Part shown: in pieces, positions 1-64,000 of the stretch
How the letters are laid out: every line of letters starts with the position of its first letter
Position numbering within the stretch: position 1 is the stretch's first letter
Assembly (NCBI GenBank): GCA_002269645.1
Contig: NIVC01000738.1
Span: forward strand, 186,001 to 250,000
DNA from: Macrostomum lignano
Lineage: Eukaryota
Direction: 5' to 3'
Length of the DNA stretch: 64,000 nucleotides
Notes under the pieces: generated by a model
What the model saw: the letters and a program-made list of their open reading frames with translations, nothing else
What the model was told of the DNA's origin: nothing
The model's database searches: none
Translations under genes and position numbers: made by a program

Positions 1-67
1 GGGCCAGGCCTGATCGCCCCAGCAGAGCACTTTGCTCTCCGCAGGCGGGCTCGAGCTCTCTCTCTAG

Positions 68-3000
68 CGGCCTTCGAGTGCCGCAGCTGCACGGCATGTT
101 CCCGCCGAACTCGGACAGCTGGCGCCGGCTGCATCACAGGGCCGACCGATTCGTCCGGCCGAGGTTTGCGGGGACCCCTGGGGAGAGGGGGGGCAGCTGC
201 AGCTCTCAAGGGCTTCCACTGGTTAGCGCTGGACTGGCCAATGCTTCTTGCTTCTTGGATCCATGCTTCTGTGCGTCTGAGCGCACGGGTGAGGGAGACA
301 ATCAGGAGTAGGCAATAAGATAGTACTGTAGGGATCGTTTTTGAAGGGAGGAATTATTAGCAATAGCAAAAACAGCAAAACAGTTCGTTCGCTAGTTGCC
401 AGGCGCTTCAGAAAGGCCACTGTGCTCAAATGGGACGTGTGACCCGCGCAGCCAGTGAGGAGGCCCTGACTTTCTCTAAGCGCTGTGGAGTTGACCCAAA
501 TCGGTGTTAACTGCAAACTCCAGCGAGCCCAAATCGGTGTTAACTGCAAACCCCAGCGAGCCCAAATCGGTGTTAACTGCAAACCCCAGCGAGCCCAAAT
601 CGGTGTTAACTGCAAACCCCAGCGACCCCCAATCGGTGTTAACTGCAAACCCAAGCGACCCCCAATCGGTGTTAACTGCAAACCCAAGCGACCCCCAATC
701 GGTGTTAACTGCAAACCCCAGCGACCCCCAATCGGTGTTAACTGCAAACCCCAGCGGCCCCCAATCGGTGTTAACTGCAAACCCCAGCGGCCCCCAATCG
801 GTGTAAGCATGGAGGAGGTCCTCAGCGCACCAGAGCTGCAGCTGGAAACTCGCGGCAAACCAAGCAATGCAATAAACAAACAAATAAAAACAACACAACG
901 GACAGCCGCGTCAGCGTGCCCGTCAGGAGCCTTGACCCCGACTGGTGCGAGGCGGAGGCAGGGGCTGCCAGCCAGCGGTTCAGCTCGGTGCTGGCCGCCG
1001 ACTCGGGCTGGCAGCAGCAGCAGGGCAGGTGCAGCTCGCTGGAGAACCTCGCCTTTGGCCGGGACAGCCGCGTCAGCAAGGAGGACAAAGCGGACGCCTT
1101 CCTGCGCAACCTGAGGGCTGCACACCTGTTCCAGTCCTCCCAGGCGGCCACGGTGAGTGCCGGTCTGGCGCACCGATCAGCCACTCGTCCTGGCCCGGTC
1201 TTCAAGCCGCAATCCTTCAAGTGCCGAAGATTCTCTCTGCATCTGTTTGTTAAACTGCCATCGCATTCGCAAATCCGTCAGTCGAAAAAGATTTTGAAAC
1301 TCCAACCGCCCCGCAGTCGCAGGACAACCGGGACAAGCTGCACGACTACCTGAGCCAGTGCGACGAGTGCGGCTTGCCGAGGCACAACAACGAGCTGCTG
1401 AGCGAGATCAGCGCCGACCTGGCGCCCGGGGCCTGGGCCCAGCCCTCCGACAGGGTGAGCCGCGGCAATTTTGGGCTTCGGGAAAATAATGCACCATCAA
1501 AAATGCATTTAGCGTCTCTCGCCGAAACGCTAAAATTTCCGTTTTAGCTGGGTTTCTAAAAATAGGAGTTGGCGTGACAGTGGAATTCGGCTAGTAGTGA
1601 AGAGGAACTTTTAGAAAGATAATCAGGGAGTTTCTTGGAAAGATAATCAGGGAGTTTCTTGGAAAGATAATCAGGGAGTTTCTTGGAAAGATATTCAGGG
1701 AGTTTCTTGGAAAGATACTCAGGGAGTTTCTTGGAAAAATACTCAGGGAGTTTCTTGGAAAGATACTCAGGGAGTTTCTTATAAAGATACTCAGGGAGTT
1801 TCTTAGAAAGATACTCAGGGAGTTTCTTAGAAAGATGCTCAGGGAGTTTCTTGGAAAGATACTCAGGGAGTTTCTTGGAAAGATACTCAGAGAGTTTCTT
1901 GGAAAGATACTCAGAGAGTTTCTTGGAAAGATACTCAGGGAGTTTCTTGGAAAGATATTCAGGGAGATTCTGGGAAAGATATTCAGGGAGATTCTGGGAA
2001 AGATACTCAGGGAGTTTCTGGGAAAAATACTCAGGGAGTTTCTTAGAAAGATACTCAGGGAGTTTCTTGGAAAGATACTTAGGGTTCTCCAGGTGATTCT
2101 ATGAAATATTATCAGGGAGTTTGTACTCCTTCAACAGAGTCTGATCTGCATTTGAATCTTCTCAGACTTTGACAGCTGGCAAGGCAGTGCGGCAGCAGGC
2201 GGCCATCTGGGAGCTGTGCCAGACCGAGCTGAACATCCTCAGGCACCTGAAAACCATCATTGAGGTGAGGCAATCGGATATTGCACCCCCCTAAAAGCCC
2301 TAGTAAAGCTCAGCATAATCCGCCCGCCCTGCAGATCTACATCGCCGTGATCCACTACCTGCAGTCCAGCGCCAGCCTGCTGCTGGACGTGGACACGGAC
2401 CGCCTATTCCCGGATGTCGCCGCTGTGTTCAGTTCCCACTGCGTCCTGTGGACGAGGCACCTCCGGCCGGCCCTAGAGCTTGCGGCCACATCCGAGGGTC
2501 CCGTCCGGCCGAGGGACTTTGCCGAAGGATTCATCCGGTTCGAGGAGATCTTCGAGCCGGCGCTGGCCTTCTGCCTGCGGATCACCGAGAGCAAGGACTA
2601 CCTTCGTCAGCTGGAGAAAAACGAAGCGTTCAACGACTTCGTGAAGGTTTGCAGCTTGCTTTTGCTCCAAAGATTTCCAGAGCCTTCAGAGTTTCCAATG
2701 CCAACTTCTGATCTCTGAACGCAAATACAACTTCAGTGGGCTCAGAAGTCCAGTGCTAAAAACTACAACTCGAACGACTGCTCCATGGACCTTCAGCTGA
2801 AGTCGCTGCTGACGATGCCCTTCCAGCGGCTGACAAAGTACGGCCTGCTGCTGCAGGAGATTCAGCGCCACACAGAGGACGGAGAGGATCGCGAGGCCTT
2901 GGAGCTGATGGTGAGGGTCTGCGAGTTTAGAGTCGCAGGGCAAAATATTCTGCCATTTCTTAATCTAAATGCTGATTCCTATTTCCATAAAAATATTTTT

Positions 3001-6000
3001 GCATGATCACACATCTGCTATTGGCATTTGATGGCAGTGTGACTGATCATGATCACACATCTGCTATTGGCATTTGATGGCAGTGTGACTGATCATGATC
3101 ACACATCTGCTATTGGCATTTGATGGCAGTGTGACTGATCATGATCACACATCTGCTATTGGCATTTGATGGCAGTGTGACTGACTGATCATGAGCACAC
3201 ATCTGCTATTGGCATTTGATGGCAGTGTGACTGATCATGATCACACATCTGCTATTGGCATTTGATGGCAGTGTGACTGATCATGATCACACATCTGCTA
3301 TTGGCATTTGATGGCAGTGTGACTGACTGATCATGAGCACACATCTGCTATTGGCATTTGATGGCAGTGTGACTGATCATGAGCACACATCTGCTATTGG
3401 CATTTGATGGCAGTGTGACTGATCATGATCACACATCTGCTATTGGCATTTGATGGCAGTGTGACTGACTGATCATGAGCACACATCTGCTATTGGCATT
3501 TGATGGCAGTGTGACTGATCATGATCACACATCTGCTATTGTCATTTGATGGCAGTGTGACTGATCATGATCACACATCTGCTATTGGCATTTGATGGCA
3601 GCGTGACTGACTGATCATGATCACACATCTGCTATTGGCATTTGATGGCAGTGTGACTGATCATGATCACACATCTGCTATTGGCATTTGATGGCAGTGT
3701 GACTGATCATGATCACACATCTGCTATTGGCATTTGATGGCAGTGTGACTGATCATGATCACACATCTGCTATTGGCATTTGATGGCAGTGTGACTGACT
3801 GATCATGAGCACACATCTGCTATTGGCATTTGATGGCAGTGTGACTGATCATGAGCACACATCTGCTATTGGCATTTGATGGCAGTGTGACTGACTGATC
3901 ATGAGCACACATCTGCTATTGGCATTTGATGGCAGTGTGACTGATCATGATCACACATCTGCTATTGGCATTTGATGGCAGCGTGACTGACTGATCATGA
4001 TCACACATCTGCTATTGGCATTTGATGGCAGTGTGACTGATCATGATCACACATCTGCTATTGGCATTTGATGGCAGCGTGACTGACTGATCATGATCAC
4101 ACATCTGCTATTGGCATTTGATGGCAGTGTGACTGATCATGATCACACATATGCTATTGGCATTTGATGGCAGTGTGACTGATCATGATCACACATCTGC
4201 TATTGGCATTTGATGGCAGTGTGACTGATCATGATCACACATATGCTAATGGAATTTGATGGCAGTGTGACTGATCATGATCACACATCTGCTAATGGAA
4301 TTTGATGGCAGTGTGACTGATCATGATCACACATCTGCTAATGGAATTTGATGGCAGTGTGACTGATCATGATCACACATCTGCTATTGGCATTTGATGG
4401 CGGTGTGACTGACTGATCATGATCACACATCTGCTATTGGCATTTGATGGCAGTGTGACTGATCATGATCATAAGACAAGGAAATGTCACAGTCTGAGCA
4501 AAGTGCTTTGCCATATTGCACTAATTCTGCTTTTAAATAGAAATTTTGCGTTAAACTTTGGATGATTGGTTGATTTCATCTCATCTTTCTGCCACTAATT
4601 AATAAAGCTTTTATTTGCCGATCGAATCCCGATCCCACTGGAACAATTTGTGTCCTTGAGCAAGACACTGAACTCTGGATTGCTGAGGCAATTGAGGGTG
4701 TGGTGACCCCCAGTCCTTGGACTGAACAGCCGTACGCAGCCTTCAGATGCGCCGCGCAATAGCTGCGGCTGAGCTGTCGGTTGCACATCTGCCTAATAGG
4801 GCAGGTGTAAGCAATTATTATTATTATATTATGCTATACTAAAAGCAACAGAAATAGCCATGAATGCACAAGAAGCAAATTTGCAATTTGCCCAGATCGG
4901 CAGCGTGTCGGAGTTCTGCAACAAGATGAACAGCCTGTACCAGGACAAGGCGGACGAGGAGGAGCTCCGCGGCATAGCGGACCGGCTCGAGGACGCGAAG
5001 ACCAACGAGCAGCTGGACGCGCTCGGCGAGGAGTGCTCCAGTCAGCTGAGCAAGTTCCGGCTGAACCTGCGCTCCGCCATGCCGCACAATGGCCAGCCAA
5101 GGCGGAAACTCATGGAGGCCGACGTCAGGCTAAAGGACGAGCGGGGAAAGGTGAGAGTCTGCTACAGTGCTGCAGTTATTGGGTGAGAGTCTGCTACAGT
5201 GCTGCAGTTATTGGGTGAGAGTCTGCTACAGTGCTGCAGTTATTGGGTGAGAGTCTGCAAGCTACAGTGCTGCAGTTATTGGGTGAGAGTCTGCAAGCTA
5301 CAGTGCTGCAGTTATTGGGTGCCAATTCGAGCCAACCTGCCGAAGTCATGGGTTCGATGCTGACGTTCAAGGTCCATGCCGCTGTGCACCCTACATGAGC
5401 GCGTGTCTGCACACCTATTCATGTCAGGATGAGCTGAATGTTGGGCTTCAACTGCTTTGCCTTCCCCCTGGCTGCTGGACGCCTTGAAAGCCCACCGTGA
5501 CTGGACACCCAACTAAAAGTCGCATGCAACTCCCGCTCCAGTGGACCGACGCCCGCCTGCTGCTGTTCACGGATCTCATGCTGGTCACGAAGGTGTGCGG
5601 CAAACGCCAGCTGCTTCGGCTGCTCAGGACGCCTGTGAGACTGGACAAGCTGGCGGTTTGCCGGCTCGACTGCAGTGAGTTTTACCACCACGGTGTCATG
5701 AAACGAGAGTCCACCTGAATAATTCAGCCTGCTCAACTCATCCTTCATCCTTCACCCGTAGCCTCGCTGGTCCTGGCCGCCCTGACGGACTTCAAGAGTC
5801 TGGACGGCCTGCACTGCGTCACCCTGCCGGAGCAGCGGCTCTGCGACGACTGGCTGGAGCGAATCCGTCAGGCGCAAGCCGCCCTGCAGGTGCATCCATC
5901 TGTAAACTTTGAGCAAAAAATGGGAGAAAAACGGCCTGTCTCACTATATGGAGTCTCAATGAGCTCACTATGGGTCTCAATGAGCTCACTATGGGGTCTC

Positions 6001-8158
6001 AATGAGCTCACTATGGGTCTCAATGAGCTAGCTCACTATGGGTCTCAATGAGCTCACTATAGGTCTCAATGAGCTCACTATGGGGTCTCAATGAGCTCAC
6101 TATGGGTCTCAATGAGCTAGCTCACTATGGGTCTCAATGAGCTCACTATAGGTCTCAATGAGCTCACTATGGGTCTCAATGAGCTCACTATGGAGTCTCA
6201 ATGAGCTCACTATGGGTCTCAATGAGCTCACTATGGGTCTCAATGAGCCCACTATGGGTCTCAATGAGCTCACTATGGGGTCTCAATGAGCTCACTTTGC
6301 GGTCTCAATGAGCTCACTATGGGGTCTCAATGAGCTCACTATGTGGTCTCAATGAGCTCACTATGGGGTCTCAATGAGCTCACTATGGGGTCTCAATGAG
6401 CTCTCTATGGGGTCTCAATGAGCTCACTATGGAGTCTCAATGAGCTCACTATGGGTCTCAATGAGCTCACTATGGAGTCTCAATGAGCTCACTATGGGGT
6501 CTCAATGAGCTCACTATAGGTCTCAATGAGCTCACTATGGGTCTCAATGAGCTCACTATGGAGTCTCAATGAGCTCACTATGGGGTCTCAATGAGCTCAC
6601 TATGGGGTCTCAATGAGCTCACTATGGGGTCTCAATAAGCTCAGTATGGGGTCTCAATGAGCTCAGTATGTGGTCTCAATGAGCTCACTATGGGGTCTCA
6701 ATGAGCTCACTATGGGGTCTCAATGAGCTCACTATGGGTCTCAAGGAGCTCACTATGGGGTCTCAATGAGCTCACTATGGGGTCTCAATGAGCTCACTAT
6801 GGGGTCTCAATGAGCTCACTATGGGGTCTCAATGAGCTCACTATGGGGTCTCAATGAGCTCACTATGGGGTCTCAATGAGCTCACTATGGGGTCTCAGTG
6901 AGCTCTGATAGAAACGGGCATTCTGTGACTTCCAAAATTGCTTGATTGCACTGCAGAGTCAACTGAGCTTGGAGGCCTCAGCCGCCGCCGCCCCCGTCGC
7001 AGATGCCGAGAGCGCCGCCAGCCACCCGAAGCCGGTGCGCTGGCTGTCAGAAAGCCAGTCGCCACCGCCGCAGCCTCGACACTCGCAGCAGCTGCAGCAG
7101 CGACCTCAGCAGCACCACCCAATTGTGACATCTAACAGCGGCGGCAGCGGTCGGGTCCGCGCTACAACCCTTCTGGAGGTGGCCACGGCGGCTTCAGCGG
7201 GGAAAATCCACGCGGCCCACAGCAGCAGCGAGCTGGACGCCATTGAGCGGGAGCCGCTGCCGCAGCCTCCGTCACCAGGGAAAGAACAGCAGCAGCTCAG
7301 CGGGAAGGTACGGCATGGCCACCGCGCTCTCTTTCTTAAATGAGCAATGCCTGAGCATTCCTGAGCAATGCCTGAGCATGCCTGAGCAATGCCTGAGGAT
7401 AAAAAAGCCTTGGCCGCTGGGCTGTCTGTGTGACTTTCGAGGAACAGAACAACTGCATTCTCAGCATTTAATGAGCGATCTCTCACCCCCATTCACCAGC
7501 ATTTGGTGAGCGATCTCTCACCCCCATTCACCAGCATTTGGTGAGCGATCTCTCACCCCCATTCACCAGCATTTGGTGAGCGATCTCTCACCCCCATTCA
7601 CCAGCATTTGGTGAGCGATCTCTCACTCCCATTCACCAGCATTTGGTGAGCGATCTCTCACTCCCATTCACCAGCATTTGGTGAGCGATCTCTCACCCCC
7701 ATTCACCAGCATTTGGTGAGCGATCTCTCACCCCCATTCACCAGCATTTGGTGAGCGATCTCTCACTCCCATTCACCAGCATTTGCAGGTGAGCGATCTC
7801 TCACCCCCATTCACCAGCATTTGGTGAGCGATCTCTCACTCCCCCCACTCTCTCAGTCGCAGCAGTTCCGCATGTCCGAGCACCGCCACACGGTCCTGCA
7901 GCAGTGGTACCTGTCCCAGCACCAGCGCGAGCACTCGGCACCCAGCTCCGTGCTGAGCAGGTCGCCTTTGAGGCAGAAAAAGCAACAGCAAAAGCAACAG
8001 AAGCAGCCGCGAGAGCAGCAGCAGCGAAGCAACTCAGCTGAGGAAGCCGGCACGAGCTCCGCGACTTCAGCGGCGGCGGCGGCGCTCATTCCGGCCAGGG
8101 AGCTCACGCCAGAGAGGCGGCGGCTCATGAGCTACATCAGCTCGTCCGGACAGGCTCC
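68..8158 (+). CDS. DH-PH Rho guanine nucleotide exchange factor, PLEKHG5/6/7-like (partial, multi-exon)
   Basis: Phase-consistent GT-AG exon chain: 68-163, 927-1152, 1317-1454, 2166-2264, 2335-2646, 2737-2910, 4896-5150, 5542-5674, 5762-5889, 6957-7307, 7857-8158. DH motifs RQQAAIWELCQTE and LKSLLTMPFQRLTKYGLLLQEI; PH motifs LLLFTDLMLVTK and DWLERIRQAQ; low-complexity C-terminal tail. The start lies upstream of the window. Confidence 0.88.
487..805. repeat. Intronic minisatellite, 33-bp unit
   Basis: AATCGGTGTTAACTGCAAACCCCAGCGA(G/C)CCCA tandem, about 9-10 copies. Confidence 0.95.
1609..2120. repeat. Intronic minisatellite, 24-bp unit
   Basis: GAAAGATACTCAGGGAGTTTCTTG tandem. Confidence 0.95.
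3003..4470. repeat. Intronic minisatellite, 46/50-bp unit
   Basis: ATGATCACACATCTGCTATTGGCATTTGATGGCAGTGTGACTGATC, with a +CTGA variant. Confidence 0.96.
5151..5321. repeat. Minisatellite starting at the splice donor, 32/36-bp unit
   Basis: GTGAGAGTCTGC(AAGC)TACAGTGCTGCAGTTATTGG x5; the first copy begins with the donor GT at 5151. Confidence 0.93.
5941..6900. repeat. Intronic minisatellite, 22/23-bp unit
   Basis: TCACTATGG(G)GTCTCAATGAGC tandem. Confidence 0.96.
7472..7850. repeat. Intronic minisatellite, 35-bp unit, running into the acceptor
   Basis: GTGAGCGATCTCTCACCCCCATTCACCAGCATTTG, about 10 copies. Confidence 0.94.
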
Positions 8159-8218
8159 GTGAGTTTATTGACCGATTTTTCATTGCATTATGAAAATCAT
8201 TATGAAACCAGATCATTA

Positions 8219-8915
8219 CATTGATCTGGTCTGGTTTGGGGTGGACATTGATCTGGTCTGGTTTGGGGTGGACATTGATCTGGTCTGGTTTGGAGTGGAC
8301 ATTGATCTGGTCTGGTTTCGTGTGGACATTGATCTGGTCTGGTTTGGGGTGGACATTGATCTGGTCTGGTTTGGGGTGGACATTGATCTGGTCTGGTTTC
8401 GTGTGGACATTGATCTGGTCTGGTTTCGTGTGGACATTGATCTGGTCTGGTTTGGGGTGGAAATTGATCTGGTCTGGTTTGGAGTGGACATTGATCTGGT
8501 CTGGTTTCGTGTGGACATTGATCTGGTCTGGTTTGGGGTGGACATTGATCTGGTCTGGTTTGGGGTGGACATTGATCTGGTCTGGTTTCGTGTGGACATT
8601 GATCTGGTCTGGTTTGGGGTGGACATTGATCTGGTCTGGTTTGGGGTGGACATTGATCTGGTCTGGTTTGGGGTGGACATTGATCTGGTCTGGTTTCGTG
8701 TGGACATTGATCTGGTCTGGTTTGGGGTGGACATTGATCTGGTCTGGTTGGGGTGGACATTGATCTGGTCTGGTTTCGTGTGGACATTGATCTGGTCTGG
8801 TTTGGGGTGGACATTGATCTGGTCTGGTTTGGAGTGGACATTGATCTGGTCTGGTTTGGAGTGGACATTGATCTGATCTGGTTTCGTGTGGACATTGATC
8901 TGGTCTGGTCTGGTC
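8219..8915. repeat. Minisatellite, 27-bp unit
   Basis: ACATTGATCTGGTCTGGTTT(GGG/CGT/GGA)GTGG tandem. Confidence 0.95.
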
Positions 8916-8934
8916 TGGTTGCTGGCTCATTCAG

Positions 8935-9250
8935 TCCAGCTCACGGTACCTTAGGCCACAACGGAAGCTCAAGCAGCGTAGAATTTGTTCCACGAGAACG
9001 AATGGTTAATTTTTTATTTTCCAAAGGAGTGAGGATTTCGCGATCGGCCCTCGCCAAGCTGTCTGGGGGGTGGGGGACAAATCCAATTTGCAAAGCCTCT
9101 GCCGACAGCACAGAGCCGGCCGGCTACACAGAAGGCGTGAGGGCTCGCGGCAAGTCCTGCAAAATCTATGGAAATTTTTGCCACTTGTCTGAAAGCTCCC
9201 CCTCCCAGGTTGCTCCCAGTTGCGGTGGTCATGCAGAATTCGCAGCCTGA
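8935..9250 (+). CDS. Candidate further/terminal exon of the RhoGEF (option A)
   Basis: TCATTCAG acceptor after the 27-bp array; phase 2 matches the GTGAGT donor at 8159; frame open to TGA at 9250. No conserved domain to confirm it. Confidence 0.35.
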
Positions 9251-9322
9251 CAGTGATGATTTATTACATGCCTGATTGTGAATATGTACAGTAATAATTA
9301 TTTTAATAACATGTGATATTTA

Positions 9323-9862
9323 GAGACAGGTTCTGGCGATTTTCGGGGACAGATTCTGACAATTTTCGGGGACAGATTCTGGCGATTTTCGGGGACAGAT
9401 TCTGACGATTTTCGGGGACAGATTCTGACGATTTTCGGGGACAGATTCTGGCGATTTTCGGGGACAGATTCTGACGATTTTCGGGGACAGATTCTGGCGA
9501 TTTTCGGGGACAGATTCTGGCGATTTTCGGGGACAGATTCTGACGATTTTCGGGGACAGATTCTGGCGATTTTCGGGGACAGATTCTGGCGATTTTCGGG
9601 GACAGATTCTGGCGATTTTCGGGGACAGATTCTGACGATTTTCGGGGACAGATTCTGACGATTTTCGGGGACAGATTCTGGCGATTTTCGGGGACAGATT
9701 CTGACGATTTTCGGGGACAGATTCTGACGATTTTCGGGGACAGATTCTGGCGATTTTCGGGGACAGATTCTGACGATTTTCGAGGACAGATTCTGGCGAT
9801 TTTCGGGGACAGATTCTGCCAATTTTCGGGGACAGATTCTGCCAATTTTCGGGGACAGATTC
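9323..9862. repeat. Minisatellite, 23-bp unit
   Basis: CGGGGACAGATTCTG(A/G)CGATTTT tandem. Confidence 0.95.
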
Positions 9863-10325
9863 GACTTGATTTTGTCGAACAGTTTTAGGAAATAAATCAG
9901 CGGTTGAACTGTTTTGGAGATGTCTCAGAACTCAGAACTGAAGCTGATTCGCTGTTTAAAAGCAGGCAGTTCTTAGGCTGATTGAGGCACAGCAGGCAGC
10001 CAAGTTTCCCAGCCAGAGACTCCCGCCGGCAGGCCTAATGACTGGATTTCGTGACTGAGAGCTGGCCCAGCTGCAGTGTCGCCCCCCCCCCCCCCCAGAT
10101 TTACAGCCGCCTTCTCTGGGTAGACGCTCGCTGCGGCAACAATAAATAACAGCTGAAGTTTAGCTCCAATTCCGTACAAGTACTTAACTTCAGAACGTTA
10201 GGCATCTCCGTGTACAAGCAGAATTTGCTGCTTTCCGAGAGCATTCTCTACCCAGAAAGTTGTACAGAGCGCGCGATGTGCAGTAATATCACACCTGTTT
10301 ACAGCGTACTCGAGTAATTTGCCGA

Positions 10326-13300
10326 ATTTGCCGATCTGATCTTGAATCTGCCACTCTGAAACTGAATCTGCCACTCTGAAACTGAATCTGCCACTCTGAA
10401 ACTGAATCTGCCACTCTGATCCTGAATCTGCCAATCTAATCTTGAAACTGCCACTCTGAAACTGAATCTGCCACTCTGAAACTGAATCTGCCACTCTGAT
10501 CCTGAATCTGCCAATCTAATATTGAAACTGCCACTCTGAAACTGAATCTGCCACTCTGATCCTGAATCTGCCAATCTAATCTTGAAACTGCCACTCTGAA
10601 ACTGAATCTGCCACTCTGAAACTGAATCTGCCACTCTGAAACTGAATCTGCCACTCTGATCCTGAATCTGCCAATCTAATCTTGAAACTGCCACTCTGAA
10701 ACTGAATCTGCCACTCTGATCCTGAATCTGCTGCTCTAATCTTGAAACTGCCACTCTGATCCTGAATCTGCTGCTCTAATCTTGAAACTGCCACTCTGAG
10801 ACTGAATCTGCCAATCTAATCTTGAAACTGCCACTCTGATCCTGAATCTGCCACTCTGAGACTGAATCTGCCACTCTAATCTTGAAACTGCCACTCTGAT
10901 CCTGAATCTGCCAATCTAATCTTGAAACTGCCACTCTGAAACTGAATCTGCCACTCTGATCCTGAATCTGCCAATCTAATCTTGAAACTGCCACTCTGAA
11001 ACTGAATCTGCCACTCTGATCCTGAATCTGCCAATCTAATCTTGAAACTGCCACTCTGAAACTGAATCTGCCACTCTGATCCTGAATCTGCTGCTCTAAT
11101 CTTGAAACTGCCACTCTGATCCTGAATCTGCTGCTCTAATCTTGAAACTGCCACTCTGATCCTGAATCTGCCAATCTAATCTTGAAACTGCCACTCTGAT
11201 CCTGAATCTGCCACTCTGAGACTGAATCTGCCACTCTAATCTTGAAACTGCCACTCTGATCCTGAATCTGCCAATCTAATCTTGAAACTGCCACTCTGAT
11301 CCTGAATCTGCCACTCTGATCCTGAATCTGCCAATCTAATCTTGAAACTGCCACTCTGAAACTGAATCTGTCACTCTGAAACTAAATCTGCCACTCTGAT
11401 CCTGAATCTGCCACTCTGATCCTGAATCTGCCACTCTGATCCTGTATCTGACTATCTGATCTTGAAACTGCCACTCTGATTTTGAATCTGCCACTCTGAT
11501 CCTGTATCTGACTATCTGATCCTTTATCTGACTATCTGATCTTGAATCCGCCACTCTGGTCTGAAACTGCCACTCTGATCCTGTATCTGACTATCTGATC
11601 TTGAATCTGCCACTCTGATCCTGTATCTGACTATCTGATCTTGAATCTGCCACTCTGATCCTGTATCTGACTATCTGATCTTGAATCTGCCACTCTGATC
11701 CTGTATCTGACTATCTGATCTTGAATCTGCCACTCTAATCTTGAATCTGCCATTCTGATCTTGAATCTGCCACTCTGATACTAAATCTGCCACTCTGATC
11801 CTGAATCTACCACTCTGATCCCGTATCTGACTATCTGATCCTGAATCTACCACTCTGATCCTGTATCTGACTATCTGATCCTGAATCTGCCACTCTAATC
11901 TTGAAACTGCCACTCTGAAACTGAATCTGTCACTCTGATCATGAAACTGCCACTCTGATACTAAATCTGCCACTCTGATCCTGAATCTGCCACTCTGATC
12001 CTGAATCTGCCACTCTGATCCTGAATCTGACTATCTGATCCTGAATCTGCCACTCTGATCCTGTATCTGACTATCTGATCCTGAATCTGCCACTCTGATC
12101 CTGTATCTGACTATCTGATCCTGAATCTGCCACTCTGATCCTGTATCTGACTATCTGATCCTGAATCTGCCACTCTGATCCTGTATCTGACTATCTGATC
12201 TTGAATCTGCCACTCTGATCCTGTATCTGACTATCTGATCTTGAATCTGCCACTCTGATCCTGTATCTGACTATCTGATCTTGAATCTGCCACTCTAATC
12301 TTGAATCTGCCATTCTGATCTTGAATCTGCCACTCTGATACTAAATCTGCCACTCTGATCCTGAATCTACCACTCTGATCCCGTATCTGACTATCTGATC
12401 CTGAATCTACCACTCTGATCCTGTATCTGACTATCTGATCCTGAATCTGCCACTCTAATCTTGAAACTGCCACTCTGAAACTGAATCTGTCACTCTGATC
12501 ATGAAACTGCCACTCTGATACTAAATCTGCCACTCTGATCCTGAATCTGCCACTCTGATCCTGTAACTGACTATCTGATCCTGAATCTGCCACTCTGATC
12601 CTGAATCTGACTATCTGATCCTGAATCTGCCACTCTGATCCTGTATCTGACTATCTGATCCTGAATCTGCCACTCTGATCCTGTATCTGACTATCTGATC
12701 CTGAATCTACCACTCTGATCCTGTATCTGACTATCTGATCCTGAATCTGCCACTCTGATCCTGTATCTGACTATCTGATCCTGAATCTGCCACTCTGATC
12801 CTGTATCTGACTATCTGATCCTGAATCTGCCACTCTGATCCTGTATCTGACTATCTGATCCTGAATCTGCCACTCTGATCCTGTATCTGACTATCTGATC
12901 CTGAATCTGCCACTCTGATCCTGTATCTGAATATCTGATTTGAATCTGCCACTTTAATCCTGAATCTGCCATTCTGATCTTGAATCTGCCGCTCTGATAC
13001 AGAATCTACTGATCTGATACTGGATCTGCCACTTTGATCCTGAATATGGCTATCGGATCCTGAATATGACTATCTGATATGGCTATCTGATCCTGAATAT
13101 GACTATCTGATCCTGAATATGGCTATCTGACCTGAATATGGCTATCTGACCTGAATATGGCTATCTGATCCTGAATATGGCTATCTGATCCTGAATATGG
13201 CTATCTGACCTGAATATGGCTATCTGACCTGAATATGGCTATCTGATCCTGAATATGGCTATCTGACCTGAATATGGCTATCTGACCTGAATATGGCTAT

Positions 13301-15040
13301 CTGATCCTGAATATGGCTATCTGATCCTGAATATGGCTATCTGACCTGAATATGGCTATCTGACCTGAATATGGCTATCTGACCTGAATATGGCTATCTG
13401 ATCCTGAATATGGCTATCTGATCCTGAATATGGTTATCTGATCCTGAATATGGCTATCTGACCTGAATATGGCTATCTGACCTGAATATGGCTATCTGAC
13501 CTGAATATGGCTATCTGATCCTGAATATGACTATCTGATATGGCTATCTGATATGGCTATCGGATCCTGAATATGGCTATCGGATCCTGAATATGACTAT
13601 CTGATATGGCTATCTGATCCTGAATATGACTATCTGATATGGCTATCTGATATGGCTATCGGATCCTGAATATGGCTATCTGATCCTGAATATGACTATC
13701 TGATATGGCTATCTGATATGGCTATCGGATCCTGAATTTGGCTATCTGACCTGAATATGGCTATCTGACCTGAATATGGCTATCTGACCTGAATATGGCT
13801 ATCTGATCCTGAATATGACTATCTGATATGGCTATCTGATATGGCTATCGGATCCTGAATTTGGCTATCTGACCTGAATATGGCTATCTGACCTGAATAT
13901 GGCTATCTGACCTGAATATGGCTATCTGATCCTGAATATGACTATCTGATATGGCTATCTGATATGGCTATCGGATCCTGAATATGGCTATCGGATCCTG
14001 AATATGACTATCTGATATGGCTATCTGATCCTGAATATGACTATCTGATATGGCTATCTGATATGGCTATCGGATCCTGAATTTGGCTATCTGACCTGAA
14101 TATGGCTATCTGACCTGAATATGGCTATCTGACCTGAATATGGCTATCTGATCCTGAATATGACTATCTGATATGGCTATCTGATATGGCTATCGGATCC
14201 TGAATATGGCTATCGGATCCTGAATATGACTATCTGATATGGCTATCTGATCCTGAATATGACTATCTGATATGGCTATCTGATATGGCTATCGGATCCT
14301 GAATTTGGCTATCTGACCTGAATATGGCTATCTGACCTGAATATGGCTATCTGACCTGAATATGGCTATCTGATCCTGAATATGACTATCTGATATGGCT
14401 ATCTGATATGGCTATCGGATCCTGAATATGGCTATCGGATCCTGAATATGACTATCTGATATGGCTATCTGATCCTGAATATGACTATCTGATATGGCTA
14501 TCTGATATGGCTATCGGATCCTGAATTTGGCTATCTGACCTGAATATGGCTATCTGACCTGAATATGGCTATCTGACCTGAATATGGCTATCTGATCCTG
14601 AATATGACTATCTGATATGGCTATCTGATATGGCTATCGGATCCTGAATATGGCTATCGGATCCTGAATATGACTATCTGATATGGCTATCTGATCCTGA
14701 ATATGACTATCTGATATGGCTATCTGATATGGCTATCGGATCCTGAATTTGGCTATCTGACCTGAATATGGCTATCTGACCTGAATATGGCTATCTGACC
14801 TGAATATGGCTATCTGATCCTGAATATGACTATCTGATATGGCTATCTGATATGGCTATCGGATCCTGAATATGGCTATCGGATCCTGAATATGACTATC
14901 TGATATGGCTATCTGATATGGCTATCGGATCCTGAATATGGCTATCGGATCCTGAATATGGCTATCTGATCCTGAATATGACTATCTGATATGGCTATCT
15001 GATATGGCTATCGGATCCTGAATTTGGCTATCTGATCTGA
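10326..15040. repeat. 4.7-kb compound satellite (about 20-bp modular units) with higher-order repeats
   Basis: Unit drifts from CTGCCACTCTGAAACTGAAT through CTGACTATCTGATCCTGTAT to ATGGCTATCTGA(T)CCTGAAT; about 560-bp duplication near 11.6-12.6 kb; 222-bp period at 13857-14745. Confidence 0.96.
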
Positions 15041-15124
15041 ATGCGGCAGATTGCATACCCTGCTGAACTTATAGTGCCCGGTTTTTATTTACTTAAATTT
15101 TTCTCGAAGCCACTGCTCTCACAG

Positions 15125-15227
15125 ACAGTTCCACGCTCGCATTACAGAGAGGTGTGACTCAGTCCCAACACTTCGAGAGCGCCCGGATGGAGAGTCGCCG
15201 AAATCGAGGGTCGCCTTGAGTCGCTAA
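15125..15227 (+). CDS. Candidate terminal exon of the RhoGEF (option B)
   Basis: CTCTCACAG acceptor ends at 15124; phase-2 frame gives QFHARITERCDSVPTLRE...SR*; AATAAA at 15361. Compatible with the 8159 donor. Confidence 0.3.
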
Positions 15228-15988
15228 AGAAGCCAAAGACACCCACAGCCAGCAGCCCAGCCCGCGGTCCGCATGATTTATCCCCACAAATCCCACACTT
15301 ACTACTCACTTCACTGTATTGCACACTGAACTGTCCATTCGAATTAACATGGCTTGCAAAAATAAACATAGCAAATTTTCCGAGTTTGGAAACTTGGAAT
15401 GGCAACTGGCTAATGCAAAAATGATATGTTTTATTAAGCCACACAATAAAAACGGCATCGATAAGTAGAATGTGCTACTAATATGTAAACAGTAGTATGT
15501 TTGTTATAGTGAAAGTAAAAAGCAATTTAGTTAATGGTTTACTAAATATAATGAGACAATACTGAGGTGAAGATCAAGATATTGAGTTCTGTATAACCTG
15601 TACACCTGTGCAACACGGGCAGCATCAGAAACTGCGGCTTGCTGGTAAAAATGCTCAGCTTTTTAATTAACAATAAATGGCAATAACTGCGCGAGAGTTG
15701 ATCAATTTACAGCGGCTTAACTGGTGATTACTAGATAGATTACAGCTGTGAGCGATACTGAATTAATAGTGCATAGGAGGTCACACAGCGGCTGCGGGGC
15801 ACAGGCCTGAAAGAACAGTGTATTACCCAATGCTTTAAACTAAGGGCATAGTTTTGATTGAAACATTTATATTTCCGCTTTCTAGTTCAATTCTTTTTTT
15901 TAATTCTGATTGAAATCAACTTTCAGTCTCCAGAGAGTTCTGGAGAACCTATTCAGCTAGTGTAGACGAACAGGTCTCGAATTTGCTT

Positions 15989-16465
15989 TCATACGCCACC
16001 GCCGCTGTGCTTGTCCTGGAAGCTGCGCTTGGTCCGGGCAAACTCCGCCCGGTTCGGCCACTGGGCCGCCGCCAAGGCGTTCAGCGGGCTGCTGTTGTTG
16101 GGCTCGGCCAGCAGGGCCCGCACGGACAGCAGCACAGTCCGCACGGTGTACAGGGCGCTCCACTTCTCGCGCAGGATGTCCAGGCAGATGTTGCCCAGCT
16201 GGTCAACGTTGGGGTGAAAGCAGGGCGTGGTGAAGCGGACGGCCGGGCCGCGGAACGGGTAGTCTGCGGGGAACTCCAGCGACAGCTTGTAGACGTCGCC
16301 TTCGTACGGCGAGTCGTCCGGGCCGCGCAGCGTAGCCGTCCATTTGGCGAGGCTCTCGCCGTCTGGGAAGGCCGTGGCGCCGGCGTCGCCGCCGCAGGAC
16401 ATGAGCTCCAGCAGCTCCTTCTGCAGCCGGCGACTCAGGCTGTCCGAAATGCCGCTGCCCGACAT
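15989..16465 (-). CDS. UBE2C: Ubiquitin-conjugating enzyme E2 C (UbcH10/vihar-like), single exon, 158 aa
   Basis: RRLQKELLELM, AFPDGESLAKWTATLRGP, YKLSLEFPADYPF, FHPNVDQLGNICLDIL (active-site Cys), KWSALYTVRTVLLS, EPNNSSPLNALAA match the UBE2C family. Confidence 0.93.
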   Translation of the reverse strand: MSGSGISDSLSRRLQKELLELMSCGGDAGATAFPDGESLAKWTATLRGPDDSPYEGDVYKLSLEFPADYPFRGPAVRFTTPCFHPNVDQLGNICLDILREKWSALYTVRTVLLSVRALLAEPNNSSPLNALAAAQWPNRAEFARTKRSFQDKHSGGGV

Positions 16466-16617
16466 TCGCTGCTGGCTGCTGCTCTGCTGTCAGGTGGGAA
16501 ACTGGGGAGTCAGCGAGAGCGCAATAACAGCTGTAAGGTTTAGTGAGCGCTGGGCAGGTGAAAACTATGAGATTCTCATGGGCTGGATTCTAACATAGGT
16601 TGAGATTGCCTAACTGT

Positions 16618-16800
16618 AGTGAGATTATCTGAGCTGCAAATTAATCTAAGGGTGAGATTATCTGAGCTGCAAATTAATCTAAAGGTGAGATTATCGGAGC
16701 TGAAAATTAACCCAAGGATGAGATTATCGGAGCTGCAAGGTAATCTAAGGATGAGATTATCCAAGCTGCAGGTAAGGGTGAGACTATCAAACTGTAAATA
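16618..16800. repeat. Degenerate minisatellite, 33-bp unit
   Basis: GAGATTATCTGAGCTGCAAATTAATCTAAGGGT, about 5 copies. Confidence 0.85.
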
Positions 16801-17294
16801 AATATAGAACGGTTGAGATGGCCAGATCGGGACTACATGACCTAAGCTGGTAGAAAATGAATATAACAGGTGCAAGACAATTGAGCTAATCAAAATCGAC
16901 AGACCTGGCAGCATGAATTCCCATGCCCCCAGGCCCGTCAAGGATATTTGCGCATGCCAATAAGAATTCCTTGTACCGGAAAAACGGCTTGAAAACAAAA
17001 GTTACATGGCAGATGAAACATCAGTCAGACAGGTGCTTTACGCATTCAAAAGTAGGAAAATTTAAATTAACATAAAACGGAAACCAGCAAAAGGCAAATA
17101 ACTAGAAGCAGCAAGATTCGCGCCACAAGCAATTTATTCGATTTGAAATTTGGCCAACGGCTTTGATCTGAGAACTAACCGGCCCGAATGCTGCAAGAAG
17201 AGCAAAAAAGGAAAACCGCAGCCAAAGTCCACAAGATGATTGCAACAGCAGCAGCCGTTGGTGAATTTTTGATAATCCACTGTCACGCAAAGGC

Positions 17295-17885
17295 CAGAGC
17301 AAGGTCACCCAATGATCAGCCCAAGGTCAACCAAGGATCAGCCCAAGGATCATCCGAAGGTCACCCAAGGATCATCTCAAGGTCACGCAAGGATCAGTCT
17401 AATGTCACCCAAGGATCAGCCCAGTGTCGCCCAAAGGTCATCCCAAAGTCTCCCAAGGATCCTCCCAAGGTCAACCAAGGATCAGCCCAAGGTAAACCAA
17501 GGATCAGCCCAAGGTCAACCAAGGATCAGCCCAAGGTAAACCAAGGATCAGCCCAAGGTCAACCAAGGATCAGCTCAAGGTCACTTAAGGTCGGCCAAGG
17601 TCAACCAAGGATTAGCCTAAGGTCACCCAAGGATCAGCCCAAGGTCACCCAATGATCAGTCCAGTGTCACCCAAAGGTCAGCTCAAGGTCAGCTGAGCCT
17701 CAGTCCAGTGTCACCAAAGGTCAGCTCAAGGTCAGCTGAGCCTCAGTCCAGTGTCACTCAAAGGTCAGCTCAAGGTCAGCTGAGCCTCAGTCCAGTGTCA
17801 CCCAAAGGTCAGCTCAAGGTCAGCTGAGCCTCAGTCCAGTGTCACCCAAAGGTTAGCTCAAGGTCAGTTGAGCCTCAGTCCAGCT
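17295..17885. repeat. Tandem repeats in the FNTA 3' region
   Basis: CAAGGATCAGCCCAAGGTCAAC-type short units at 17295-17655, then about 5 copies of a 43-44-bp unit (CAGTCCAGTGTCACCCAAAGGTCAGCTCAAGGTCAGCTGAGCCT) that overlaps the FNTA stop codon. Confidence 0.88.
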
Positions 17886-19395
17886 CCGGCTGCACCAGCC
17901 CTTCTTGAAGCTCGGGCATCTGTCCGCCGTGGCGAGCATGCAGGTCGCCAGCCACAAACAGCCAGTAGCGCCTGCGGATCCGATCGGCCTTGGTGGCCAG
18001 CAGGTGCAGCAGCCGCAGCGCCTCGGTGGCCACAGACTCGCGGGTCTCGCCCTCGGCCAGCGGACAGCGCCTGTCCAACTGGTCGGCCCGATAGTCGGCC
18101 AGGAAGGCCAGCAGGTGCGGACAGCCGGCCTCCGTAGCCAGCAGCTCCCGGCAGAACTGCAGCAGGCGGGGACAGTCAGCCAGGCCGGTGTCCAGGTGCA
18201 GGCCGCGCAAGAAGCTCCAGGCGCTCTCGTTATTCGGACACTGGCCGATCCAGTTCAGCGCGAACTCGGTCTCGGCAGCCACCACATCGGGGGTCAGGCC
18301 GCTGGCTTCGCCATTCCGGTTGGCCAGCACGAAGTGGCGCTGGTGCCAGGCGGAGTTGTTGCGGACATCCGTGCCGATGAGCAGCTCCGTGTAGGCCAGC
18401 TCCCGCTCCCACAGGTTGAAGTGCCTGATGGCCCACTGCCGGTGCTCCCAGGCGTGGTAGTTCTTCGAGTCCTCGGTCAGCACCTCGCCTGCGGGTAGCG
18501 GCAGTGCGGGGGAATCATGGCACTGCTCAGGACTCAAGTCTAAAACAGTGGAGAGAGTAGCGGCAGTGTGGGGGAATCATGGCACTGCTCAGCAGGACTC
18601 AAGTCTATAACAGTACAGTATTGGCGCGCTTGCACTATGTGCTCAGCAGAGCCAATTGTGGAACGATGTCGAAGGCGTTGCTACACTGTGTCCAGCAACC
18701 CCAGCAACCCACACAGCCATATCAGCAACCCTCACCAGTCAGCTCCAGCTCCGAGGTGCCGTCAGCAACCCACACAGCCAATATCAGCAACCCTCACCAG
18801 TCAGCTCCAGCTCCGAGGTGCCGTCAGCAACCCACACAGCCAATATCAGCAACCCTCACCAGTCAGCTCCAGCTCCGAGGTGCCGTCAGCAACCCACACA
18901 GCCAATATCAGCAACCCTCACCAGTCAGCTCCAGCTCCGAGGTGCAGTCAGCAACCCACACAGCCAATATCAGCAACCCTCACCAGTCAGCTCCAGCTCC
19001 GAGGTGCCGTCAGCCCCCGACAGCCTCGTGGCCACCCAGCGCCGGTGGTACCAGACCTGGTAGTTCTTCTGATTGCGCAGGATGATGCCGCGCACCAGCT
19101 TCATCTCCGCCTCCATGTCGCCGTCCAGGCTGGCCAGGATGGCTCGCCGGTAGCTCCAGGTGGTGTAGTTCGCGGGGTTCAGCTCGATGGCGTCGGCGGT
19201 GAGCGCCAGGGCCCGCTGCGAGCGCTCATCCGCCCGCATGCAGGCGCGCAGGTAGTCGTGCACGTCGGAGAATTTCTCAGTGTAGGCGATGCGCAGCACC
19301 GTGCGCTCGGACTCGTCCTGCTTCAGCGGGGTCACGTCCGCCCAGTCGGGCCGGTCCCGGTACAGAACCCAGCCGCCTGCTGCTGTTGCTGACAT
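17875..19395 (-). CDS. FNTA: Protein farnesyltransferase/geranylgeranyltransferase type-I alpha subunit, 2 exons
   Basis: Exon 1 19395-18984 (YRDRPDWADVTP, LNPANYTTWSYRR, QKNYQVWYHRR); phase-1 GTGAGG...CCGCAG intron; exon 2 18488-17875 (DSKNYHAWEHRQW, DVRNNSAWHQRHF, PNNESAWSFLRG, DRIRRRYW); PFTA repeats. Confidence 0.94.
18705..19015 (-). repeat. 62-bp tandem repeat containing the FNTA exon-1 3' end and donor
   Basis: Five copies; donor GTGAG (plus-strand CTCAC) at 18731, 18793, 18855, 18917, 18979. Confidence 0.93.
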
Positions 19396-20789
19396 CGCTG
19401 CCGCTGCTACTGGTTCAATTAGGTGCTGGCTTTGGCACTTGACATGAATTCGAGAAGCTCCTGTGAATATCTGCTCCCATAATCTGTCGATGCTACTAAT
19501 ATTAGGAACATCAGACCATTGAAAGTGAAATATTTTTATTAGTTTTCAAATTTACAGTAAACTTTTAAATGTACGGTCTATATGCTACTAAAAATGTCAA
19601 GTCATCCAGAAATCATCTTTTTGTTACGACTAATCATAATTTTTAAAAGCACTTAAACTTTCTTAACAGGGAGGAAGTGCTTCCAAAATCTTTTTTATGA
19701 AATTCAAAAACACCAGAATTGAAATTTTAAACTGTTTTAGATTCTCCACATTTTAACAGAAACTCATGAGCCATAACCAGATCAAGACTATCAAGCAGTG
19801 ATGAAATTCGTGAGGAAAGTCAGGACATGACCTAGGTGCCCCCAATGTCTAAGTGGGATTTTGTCAAAAATATGGTTGCAATATCCAATAGTTAAAGTTA
19901 AAAGTAAAAAATGGATTTTTTTGCAACACCTATTTATCTCCCCAGGATCCTTAAGTGAGTTCAAGTCCTAAGCTTGAGATACTCACAAGCAATACAAGCA
20001 TAAAAACAGAAATAATTTTTTTAATTGCTAATATTAAATATAGTATAATATATAGTATAATATATATAATATAGTACTTTGTTTTTGAAAGAATTGTCTT
20101 TCAATTTTTCCCATTAGGCCTATTAAAAGATCTATTGGCTTTAGCAATCATAGTTTATAGTTTGATTGCTATTATCAACTTAAAAGTAACATTTTAAAAT
20201 AGTTATAGGTAAACTAGCATACAATAAATTGCATAATTAAGACTAGCCTTCCTTATGGGCTATATTTATCAAGCATAAGCCCAGGGACTACTGCCTTGCA
20301 TAAGCCTAGCAGCAATATATTATTAATTTTTGCCTTCCTAAGCATTGAGTTAATACAAGTTACAGATAAGGATTATATTTAATTATTTGATATAACATAT
20401 TATACGCATTTTCACCAATAATACAATATGTTATATTGTGAAAAGCTTATAAAAGTCCTTTAATCAACCTTAACAAAATTTCAAGTGTCTCATTACTAGA
20501 CTATTGTCATCTAATAAAAAGAAGAAAACTTCAATTATATTTGTACACAATTCAAGGCAGAGACAGGGGCAGAGGCAAAGACCAATGCTGTTGCAATGGC
20601 TGATGCTAAGGCTAATACTAAGGTAGAGGCCAATGCTAAGGTAGATGCTAAGTCTGATTCTAAGGCAAAGGCTATGCTAAGGCTGATGCTAAGACAGAGG
20701 CTAATACTAAGGCTGAAATCTCCAGCTAGCAACATGGAGCCATATAGCAAAGAGATCTTGTTTCCTCCTATGGATATATACTAGGATGT

Positions 20790-22870
20790 GATGCAATGGA
20801 GAAAACAGATGTTTGAAATACTAGAAATGTATGGTTAGCAACAACACTATTCAGTACAATGGCAGCATCAGGGATTCCCCATATGATAAATATTATCCAC
20901 AGATATAACTGCGAGCAAATGCAGATAGTGTTCTATGCAAACAGATTGCTCAAAAAGTAAAGCAAGATGCAAGAGAGAAAAGTATATGTTGGCAAAAGCA
21001 ATTGTAGAGGAAGCTGTCAGTAGTCATATTGATGAATTCTATCTTCAAGTGCCATATATAAAGCACCTGGCAGGCCAAGCCAATTGACTTCAACAGAAAG
21101 ACCAGAATTAGCACCTACCAATATTTGTATTTAAGCTAACTAGAGACAATATCCCACAACTATTTCTATATGCAAATGTGCCTATTGCATGCATAGGCAA
21201 GAGGCAAATTATTTCAAGAAAGGAACAGCTAATAGCACTTGGCCATTGCACCCAATGGTTCCTTGAACCATAGTGGTATATTTAATGTTTTCAAGGAGAT
21301 ATTCATATGGCTATATAGCACTCATGGTATTCAAGCTAGTAGTATATAGTGCATCAGTCTTCTAGCCAATTTTTAATATGTCTAGTTAAGCAAAACTAGA
21401 TTATGTGGCTATATTTGGCTCCTTGAAATGCTTGCTTGGTTCCACATATGATGCATACTATAATAGACTTTGAGGCAGCAACATAACAAGTACATTCTCA
21501 AACATTCTTAAAGATCATTGTCAATAGCTGTGTATTTCACCAAGCTATCTATAATCACATTGAGCTATTAGCTCTAATTTAAGCATATTCTATTAGACAT
21601 AGCTATGCAAATATTGTGTTGCCAACTTGAAGCACTACTATATCTGCCATTTGGAAAGATAAAAGCTACATTTAAAGCACTCTGACCATAGGCAACAATG
21701 CTATAATTGACTGAGCTATGTAATTACGAGGGGTGTCCAAAAAGTAGTGATACTTTTAACTGTAGCTCTTGTTCTATAGCTTCCTGTGATTTAAAATTTT
21801 ATGAATTGATAGCGGCAAATCTCTTCTACAGACTGCTTTTTTAATTTTTAAAATTGATACCAGAGAACAAAAGTTATACCCATGAAAGTAAGAGTACCTA
21901 TATCATAGAGTTACACAAATTATAGGCTTGTCCAACCTATCAGTGATCTCTCTAATGGTCATTTGGGAGTCCTTGTCAAGAAGATCCAGAATGGAGTCTG
22001 CCAGTACATCAGGTTGATGAACGTATGGCTGCCCCGTCCGATGCTGATCTGCCAAGTCAGTCCTTCCCTCACTGAACTGCTCCATCTATCGATAAACTAT
22101 CATTTTGCTGACCACAGAGGATCCATGCGCAGAGCAAAGTTTTGCGTGAATTTCTGAGGCACTATGGCCAGCACCCCAAAGAGTGAAGATAGTACTTTGC
22201 TGAGCAACAACTGAGTGCACATCCATGTGTGTTGTCGAGTATGGGCAATGAAATCAATTGCAAAATGCAAGCTCCTCTGTTTGCAAGTAAAGTAATGAAT
22301 TTAATGCTTTATTTTTCTGCGCATGATTCTGTCCATAGACAGATTTCAGTTAGTCACAATGAGCATCATTTTGCAATTGGGCTTTGGTATTGCTTAAACA
22401 AGACATTTATCGATGCCTTCTTAATGAATAAGTGCAAAAGTCAACTAATTTTGATATAGTTTGTGTAACTCTATGATACAGGTACTGTTACTTTCATGGG
22501 TATAACTTTTGTTCTCTGGTATCAATTTTAAAAATTAAAAAAGCAGTCTGTAGAAGAGATTTGCCGCTATCAATTCATAAAATTTTAAATCACAGGAAGC
22601 TATAGAACGAGAGCTACGGTTAAAAGTATCACTACTTTTTGGACACCCTTGTATATTGACTAGACATAGATATGGCTATCATACCTAGTCTTGTCTATAA
22701 AGTTGCTATTAGCATAGCAATAGATTGATAGAATAATGCTATTAAAAGTTGACACTCTATTCAATGCAAGCATATTGATATTTGCATGAACATTTTTACA
22801 CTGATTAGCCTCTTGGCAGAGCAGACTCATATTCTGAGACTGCAAATTTGATAGCTGGTATCTCTTCCTA
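20790..22870 (+). pseudogene. Mutator-like (MULE) transposase relic, heavily C->T/G->A mutated, interrupted by a mariner derivative
   Basis: GCC AAT TGA CTT CAA CAG AAA GAC CAG (21079) reads as ANRLRQKDR; DFE (21466) to C-x-FH (21529) has the 21-codon spacing of the MULE DDE core; after the insertion AAT AAT GCT ATT AAA AGT TGA CAC (22732) reads as NNAxEGWH. Confidence 0.75.
21727..22651 (-). mobile_element. Internally deleted mariner (Tc1/mariner) element
   Basis: About 165-170-bp TIRs (CGAGGGGTGTCCAAAAAGTAGTGATAC...), TA on both flanks; N-terminal HTH transposase remnant 22226-21903 (MDVHSVVAQQSTIFTLW...SASEIHAKLCSAHG...VYR*MEQFSEGRTDLADQHRTGQP...TIREITDRL). Confidence 0.9.
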
Positions 22871-25800
22871 TCCCAATACTAACTAAGTCCAAAGCCAATA
22901 TGATATAGCACTATAAGCTTCTTGGGCTACTTATATAGCTAATCATCTCATAGGCTAAAGGTTGCTATAGTATAGAACTATGGTGGCCTTTTTGTAATTA
23001 AACTATTTATTTATTATTTATTTTGGCATTGTCTAGGCCTAATACAAAGTAAATTGTTAAATTAAAAAGTTGCATATTTAAATTTTAAGTCATGATAAAA
23101 CAAGCAGTTAGTCAATAAAAACATCCTATATTGGCATTTAGCAAAGCATTGAGACAATTAGGAAATGGACAATATAGTATCATTTAATTTCATGACAAGG
23201 ATACATTCCTTTATTATATTGCAAAGTTTGGCATTATTCTTGAATTGTTCATTGTACTATTTTTTCAATATTTTTTCTTTTTTTTTCATTTGAAAAGTTG
23301 ACTTTAGCATGTTTGGATATCTTCCAAGCTATTAAAACAATAAAATTAACAACTTTGTTTTTAGCACTTTCTTTTTTCTCTAGCAATTCCTAACAATTTC
23401 TAATAATTTGAAGTTTCAAAGTTTATTATTTCAGATTGATGCAAAATTATGGGAAACAATGGAATAATGAATTAGAAACAATGATACAATGAGTGTCTAA
23501 ACTCGTGTCAAAATTTAGCAAGGGTAATACTGGGTAATCTAGTATAGCATATGGCCAAAAGTGTTGATAAGATAAAGCTGGCATCCAAGAAATTCCAATA
23601 GATATGTGGCAAACAATGCATTGCTAGTTCCATGCAAGCAACAAAATTTGAATTTTACTTGGGCCTAAGTTCCTTTAAAGAGGTTTGTGTAAATATGTGA
23701 TACATTTGGGTCAACAAAATATAGTGATGGTTGACTGTCAAGTAGTTTGGCAATGAGTTGTATGCCTGCTAGCCATTTATTATGATGCAACCCTAGTAGG
23801 ACATAATGCGCAATGATAGAGAGCATGGTAGTAACCTTGTAGTCTAGAATAACTACTATCATACGATTCATACACTTAGTTGAACTATAATTTGCCATGC
23901 TAGGCATCTACTGAGTCTACTGACTAGGTAAGAGGGCTTTTTGATAGAACTTACGGTGCATAAGGTAAGATTTGTCAACTTCTATATCAACACTAAGGCT
24001 ACCAAGCTAGACTAGATGGTCCTCTAGCACCTAGGCATACATATTGCGAATAAAGTTTTGCCAGTCTGACTATAACCTGCTAGCCAATACCTGTCTAAAT
24101 GCAGCACTCAGACTATTTTGCTTGTGGTGCCCACCAATACACAAGATATGACAATCTGCTATATGGATAGCTTTGATGCTTCAAAGAACAAATCCTTATG
24201 CATAAATACCTGACTATAGTATGCTATATAAGCCTAAGCAATATTATCAATATATTGGTCATTAGCATAGTATTGTAGATGCATAGATGAATCACTAGCC
24301 CCATAGACAATCACTGGTTCTTAAGGAGTCAGTAGGTTGCTAGCCATTCCATAGTCTAGATTATGCTAGGTGTACACCCTAACAAAAATTTAATAATTAT
24401 AAATGCATGCCAAAAAATGAGTATATGACTATTCTCAAAACTATATCACTAGCAATATTATAGAAATAAATAATGTTTATTTATAAAACATAATAATAAA
24501 ACAATATAAATGATCCTTTTAAATTGAATAATAGATCCCTTTGGCATATAATTTAGTGAATTTTTTGCTGTTTGGCGACATTATTTATAGTAAAAAATTG
24601 ATATAGGCAAAGATTTGCTTAAATGCTTTATTACTTAAAAAATGCTTTGTTAAAAAACCCAAAAGACTTGAAATTTATGTTTAAAATGATTTTTTATCCT
24701 TTTTCTATTTCACAATAATTCTTCAATGTGATTTTATAATGCATGCCAAGTGTGCATGCATATTATTTTCTTAGAGTGATACACACCAACTATGCATATC
24801 TACTTTTAGCATACAAGGCCAATGCATACCTAATTTTTTGGGCAAATACTATATGATCCAGAGTGTGGCAGCCATTCAATAGTTTGTTAGATATCCCATG
24901 TCAACCTAGGCCTAACTAATTCTGCCATTGGCAAGTTAGCTTGATAATGATAGGGATTGATAGGAATTTGAATTATGTAACAAATTCTGATTTACAATAT
25001 GATGATGCTGCAAGGCAGCCACTTAGTATAGGATTATTAGATTTTGCTAGATGGTCAACTATAGACTATGGTTCAAAAGGCAGGATTTCAAGGCCTAATA
25101 AAAATTATATACATGACTAGCCTAAGGCCCTAAGTCAAGATATAATTATTAAGTTTGAAAAATTTTACAACAAAAAGCTCAATGATATAGGCCTATACAA
25201 CTATGCCAAAAAGAATGTCAAGTAGCAGCTTGTCAACTTGACCTCAATGGCAATTATGTGACATTTGGTCAGACTGTCAGAAAAAAAGGGCTTGTCTTTC
25301 CTTAGATTCATAGGCTAGTTTATAGAATCAAAGAAGAAATGCTTTTAGTCTCCAAGGCTGATTGTTGCAATGACAGTAGCCAAGCTAGTCTGCAGGCTAG
25401 AGAGATTCAGCACAAAACTAGCTAGGCCTATGCAATATTTGACTGAAATTCATACTTATTCTAACATTGCAAGTGTGCTAGGCCTAAGTGATATTCTCAC
25501 TGACTGAAGTATTAAGAAATTAAGAATAAAAAAATAGCAATTGTTACTGACAATGCTACTTAACACGCTAAAGGCAGTGCGCACAATGCTACCTTATTCA
25601 GCCAATGGTGCTGCAGCTGATTCCAATTTCTTAAAAAATCTTACACAATGCGTGAGCTGTACAGCTTATTTGAGCTGTATCTAATTGTGCAAGATGCATT
25701 TAAGCAGCAGCCATGTGTTAAGGCAATTATTGGCAAATGCCGACACTTTGTTAGCTCAATGCAAAATTCAACAACAACTCTAGTATAATGTATATTCATA

Positions 25801-26130
25801 TGAATGTGAATTGAGGTGGGACGGAGAAAAGAAAAGAAAGCTAATATTATTTTCTGTCGGCGGTCTTGAAACGATTCTCGTAAAAATCTCAACTTCAAAT
25901 TGCCGCCGTCCGTAACTTGGCACTCGTAAAGCCGGAAAGCTGCACGAATTTGATCAGGTTGATTTTCTCCTTTGATACTCCGACTGCCGGGTCCCCAATT
26001 CCGAGGGGAGGGTAGTCGTGTTCGAGGTCGAGCGGTCTTTAGCAGGCACCGTCGTTCAGCTGGGTCCTCAGACACCGTAGGTTCATTCAATGTACGTTGA
26101 ATCACTTAGTTGCTTACTATCGTAGAGTAG

Positions 26131-26141
26131 CGCTGCCACCA
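26131..26141 (-). other. Primer-binding-site-like motif TGGTGGCAGCG (complementary to a tRNA-Leu 3' end) at an LTR-like boundary
   Basis: Plus strand CGCTGCCACCA matches the ...CGCTGCCA-CCA 3' end of tRNA-Leu(AAG-type); minus-strand AATAAA about 150 nt upstream (26289-26294). The LTR end reads ATTACGG rather than the canonical CA. Confidence 0.5.
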
Positions 26142-26695
26142 CCGTAATTTCGTATTACGGAACGTTGAGATCTCAGAGCTCGTTCGGAGTTGAGATTTGA
26201 TTTGGTTATTTTACGCCCCACTGGGCAAATGACTCAAGATAAACTATCGGGGCTGCGATTAATTAATTGAATAGAATGAGTTAAATGTTTTATTGGCCGT
26301 CACAGAGACTACTTGAGCTGGTATTGATGATAGCAATTATTAATGATAATAATAGTAATAATATTATCCGAACGCAGGCTACGGACAAAAGAATAATCCG
26401 GCTGGGCCGAGGTGCTGGATAAGAATGGTTATTTGTTAATAAATAGGGAGCAAGCTAATAAGGTCCGGTGGTATTACCGAATCAAACAAATAAACTAAAC
26501 TAAACACTAGTAGCACGTACGAGAAAACGAGAACTAATACGAACACTAAACAAGGTTTGAAAATGGTGCGGCCTAAACCGGGCTAAATAGCATAAAAATA
26601 GCATAGCATAACCTGCTATTTTTATATAAAAATATTAATGAATGGCATAACCAGAAAAAAATGCAACACATGGGGCGACGGATGGGGCAGGGGGC

Positions 26696-27879
26696 GGGCC
26701 TATGAAATTTGCTTGCGAGAAGTTTGCTTGCCGAAGTCTGCTTGCCGAATTTTGCTTGCGGAATTTTGCTTGCCGAAGTCTGCTTGCCGAATTTTGCTTG
26801 CGGAATTTTGCTTGCGGAATTTTGCTTGCCGAAGTCTGCTTGCCGAACTTTGCTTGCGGAATTTTGCTTACCGAAGTCTGCTTGCCAAACTTTGCTTGCG
26901 GAATTTTGCTTGCCCAAGTCTGCTTGCCGAACTTTGCTTGCGGAATTTTGCCTGCCGAACTTTGCTTGCCGAGCTTTGCTTGCCGAACTTTGCTTGCCGA
27001 TCTTTGCTTGCCGAATTTTGCTTGCAGGAAATTTGCTTGCGAGGTTTGCCAGCCAAAGTTTGCGGAACCTTGAAGAACCTATTATTGAGCTCTTGTATTT
27101 CTAATTTTCATTTTCTAAGATTCGTGGAAGTCGCCTATAGTGTTATGATTTTGTATGAGGGTATGGCGGATTATTAATTACATTTTATATACTAAAATAT
27201 TATTAGTATATGCATTATTATACGTTAGCATCACTGCAATTATCATACCTGCTCAATCGTGCTGAAATCAGAAACTACAAAGATTTATACTATTACCGAT
27301 TCCTATGTCTAAATACCTATACTAAATCTCTAAGCATTCTATATACTAAATTCTTAGAATGAAACTCTATAAGCCTAGTTTCAAAGCTTTTATAGTGTCA
27401 AGTCAGTTTACGTCGACCCTGATAAGAATCCACTTGCAAAGCATCTGTAGTAAGTAATAATTGACTGACCAACTTTACAAGCAATCAAAACAAGCAAGCA
27501 AACAAGAAAATAATTCTGCAAGTTAAAACCTTGCGATTGTGTGATTAAAATTTCGCAAGCAAAGTTCGGCAGGCAAAGTTCCTGCAAGCAAAGTTCGGCA
27601 GGCAAAGTTCCTGCAAGCAAAGTTCGGCAGGCAAAGTTCCTGCAAGCAAAGTTCGGCAGGCAAAGTTCCTGCAAGCAAAGTTCCTGCAAGCAAAGTTCCT
27701 GCAAACAAAGTTCCTGCAAGCAAAGTTCCTACAAGCAAAGTTCGGCAAGCAAACTTCAGCAAGCAAAATCCCGCAAGCAAAGTTTGGCAAGCAAAGTTTG
27801 GCAAGCAAAGTTCGGCAAGCAAAATTCCTTCAAGCAAAGTTCGGCAAGCAAACTTCCCGCAAGCAAACGTCGTACTCCC
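26696..27879. mobile_element. Non-autonomous foldback/Mutator-type element with tandem-repeat TIR arms
   Basis: Perfect 9-bp TSD GCAGGGGGC (26687-26695 and 27880-27888); ends GGG...CCC; arms are inverted arrays of TTTGCTTGCCGAA-type units (26707-27060 versus 27550-27870); AT-rich core. Confidence 0.88.
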
Positions 27880-28162
27880 GCAGGGGGCAAAGGGTGGGGC
27901 GAAGGACGGGGCAACGGATCGGAAAACGGAAAAACGGGACAAAACCCCAGGCAAACCAAAGGGTGGAAAAGAAAAGCCAACGGACGGGCCAACGGAAGGG
28001 GCAAGGGATGGGCCAACAAGGGGACTGAGAGGACCACAAAAAGGGCCATACACCGGAAAGAAAATACGTCATTGTTGACTGCCGATCGCTCAAGTGGTAG
28101 CTCGCCCTACCACATGCGCGGTGGCACCGCGCGCTTGGCGAAGAAGCCAGGCGTTCCGGATG

Positions 28163-28771
28163 CTACTGTCGCCGTCCGCGAGAGGCGCGTCTGCCGCGGC
28201 CAGATGGGCGGGCTTCGCGGTCAGCTCCGGCCGTGCTGGCAAGGCGGCCCTGGCGGCACAGCTGAATGATGACTGGCGGCACGCCTCGTCCTAGGGCGGC
28301 GGCGTACTCTACCCCCAGGCCTATGATGGCGCTAATGAGGCCCAACTGGGCGCCTGAGGTTTCAGCTTGGACCCGCGAGCAGAGTAGGACAGCTGCCATC
28401 TCGATAGCCCATACCGCGGTTGCCGGTCCGTATTGCCGGGCCAGGTCATTCCAATTACGGCAATCGCTCGTGTGATGAGCTCCGTCTCTGTCATCTAGCT
28501 CCCAAAGTAGCAGCTCTGACAGCTGCTGCGCACATTCAGTATCCAGCACAGCCTCCCTTGGCGCCAACGGGGCCGCGTCCAAAAACTCGTTCAGCCAGGA
28601 GCTTGGGCTATTTGACGGCGCTTGTACGACGGGCGGTTCGGGGAAAGCGCCGGCGAGGTCAATCTGGTCTAGCAGCGCCGGGTGTCGTGGCGGTTCCTCA
28701 CGGTCACGGGCTTCAGCGTCTAATAGCGCGGATGGTGAACCGGCGCCGTTAATCATCGGATAATCCGACAT
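28163..28771 (-). CDS. Hypothetical 202-aa protein, possible death-domain-like fold (residues about 78-162)
   Basis: Uninterrupted ORF; GCCATG context; TATTTAA about 113 nt upstream (28884-28890). Pattern QQLSELL..LDD...RNWNDLARQYG...AIE..LL...LISAIIGLG..YAAAL resembles death-domain helices, judged by eye only. Confidence 0.5.
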   Translation of the reverse strand: MSDYPMINGAGSPSALLDAEARDREEPPRHPALLDQIDLAGAFPEPPVVQAPSNSPSSWLNEFLDAAPLAPREAVLDTECAQQLSELLLWELDDRDGAHHTSDCRNWNDLARQYGPATAVWAIEMAAVLLCSRVQAETSGAQLGLISAIIGLGVEYAAALGRGVPPVIIQLCRQGRLASTAGADREARPSGRGRRASRGRRQ

Positions 28772-29989
28772 GGCGATTGAGAGAAAACTGGGTCGAGACC
28801 GGACTTGCTTAAAACTATAGGCAAATTAGTCCGCAGAGCAGAAACGAAAAACAGGTTCAATAAGCAAGTTAGGAAATGGGGCCTTAAATACCAGCCATCA
28901 GATGGACAAAGCTAGGGGCCGTCACCCCCATGAACTCTACTGCGGCACTCAGAGGTGGCGTGGGTGAGTGAAATCAAGGAGTAATAAAACAGATAGATAA
29001 CCGCGCGGCAAGGGTCCCAGTAGAATGAAAGGAATGGGGCGCCTTAAACGGCTCACACGAAACGGGTTGGCGGTTAGAAAGGGGGGCTGAATATCGCGTA
29101 AACATAAGGGCAGCATTCTCTCACTCACTCATGACTCACTCACTCATACTACATAAGGGCAGCATTCTCGCGTAGACACTGGGAACAGAGCCGAACGAGA
29201 GGCCCTAACAAAATTTCCCAGGCTTGGCATGATCAGAACAAAGAATAAACATGGGGGTCGGTTCACCTTAGATGCCCTCCGCTGAGGACCAGGCTTAGTG
29301 CAAAGGTCCGCTTGTCCCAAACGGGGCAAAAGATTGCTGGGCACCTTAGCAAAATAGTTTGAAAAAAAATTGGGAAGAGAAACCTTCAGGTTGTGATTTG
29401 GGACTGAAAGTTTCACAAATAATTCAGTGCTTTTCTCCTGAAAGCATAAGGAAGCGATGGGAGACTCTCCGTTCTTTGACAGTGTGCTAGGAAAGTTTAC
29501 AAATAAAGGGGTTTCGCAAAATGAAATTAATTGAGCAATGGTATACTGTATCGCATGCGGATAAATAATGTCGCGTTTGGTGCAGTCTTTTACCATCAAG
29601 CCAAAGGCTAAATATCAGAGCTTAGGGGTGCAGACTTAGTGTAGCGTTGGATAAAATATGAGCACAAAATTAAGCATGGGCACCAAAATGTACAACTGCT
29701 TTTATCCCTAAGCATAAATAAACAGAAAAATTGAGAAAATGCCGCTTTTTTTCCTGAAATCATAAGGAAACGACAGAAATTAACTGTTTTCGCCCTCAAG
29801 CATAAGGTCACATTAAAAGTACATTGAAACTTTGCTTTGCTTTTGTCCTGAAAGCATAAGGAAACAGAAAAAATTTGAGAAAAAAATAAATGACTTTCAG
29901 CACATTAGCAGGTGCAGAGCAAGTTTCACCGGCAATAAAATTAAAATGCGTTCGCAGACCGGACTACTAATAGTAATGCGCAACGTTAG

Positions 29990-32000
29990 CTAATTACAAG
30001 GCGCAACATTAAATTCGCTGGTAAATACCTTTAAGAATTCCACCTCCATGCCGATGTCAGGCAGATCCGGGTCGCCTTCGGCGAGCACCTCAGGATGGCG
30101 CAAGCTTGGCTCGAACAGCTGACTGCCTCGCAGATCGTGCTGGGTTGCGGCTGGCTGTTCTGGAGCGGGCTGATCGGCTGGATCGACTTCGCTGTCATCA
30201 CTCGACTCGTAGGGCAGCATTAGCCGCTCAGTTTTGCGTGGCGGCTCCTGTGGTCGGTCTGCCATCATTTGCGGCACCTTGATAATGTTGTTACGATGTA
30301 CCAACATCTCAGCCGGGCGTCCTCGTCGGGCGGTTGCCGGCTTGATCCAGTAGGCTACTTCGCCGACCTTTCTGACGACTTTGTACATACTCTTGTACGG
30401 CCGGTGGAATTTATTAGGCAGCTCTCCCAATTCGAGCTTCGGGTTGGCCAGGCAGACAAGATCTCCGGGCTGCAATTCCACGGGCTTCGGTCGGTTTTCA
30501 TAGTACTCTTCTCGGCGCTGGATCTCAGTCCTCAGTCACTGTCGTACAATTCGCTCGGTCTCGGCCAGTCTGCGCTGATGCTTGGCAATGTACTCTGGGA
30601 GATCAGCCGATACGTCCAGGCGGTCTAGGGTGTTGTCGATAGGATATCGGTAGGGCACTTCGTAGACGACATAGTGCGGCGAGAAACCAGTAGTACGATT
30701 GACGGCTGATCTTAGGGCGGTCAAAGCGGCTGGCAGCATCTTGTCCCATTGCTGATGATCTTCGAGGAGACAAGTGAGCACCTTCTTGATGTTCTTATTG
30801 CACGATTCAGCTTGTCCATTAGCCCAGAGCGAAAATGGCGGCGTCGTAGTCTGCCGAATGCCATAGACTTCGCAGAAATGTCGGAACTCGTGCCCTGTGA
30901 ACTGTTTTCCTTGATCGGAGTGAATCCACGCCGGGATTCCAGTGATCGGAAACACTTGTTCCTTTAGAAGAGTTATTATCGTCTTGGCACGCTGATTTTT
31001 CATGGCAAAGGCGAAGGGGTACTTTGACGTAGTGTCGACGTAGGTCAGTATGTACTTGTTGCCTCGGTCTGTCGGATCTCCAGTGGGGCCCAGGATGTCG
31101 ATTGCGCATCGCCCATAGATTTCGCAAACCGGGAACAACTGTACATGCGCCGGAATACGTCGCCGTCCTTTGCTCTGAGTGCAGGTCTGGCAGGAAGCGA
31201 CATAGTCGGACACTGCCTTGGCCAGGGCAGGTCGCCAGAACCTTTCGCGCACTTTAGCAATGGTGAGGTCTCGGCGAATGTGTCCGCAGTAGGGCGAACC
31301 ACGCAGGTCGGCGAACACGGTGGCGTCAAGACTCCTCGGCAGGACGATTCACGCTGTCTCTTCCTCGCCGACATCGTCAAGATGTATCACCAGCAGTCCA
31401 TCGTCTCGGATTTCTAATTGTTCATAGAACGCTAATAAATTTCGCTTGTCTCGCGTCATGTTTAGTCGCTGATTCAGCGGCGGCCTTGGTTGTCGACTTT
31501 CTAGTAGGTTAATCATCATGGCGATGGCGGAGCCAGCACGCTGATGAGTCTTGAGCTCCTCGCGAGTGACTGGCCTCGGGATGTGATCTGTTAGATTTAG
31601 AGTTCGGCGTCGATCAGTCAGATTAGTTGGGGCGGCTTCGGCTGTGGCGGCATCGTTCGGGGTCTGGAGCTCCCTCCGCATGATCGCTACTTGAACCGGT
31701 TGCCGTGTTGTTGATGTGCCCGAAGGTCGATCCTCGTCGGTGGATTCGGCGTCACTGTCACTCACTCCTGATTCGTTAGCAGATGAGGATGATGAGGCAG
31801 TGCTGTCAGCGTCGATGCTGAACCTCACCTCCTTCTTGAACTCCGGGCAGCGAACTGGATGGCAGCGGTCGTCTTTGGCTGCACTGTGGTCGCTGACCTC
31901 GTCGTCTCCAGCTAGTAGTCGGCGGCTCCTAGTAGGGCAACATGTCAGGCTACTGAAACTGGTGGGTGACCTCTGCGAGTCCTCGTAACGGCTGGCTGAT
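29990..32000 (-). mobile_element. Ty3/gypsy pol remnant: RNaseH-integrase linker, integrase and C-terminal domain (degenerate)
   Basis: GH...CQTC zinc finger; AIDILGP, YILTYVDTTSKY, IHSDQGKQF, ANGQAESCNK core; LQPGDLV..KFHRPYK..YKVV C-terminus. In-frame TGA at 31349 (likely CGA) and a frameshift at about 30535. Confidence 0.92.
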
Positions 32001-32318
32001 GGCCTCGGCTTCGTCGCCGGCGGGTGCCCTCGAAGCGGCCCTCGGATTCTCCATCTTTCTGCCCTCACAAGGTCTATGGTATCGCTATTCCTACCCTAAT
32101 TTGCAAGGGCGGGCAGAAACGCCATTTCCTGCCCGGTCTATGGTAACTCCATACATTTGAGTGTGAATCCTTTCGAATTTTCATTTCTTGCCCGCTGCCG
32201 ATGTCTGTGGTAAAAATCACGGGTTAATGCTTCGTATATGTCTCAAGTTTACTGTAATTTCAGTTTTCTCTGCTAAATATCTTGAATTTTATTAAAATAG
32301 AAGTACTAACTGTCCAAG

Positions 32319-32632
32319 TTTCTGTCCAAGACATTCAGGCTGTAACTGGACACAAGCGCGCCGAGTCTGTAGTACAACGTTACACAAAGAGGATCAGTTC
32401 CGAGAAGAAGCAGAAGCTATCCAATTGTCTCAGTGAGTGTCTTCAACCGGAAAATCGCATTGATAGTGTTCAGATCTGCGATGCTCCGGCCACGGTTCCG
32501 ACTGTCAGTGCCAATCCGGGATCTCCCAACGTGTCAGGAGGTGCGACGGCGACGGGTGCTCTAACTGGCCAGCCTCGACAGTTGGTTGGGCCTTTTAATA
32601 ATTGTACCTTCAATTTTACTATAAGTGAGTGA
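32319..32632 (+). mobile_element. Crypton-type (DUF3504-like) tyrosine recombinase C-terminal fragment
   Basis: VSVQDIQAVTGHKRAESVVQRYTKRISSEKKQKLSNCL (GH...Y catalytic end) and terminal GPFNNCTFNF; preceded by a CTAAC...CAAG acceptor-like sequence. Confidence 0.62.
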
Positions 32633-33119
32633 TTGACCAGACATTTGCAGGTGAGTCATTACTCACACAAGACTAGTTTTTGTTAGCAATTTGTTCACGA
32701 TTTAAATGTAAATTTAAAAACGTCATCCTAACGTACTGAATGGCTAATCTCGTAAGTTTTTCGCGCTATACTGTATTTTCTAATTATTAGTTTACTATAT
32801 TAACTTTGACAAAATGAAAATACCATCCATCATAACGTACTAACTGGTTAATAAGTATTTTGTGTTCTTTAATTGTCTATAGTTTATTCAATGTTTCCGC
32901 TAAAATATATTCAGTTGTCTATGGCAAAAACGCGCTGTTTCTTTTACACTAAAAGGATTGAAGATTTCTTTCACATTCCTGCCCGGCAAATCGGATAGGA
33001 ATCTTCTTCTCCTTACTTAAATCATGGAGCGGAGCTGCTAGTTCTGCGTAGCCAGGTACAAATTTAGCATAATACTAGCAATCTACGCCCCCCGTTGGGG
33101 AGCCAAAGAAATGCAATAC

Positions 33120-34240
33120 ACGTTTTTTTAATAAGCTACAGGTATCCTTGAAATCTTAAAAAATCTCCTGTCAAAACTTGTCAGCCTTGAAATGTCAGTA
33201 ATTCCCCCCCCCCACAAGCTTTAACATATCAACTTCCCCCCTTGACATCTCAGCAATGCCCCCAATAAGCCTTGGAAATCTAAAAATATCTGTCAACCTT
33301 CTAACCCTAACTCTAGCCTAACCCTAACCCTAACCCTAACCCTAACCCTAGCCTAACCCTAACCCTAACCCTAGCCCTAACCCTAACCTAACCCTAACCC
33401 TAACCTAACCCTAAAGCATTGACATTTCAGTAATTCTCTCTAAGAGTCATTATTGCACTACTACAGCATTATAGCGATTCCCTGCAAGCCTCGACATCGT
33501 AGGGATTCCCAAATGCATCTCTTCACTTCGACATGAAGCTTCTTTTATTTTTTACATTACGCTTTTTTTATCAGCGATCCCTCCAATGAGGAGGCATCAA
33601 GTAATGTAATTAAAAGTTTTCAATAAACTACATGTAGCTTCTGACTTTAGCCTTGAAATCTCATTTATACCCCCGTGAGCCTTGACATGTCAGCTATTCC
33701 CCCCGTAAGCCTTGACATGTCAGCGATGGCCTCCATAAACCTTGAAATCTAAAACCCCCCCGTTAACCTTGAAACCCGATAAAATATAACCCTCAACCCA
33801 CACCTGACCTAAACCTAACTTTAACCCAACCTAAAGCCTTGAATCTCAGCAATTCTTCTCCCCTAAGCCTTGACATTTTAGTGATTCCTTCTTTAAGAAT
33901 CACAGCACCATAACGATTTCCACCAAGCTTTGACATCGTAGCAATTCCCAAAGGAATCTTTTAACTTCGACATGACTCTTCTTTTATGCATACATAGTGC
34001 TACTTTTATTTTTTACATGACTCTTCTTCTATCAGCGCCCCCCCCTGTGGCGAGCCAACAAAGAATGTAATAAAAAAATTGAGTAAAGTACATGAACTTT
34101 GAAGTAGCTTCTGACGTTTGCTTTGACATCTCAGAAACCCCCCCCCCTATAATCTCAGTTATTCTCTGTGAGCCTTGACGTCTCAGTTTTTTCTCCCCAG
34201 CCCAGCACTATAGCTGCATTTAATTTTTAAATGACACCCT
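33120..34240. repeat. Degenerate tandemly duplicated module (about 450-500 bp) with CCTTGA(C/A)ATC subrepeats
   Basis: 33460-33560 resembles 33900-34000; the second copy carries a decayed CCTAAC tract at about 33790-33835. Confidence 0.6.
33301..33414. repeat. Interstitial telomeric-like (CCCTAA)n tract
   Basis: About 18 CCCTAA/CCTAA/CCCTAG units. Confidence 0.9.
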
Positions 34241-34249
34241 TCATGTCTG

Positions 34250-36120
34250 ACATGATGCTTCTTTTATTCTACCATGATGCTTCTTAATTTTTTAAATGAC
34301 ACTTTCATTAGTTTTTAATGAGGCTTCTATGATTTTTTCATGACGCTTCTATGATTGTTTACATGACGCTTCTATGATTTTTTCATGACACTCCTATGAT
34401 TTTTTCATGACGCTTCTATGATTTTTAACATGACGCTTCTATGATTGTTTACATGACGCTTCTATGATTGTTTACATGACGCTTCTATGATTTTTTACAT
34501 TACGCTTCTATGATTGTTTACATGACGCTTCTATGATTTTTTAAAATGACGCTTCTATGAGTTTTATATGACGCTTCTATGCTTTTTACATGACGCTTCT
34601 ATGATTTTTTTACATGACGCTTCTATGATTTTTTACATGACGCTTCTATGATTTTTAACATGACGCTTCTATGATTGTTTACATGACGCTTCTATGCTTT
34701 TTACATGACGCTTCTATGATTTTTTACATGACGCTTCTATGATTGTTTACATGACGCTTCTATGATTGTTTACATGACGCTTCTATGATTGTTTACATGA
34801 CGCTTCTATGATTGTTTACATGACACTTCTATGCTTTTTACATGACGCTTCTATGATTTTTTCATGACGCTTCTATGATTGTTTACATGACGCTTCTATG
34901 ATTTTTTACATGACGCTTCTATGATTTTTAAATGACGCTTCTATGATTGTTTACATGACGCTTCTATGATTGTTTACATGACGCTTCTATGATTGTTTAC
35001 ATGACGCTTCTATGATTGTTTACATGACGCTTCTATGCTTTTTACATGACGCTTCTATGCTTTTTACATGACGCTTCTATGATTTTTTTAAATAACGCTT
35101 CTATGATTTTTATATGACGCTTCTATGATTGTTTACATGACGCTTCTATGATTTTTTACATGACGCTTCTATGATTTTTAAATGACGCTTCTATGATTTT
35201 TATATGACGCTTCTACGATTGTTTACATGACGCTTCTATGATTTTTAATGACGCTTCTACGATTGTTTACATGACGCTTCTATGATTTTTTAAATAACGC
35301 TTCTATGATTTTTATATGACGCTTCTATGATTTTTTACATGACGCTTCTATGATTTTTAACATGACGCTTCTATGATTGTTTACATGACGCTTCTATGAT
35401 TTTTAAATGACGCTTCTACGATTTTTACATGACGCTTCTATGACTTTTTTAAATGACGCTTCTATGATATTTTACATGACGCTTCTACGATTTTTTACAT
35501 GACGCTTCTATGATTTTTTACATGACGCTTCTATGATTGTTTACATGACGCTTCTATGATTTTTTTAAATGACGCTTCTATGAGTTTTATATGACGCTTC
35601 TATGCTTTTTACATGACGCTTCTATGCTTTTAACATGACGCTTCTATGATTGTTTACATGACGCTTCTATGATTGTTTACATGACGCTTCTATGATTGTT
35701 TACATGACGCTTCTATGATTTTTATATGACGCTTCTATGATTGTTTACATGACGCTTCTATGATTTTTTACATGACGCTTCTATGATTGTTTACATGACG
35801 CTTCTATGATATTTTTAAATGACGCTTCTATGAGTTTTATATGACGCTTCTATGCTTTTTACATGACGCTTCTATGCTTTTTACATGACGCTTCTATGAT
35901 TTTTTACATGACGCTTCAATGATTTTTTACATGACGCTTCTATGATTGTTTACATGACGCTTCTATGATTTTTTACATGACGCTTCTATGATTTTTTAAA
36001 TGACGCTTCTATGATTTTTACATGACGCTTCTATGATTTTTACATGACGCTGCTATGATTGTTTCATGACGCTTCTATGATTTTTTACATGACGCTTCAA
36101 TGATTTTTTACATGACGCCT
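34250..36120. repeat. Satellite, about 21-23-bp unit
   Basis: CATGACGCTTCTATGATT(G)TTT(T)A tandem over about 1.9 kb. Confidence 0.96.
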
Positions 36121-36171
36121 TTTGTCCTTCATTTGTCCTTGAATAAAAGCTTTTAATAAAAAACTTTTCAC

Positions 36172-36236
36172 TACTAAGATTCGAACCCAGGTCGCTGCAT
36201 TTGCAGTCCAGTCTGTTCACATCTAGGCTAGCTCTT
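36172..36236 (-). other. tRNA-derived (SINE head or pseudo-tRNA) fragment
   Basis: B-box GGTTCGAATC within a CTGGG/CTTAG T-arm; GACTGCAAAT anticodon-loop-like segment; no intact acceptor stem seen. Confidence 0.35.
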
Positions 36237-36289
36237 ATCGAATTTATAAATGAAATTGTAGCACTTATATAATTCAACACTCACTCACG

Positions 36290-36731
36290 AAGCAGTTATG
36301 ACATAATCAATTTCCCAGGCAAGTCAGTATCAGTCTCAATTAAAGTTGAGAATATGGTTACGCAATCTAAATCAAGTCTGGTGCTACGCTTCCACACTGC
36401 ATTTTCAATACTGTGACGCAATTCAAGTTGGAGTTACAATTCAGTTATGATGCAATCTATTTCAGAATCAGAATTCAACCAGTCAGTTTTTTCTCTAGCA
36501 TTATTACAATGCATTTCAAGTCGAAAAGTTTGCTTGACCTTTGCAAAAAAGCATGTTTTTCGAATATTTAATCGCTTTAACATGGAGCAATTTCTTAACC
36601 AAGATGCATGTACCGTCACGGGAAAATTTCTGATCGAACAGTGCAAGTTCGAAGAAAATCAGTCCAGCCATTTTTTCTCTAATCGATCACATAGATAGAT
36701 AGACACAGACAGACCATTTTAGTATATAGGA
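36290..36731 (-). mobile_element. Possible non-autonomous Helitron-like 5' end
   Basis: A|TCCTATATACTAAAATGGTCTGTCTGTG start followed by a microsatellite; 3' hairpin/CTAG not found, so the left boundary is arbitrary. Confidence 0.3.
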
Positions 36732-36769
36732 TGGACATACAAACCTTAGAGATTTAGTATATTTAGAAA

Positions 36770-37900
36770 GCGCGCGTGCAGACAAAACTCTTGAGTTGTC
36801 GAGCTGTTTTTGGTCTTGGCCAAGTCTGAATTGCTTCGATTTTCGCCGGGTCGGTCTTGATGCCGTCTTTAGTTACTAGTTGTCCCAGATAATTTAGACT
36901 TTCTCGAAATAAATGGCACTTCTTTCCTTAGAACTTTAAATTTGCTTCTTGAACTCGCTTGAAAACTTCTTCCATATGTCGTAGATGGTCGGTGAATTTC
37001 TTAGAGTAAACCACAGATACTAAACCACAGATAGTTTTTTTATCTATGGAGTAAACAATGACATCATCCAAATAGGCAATGACACTTTTGTAGGCGATCC
37101 CATTGTAGGCGAATTGTCCGCGGTGCAGCGTGGCGAAGGCAGTCAGGTCTTGATCTTCTGGACGCAGAGGAATTTGATAGTAGCCGCTATTTAAATCGAA
37201 TGTACTGAACAGCTGGCCTCCTCCTTATTCTGGCGAATGCTTCTTGGATGTTAGGAATCGGGTACCGAAAGTACTCACACTTCTGGTTCAGGCTTCGGAA
37301 ATCTTGTACGATTCTCAGGCTTCCGTCCTTCTTTGGGATGATCACCAGCGGGGTTTTATAGCTGGAGAAGCTCAGTCGAATCACGCATTTGGCAAGCAGA
37401 TCGTCAAGCAGCTGGTCCACCTTGGGCAGGAGATGTGGTGGAATCCTTTGGGTCGGCAGTGTACAGGATCCTTGTCCTTCAATACGATGTTGTGGGTGCG
37501 ACCAAGATCGTGTGGTCCTTGGGAAAAGCTGTTCTAATACTTCTTTAGCAGCTCGATGACTTGAGTGCGCTGGTCACTGGACAGGTCCTCGCCGATATCG
37601 ATCTCCTTGATCCAAGCGTCAGGATCTTCGTCTTGGACTTGATTGACTGAGGCTTCTGGCTTCGGAAGCGGAAAGAAATGTATAGCAGTCTGAGCGGTCT
37701 TGCAATCCTGACTAGGGCATTCGCTCGTACTTTAATGGATGTTGTTCCTCGGTTAATCATCTCGATAGCGCCTTCTCCATTCGCCATTGATATTAGGGCA
37801 GGCGCGGCGTCCAAGTGCTGCATTTTGTCTTCCTTGCGGAGCCGGTTTCAGTGGCTCGATCACGGCGGGTGTCCCTTGATTTTCTTCTCGTATTTTGGCT
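36770..37900 (-). mobile_element. Ty3/gypsy reverse transcriptase remnant (degenerate)
   Basis: TPLVIIPKKDGSLRIVQDFRSLNQK, YPIPNI, DLNSGYYQIPL, AYLDDVIVYS, KKCHLFRESLNYLGQLVTKDGIKTDPAKIEAIQTWPRPKT; stops, frameshifts and deletions. Confidence 0.92.
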
Positions 37901-38225
37901 AGCTTAATCTTATTCGGGCTGACGATAGCGGTGGCATGTTTGAGCTCTCAGCCGTGTAAATTCTGCACGTGGTAGCTTCAGTTCGCGTATGGCGAAGTGG
38001 TGCGGCTGAGAGCAGTGGTGCGGCTGGGCAGTCGCTGAAATGCTCGATGCTTTCCTCCTCGAGCCCGCAGCCTCTGCAGATGCCGTCCGTCTCTTTGCCA
38101 AGTCTTTTCCTGTAGCTCGCCAGTTCGAGCGAGTGGCCAGTTCTAGCTCTCCTGGAGCTGGTGGCGTCTCCTCTGCTTTCAAAGGTGGTCTTCTTACTAA
38201 GTCTTCCTCTAAGGTGGTTAAACAA
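37900..38225 (-). mobile_element. Non-LTR retrotransposon (LINE) 3' fragment with C-terminal CCHC finger
   Basis: RTGHSLELASYRKRLG..DGICRGCGLEEESIEHF.DCPA. Confidence 0.7.
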
Positions 38226-39758
38226 ACATAAAGCACAACGAAAATGTCTTTAGGCACAATAAAGACATTTTTGTTCGAAATGAAGTATTTTTTTATTAAC
38301 GATTTAAATTTTTTTTGATGTTTAATGCCAAATCGGTTCTTCGGCTATCTACAGCTTGCTCCATAAGGCTCGTAGATCCCTTGCACGCGGGCAACATGGC
38401 TTATCGTTTCTGATGTCCAAGAGAGCTTACTTCTCGTGAAAACGGTCCTATGCAACAATAAACAAGCACTGGCAGCTCTTGTTGGTTCGCTACTGCTGAC
38501 TGTCTCGTAGACTGACTGATGCTAGCCGTCGTGTCTGCATTTAAGCGTTGTACACAGAATCATTGGTAGCGCGCTTCCAATCGCCCCGCCCCCTCCCCAA
38601 AAAATTGCGCTTTCACAAAAAACTGAATTAAACGCCAACCAAATTCGATGAATTCCAGAAATTTTTGCCACCCTGATTTAGAATACTGCATCGGAAACAA
38701 AGGTAGCGGGGCGCGAACTATAGAGAGACATGGCGCCCGCCTAGGAGATGCGGAAAACACCAAATATTGGCGCTGGAATTACAATTCCTGCGTAACGAAG
38801 AACGCCAAAGCAAGCGAAAGTTCCGACAATATTTCTGCTTTTTCAGTCACTTTATCGATTCTTTAATTTTTAGATGAATTTTTCTTTGCACAAAACGCAA
38901 AGCAACTGATTTTTTAGCATTCCATCTCTTCATTTTTATATTTCCATGTTTTGTTGACGAACTTGTGATGTTTTAGTTAAAAAACACATACTTCCATACT
39001 TTTACTTGTACTTGCATGTCCATATACATGTAGTTGTCGGCTGGAGTTGCCAATAGAATAAACAGACGCTTCCTGATGCTGGACTATCGTCCTGGCAGGA
39101 CTGATAAAAATTAAGTGCCCCGCTAGAGACTCCCTATCGCTTGATCTGAGCGCAGCTACGGCAATATACGCCCCATCGACTTGTTGTTCAAATTGAATCG
39201 ACTTCTCGAAGCTGTAGACAGGAAGGAACAAACGATCGGACCCCGGACTGCATGACTCTCCGTACAGATCGAACTATATGTCAGCCAATGTACTGTATCG
39301 ACATTCCGCGACCACACCAAAATTCGTCTTTGTTCCTCGAAATTTCGTTCCTCGAAATTCCGAAATTCAGTTTGTAAGTGTGCTCAGGAGGAGCCAGCGG
39401 AATGGACAGAATTGAATCGCTGGGTGTGGGTCGATGTCAATCGTTGCGCTGGGTGTGAAAAGGCCTCCCGTGATCATTTATTTTTATTTCATTCCCCACA
39501 ATGCACATATAAACTTTTGTAATCGATTCAAAAAACGACGTACATGTAAGTTCTACTGTTAGAAACGTTTGTACGAGCGTACGACCCAGTTTGCACCCCA
39601 GCTGCAGGACACTGTGGTAGCTCGGTGCTTGAAAAATGCAATGTGGATGCACAAGTTTATCGATCACAAGCTCGAAACTTCACTAGAAATATGAAAAAGA
39701 CTAAACCATTAAGTTGTGAAATATTGTTAGCCAGAGAACGGTTGCTGCCCATTTGGCC

Positions 39759-40507
39759 CAGGGGCGTCGCCATGGATTTTATGCTGGGGGGGGGACAAAA
39801 CCAAGAATTCAACATGTACATGTACATGACTAAACACCTACATTTCCATTATTTTGAGAATCGTGCTGTCAGCGCTCCTTTTTGGCGCCGCAGGTGCTCA
39901 TTTTAGCGTAGCAGACACTCATTTTGGCGCCGAAGGTATTCATTTTGTCGCCGTAGGCACTCATTTTGGCGCCGCAGGTACTCATTTTGTCGCGGTAGGC
40001 ACTCATGGCGCCGAAGGCATTCATTTTGGCGCCGAAGGCATTCATTTTGTCGCCGTAGGCACTCATTTTGGCGCCGCAGGTACTCATTTTGTCGCCGTAG
40101 GCACTCATGGCGCCGAAGGCATTCATTTTGGCGCCGAAGGCATTCATTTTGTCGCCGTAGGCACTCATTTTGGCGCCGCAGGTACTCATTTTGTCGCCGT
40201 AGGCACTCATGGCGCCGAAGGCATTCATTTTGGCGCCGAAGGCATTTATTTTGGCGCCGAAGGCATTCATTTTGGCGCCGAAGGCATTCATTTTGGCGCC
40301 GAAGGCATTCATTTTGGCGCCGAAGGCACTCATTTTGGCACCGAAGGCACTATATTTTGGCGCCCTGAAGAAAAATTTTTTTTTATTGATTACCATAACG
40401 GGTCACAAGGTGGGGTGGCGGGACAAAGCATTGGCATGTCCTCCCCATAGCTTTTACTGGGGGGGACATGTCCCCCCTGTCCCCCCCCCCCGGTGGCGAC
40501 GCGCCTG
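39759..40507. mobile_element. MITE (hAT-like ends) with internal 15-21-bp tandem repeats
   Basis: TIRs CAGGGGCGTCGCCA / TGGCGACGCGCCTG; flanks TTTGGCC and CTTGGCC; internal CATTTTGGCGCCGAAGG array at 39880-40365. Confidence 0.75.
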
Positions 40508-41219
40508 CTTGGCCAATTGCCGAACCGCCTAGGCAATATTCAACCCGAGGAAATAAGTGCGCAATATAAAAAAGATAATTAAAGAACAAGTTTCACTGGC
40601 CCAGGACCGGCTGGACAATACCTTGCAGTATATGCACTAAATTCAAACAATATAAAAGCTTGGTTTTCACATTGTACTTTCAACCACACGAGCGCGTGTG
40701 GCTTCAAATCAAATGCATATATAAGTAACTGCAACACAGAAAACCGGACTTGAGCGCCCTCGATGTTGAGTTACACGCTAGTGAAATTGAATTCCTGATG
40801 TAGCGCGCGCTGCTTCACACGCAACTTCATGACGAAAATTGTAAAAACAGATCAGGAGATGATACAAAAGCATTGGGTCGGATATGGTCCAGAAAATAAA
40901 TTATAAACTTATTAATCCATATTCTCGTATCCACTCAATTTTTTGTTTGCTGACAAGCGGCGGACACTTCAGAGAGATTCACAGAGATTCAGAACAGTGC
41001 GGGGCAGGGCAGGAAGACGGCAGTAGGAATCGGGAAGATCGGGTGTCGCTTGTGCTGTAACATCTGGGCTGCTGCAATGCGACGTCTGCAATTTCAGTAG
41101 CCATCGGTGCTGCTGCACTTTTCACCGGATGGATAACAGAAAAACCGTGCCTGCGTCTTCGGAACAAGTACAGACGAGTATGCAGAGACACTAAAAGACA
41201 GTCAGACAGACACGTACTA

Positions 41220-41961
<742 letters not shown>

Positions 41962-43256
41962 ATCTGAGAACCGCTAGTTGCAGAACCCTATTGAAGGACT
42001 TGCGACAGCGGCTCCAATGAGTACCCACCTAAACGTGTACTTTTAAGCCACTCCAGAGTATTATCTTCAACACAATCTACAGGAAGCGCGATCTGCAGCC
42101 CATCTCTGCCGGATCAGCCATCTGCCTAACGGCCAGCACCGCAACCGTCTCTCATTGGCTCTCGCTGTGAGCCCAGCGCTTCCGGCGGTTGATTTTAACC
42201 GCTTCGTAAAAAGCGAAGCGCAGCCACAAGTGCAGGCAACGCGGCCCTCTCCGTGGCATTCCAGGCGGCTTCTCTTCCAAGTAAGGCTCAGCAGGCCCAA
42301 TCAGCTCACCTGATCACCTGTTTGACGCAGCTGAAGCGACGCATAGAAAAGCTGCTGCAAACGAGCGTCAGGTGAGTGACGCCTCCGTGCAGTTTCCGTA
42401 AAGCTTCATCTCTCGCGGGTTTTGTTAATTGCCCCGGCAGCAGTTCGTGTCCAGATAGTCGGCCGGTTGCTGCCTGGCTGCCTGGCGCTGGCACGCTGGA
42501 AGTGGGGAACTTGTCTCGCCAAGCGCCCAGTCAGGGCTGTGCAGCTCGTGGGCTGCATGGCGGCCTGCCTGGTGGGATGTTTGGCTATTTTTGACTAACG
42601 ACCCACCGGGAAATGCATGCGGATGGAGTGGGTCGGGGTTGCCGGGGGCTGCCGGCTTCTTCGCACTTTAGAATTAGGCATTGAAGTAGATTCAGTTTTT
42701 CTCTTTTGCAGTTGTTCTGCATTTTGGCTCGCAGAAAATGCTTTAGACTGCTCGAATGTTCTGTAGTTGGCATGCGCCCGGGCTACAGTTCGATGTGTTT
42801 CAATTTGCCGCCCCTGCATGTCCAACCTGACCGCTTCATCCCGAAATTCGCGCTATTTTTAGCCAAAGTACTCGAAGTATTTGCGAATCAGTTTGAGTGT
42901 GCAAAGTCAGACAATTTTTTTGAAGCAAGATGATTCAAGACACCGCGCACGCGCTGCTGTACTGCAAGTAGTAATGACTGAATGTCTTCTACCCATGCTG
43001 TAGATTCACTGAGCTGCATTTCTGTCCCTCTCAGGCGCCGATCTTCAGCACAGAAGCAGGCATGCTGCATCGACTGTTTCACGGCCGAGACAACAGGGAC
43101 TACAGGCATCACAGAAAGGAGGATGTGGAGCCTGACTTCGCTGAGCACTCCATCGGGTTCTGTGAGTTGCCGTGAAAACAGAAACTTTTTGATGCTTAAA
43201 ATTTCTTTTGTTGCAGAGGGCTGAACTTTAAGGACTATGAAAAATGTCAAAAATCT

Positions 43257-44763
<1,507 letters not shown>

Positions 44764-45155
44764 GAGCAGCAGCTGCGGGAGGCAGCAGCCACGGCTGCAG
44801 TCTGCCAGCCGAGTCCCCATTGGCCCCGATGACAGTTCTTTCCACCCCATCGGCCTGGAGGCTGGCGGGGGTCTGCGGGGCAGCCAGCAGCAGTTCGCCA
44901 TCATCGAACCGGCGCTGCTGCGACCGCAGCGGCAGCGAGAAGGGCCGGTCGGTCCCAATCTGCAAATGGGGATTCGTGCACGAGGATCGTATTGTGCCGC
45001 GGCAGGGGAAGCGGTGCTGCACTTTCCTGCCCAGACTGGGTGGGGATGGGAAACGGTAGAAAATAGAAACCATGGGCCCCAGGCACGGCGCAAAAATTTT
45101 CCTGTCCTTGCTGATACACAGTTAACGAAATACACGCGGTATTCAATTCAAGACA

Positions 45156-45192
45156 ATGAAAGAGAAGGAGCTGGACATGATGAAGACCTGGT
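45156..45192 (+). CDS. Candidate first coding exon of the PKA catalytic subunit (MKEKELDMMKTW)
   Basis: First ATG after an in-frame TAA (45123); GTAAGT donor at 45193 in phase 1, matching the phase-1 acceptor at 56708; implies an 11.5-kb intron. Confidence 0.4.
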
Positions 45193-45310
45193 GTAAGTTG
45201 CTTTTTTGGTTGCTGTTTTGTTCAAATGGCTCCTTTTGAATAATTTTTGTCAGCAGAAAGGCTTCTAAATAAAAACTGGATATAATATATCATTTGAGCT
45301 TTCTATGAGT

Positions 45311-45707
45311 GTAGGAAGGAAGCTGGGTCTGTCAGTGAGGGAGGCAAGTTGTGTCTGTCAGTGAGGTGAGGGAGGGAAGCTGGGTCTGTCAGTGAGGGAG
45401 GCAAGTTGTGTCTGTCAGTGAGGTGAGGGAGGGAAGCTGGGTCTGTCAGTGAGGGAGGGAAGCTGGGTCTGTCAGTGAGGGAGGGGGAAGCTGGGTCTGT
45501 CAGTGAGGGAGGGAAGCTGGGTCTGTCAGTGAGGGAGGGGGAAGCTGGGTCTGTCAGTGAGGGAGGGGGAAGCTGGGTCTGTCAGTGAGGGAGGGGGAAG
45601 CTGGGTCTGTCAGTGAGGGAGGGGGAAGCTGGGTCTGTCAGTGAGGGAGGGAAGCTGGGTCTGTCAGTGAGGGAGGGAAGCTGGGTCTCGGTGAGGGAGG
45701 GAAGCTG
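45311..45707. repeat. Minisatellite, about 25-27-bp unit
   Basis: GGGAAGCTGGGTCTGTCAGTGAGGGAG tandem. Confidence 0.92.
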
Positions 45708-46329
45708 GTCAAACTAGTCCTAACAAAGCTAAGCGCGCTATTACCCGAGCTGAAAAATGTGAGGACCTGGCAGAAGCACTAACTTGCGAGCGCAGTGGCG
45801 GGGAAAAGTCCAAATGGCGGCGATTCCATCTGGATTCGCGAATCCAAATTGCAGCGGCTTTCGGCATTCGGCAGCCTGAAATGATGGACAGGTCGCTGGT
45901 GATATGGTCGGGGTTCGGCTGGGCAGCAACTGTTGCTGGGTGCCCCCTGCCCCGCCCGGTCGCTGGGACGGAAGCCGCTATCTGCTAAATGCCTCCTTGG
46001 TCTTATGCGTCTTGGCTAATGCGGGGAGATTTCGTAATTTGTGAAGACGAAAGACGGGGAAGCAGGGGGTCCATGACTGACTGACTGGGGCGTCTAGGCT
46101 CGTTTAGCAGAGCTCGGAGTACTTTTATGAGGTAAACAACGGCTAAGGTGTCTGCTTTCGCCGTGGCAACTGCACCGCTATGGGGCTGTCAACTCGCTGA
46201 TCTGGCAACTAGGTGAAAACACATCGATGCAGCATTGAAAGTGTAAATGTGAAATTCATTGAGGCATACCGTTTAGAATATTTGTGCACCTTTGCATGGT
46301 TACCCAACAACAACAACAACACAACGAAA

Positions 46330-49300
46330 TATGTTGTCAGTCAGTCAGCAGACAACGTCACAGGGCTCGTTTCAAGGCCTGATGCGAACGTAGGCCGCAC
46401 CGTCGGCAGTGTCCGGGGCGTCGTCATCACCCAGCAGGCAGTCGACGAAACGCCGAGTGCGCGCCTGTCCCCGCCAGTAGGGTGCCTGCAGCGTCAGCAG
46501 CAGCAGCACCTCCTGCATCGGCTGCGGGCAGTACAACTCGGCTAGGATGAAATGGCTTGCCAGCTGAAGTCGCCGACGGCGCAACAGCTCACTGGGACGG
46601 GACAGGTCGGTGCGGCGATAGAGTGCCGCATTGGTGACTCGCTCGTAGCCGATCTTGAAGGCGGCGCGCAGCAGGCCAGCGTGCTCCAGACCGATCAGCT
46701 GTTCGAGCGAATCCTTCAGCGTCCAGGTCTCGGCGTTTTACTACAGGACGGTCTCGATCACCACCTGAAACAACGCCGCCCTCTGGCGGTCGGGCAGGGC
46801 CTCGGACTGCAGGACAACCCTCACGGAGCGGAAGGCAGCCCAGGCAAGTCCACGGCGACGTCGTAGGTCCTCGCGAACGTCAGGCACCAGACCGCCGAGG
46901 TAGACGAACTGCTGACAGCACGGAAGCTTCGTCACCTGTCCGTCGGCGCCTCGGCAGAAAATTGCGCCCTCGATGTCGTCCGGCACGCAGTGCACGACGG
47001 ACTTCTGCGTGTTGACCACCAGGCCGAAACTCGCCGCAACGCTCACCAACTGGTCTAGCTGGAGTTGGGCGCCCTCGACGGTCAAAGACAGCAGGGTGAA
47101 GATCATCGGCGTAGCCAAGCACGCTGAGCCGCCTTTCCGGTTGGCGTCGACCCACGCGTCGCTGCAACAGGAAGCCGTCGTCGTCAAGCACCCAGTCAAG
47201 CATCAGAACGAACAGGAACGGCGCAAGCGTATCTTCCTGAAGCACCCCAGAGGATGCCTCAAAGAAATCCGGCAGACCGTCCGGTGGCAGCACAGCAGCG
47301 TTCGTGACATGATACAGCGCCATGACGGCGGAAATCAGCTGCTCTCGAGTCGAAAGCCTTCCTGAAGTCAATAAAGAGAGCAATCAGGCTTGACTGGCAG
47401 GTCCGCGCTTCCTCGATGACTCGGCGAAGAGCCAGGATCTGCGCCACTGTGCCGCGATGGGGCGGGAAGCCGTTCTGCTCAGGACGCAGGTACGGATCCA
47501 GCACGGGCTGCAACCGCGATAGCAGTATCCGGTTAAACAGCTTCGCAGCTCAGGACTGCAGGCAGATACCTCGGTGCTCCTCAAGCAGGGTTGTGCCCGG
47601 CTTCTTCGGAATAGCGACGATGTGCGCCGTGGTCCATTCGTTGGGTGCCGCCTCACTAAAAAGCACGCGGTTCAGCACACCGCATGCTTTCATCACATCG
47701 CTGGCCACACAGTGTAGTCGCAGCGCCTCGATGGGCCCCTCGTCCGGACCCAGCGCTTTGCCGCCCGGAGTCCTCAGGGCGAGCATCAAAACATCGGCTG
47801 TGCTGACTGGGGATACGTTCAAACTCTCCTCTGCCGGCAATGGCGTCCCCGGCGGCAGCCTCAAATCATTTGGCAGCGGGGGCGGCGGCGCGTTGATGGC
47901 GGCGAAGAACTCGCGCAGCTCATTTCTGCGCTCATCCGGAGTATCGCCAGCCAGGTTGAGTGGGATGCGCTGCTTCCGCCCGCCCGGTCAGAGCGTTGAT
48001 AACGGCCCAGGCCACGCGTCCTTGGTGTCGAGTCCAGTGGCGGTGACGGCCTGGATGGCGTTGTCAACAGCGGCCTATTGCTGCTGCAGGCAGGTAGACA
48101 GCCGCCAGAGCCTCCTCCGCATCACGAGTTGGCAGCCTGCTCAGACGGAGCCTCGCCAACTCTGGCCCTCGCTTGCCGAATCGAAGGCTGCCTAGGTTGG
48201 GCCGGTTGAATCAGCGGGACTGCTTGCTCCGCCGCGGCTCTAACCGCGGCACTTACCTCCGTGTACTCGGCGCGCCTGCACCAAGCGCGCTGACGAGGGC
48301 GCTAGCGAAATGCGAAATGGCGACGCGCCTGGGTGTTCTTGAGCACACGGTAATTGCGCCGCAGTGGCCGCTTCTGCGGACGGTAAAGCGGATCGCGTAC
48401 ACGCCGCAGGTTGCAGACGAGGAGCCGGTGGTCGGACCGCAGAGCCAGCGGCGTGATGGTGCGGCAGTTGACGGCGCGGCGGCGCTCACGAAGACGCACG
48501 AGCACGTGGTCGAGCTGTGCCTGCCTCCGCGGCAGATGTCACAAACAGCGACCGTTTGGACCTATACGAAACCATGTCCAGGTCTTTGAAGATGACCACC
48601 GTGTCACGCTGCGCGCGGTTGCATCCACCTGCGCCGAGAGCTGCTCGAAGAAGACTTGAGCCTCGTCAGGTCGGGTGGAAGGAGGCGCGTACGCGCAAAA
48701 CAGGCGAGCGTTCCGGCTGCGAAGCCGGAAGTCGACCCGAAGCAGCCGGTCAAACAGGGAGATGCAGCAACAGCTCTGCTGCAGCCTCGGTCTGATCAGT
48801 TCTCCAACTCCTCCACAGCTTCGTTGGTCCGCCGACGTGTACCAGGGGGTCCAACCGGCGCCTAGGTCCTCACATGGATACCCAATTCTGACCAGTAATT
48901 TATCTTGGGAGCACTATACCAGTTGTCTACGATTGGGTCAGTCACAATGGGGTCGTTTCGTAAACCCGAATTTTCACAATTTCGAAATACACTGGAGAGA
49001 TAGGAGACTTGACAAACCGAAATTTCAAAGTCAGGTTTATGAAAGCGCCCGCCACAATGCACTTCTGTCTGACACGTGGCTCTGGGCTGATTGCATACCT
49101 CTAGCCATGGGTATTACAAGCAGTTCAGCAGGTGCGAGAATAAAAGTTGTAAATTTTTCCTCTGATTTCACCTGCATAAGTGCGGCTCGAGGGCTTGCGG
49201 CGCTGCCGATGCAGACAGCCAAACTGAGCATTGTGCACTTTGATCCCTTGATCCCTGGCAAGCCAGATACAGCACCGGTGCAACCCCGGTAGCCACTGAA

Positions 49301-49400
49301 CAGCGGTGGCATTCCAAGCGGGAAACGGTGGAACCATTTGTCAATTGGGGCCGCGGGTTGGCGGGGCAGCGGGAAGCCTCCGAGCTGTGCAAGAAATTCC
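46330..49400 (-). mobile_element. RTE-like LINE (APE endonuclease + RT), frameshifted
   Basis: AQLDHVLV...SDHRLLVCNL (APE C-terminus); GKALGPD, EWTTAHIVAIPKK..RGICL, EQNGF..RGTVAQILALRR..FIDFRKAFDS, GVLQ.DTLAPFLF, GYADD, FVYLG; short CTGA/TTG-type repeats at the 3' end. The 5' boundary is approximate. Confidence 0.9.
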
Positions 49401-49524
49401 AAGAAACTGCTTCTTCTTCAGCTGACACACGGACACGAGTAATTGTAATTTACTGCCTGCGTACTGCTGCCTTGAAGCTTAATGTCATTCTTTTATAACT
49501 ATATCATACTTTATTACACTCCTT

Positions 49525-50175
49525 TATATTCTATTATATTCAATTCCATTCTATTCTATTTTATTCTATTCTGTTCTATTCCACGTCTATTCTATTCCAT
49601 TCTCTTCTATTCTATTCTATTCTAGTCTAGTCTATTCTATTCTATTCTATTCTATTCTATTCTAGTCTAGTCTATTCTATTCTATTCTATTCTAGTCTAG
49701 TCTATTCTATTCTATTCTATTCTATTCTATTCTATTCTAGTCTAGTCTATTCTATTCTATTCTATTCTATTCTATTCTAATCTAGTCTATTCTATTCTAT
49801 TCTATTCTAGTCTAGTCTATTCTATTATATTCTATTCTAGTCTAGTCTATTCTATTCTAGTCTATTCTATGCTATTCTATTCTATTCTATTCTATTCTAT
49901 TCCATTCCATTCTATTCAATTCTACTCTATTCTATTCTATTCTATTCTATTCTATTCTATTCTATTCTATTCTATTCTTTTCTATTCTATTCTATTCTAT
50001 TCCATTCTATTCTATTCTATTCTACGGCTCGTATTCCATTCTATTCTATTCTATTCTATTCTATTCTATTATATTCTATTCTATTGCATTCTATTCTATT
50101 CTATTCTATTCTATTCTATTCTATTATATTCTATTCTATTGCATTCTATTCTATTCTATTATATTATACTCTATT
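49525..50175. repeat. (TATTC/TAGTC)n pentanucleotide microsatellite
   Basis: Direct observation. Confidence 0.97.
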
Positions 50176-52938
50176 TCATACAGTAAAAACGGATAGAATT
50201 ACGAGCAGGAGCCATTCCGTGCAACTCTACTGTCAATCATCGCACAAGCATGACCTTCTTTGCTTATTTTGAGTGGACAGGAAGAGAAGGCGGGGGGGAG
50301 GGCGAGAAAGAGTCGAGAGTGAGAACGATAGTCACGTGATTTTCCGAATCGACTGGCTGCTCAGCCCCGGTTCCCAGCAGAGAATTTTGAGGCTTTTTCT
50401 ATTCCAGAGCTGTTTAATCAGCTGGCACCCGCAATGCACCGGTCCGCAGCTAAACTGACAGCAGATGGTTGGACAGCCGAGCAGGCAAACATGGCCTCAC
50501 CAATGTGGCCCTTAAAATAAGCTGCTCACTGAGTACCTTTGACATTTATGTGCTTTTCTGCAGTTCTCTGGGGTATCAGGCCGGTGGTCAACCAGTCTCC
50601 GCATGGGTGGCCCCCTTGTGTCAGACTGAATGCCAATCAGAAGCCAAAAGTACTGACATGTACATCTAGATACAAGCAAATTTATGTACCAGCTATAGTG
50701 AAAACATTACTTTTTGTGTGGTTCACTGTTTCTTGCGGTGTTACATAGCGAAATGGTCTCAAGCTCATCTTGGAATCTCTTTGACTGCCCGACTTGCTTC
50801 ATTATGATTTATTGCCGTGTATGAGCAACTCTATGTGAGCCCTGCTCGCACAGCCCATTAGCAAACCCGAAACTCGTCAAGCGCGATTGCAATTTAAACA
50901 ATAATTTGCTCAATAGGCGTGTAAATATGCTATAAGCCTCTCTGACACTTTTGCGCTCATCCAACCAGATTGGCGGCAAAGGCGGCAGTTAGTATTATAC
51001 AGTGATGGCAGACATCTCGCACAAATTCACAGTCGATAAAGCTCTGCAATGCGCCATTCTCTCCGCCTCTCCCGCATGCATGGATTGCGGGCTTGTCTCA
51101 ATGCGGGGTCTTAGGTTGCACGGCCAAGGAGTGCGTATTTCATTGGCCTGCAGTGCGGGGGGCGAGTTCAATACAGATAGATTTATACTGTATTCAACGA
51201 CTAGCACGGCCTTGCAACCCTGTAATAGCAGCAGTTGGCTCAGTTCGAAAGAAGACTGCTTAGTGTAGGCAGTGGGCAGGAGTGAGGGGTGGCCTTGTGT
51301 TACTTATTGCTGCACAGGCAAAGCTCGATATCACTACGGGTTTCGGGGCGTAGTGGCAAAATACATGGTATTGTATAAGGCTCGCTCTTCACCTCCCCCC
51401 ACAGCTGTACATTCTCCTGTGCCCCCTTGATCGCGCCAAAATGACAGACCACAGCGCGACAAGCTCTGTAGCTCTGCCTCTTGTCTCCAGTGCCGCTCGC
51501 TCCAGCTATATAATAATGCGGGTCTTCGCGTCGACGCAGCTCAGCTGGTCCTGGCGGTGCAACGCTACAGCGAACCCACCCTCCCCATTTTTCTATTGCG
51601 GCAACATTCTCTCTATTTTAAAGAAGCAACTCTTCTTGTAGGTGGGTTAGTTCAAATTATTCTCGCACGGTCTGAGAATATATATCAGCATAAAAGTTGC
51701 CAGAGTTACAGGCTTATAAATAGCCACTGTTTGTACTGCAAAGCTTTATACCGGCGAATATCGTAGTGCAAAAAGCGTTTGCACAAGCCTTTCAGTTTGT
51801 AACAATTACGAAACTAATAGACTTTGAGAAGTTTAATTCTTATTCTCAAACTTTTCCTCATGGAGGGTTTTTGTAAGTGCTTTCAATTTATTTATTTTAA
51901 CTAGCTATAAACATTAACATGTATATTTACATGTACATATGTCCATATGTACATGTACTGCACACGAACATTTGAAGAAGTATAGCGCCGCTGCATGTGT
52001 CATGTAAATTGAATTATCTCTTACAGGATAATAATCAAATGAACAAGCACAAATTCGATTGTCTGCAAAAATATCACTTAGGATAAAGATCGATTTATTA
52101 TAGGACATCAATAAATCTACTAGTCCTTTTCGATCAGAGCTACCCACCAGTATATGCAATCCTCTTACAGAATAAATCCTCTAGATTCTCTCTCTCTTTA
52201 ATCAAAATTTCCTTTTCATGGCGCAGACAGAGTCAGGGGCCCAGTAAACACATAAGAACTAAAAATCGTAATGTGCTACAGAAGAGAATGTTTTCGAGCA
52301 CTTTAGTGTCATTTGGCTGTGCATCTATTCTTCTTCTGTTAAAAAGTTACAGACGTGCTAGATTTTTGCGTTCAATTTTCATTTTCTCCCTATCATTTTA
52401 GAACTTAAGAATTTCTACAAGGAAGACCTATCTCGTTGAAATTTTCGCTTTTGTTCACAGCTATTTTATAGGGAAAATGTACACGGAATCCAGAACAAAA
52501 CATTTCTTCAATTTCCTAAGCACCATTTTAACGGTTTCCATGGTTCCGCAATAACGACACTAAGAGCGGACTTGATTTTTATTTTCCAAGAACAACTTGA
52601 CAACACTTCATCTGAAAAAATCTCACAAAATTCGGCTTATAAGTGTGGATTTGCTTTAATCGTTCTTATTTGATTAAAATCAAATCTAAATAAAGTATGA
52701 ATCTTTTCAAAAATAAGTTTAGTAACGCTCCTAGTAAGAAGAACGACCCATCAGATGGTATGTTTTACTTTTGTAAGATTTTTTCGAGGCCAATGCTCAG
52801 CCACTTAAAATTAAAAAGTATTTGTCTTGATAATCACATAATTTAGGCCTGTCTATTAGCAGAAAAGGTAATACTAGAACATGTATTAACCACATAGAAT
52901 TGTAATCTAAACTGATGCTTTATAACTAAAGTTCCAAT

Positions 52939-53132
52939 CAGGGGCATAGCCAGGAATTTCCTAAGGGGGATACAGATACACCAAGGTGAATTTTCTACGG
53001 GGGGGATACACCAAGGTAAAAGTGCTATGACAGAGTCACATGGTAGCATGTATAGCAACAAAGGGCAACAAAAAGTTTTGGTCAGGCTCTTGGGGGGATA
53101 TATCTCCCCTACCCCCCCTCCCTATGCCTTGG
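52939..53132. mobile_element. Decayed short MITE (CAGGGGCGTAGCCAGG type)
   Basis: Left CAGGGGCATAGCCAGG, right CCCTATGCCTTGG; flanks GTTCCAAT and GTTCCCAT; CpG sites appear converted. Confidence 0.45.
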
Positions 53133-53762
53133 GTTCCCATTTCTAAATAAACTTATATTCATAATAAAAATTATTGACAACAGAAAATATGGCTTAAAAA
53201 ATGAGATCTAGGACTTTTAAGCCTATGCTTATAGCATAAATTAAGTTTCCTATGGCTAAATTCATAAAGGTTCTTTAGTCCTAGTATTTGCTATTTTGAA
53301 TTGAGTAGAATCTTATACCTCTATTATGTTTCTAACTAGTATTAATAATAACCATAAAATATTATAAATTAGTCCTGTCTTAGGAATATTACCCATTTTT
53401 ATTTAGGAATTTTTAGGTGTAAAAAAATTTCTAAATTTGATTCAAAAAGATATAAATGTTTAATATCAACTATTTTACTTTATTAAAAGTCAAGAATATT
53501 TTTTTCAAAATTTAAAATTTATACTATCTATAGACATAGCTAAAAAGAGGCCTAGTTATTAAACAACTTGTAAGCAAGAAAGTATGTAAGTCTATCTTGC
53601 TATATATATATAATATGTGCAAGTCTTATTTGCATAATGAAATAATGTCAAAATTGTACTATATACACAGATACACAAGTGGAATTTTAATTTTTATAGA
53701 TACAAAATATATCCTAGAAGTAGTGTCACTTTTGCTTGCTTCTACAAGTATCAATATATGTT

Positions 53763-54991
53763 CAGTGTTGGGCAAGTTACTCAAAAAAAGTAACTTGCGT
53801 TACTGTAACTTAAGTTACCACTTTTTAAAAAGTAACTTACGTTAGCCTAGTAACTTTGAACAAAAACCCGGTAACTTTTAAGTTACTTCCGTTACTTACT
53901 TCCGTTACCTATGTTATTAACAAAATTTTCTGCTTTTTTAACATTGCAAATGCGCTGGAACAGCACAAATGATCGCGAAAGCCAGGAGGAAGAATACAAC
54001 AACATTAATTTCAGTAACTGTATTAAATTTTAATCACTTTAGGCCCTTTCCGTAAAAAGAAGAGAAGCTGAAGGTCAGAAACGTTAAAGGCAAAACGCAA
54101 TTTAATTTTTAATAACATTATAAGTTATAATACACAAGGACAACTTAACGTAACTTCAGTTGTCCTTGATAATACATCGCTCGTAATAAGTACCTGGCTT
54201 TACTCCGCTCTACAGTCTGCTTTACTAGTCTTTTTATTTATTTTCAATTATTATCATAATATTAAATTATTGTGCAGTGCAGTGCAGTGCCAGTGGACTT
54301 TAGTGGTGTAGCCAGGGAGGCCGCCTTAACAATCGTTGGGGCGGCAACTTCACCCCACCTGCAAGACACCCCACCTGGGGGTGGGGTTTGGCGTGGCGGG
54401 TACCAAAAACCATGAGGCGATTGAGTGCCTGCGGCGCTTAAATGAGTGCCTGCGGCGCTTAAATGAGTGCTTGCGGCGCTAAAAGTGGCAATGGCATGAG
54501 GCATGGCCAGCCAGGCCAACCCGCCCCCCCCAATTAAAATTCCTGGCTACGTCGATCACTGAGTGGATTTGTGGAGACTACAGATGAATTTCTTTCTTTG
54601 GTTGTTTGTTTCTAAGAACTAAACAAAATATTTTTATTAACTTAAAAACGAAAAGCAAAAATATTTTACCGAAAATAACAAAGTAAAAACATGTTTCAAG
54701 TATTTCTTTATTAATTACAGCGTAATACCGTATGATATTATTCACTTAGTTTTGAATTTAGGAATGAAAAATGCTAAAAATGTGACAACTGGCGTAATAG
54801 CTAAGCATATCAGTTTTAAATTTAAATATTGCGATTGTTGCAAAGTAACTGTAACGGACTTCCGAAATTTGAGTAACTTACCGTTACTCCGTTACCAAAA
54901 TAGGAAAGTAACTTGCGTAAGGAACGCTTTACGAAAAAGTAACTTGCGTTACCATTTACAAGTTACTCGGTAACGGAAGTGCCCAACACTG
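53763..54991. mobile_element. Non-autonomous hAT element
   Basis: TIRs CAGTGTTGGGCA / TGCCCAACACTG; perfect 8-bp TSD TATATGTT (53755-53762 and 54992-54999); clustered GTAAC/GTTAC subterminal repeats. Confidence 0.92.
54301..54561. mobile_element. Small MITE nested in the hAT element
   Basis: TAGTGGTGTAGCCAGG ... CCTGGCTACGTCGATCACTG imperfect TIRs; internal TGAGTGCCTGCGGCGCTTAAA x3. Confidence 0.55.
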
Positions 54992-56175
54992 TATATGTTA
55001 AAAAAATTATATGCCTTAAAGTTAGCGGCTTATTTTAGCTTTCATGCCACAAAATCTAATTTTTATAGTGCTTCTTGCTGTGAGCAGCATGCATTTGTTT
55101 GCATACCCTTGGTCATAGAAATATACATTGCATAGTGCTTCTATGCTCACTCAGAAAAAGCATATATTGAATTCATATGCTAGGTTTTTTTAGGTTAGAA
55201 AGGAAATCTAGTTGCTAGCTGGCCTTATAGGACTCAAAATCCAGTTGCCAATGGCTATTTTTTGTTGCCTATTCGTAACTAGCCAAATCTCAAGGATGGA
55301 TATTTCCAAGGTTGTTTGAAAAGTAGAAATTTGTTTTCTTAAGTCTAAGATTGCTATCTATGTTGCAAACAATAATAAACTAAACAAATCCATCATATTG
55401 ATTCATATGGCACTTTTAATATATTTACAAAATCGTTTTTTAAACTAGCAACTGGCATAGGGATAATGAAGTTGCCATATTGGCTTCTGATGCCAAAAAT
55501 CCAATTGCCAATGAGATTTTCAAGGGGCCAAAACCCTATATAGCCCAAAAGACCCAGTTATGAATAGTTATGAATAAAACTATTTTAATAGATTTTACAA
55601 ATAATGTTTTGATTGAATTTATTAATTATATCAACTTCAAATTCTAAGATAATAATATTATTAATGCTAGAGATTTTAGGCATTTAAGCTATAGAAAATA
55701 AATTTGGCTATACTGTATAATATAATAATAAAATAAATAAGGAAACTCAAAATTTGCTTCTTATAAAGAATATATTAGTAAAATTTTTATTTTCAATAGA
55801 AATAAAATAGGAATATTTTAGAGAAATCTATCTACTATAGATAATTTTAGATCAATTGAAAGTTCATTAATATAGTATTATGATATAATTATAGACTTAT
55901 TGGAAATCCTATATTTAGCAGATTGTATCTAGTATCAGTATGCTAAAAATAATTAAATTAGCATAGGCATAGATATATATATATAAATATGATTTAGATT
56001 GGTTTCATAAACATTCAAGCAAGGAATCTATTGATCAATAGGTAGAAAGCCAAAGTATAATAATAAAAAAATAGTCAAATAGTTAAAAAATTATAAAATA
56101 CATCAGAAAATATAATATACAAAACAGTAAAACAAAACAGTTATTTATATTGCTTATTCCCTAAATTCTTCATAA

Positions 56176-56645
56176 TGACTGCCAGTAGTCACCTATCACT
56201 CCTCAGACTGACTGCCAGTAGTCACCTATCACTCCTCAGACTGACTGCCAGTAGTCACCTATCACTCCTCAGACTGACTGCCAGTAGTCACCCATCATAC
56301 CTGACACTGACTGCCAGTAGTCACCCATCACTCCTCACACTGACTGCCAGTAGTCACCCATCATACCTGACACTGACTGCCAGTAGTCACCCATCATACC
56401 TGACACTGACTGCCAGTAGTCACCCATCACTCCTGACACTGACTGCCAGTAGTCACCCATCATACCTGACACTGACTGCCAGTAGTCACCCATCATACCT
56501 GACACTGACTGCCAGTAGTCACCCATCATACCTGACACTGACTGCCAGTAGTCACCCATCATACCTGACACTGACTGCCAGTAGTCACCCATCACTCCTG
56601 ACACTGACTGCCAGTAGTCACCCATCACTCTTCACACTGACTGCT
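56176..56645. repeat. Intronic minisatellite, 33-bp unit, upstream of the PKA acceptor
   Basis: ACTGACTGCCAGTAGTCACCCATCATACCTGAC, about 14 copies. Confidence 0.95.
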
Positions 56646-56707
56646 AGTGCCATTACTGCTGCTGTGTCACCCGCTAACCCTCTTTGTCCCCACCTTCCCA
56701 ATGCCAG

Positions 56708-64000
<7,293 letters not shown>

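Follow-up and report, generated by a model that had tools for sequence, protein, structure and literature searches.

The window analysed here, a 64,000-nt stretch of contig NIVC01000738.1 of Macrostomum lignano, carries on its minus strand an uninterrupted reading frame among the remains of a retroelement. The first-pass annotation read this frame as a death-domain protein embedded in an LTR or otherwise carried by a retroelement, possibly a decoy of apoptosis or innate-immune signalling, or else as a host gene fragment mobilized by a transposon. What, then, is this gene, and what might it do for the element? We find that the frame, hereafter ORF3, sits downstream of pol and ahead of the 3′ LTR, as third gene in the elements of a young Ty3/Gypsy family.

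Position and copy number of ORF3

The coding and spacer features of the window copy are the following.

36766..38009, minus strand: fragments of pol, from protease to the RT region, disrupted by stops and frameshifts and set apart by insertions (tblastn with the pol of an intact relative; blastn 79-82%)
33000..33080, minus strand: short RT/RNase H fragment (tblastn with the pol of an intact relative and blastn)
30035..32026, minus strand: 3′ portion of pol, integrase included (H2C2, rve, C-terminal domain), interrupted by 2 stops over 664 codons
28891..30034, minus strand: non-coding spacer with repeated TTATG[AC]TT units
28163..28771, minus strand: ORF3, type A allele, 202 aa, without stops

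The Gypsy integrase noted upstream on the same strand is present and ~96% identical to that of intact relatives; the match to pol stops at 30035. The window itself retains broken pieces of pol; relatives encode intact gag and pol, in the order PR-RT-RH-INT, upstream of ORF3 (Pfam on the intact relative C84). LTR pairs are 99-100% identical within copies, for both types of element described below. The spacer carries TTATG[AC]TT units at 29859, 29805, 29765, 29717 and 29449, and two of its blocks (~29300-29174 and ~29104-28918) are kept across subfamilies.

ORF3 was correctly recognized as open throughout (28771-28163) and as an accessory gene at the env position of a retroelement. It is multicopy (77 matches), evolves under purifying selection, and has LTR or integrase sequence nearby at 65 of the 70 loci examined; no host source was found for a mobilized gene fragment, and the public homologues carry the label Macrostomum lignano. 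The recurrence next to LTRs holds, but not the placement inside one: the paired LTRs of 13 full-length relatives start just past the frame. The ORF3 stop codon lies 48 nt from the LTR in the window, and of the 18 elements that allow the measurement, 17 have a distance of 18-111 nt.

LTR borders and priming sites

Borders were derived from the 13 full-length relatives with paired repeats, out of 19 loci examined, in which LTRs start with TGTGG[CT]AG and end with the motif CC[AG]C[CT][CT]CA. Applied to the window, they give the following arrangement.

25812..28114, minus strand: 3′ LTR (TGTGG...CACCTCA), placed by the paired LTRs and target duplications of relatives and by motif positions
28115..28133, minus strand: GC-rich hairpin directly before the LTR, at the expected site of the polypurine tract
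26696..27879, no strand assigned: foldback insertion inside U3, flanked by a 9-bp duplication, whose inverted arms carry 14-15-nt tandem arrays
26289..26294, minus strand: AATAAA, putative LTR polyadenylation signal, judged from the sequence
26131..26141, minus strand: PBS-like TGGTGGCAGCG inside the LTR, ~320 nt short of its end

The 9-bp duplication GCCCCCTGC around the foldback insertion is indeed found at 27888-27880 and 26695-26687; once the insertion is subtracted, the LTR measures ~1.1 kb. The AATAAA at 26294 is likewise present. Both hairpins noticed after ORF3 exist, but they straddle the LTR start instead of lying together within the LTR, one directly before it and the other, conserved, opening it (28114-28094). 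TG...CA ends, paired LTRs and target duplications are found in relatives, the window copy having only its 3′ LTR: an exact 4-bp duplication flanks 9 of the 13 relatives and a 5-bp one flanks 1 of 13, and all six complete elements of type B (see below) have the 4-bp form.

The supposed tRNA-Leu primer-binding site (PBS) at 26141 is real as a sequence, TGGTGGCAGCG, but internal to the LTR, as is TGGTGGCAGC in 12 of 13 LTRs of relatives. The module therefore does not end at a PBS: no PBS follows the window's LTR, and in relatives the true site, TGGTG(G)TCAGCTAAGTGGGA or TGGTGGCAGCGGTGGGA, lies directly past the 5′ LTR. We take it to be complementary to tRNA-Leu. At the other end of the element, a polypurine tract is absent from all 58 junctions with the 3′ LTR (at most 8 purines among the last 15 nt), and the longest purine run within 300 nt of the 3′ LTR is 5-9 nt in the seven elements checked, which hints at unusual priming of the second strand. 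Despite this peculiarity, the pol domains and LTRs place the element in Ty3/Gypsy.

Purifying selection on ORF3

The intact frame beside decayed neighbours had been taken as a sign of function. By itself it is unremarkable, because the adjoining pol has only 2 stops in 664 codons, from which a Poisson estimate gives a ~54% chance of an open stretch of 202 codons. The functional evidence is instead dN/dS, which is ~0.1-0.4 overall. In all eight type A pairs and all eight type B pairs tested, pN is lower than pS, with dN/dS of 0.08-0.38 (0.11 for the window ORF3 versus C84) and no pair above 1.

Sequence affinities and predicted fold

ORF3 consists of a Pro/acidic N-terminus, a helical core and an Arg/Gly-rich tail, the core of the window copy being delimited as follows.

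28235..28537, minus strand: conserved A core, residues ~79-179, predicted five-helix bundle (pLDDT 81, pTM 0.72)

ORF3 belongs to no protein family known so far. Pfam gave no match for the window ORF, for 10 of 10 A members or for 5 of 5 B members, and PDB sequences gave no credible one; ESM Atlas yielded nothing usable for the window ORF or for a fused B+A protein (see below). A word-index protein search retrieved nothing for A and one same-species match for B, and a HMMER scan of 1.84 billion proteins recovered only two matches, both same-species predictions from this element family. With the A and B models, Foldseek found no match at E 0.001. Fold searches returned generic helical bundles only (best Z 8.3, rmsd 2.6 over 87 aligned residues for A; best Z 7.1, rmsd 3.8 over 102 for B), and neither core matched a known DNA- or RNA-binding fold.

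It is very unlikely that ORF3 represents a highly diverged death domain serving as a decoy of apoptosis or innate-immune signalling. The listed motifs are real: the first two helices resemble the host death-domain pattern L..LL...D...W..LA...G, and hhalign aligns the tryptophans. However, the resemblance stops after these two helices and fails to hold across the family, and hhalign against host death domains gives a probability of 0.8% (E 0.068), compared with 99.6% for the positive control. The Death HMM detects 34 host loci in the genome and none at the places of ORF3, Pfam at E up to 10 finds nothing in 10 of 10 A members, and no Death, CARD, DED or PYD profile matches ORF3. The AlphaFold2 model of the A core predicts five helices of 16, 10, 21, 17 and 22 residues, rather than the six short helices in ~85 residues of a death fold, and no death fold occurs among the structural matches listed for A, though one may lie beyond them.

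The location at the env position could also suggest a membrane protein that promotes spread between cells, of the env or sORF2 kind, which we consider extremely improbable: Kyte-Doolittle (KD) hydropathy over 19 residues exceeds 1.8 in none of 32 A and 25 B cores (0/57; tails and N-termini were judged by eye), the N-termini are Pro/acidic and not hydrophobic, and the predicted models are compact soluble bundles.

Two alleles in one slot

The ORF3 slot exists in two versions. Domain B replaces domain A in frame, with flanks otherwise 90-98% identical; for instance, outside ~740 nt of ORF3, C1081 (A) matches C195 (B) at 98% identity. In six A/B pairs the tail and the LTR start are 92-98% identical and the same C-terminal peptide is in frame. 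A alleles and B alleles each group by LTR type, and six LTR subfamilies (s1-s6) each possess a diverged A and a diverged B of their own. Both alleles are present in only 6 of 12 LTR groups, and three groups have one type only; tentative A/B groupings s7, s11 and s12 failed the flank test and were dropped. No intact B partner was found for the window's own sub-lineage. This two-allele slot is a new feature of the element family; a literature search, with most subscription papers outside its scope, returned nothing on ORF3 or on such an accessory slot.

How A and B relate to each other bears on the origin of the dimorphism. Their sequence similarity is not significant by hhalign (E 0.22), and the best ungapped offset of 15-16 was matched by 529 of 5000 shuffles. 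In the predicted models, the helices of A and B begin at corresponding positions, and a number of reference chains are common to the two lists of fold matches, some over matching ranges; we regard a paralogous relationship between A and B as a lead. The dimorphism could be a by-product, a fused B+A ancestor having repeatedly lost either domain by in-frame deletion, with either sufficing for a shared function. An in-frame B+A fusion does exist in one lineage (C616, C2108 and C1020), the helix layouts correspond, and the B-type C77 keeps the end of A's last helix ahead of the common tail. Yet none of the 70 loci shows a fusion in s1-s6, and A-type N-termini have motifs of their own that are common across subfamilies and do not align to B (E 0.21), suggesting that an A-only architecture is old. 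We judge this scenario quite improbable.

The same fusion, together with the six subfamilies that carry both alleles and the absence of separate A and B genes in one element (0/70 loci), would also fit A and B being halves of one trans system, such as a heterodimer, a toxin-antidote pair or a device of mutual exclusion, so that a subfamily persists only with both. This, too, appears improbable, if a little less so: the three fusion loci are nearly identical, maybe one insertion, and belong to a distant lineage with a broken integrase; three groups showed one type only; and if A and B are paralogues, the fusion would be a tandem duplication.

Divergence of ORF3 relative to pol and U3

Between subfamilies, dN is 0.25-1.1 for ORF3 versus 0.00-0.06 for integrase. 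Among same-type ORF3 pairs with > 80% identity, U3 words are common to both members in all 34 A pairs and in 19 of 21 B pairs, whereas integrase is often discordant with ORF3 (C392 and C3581 share 98% of integrase nucleotides but 50% of ORF3 amino acids). In Mantel tests, nevertheless, the correlation of ORF3 with integrase is no weaker than that with U3 (r 0.61 and 0.41, respectively, for A; 0.35 and 0.27 for B), and since ORF3 adjoins U3, linkage alone could account for their co-variation. Deep A and B distances are uncorrelated across nine groups (r 0.14, p 0.27).

Such rapid divergence would be expected if ORF3 were directed against host defence factors, with A and B differing in target and frequency-dependent selection keeping both. 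ORF3 might then act on the piRNA/Tudor pathway, via the RG-rich tail, or serve as a ubiquitin-ligase adaptor decoy. RG/RGG-rich tails are present in most alleles, and several cullin N-terminal repeats are among the B-model matches (Z 5.7-7.1, rmsd 3.6-4.8), but these Z values lie in the generic range of helical bundles. Furthermore, dN/dS rises above 1 in no tested pair, and a host-directed protein needs no subfamily specificity, yet similar alleles keep to one U3. We consider counter-defence rather unlikely.

A candidate internal promoter

The TATTTAA reported at 28890 is present, and TATTTAA or TATATAA precedes ORF3 in 17 of 25 elements.

28884..28890, minus strand: TATTTAA box of a likely internal promoter, 119 nt upstream of the ORF3 start codon

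Window-specific contigs from three putative RNA runs, of three studies, span ORF3 and U3 with zero mismatch and end at 29012, 28889 and 28843, within 170 nt around the TATA box, a weak hint at a start there, given that none of the runs is on record as RNA and that contig ends vary between runs. The interval 29018-29722 is uncovered in the three runs, which we do not take as silence; run X15, of a kind not on record, extends to 29806. No splice joint was seen in the ORF3 contigs.

A possible regulator of its own subfamily

Our preferred reading, which we give a little under an even chance, is that ORF3 sits behind a probable internal TATA promoter and that its product is a soluble regulator working in trans for its own subfamily. 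The transcript of ORF3 would be a short RNA of its own, with its end in the 3′ LTR; the Arg/Gly-rich tail might mediate nuclear entry or RNA binding, and the helical core could target the cognate LTR or genomic RNA, with activation, anti-silencing or export as the outcome, by analogy with Tas, VANC and CERV. A and B would then represent two complementary or opposing settings of the regulator, swapped by recombination of co-packaged genomes within one subfamily and both retained by selection.

A more specific proposal, possible but doubtful, is that the slot is a two-allele locus reminiscent of mating-type or incompatibility systems, with A and B kept, and swapped at fixed borders, through at least six subfamily splits, in an element whose plus strand is made without a polypurine tract; both would persist through complementation, switching or mutual exclusion between the element types. 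If selection keeps both alleles in every subfamily, this would amount to long-lived balancing selection within a mobile element. The family yields two uncharacterised protein domains under purifying selection, and natural element pairs differing almost only in ORF3 (98% identical elsewhere) make its function directly testable in an animal for which transgenesis and LTR reporter assays are available.

Comparison with known systems

Extra ORFs are frequent in LTR retrotransposons, and few have a known job. The Tas and Bet genes of foamy viruses are located before the 3′ LTR, as is ORF3, and VANDAL elements, the source of VANC, are DNA transposons. The present element is probably among the M. lignano Ty3/Mdg4 LTR families counted in PMC12801592, in the main text of which a term search finds no occurrence of ORF, PBS, PPT or polypurine. 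Extra sense-strand ORFs that follow pol and precede the 3′ LTR are described in PMC7264820 as conserved, of unknown origin and carried by the majority of copies; ORF3 shares these traits together with their position and orientation, but the plant ORFs are env-like, some with transmembrane segments, whereas the ORF3 cores are soluble and come as two alleles per slot. The sORF2 of the Drosophila MDG1 group is, similarly, an accessory ORF of an env-less Gypsy element; its product is a short transmembrane fusogen-like protein, and the ORF3 cores have no such segment (bioRxiv 10.1101/2025.03.14.642691).

Regulatory proteins offer further parallels. Foamy viruses express accessory genes from an internal promoter, Tas/Bet comprising one activator and one repressor (PMC13220597); these are produced by splicing from one genome, whereas A and B reside on different element copies. 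No sequence or fold likeness of ORF3 to Tas/Bet was found, and the comparison is one of analogy and not of membership. VANC proteins of Arabidopsis VANDAL elements are, like ORF3, family-specific accessory proteins; they counteract silencing and diverge together with their non-coding targets (PMC5735166). VANC removes DNA methylation, and two alleles are a feature of ORF3 absent from the description of VANC in the abstract of that paper. CERV of the Caenorhabditis elegans element Cer1 is expressed from a spliced mRNA, in contrast to the ORF3 contigs, in which no splice joint appears, and no similarity between CERV and ORF3 was detected. Like ORF3, CERV is an accessory protein new to science and encoded by an LTR retrotransposon of an invertebrate, and it acts on the element's own RNA (PMC10309623).

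An accessory gene of a Gypsy family

ORF3 is a genuine accessory gene of a Gypsy family and is under selection. Searching the genome from which the window comes at the protein level yielded at least 77 matches to ORF3 at 25-60% identity (92 candidates scored). Around 19 of these, 20-30 kb were extracted, and in 13 of the 19 loci gag and pol are flanked by long direct repeats (LTRs) that start with TGTGG[CT]AG and end with CA. The target duplication is an exact 4-bp repeat in nine of the 13 and 5 bp long in one, with no match in three. The pol order is protease, RT, RNase H and integrase, and ORF3 sits after pol and ahead of the 3′ LTR. In the window the element is broken and retains just the 3′ one of its two LTRs, the limits of which therefore follow from the paired repeats of relatives and the position of ORF3:

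28771-28163, minus strand: ORF3, type A, 202 aa, stop-free
28114-25812: 3′ LTR of the window copy, assigned from LTR ends in relatives

The first-pass annotation correctly located the intact ORF, the TATA-like box, AATAAA, TGGTGGCAGCG and the 9-bp duplication flanking the foldback insertion. Its placement of the ORF inside an LTR-like module ending at a tRNA-Leu PBS is not borne out: the ORF3 stop codon lies 48 nt ahead of the LTR, 12 of 13 LTRs contain TGGTGGCAGC internally and the element's actual PBS comes after the 5′ LTR. At the LTR 3′ ends of C84, C392, C422, C77, C3150, C1811 and other related elements, a second copy of the LTR end plus the initial 10-11 nt of the PBS lies ~60 nt before the true terminus. 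LTRs appear to lengthen by absorbing old PBS sites, and the internal TGGTGGCAGC may be what remains of an earlier uptake of this kind. A polypurine tract before the 3′ LTR was absent from all 58 junctions examined; in its place stands a C-rich GC tract or hairpin (e.g. window 28115-28133). After the GC tract, a hairpin at the LTR start has a stem that varies between T-A and C-G among subfamilies. One locus (G000:C1081:316992-337076, L047-L049) is a tandem LTR-internal-LTR-internal-LTR, 99.9% identical, with a single target duplication.

Other repeats in the window include the foldback element in U3 (26696-27879; inverted arms with 14-15-nt tandem arrays, 9-bp target duplication), a MITE-like element (21731-22648; 194-nt inverted arms, 97% complementary, 530 nt apart) and, between broken pol pieces, a telomere-like CCCTAA array and a 23-nt minisatellite (33289-33426 and 34242-36128).

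By itself, the open frame is a weak sign of function because the adjacent pol stretch has just two stops in 664 codons; we estimate that about half of 202-codon stretches would stay open. Across copies, the frame is under purifying selection, with pN significantly below pS in all eight A pairs that we chose (dN/dS 0.11-0.38; 0.11 for the window versus C84). Despite this, ORF3 evolves much faster than pol: between subfamilies, its dN is 0.25-1.1 compared to 0.00-0.06 for integrase, with synonymous sites near saturation. An LTR start, R-U5 or integrase lies near ORF3 at 65 of the 70 loci examined, which upholds the proposal of a retroelement-carried ORF and rules out a stray host-gene fragment. 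Searched against 1.84 billion proteins, the family profile had only two matches, both predictions labelled Macrostomum lignano and of the same family.

TATTTAA or TATATAA occurs upstream of ORF3 in 17 of 25 elements (a raw count) within dissimilar surrounding DNA, in 16 of the 17 at 88-276 nt ahead of the first in-frame ATG. Contigs of three presumed-RNA runs from three studies match the window ORF3 and U3 without mismatch and end at 29012, 28889 and 28843; in sequencing run X15, of unrecorded kind, a single contig extends on to 29806. None of the runs that contain the sequence is catalogued as RNA; provided that the three are RNA, these ends hint weakly at a separate ORF3 transcript.

Fold of the core domain

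The death-domain pattern noted at first pass holds as a likeness in the first two helices but is confined to them. None of ten members matched a Pfam family at E up to 10. With the Death HMM, 34 host loci were recovered from the genome, none at an ORF3 place, and a profile of 12 of these host domains matched the A core with a probability of 0.8% (E 0.068), versus 99.6% in a split-half control. AlphaFold2, given a 23-sequence alignment, models the A core as a confident five-helix bundle (pLDDT 81, pTM 0.72) with a third helix of 21 residues. Among the matches listed in three fold searches with this model there was no death fold, and the best were generic bundles (Z about 8). The profile tests, the five-helix model and the LTR boundaries lead us to reject a death-domain protein inside an LTR, and a death-domain decoy is very improbable. 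The cores contain no hydrophobic membrane segment, and an env-like protein is scarcely credible.

Two alternative cores in one slot

Domain B, first met as an extra N-terminal domain on one homologue, matches many more loci and alone occupies the ORF3 slot in full-length young elements (LTR pairs 99-100% identical); in the B-type C2516, gag and pol frames are open. Outside ~740 nt of ORF3, identity between elements C1081 (A) and C195 (B) is 98%. When elements were sorted by LTR start into 12 sets, both alleles occurred in six, with tail and LTR start 92-98% identical between A and B; three sets showed one allele only and three tentative A/B sets failed the flank test. The exchange covers the stretch between roughly the start codon and the point where the folded core ends; both types have the Arg/Gly-rich tail in common, in frame. 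B is under purifying selection in 8/8 pairs. All these loci are top search matches rather than a census, and some near-identical copies may reflect duplication of chromosome regions; the assembly has been termed redundant (PMC12801592).

Trees were built from 40 A and 33 B cores, and in them each allele groups by LTR set, C448 being one of the exceptions. Across the six sets, identity is 27-53% among A cores and 43-65% among B cores; each subfamily therefore possesses an A and a B of its own, both old. Similar alleles of the same type have U3 words in common (34/34 A pairs, 19/21 B pairs), and integrase is often decoupled. Overall, ORF3 follows integrase no less closely than it follows U3, and deep A and B distances were not correlated (r 0.14, p 0.27). 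Together with the single-allele sets, the failed flank tests and the sampling of top matches, these results count against a strong reading. Obligate complementation or exclusion between the alleles is rather unlikely.

In the B model (pLDDT 78), helices start in register with those of A at an offset of 15-16, and several reference chains recur in both fold-match lists, some over matching ranges; A-B sequence comparison tests were not significant. On these models, A and B may be ancient paralogues. A fused ancestor from which one domain was repeatedly deleted is slightly more doubtful than obligate complementation.

Loci L010-L012 (C616, C2108, C1020) encode an intact 291-aa protein in which B and A are fused in frame; their lineage is distant, its integrase is frameshifted and its LTR begins differently. 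Loci L108-L110 (C292, C1863, C4115) hold an intact B-type ORF of 233-238 aa on a long branch, possibly an orphan or domesticated copy because the surroundings of C292 and C4115 showed neither an LTR nor a close integrase. L180 (G000:C996:358001-368000) has a decayed B-type ORF and a promoter region 67% similar to window 28990-28797, and is possibly a former partner of the window's sub-lineage.

Possible mode of action and known systems

The position of ORF3, selection, in-frame allele exchange and subfamily specificity are directly supported. We tentatively favour a model in which an internal promoter would yield a short ORF3 RNA. The protein, which combines a Pro/acidic N-terminus with a helical core and a basic RG tail, would act in trans on the LTR or RNA of its own subfamily. 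A and B would be settings that either complement or oppose each other, and template switching between homologous flanks would exchange them. Counter-defence directed at the host is a less probable, though serious, alternative.

Extra ORFs between pol and the 3′ LTR are of a known kind (PMC7264820). The main text of an M. lignano LTR survey makes no mention of ORFs, PBS or PPT (PMC12801592), and no paper on ORF3 or a two-allele accessory slot was found in the largely open-access literature searched. The gene brings two uncharacterised domains and a puzzling two-allele system. As working analogies, ORF3 may be likened, by mode rather than by demonstrated homology, to foamy-virus Tas/Bet (PMC13220597), CERV (PMC10309623) and VANC (PMC5735166).
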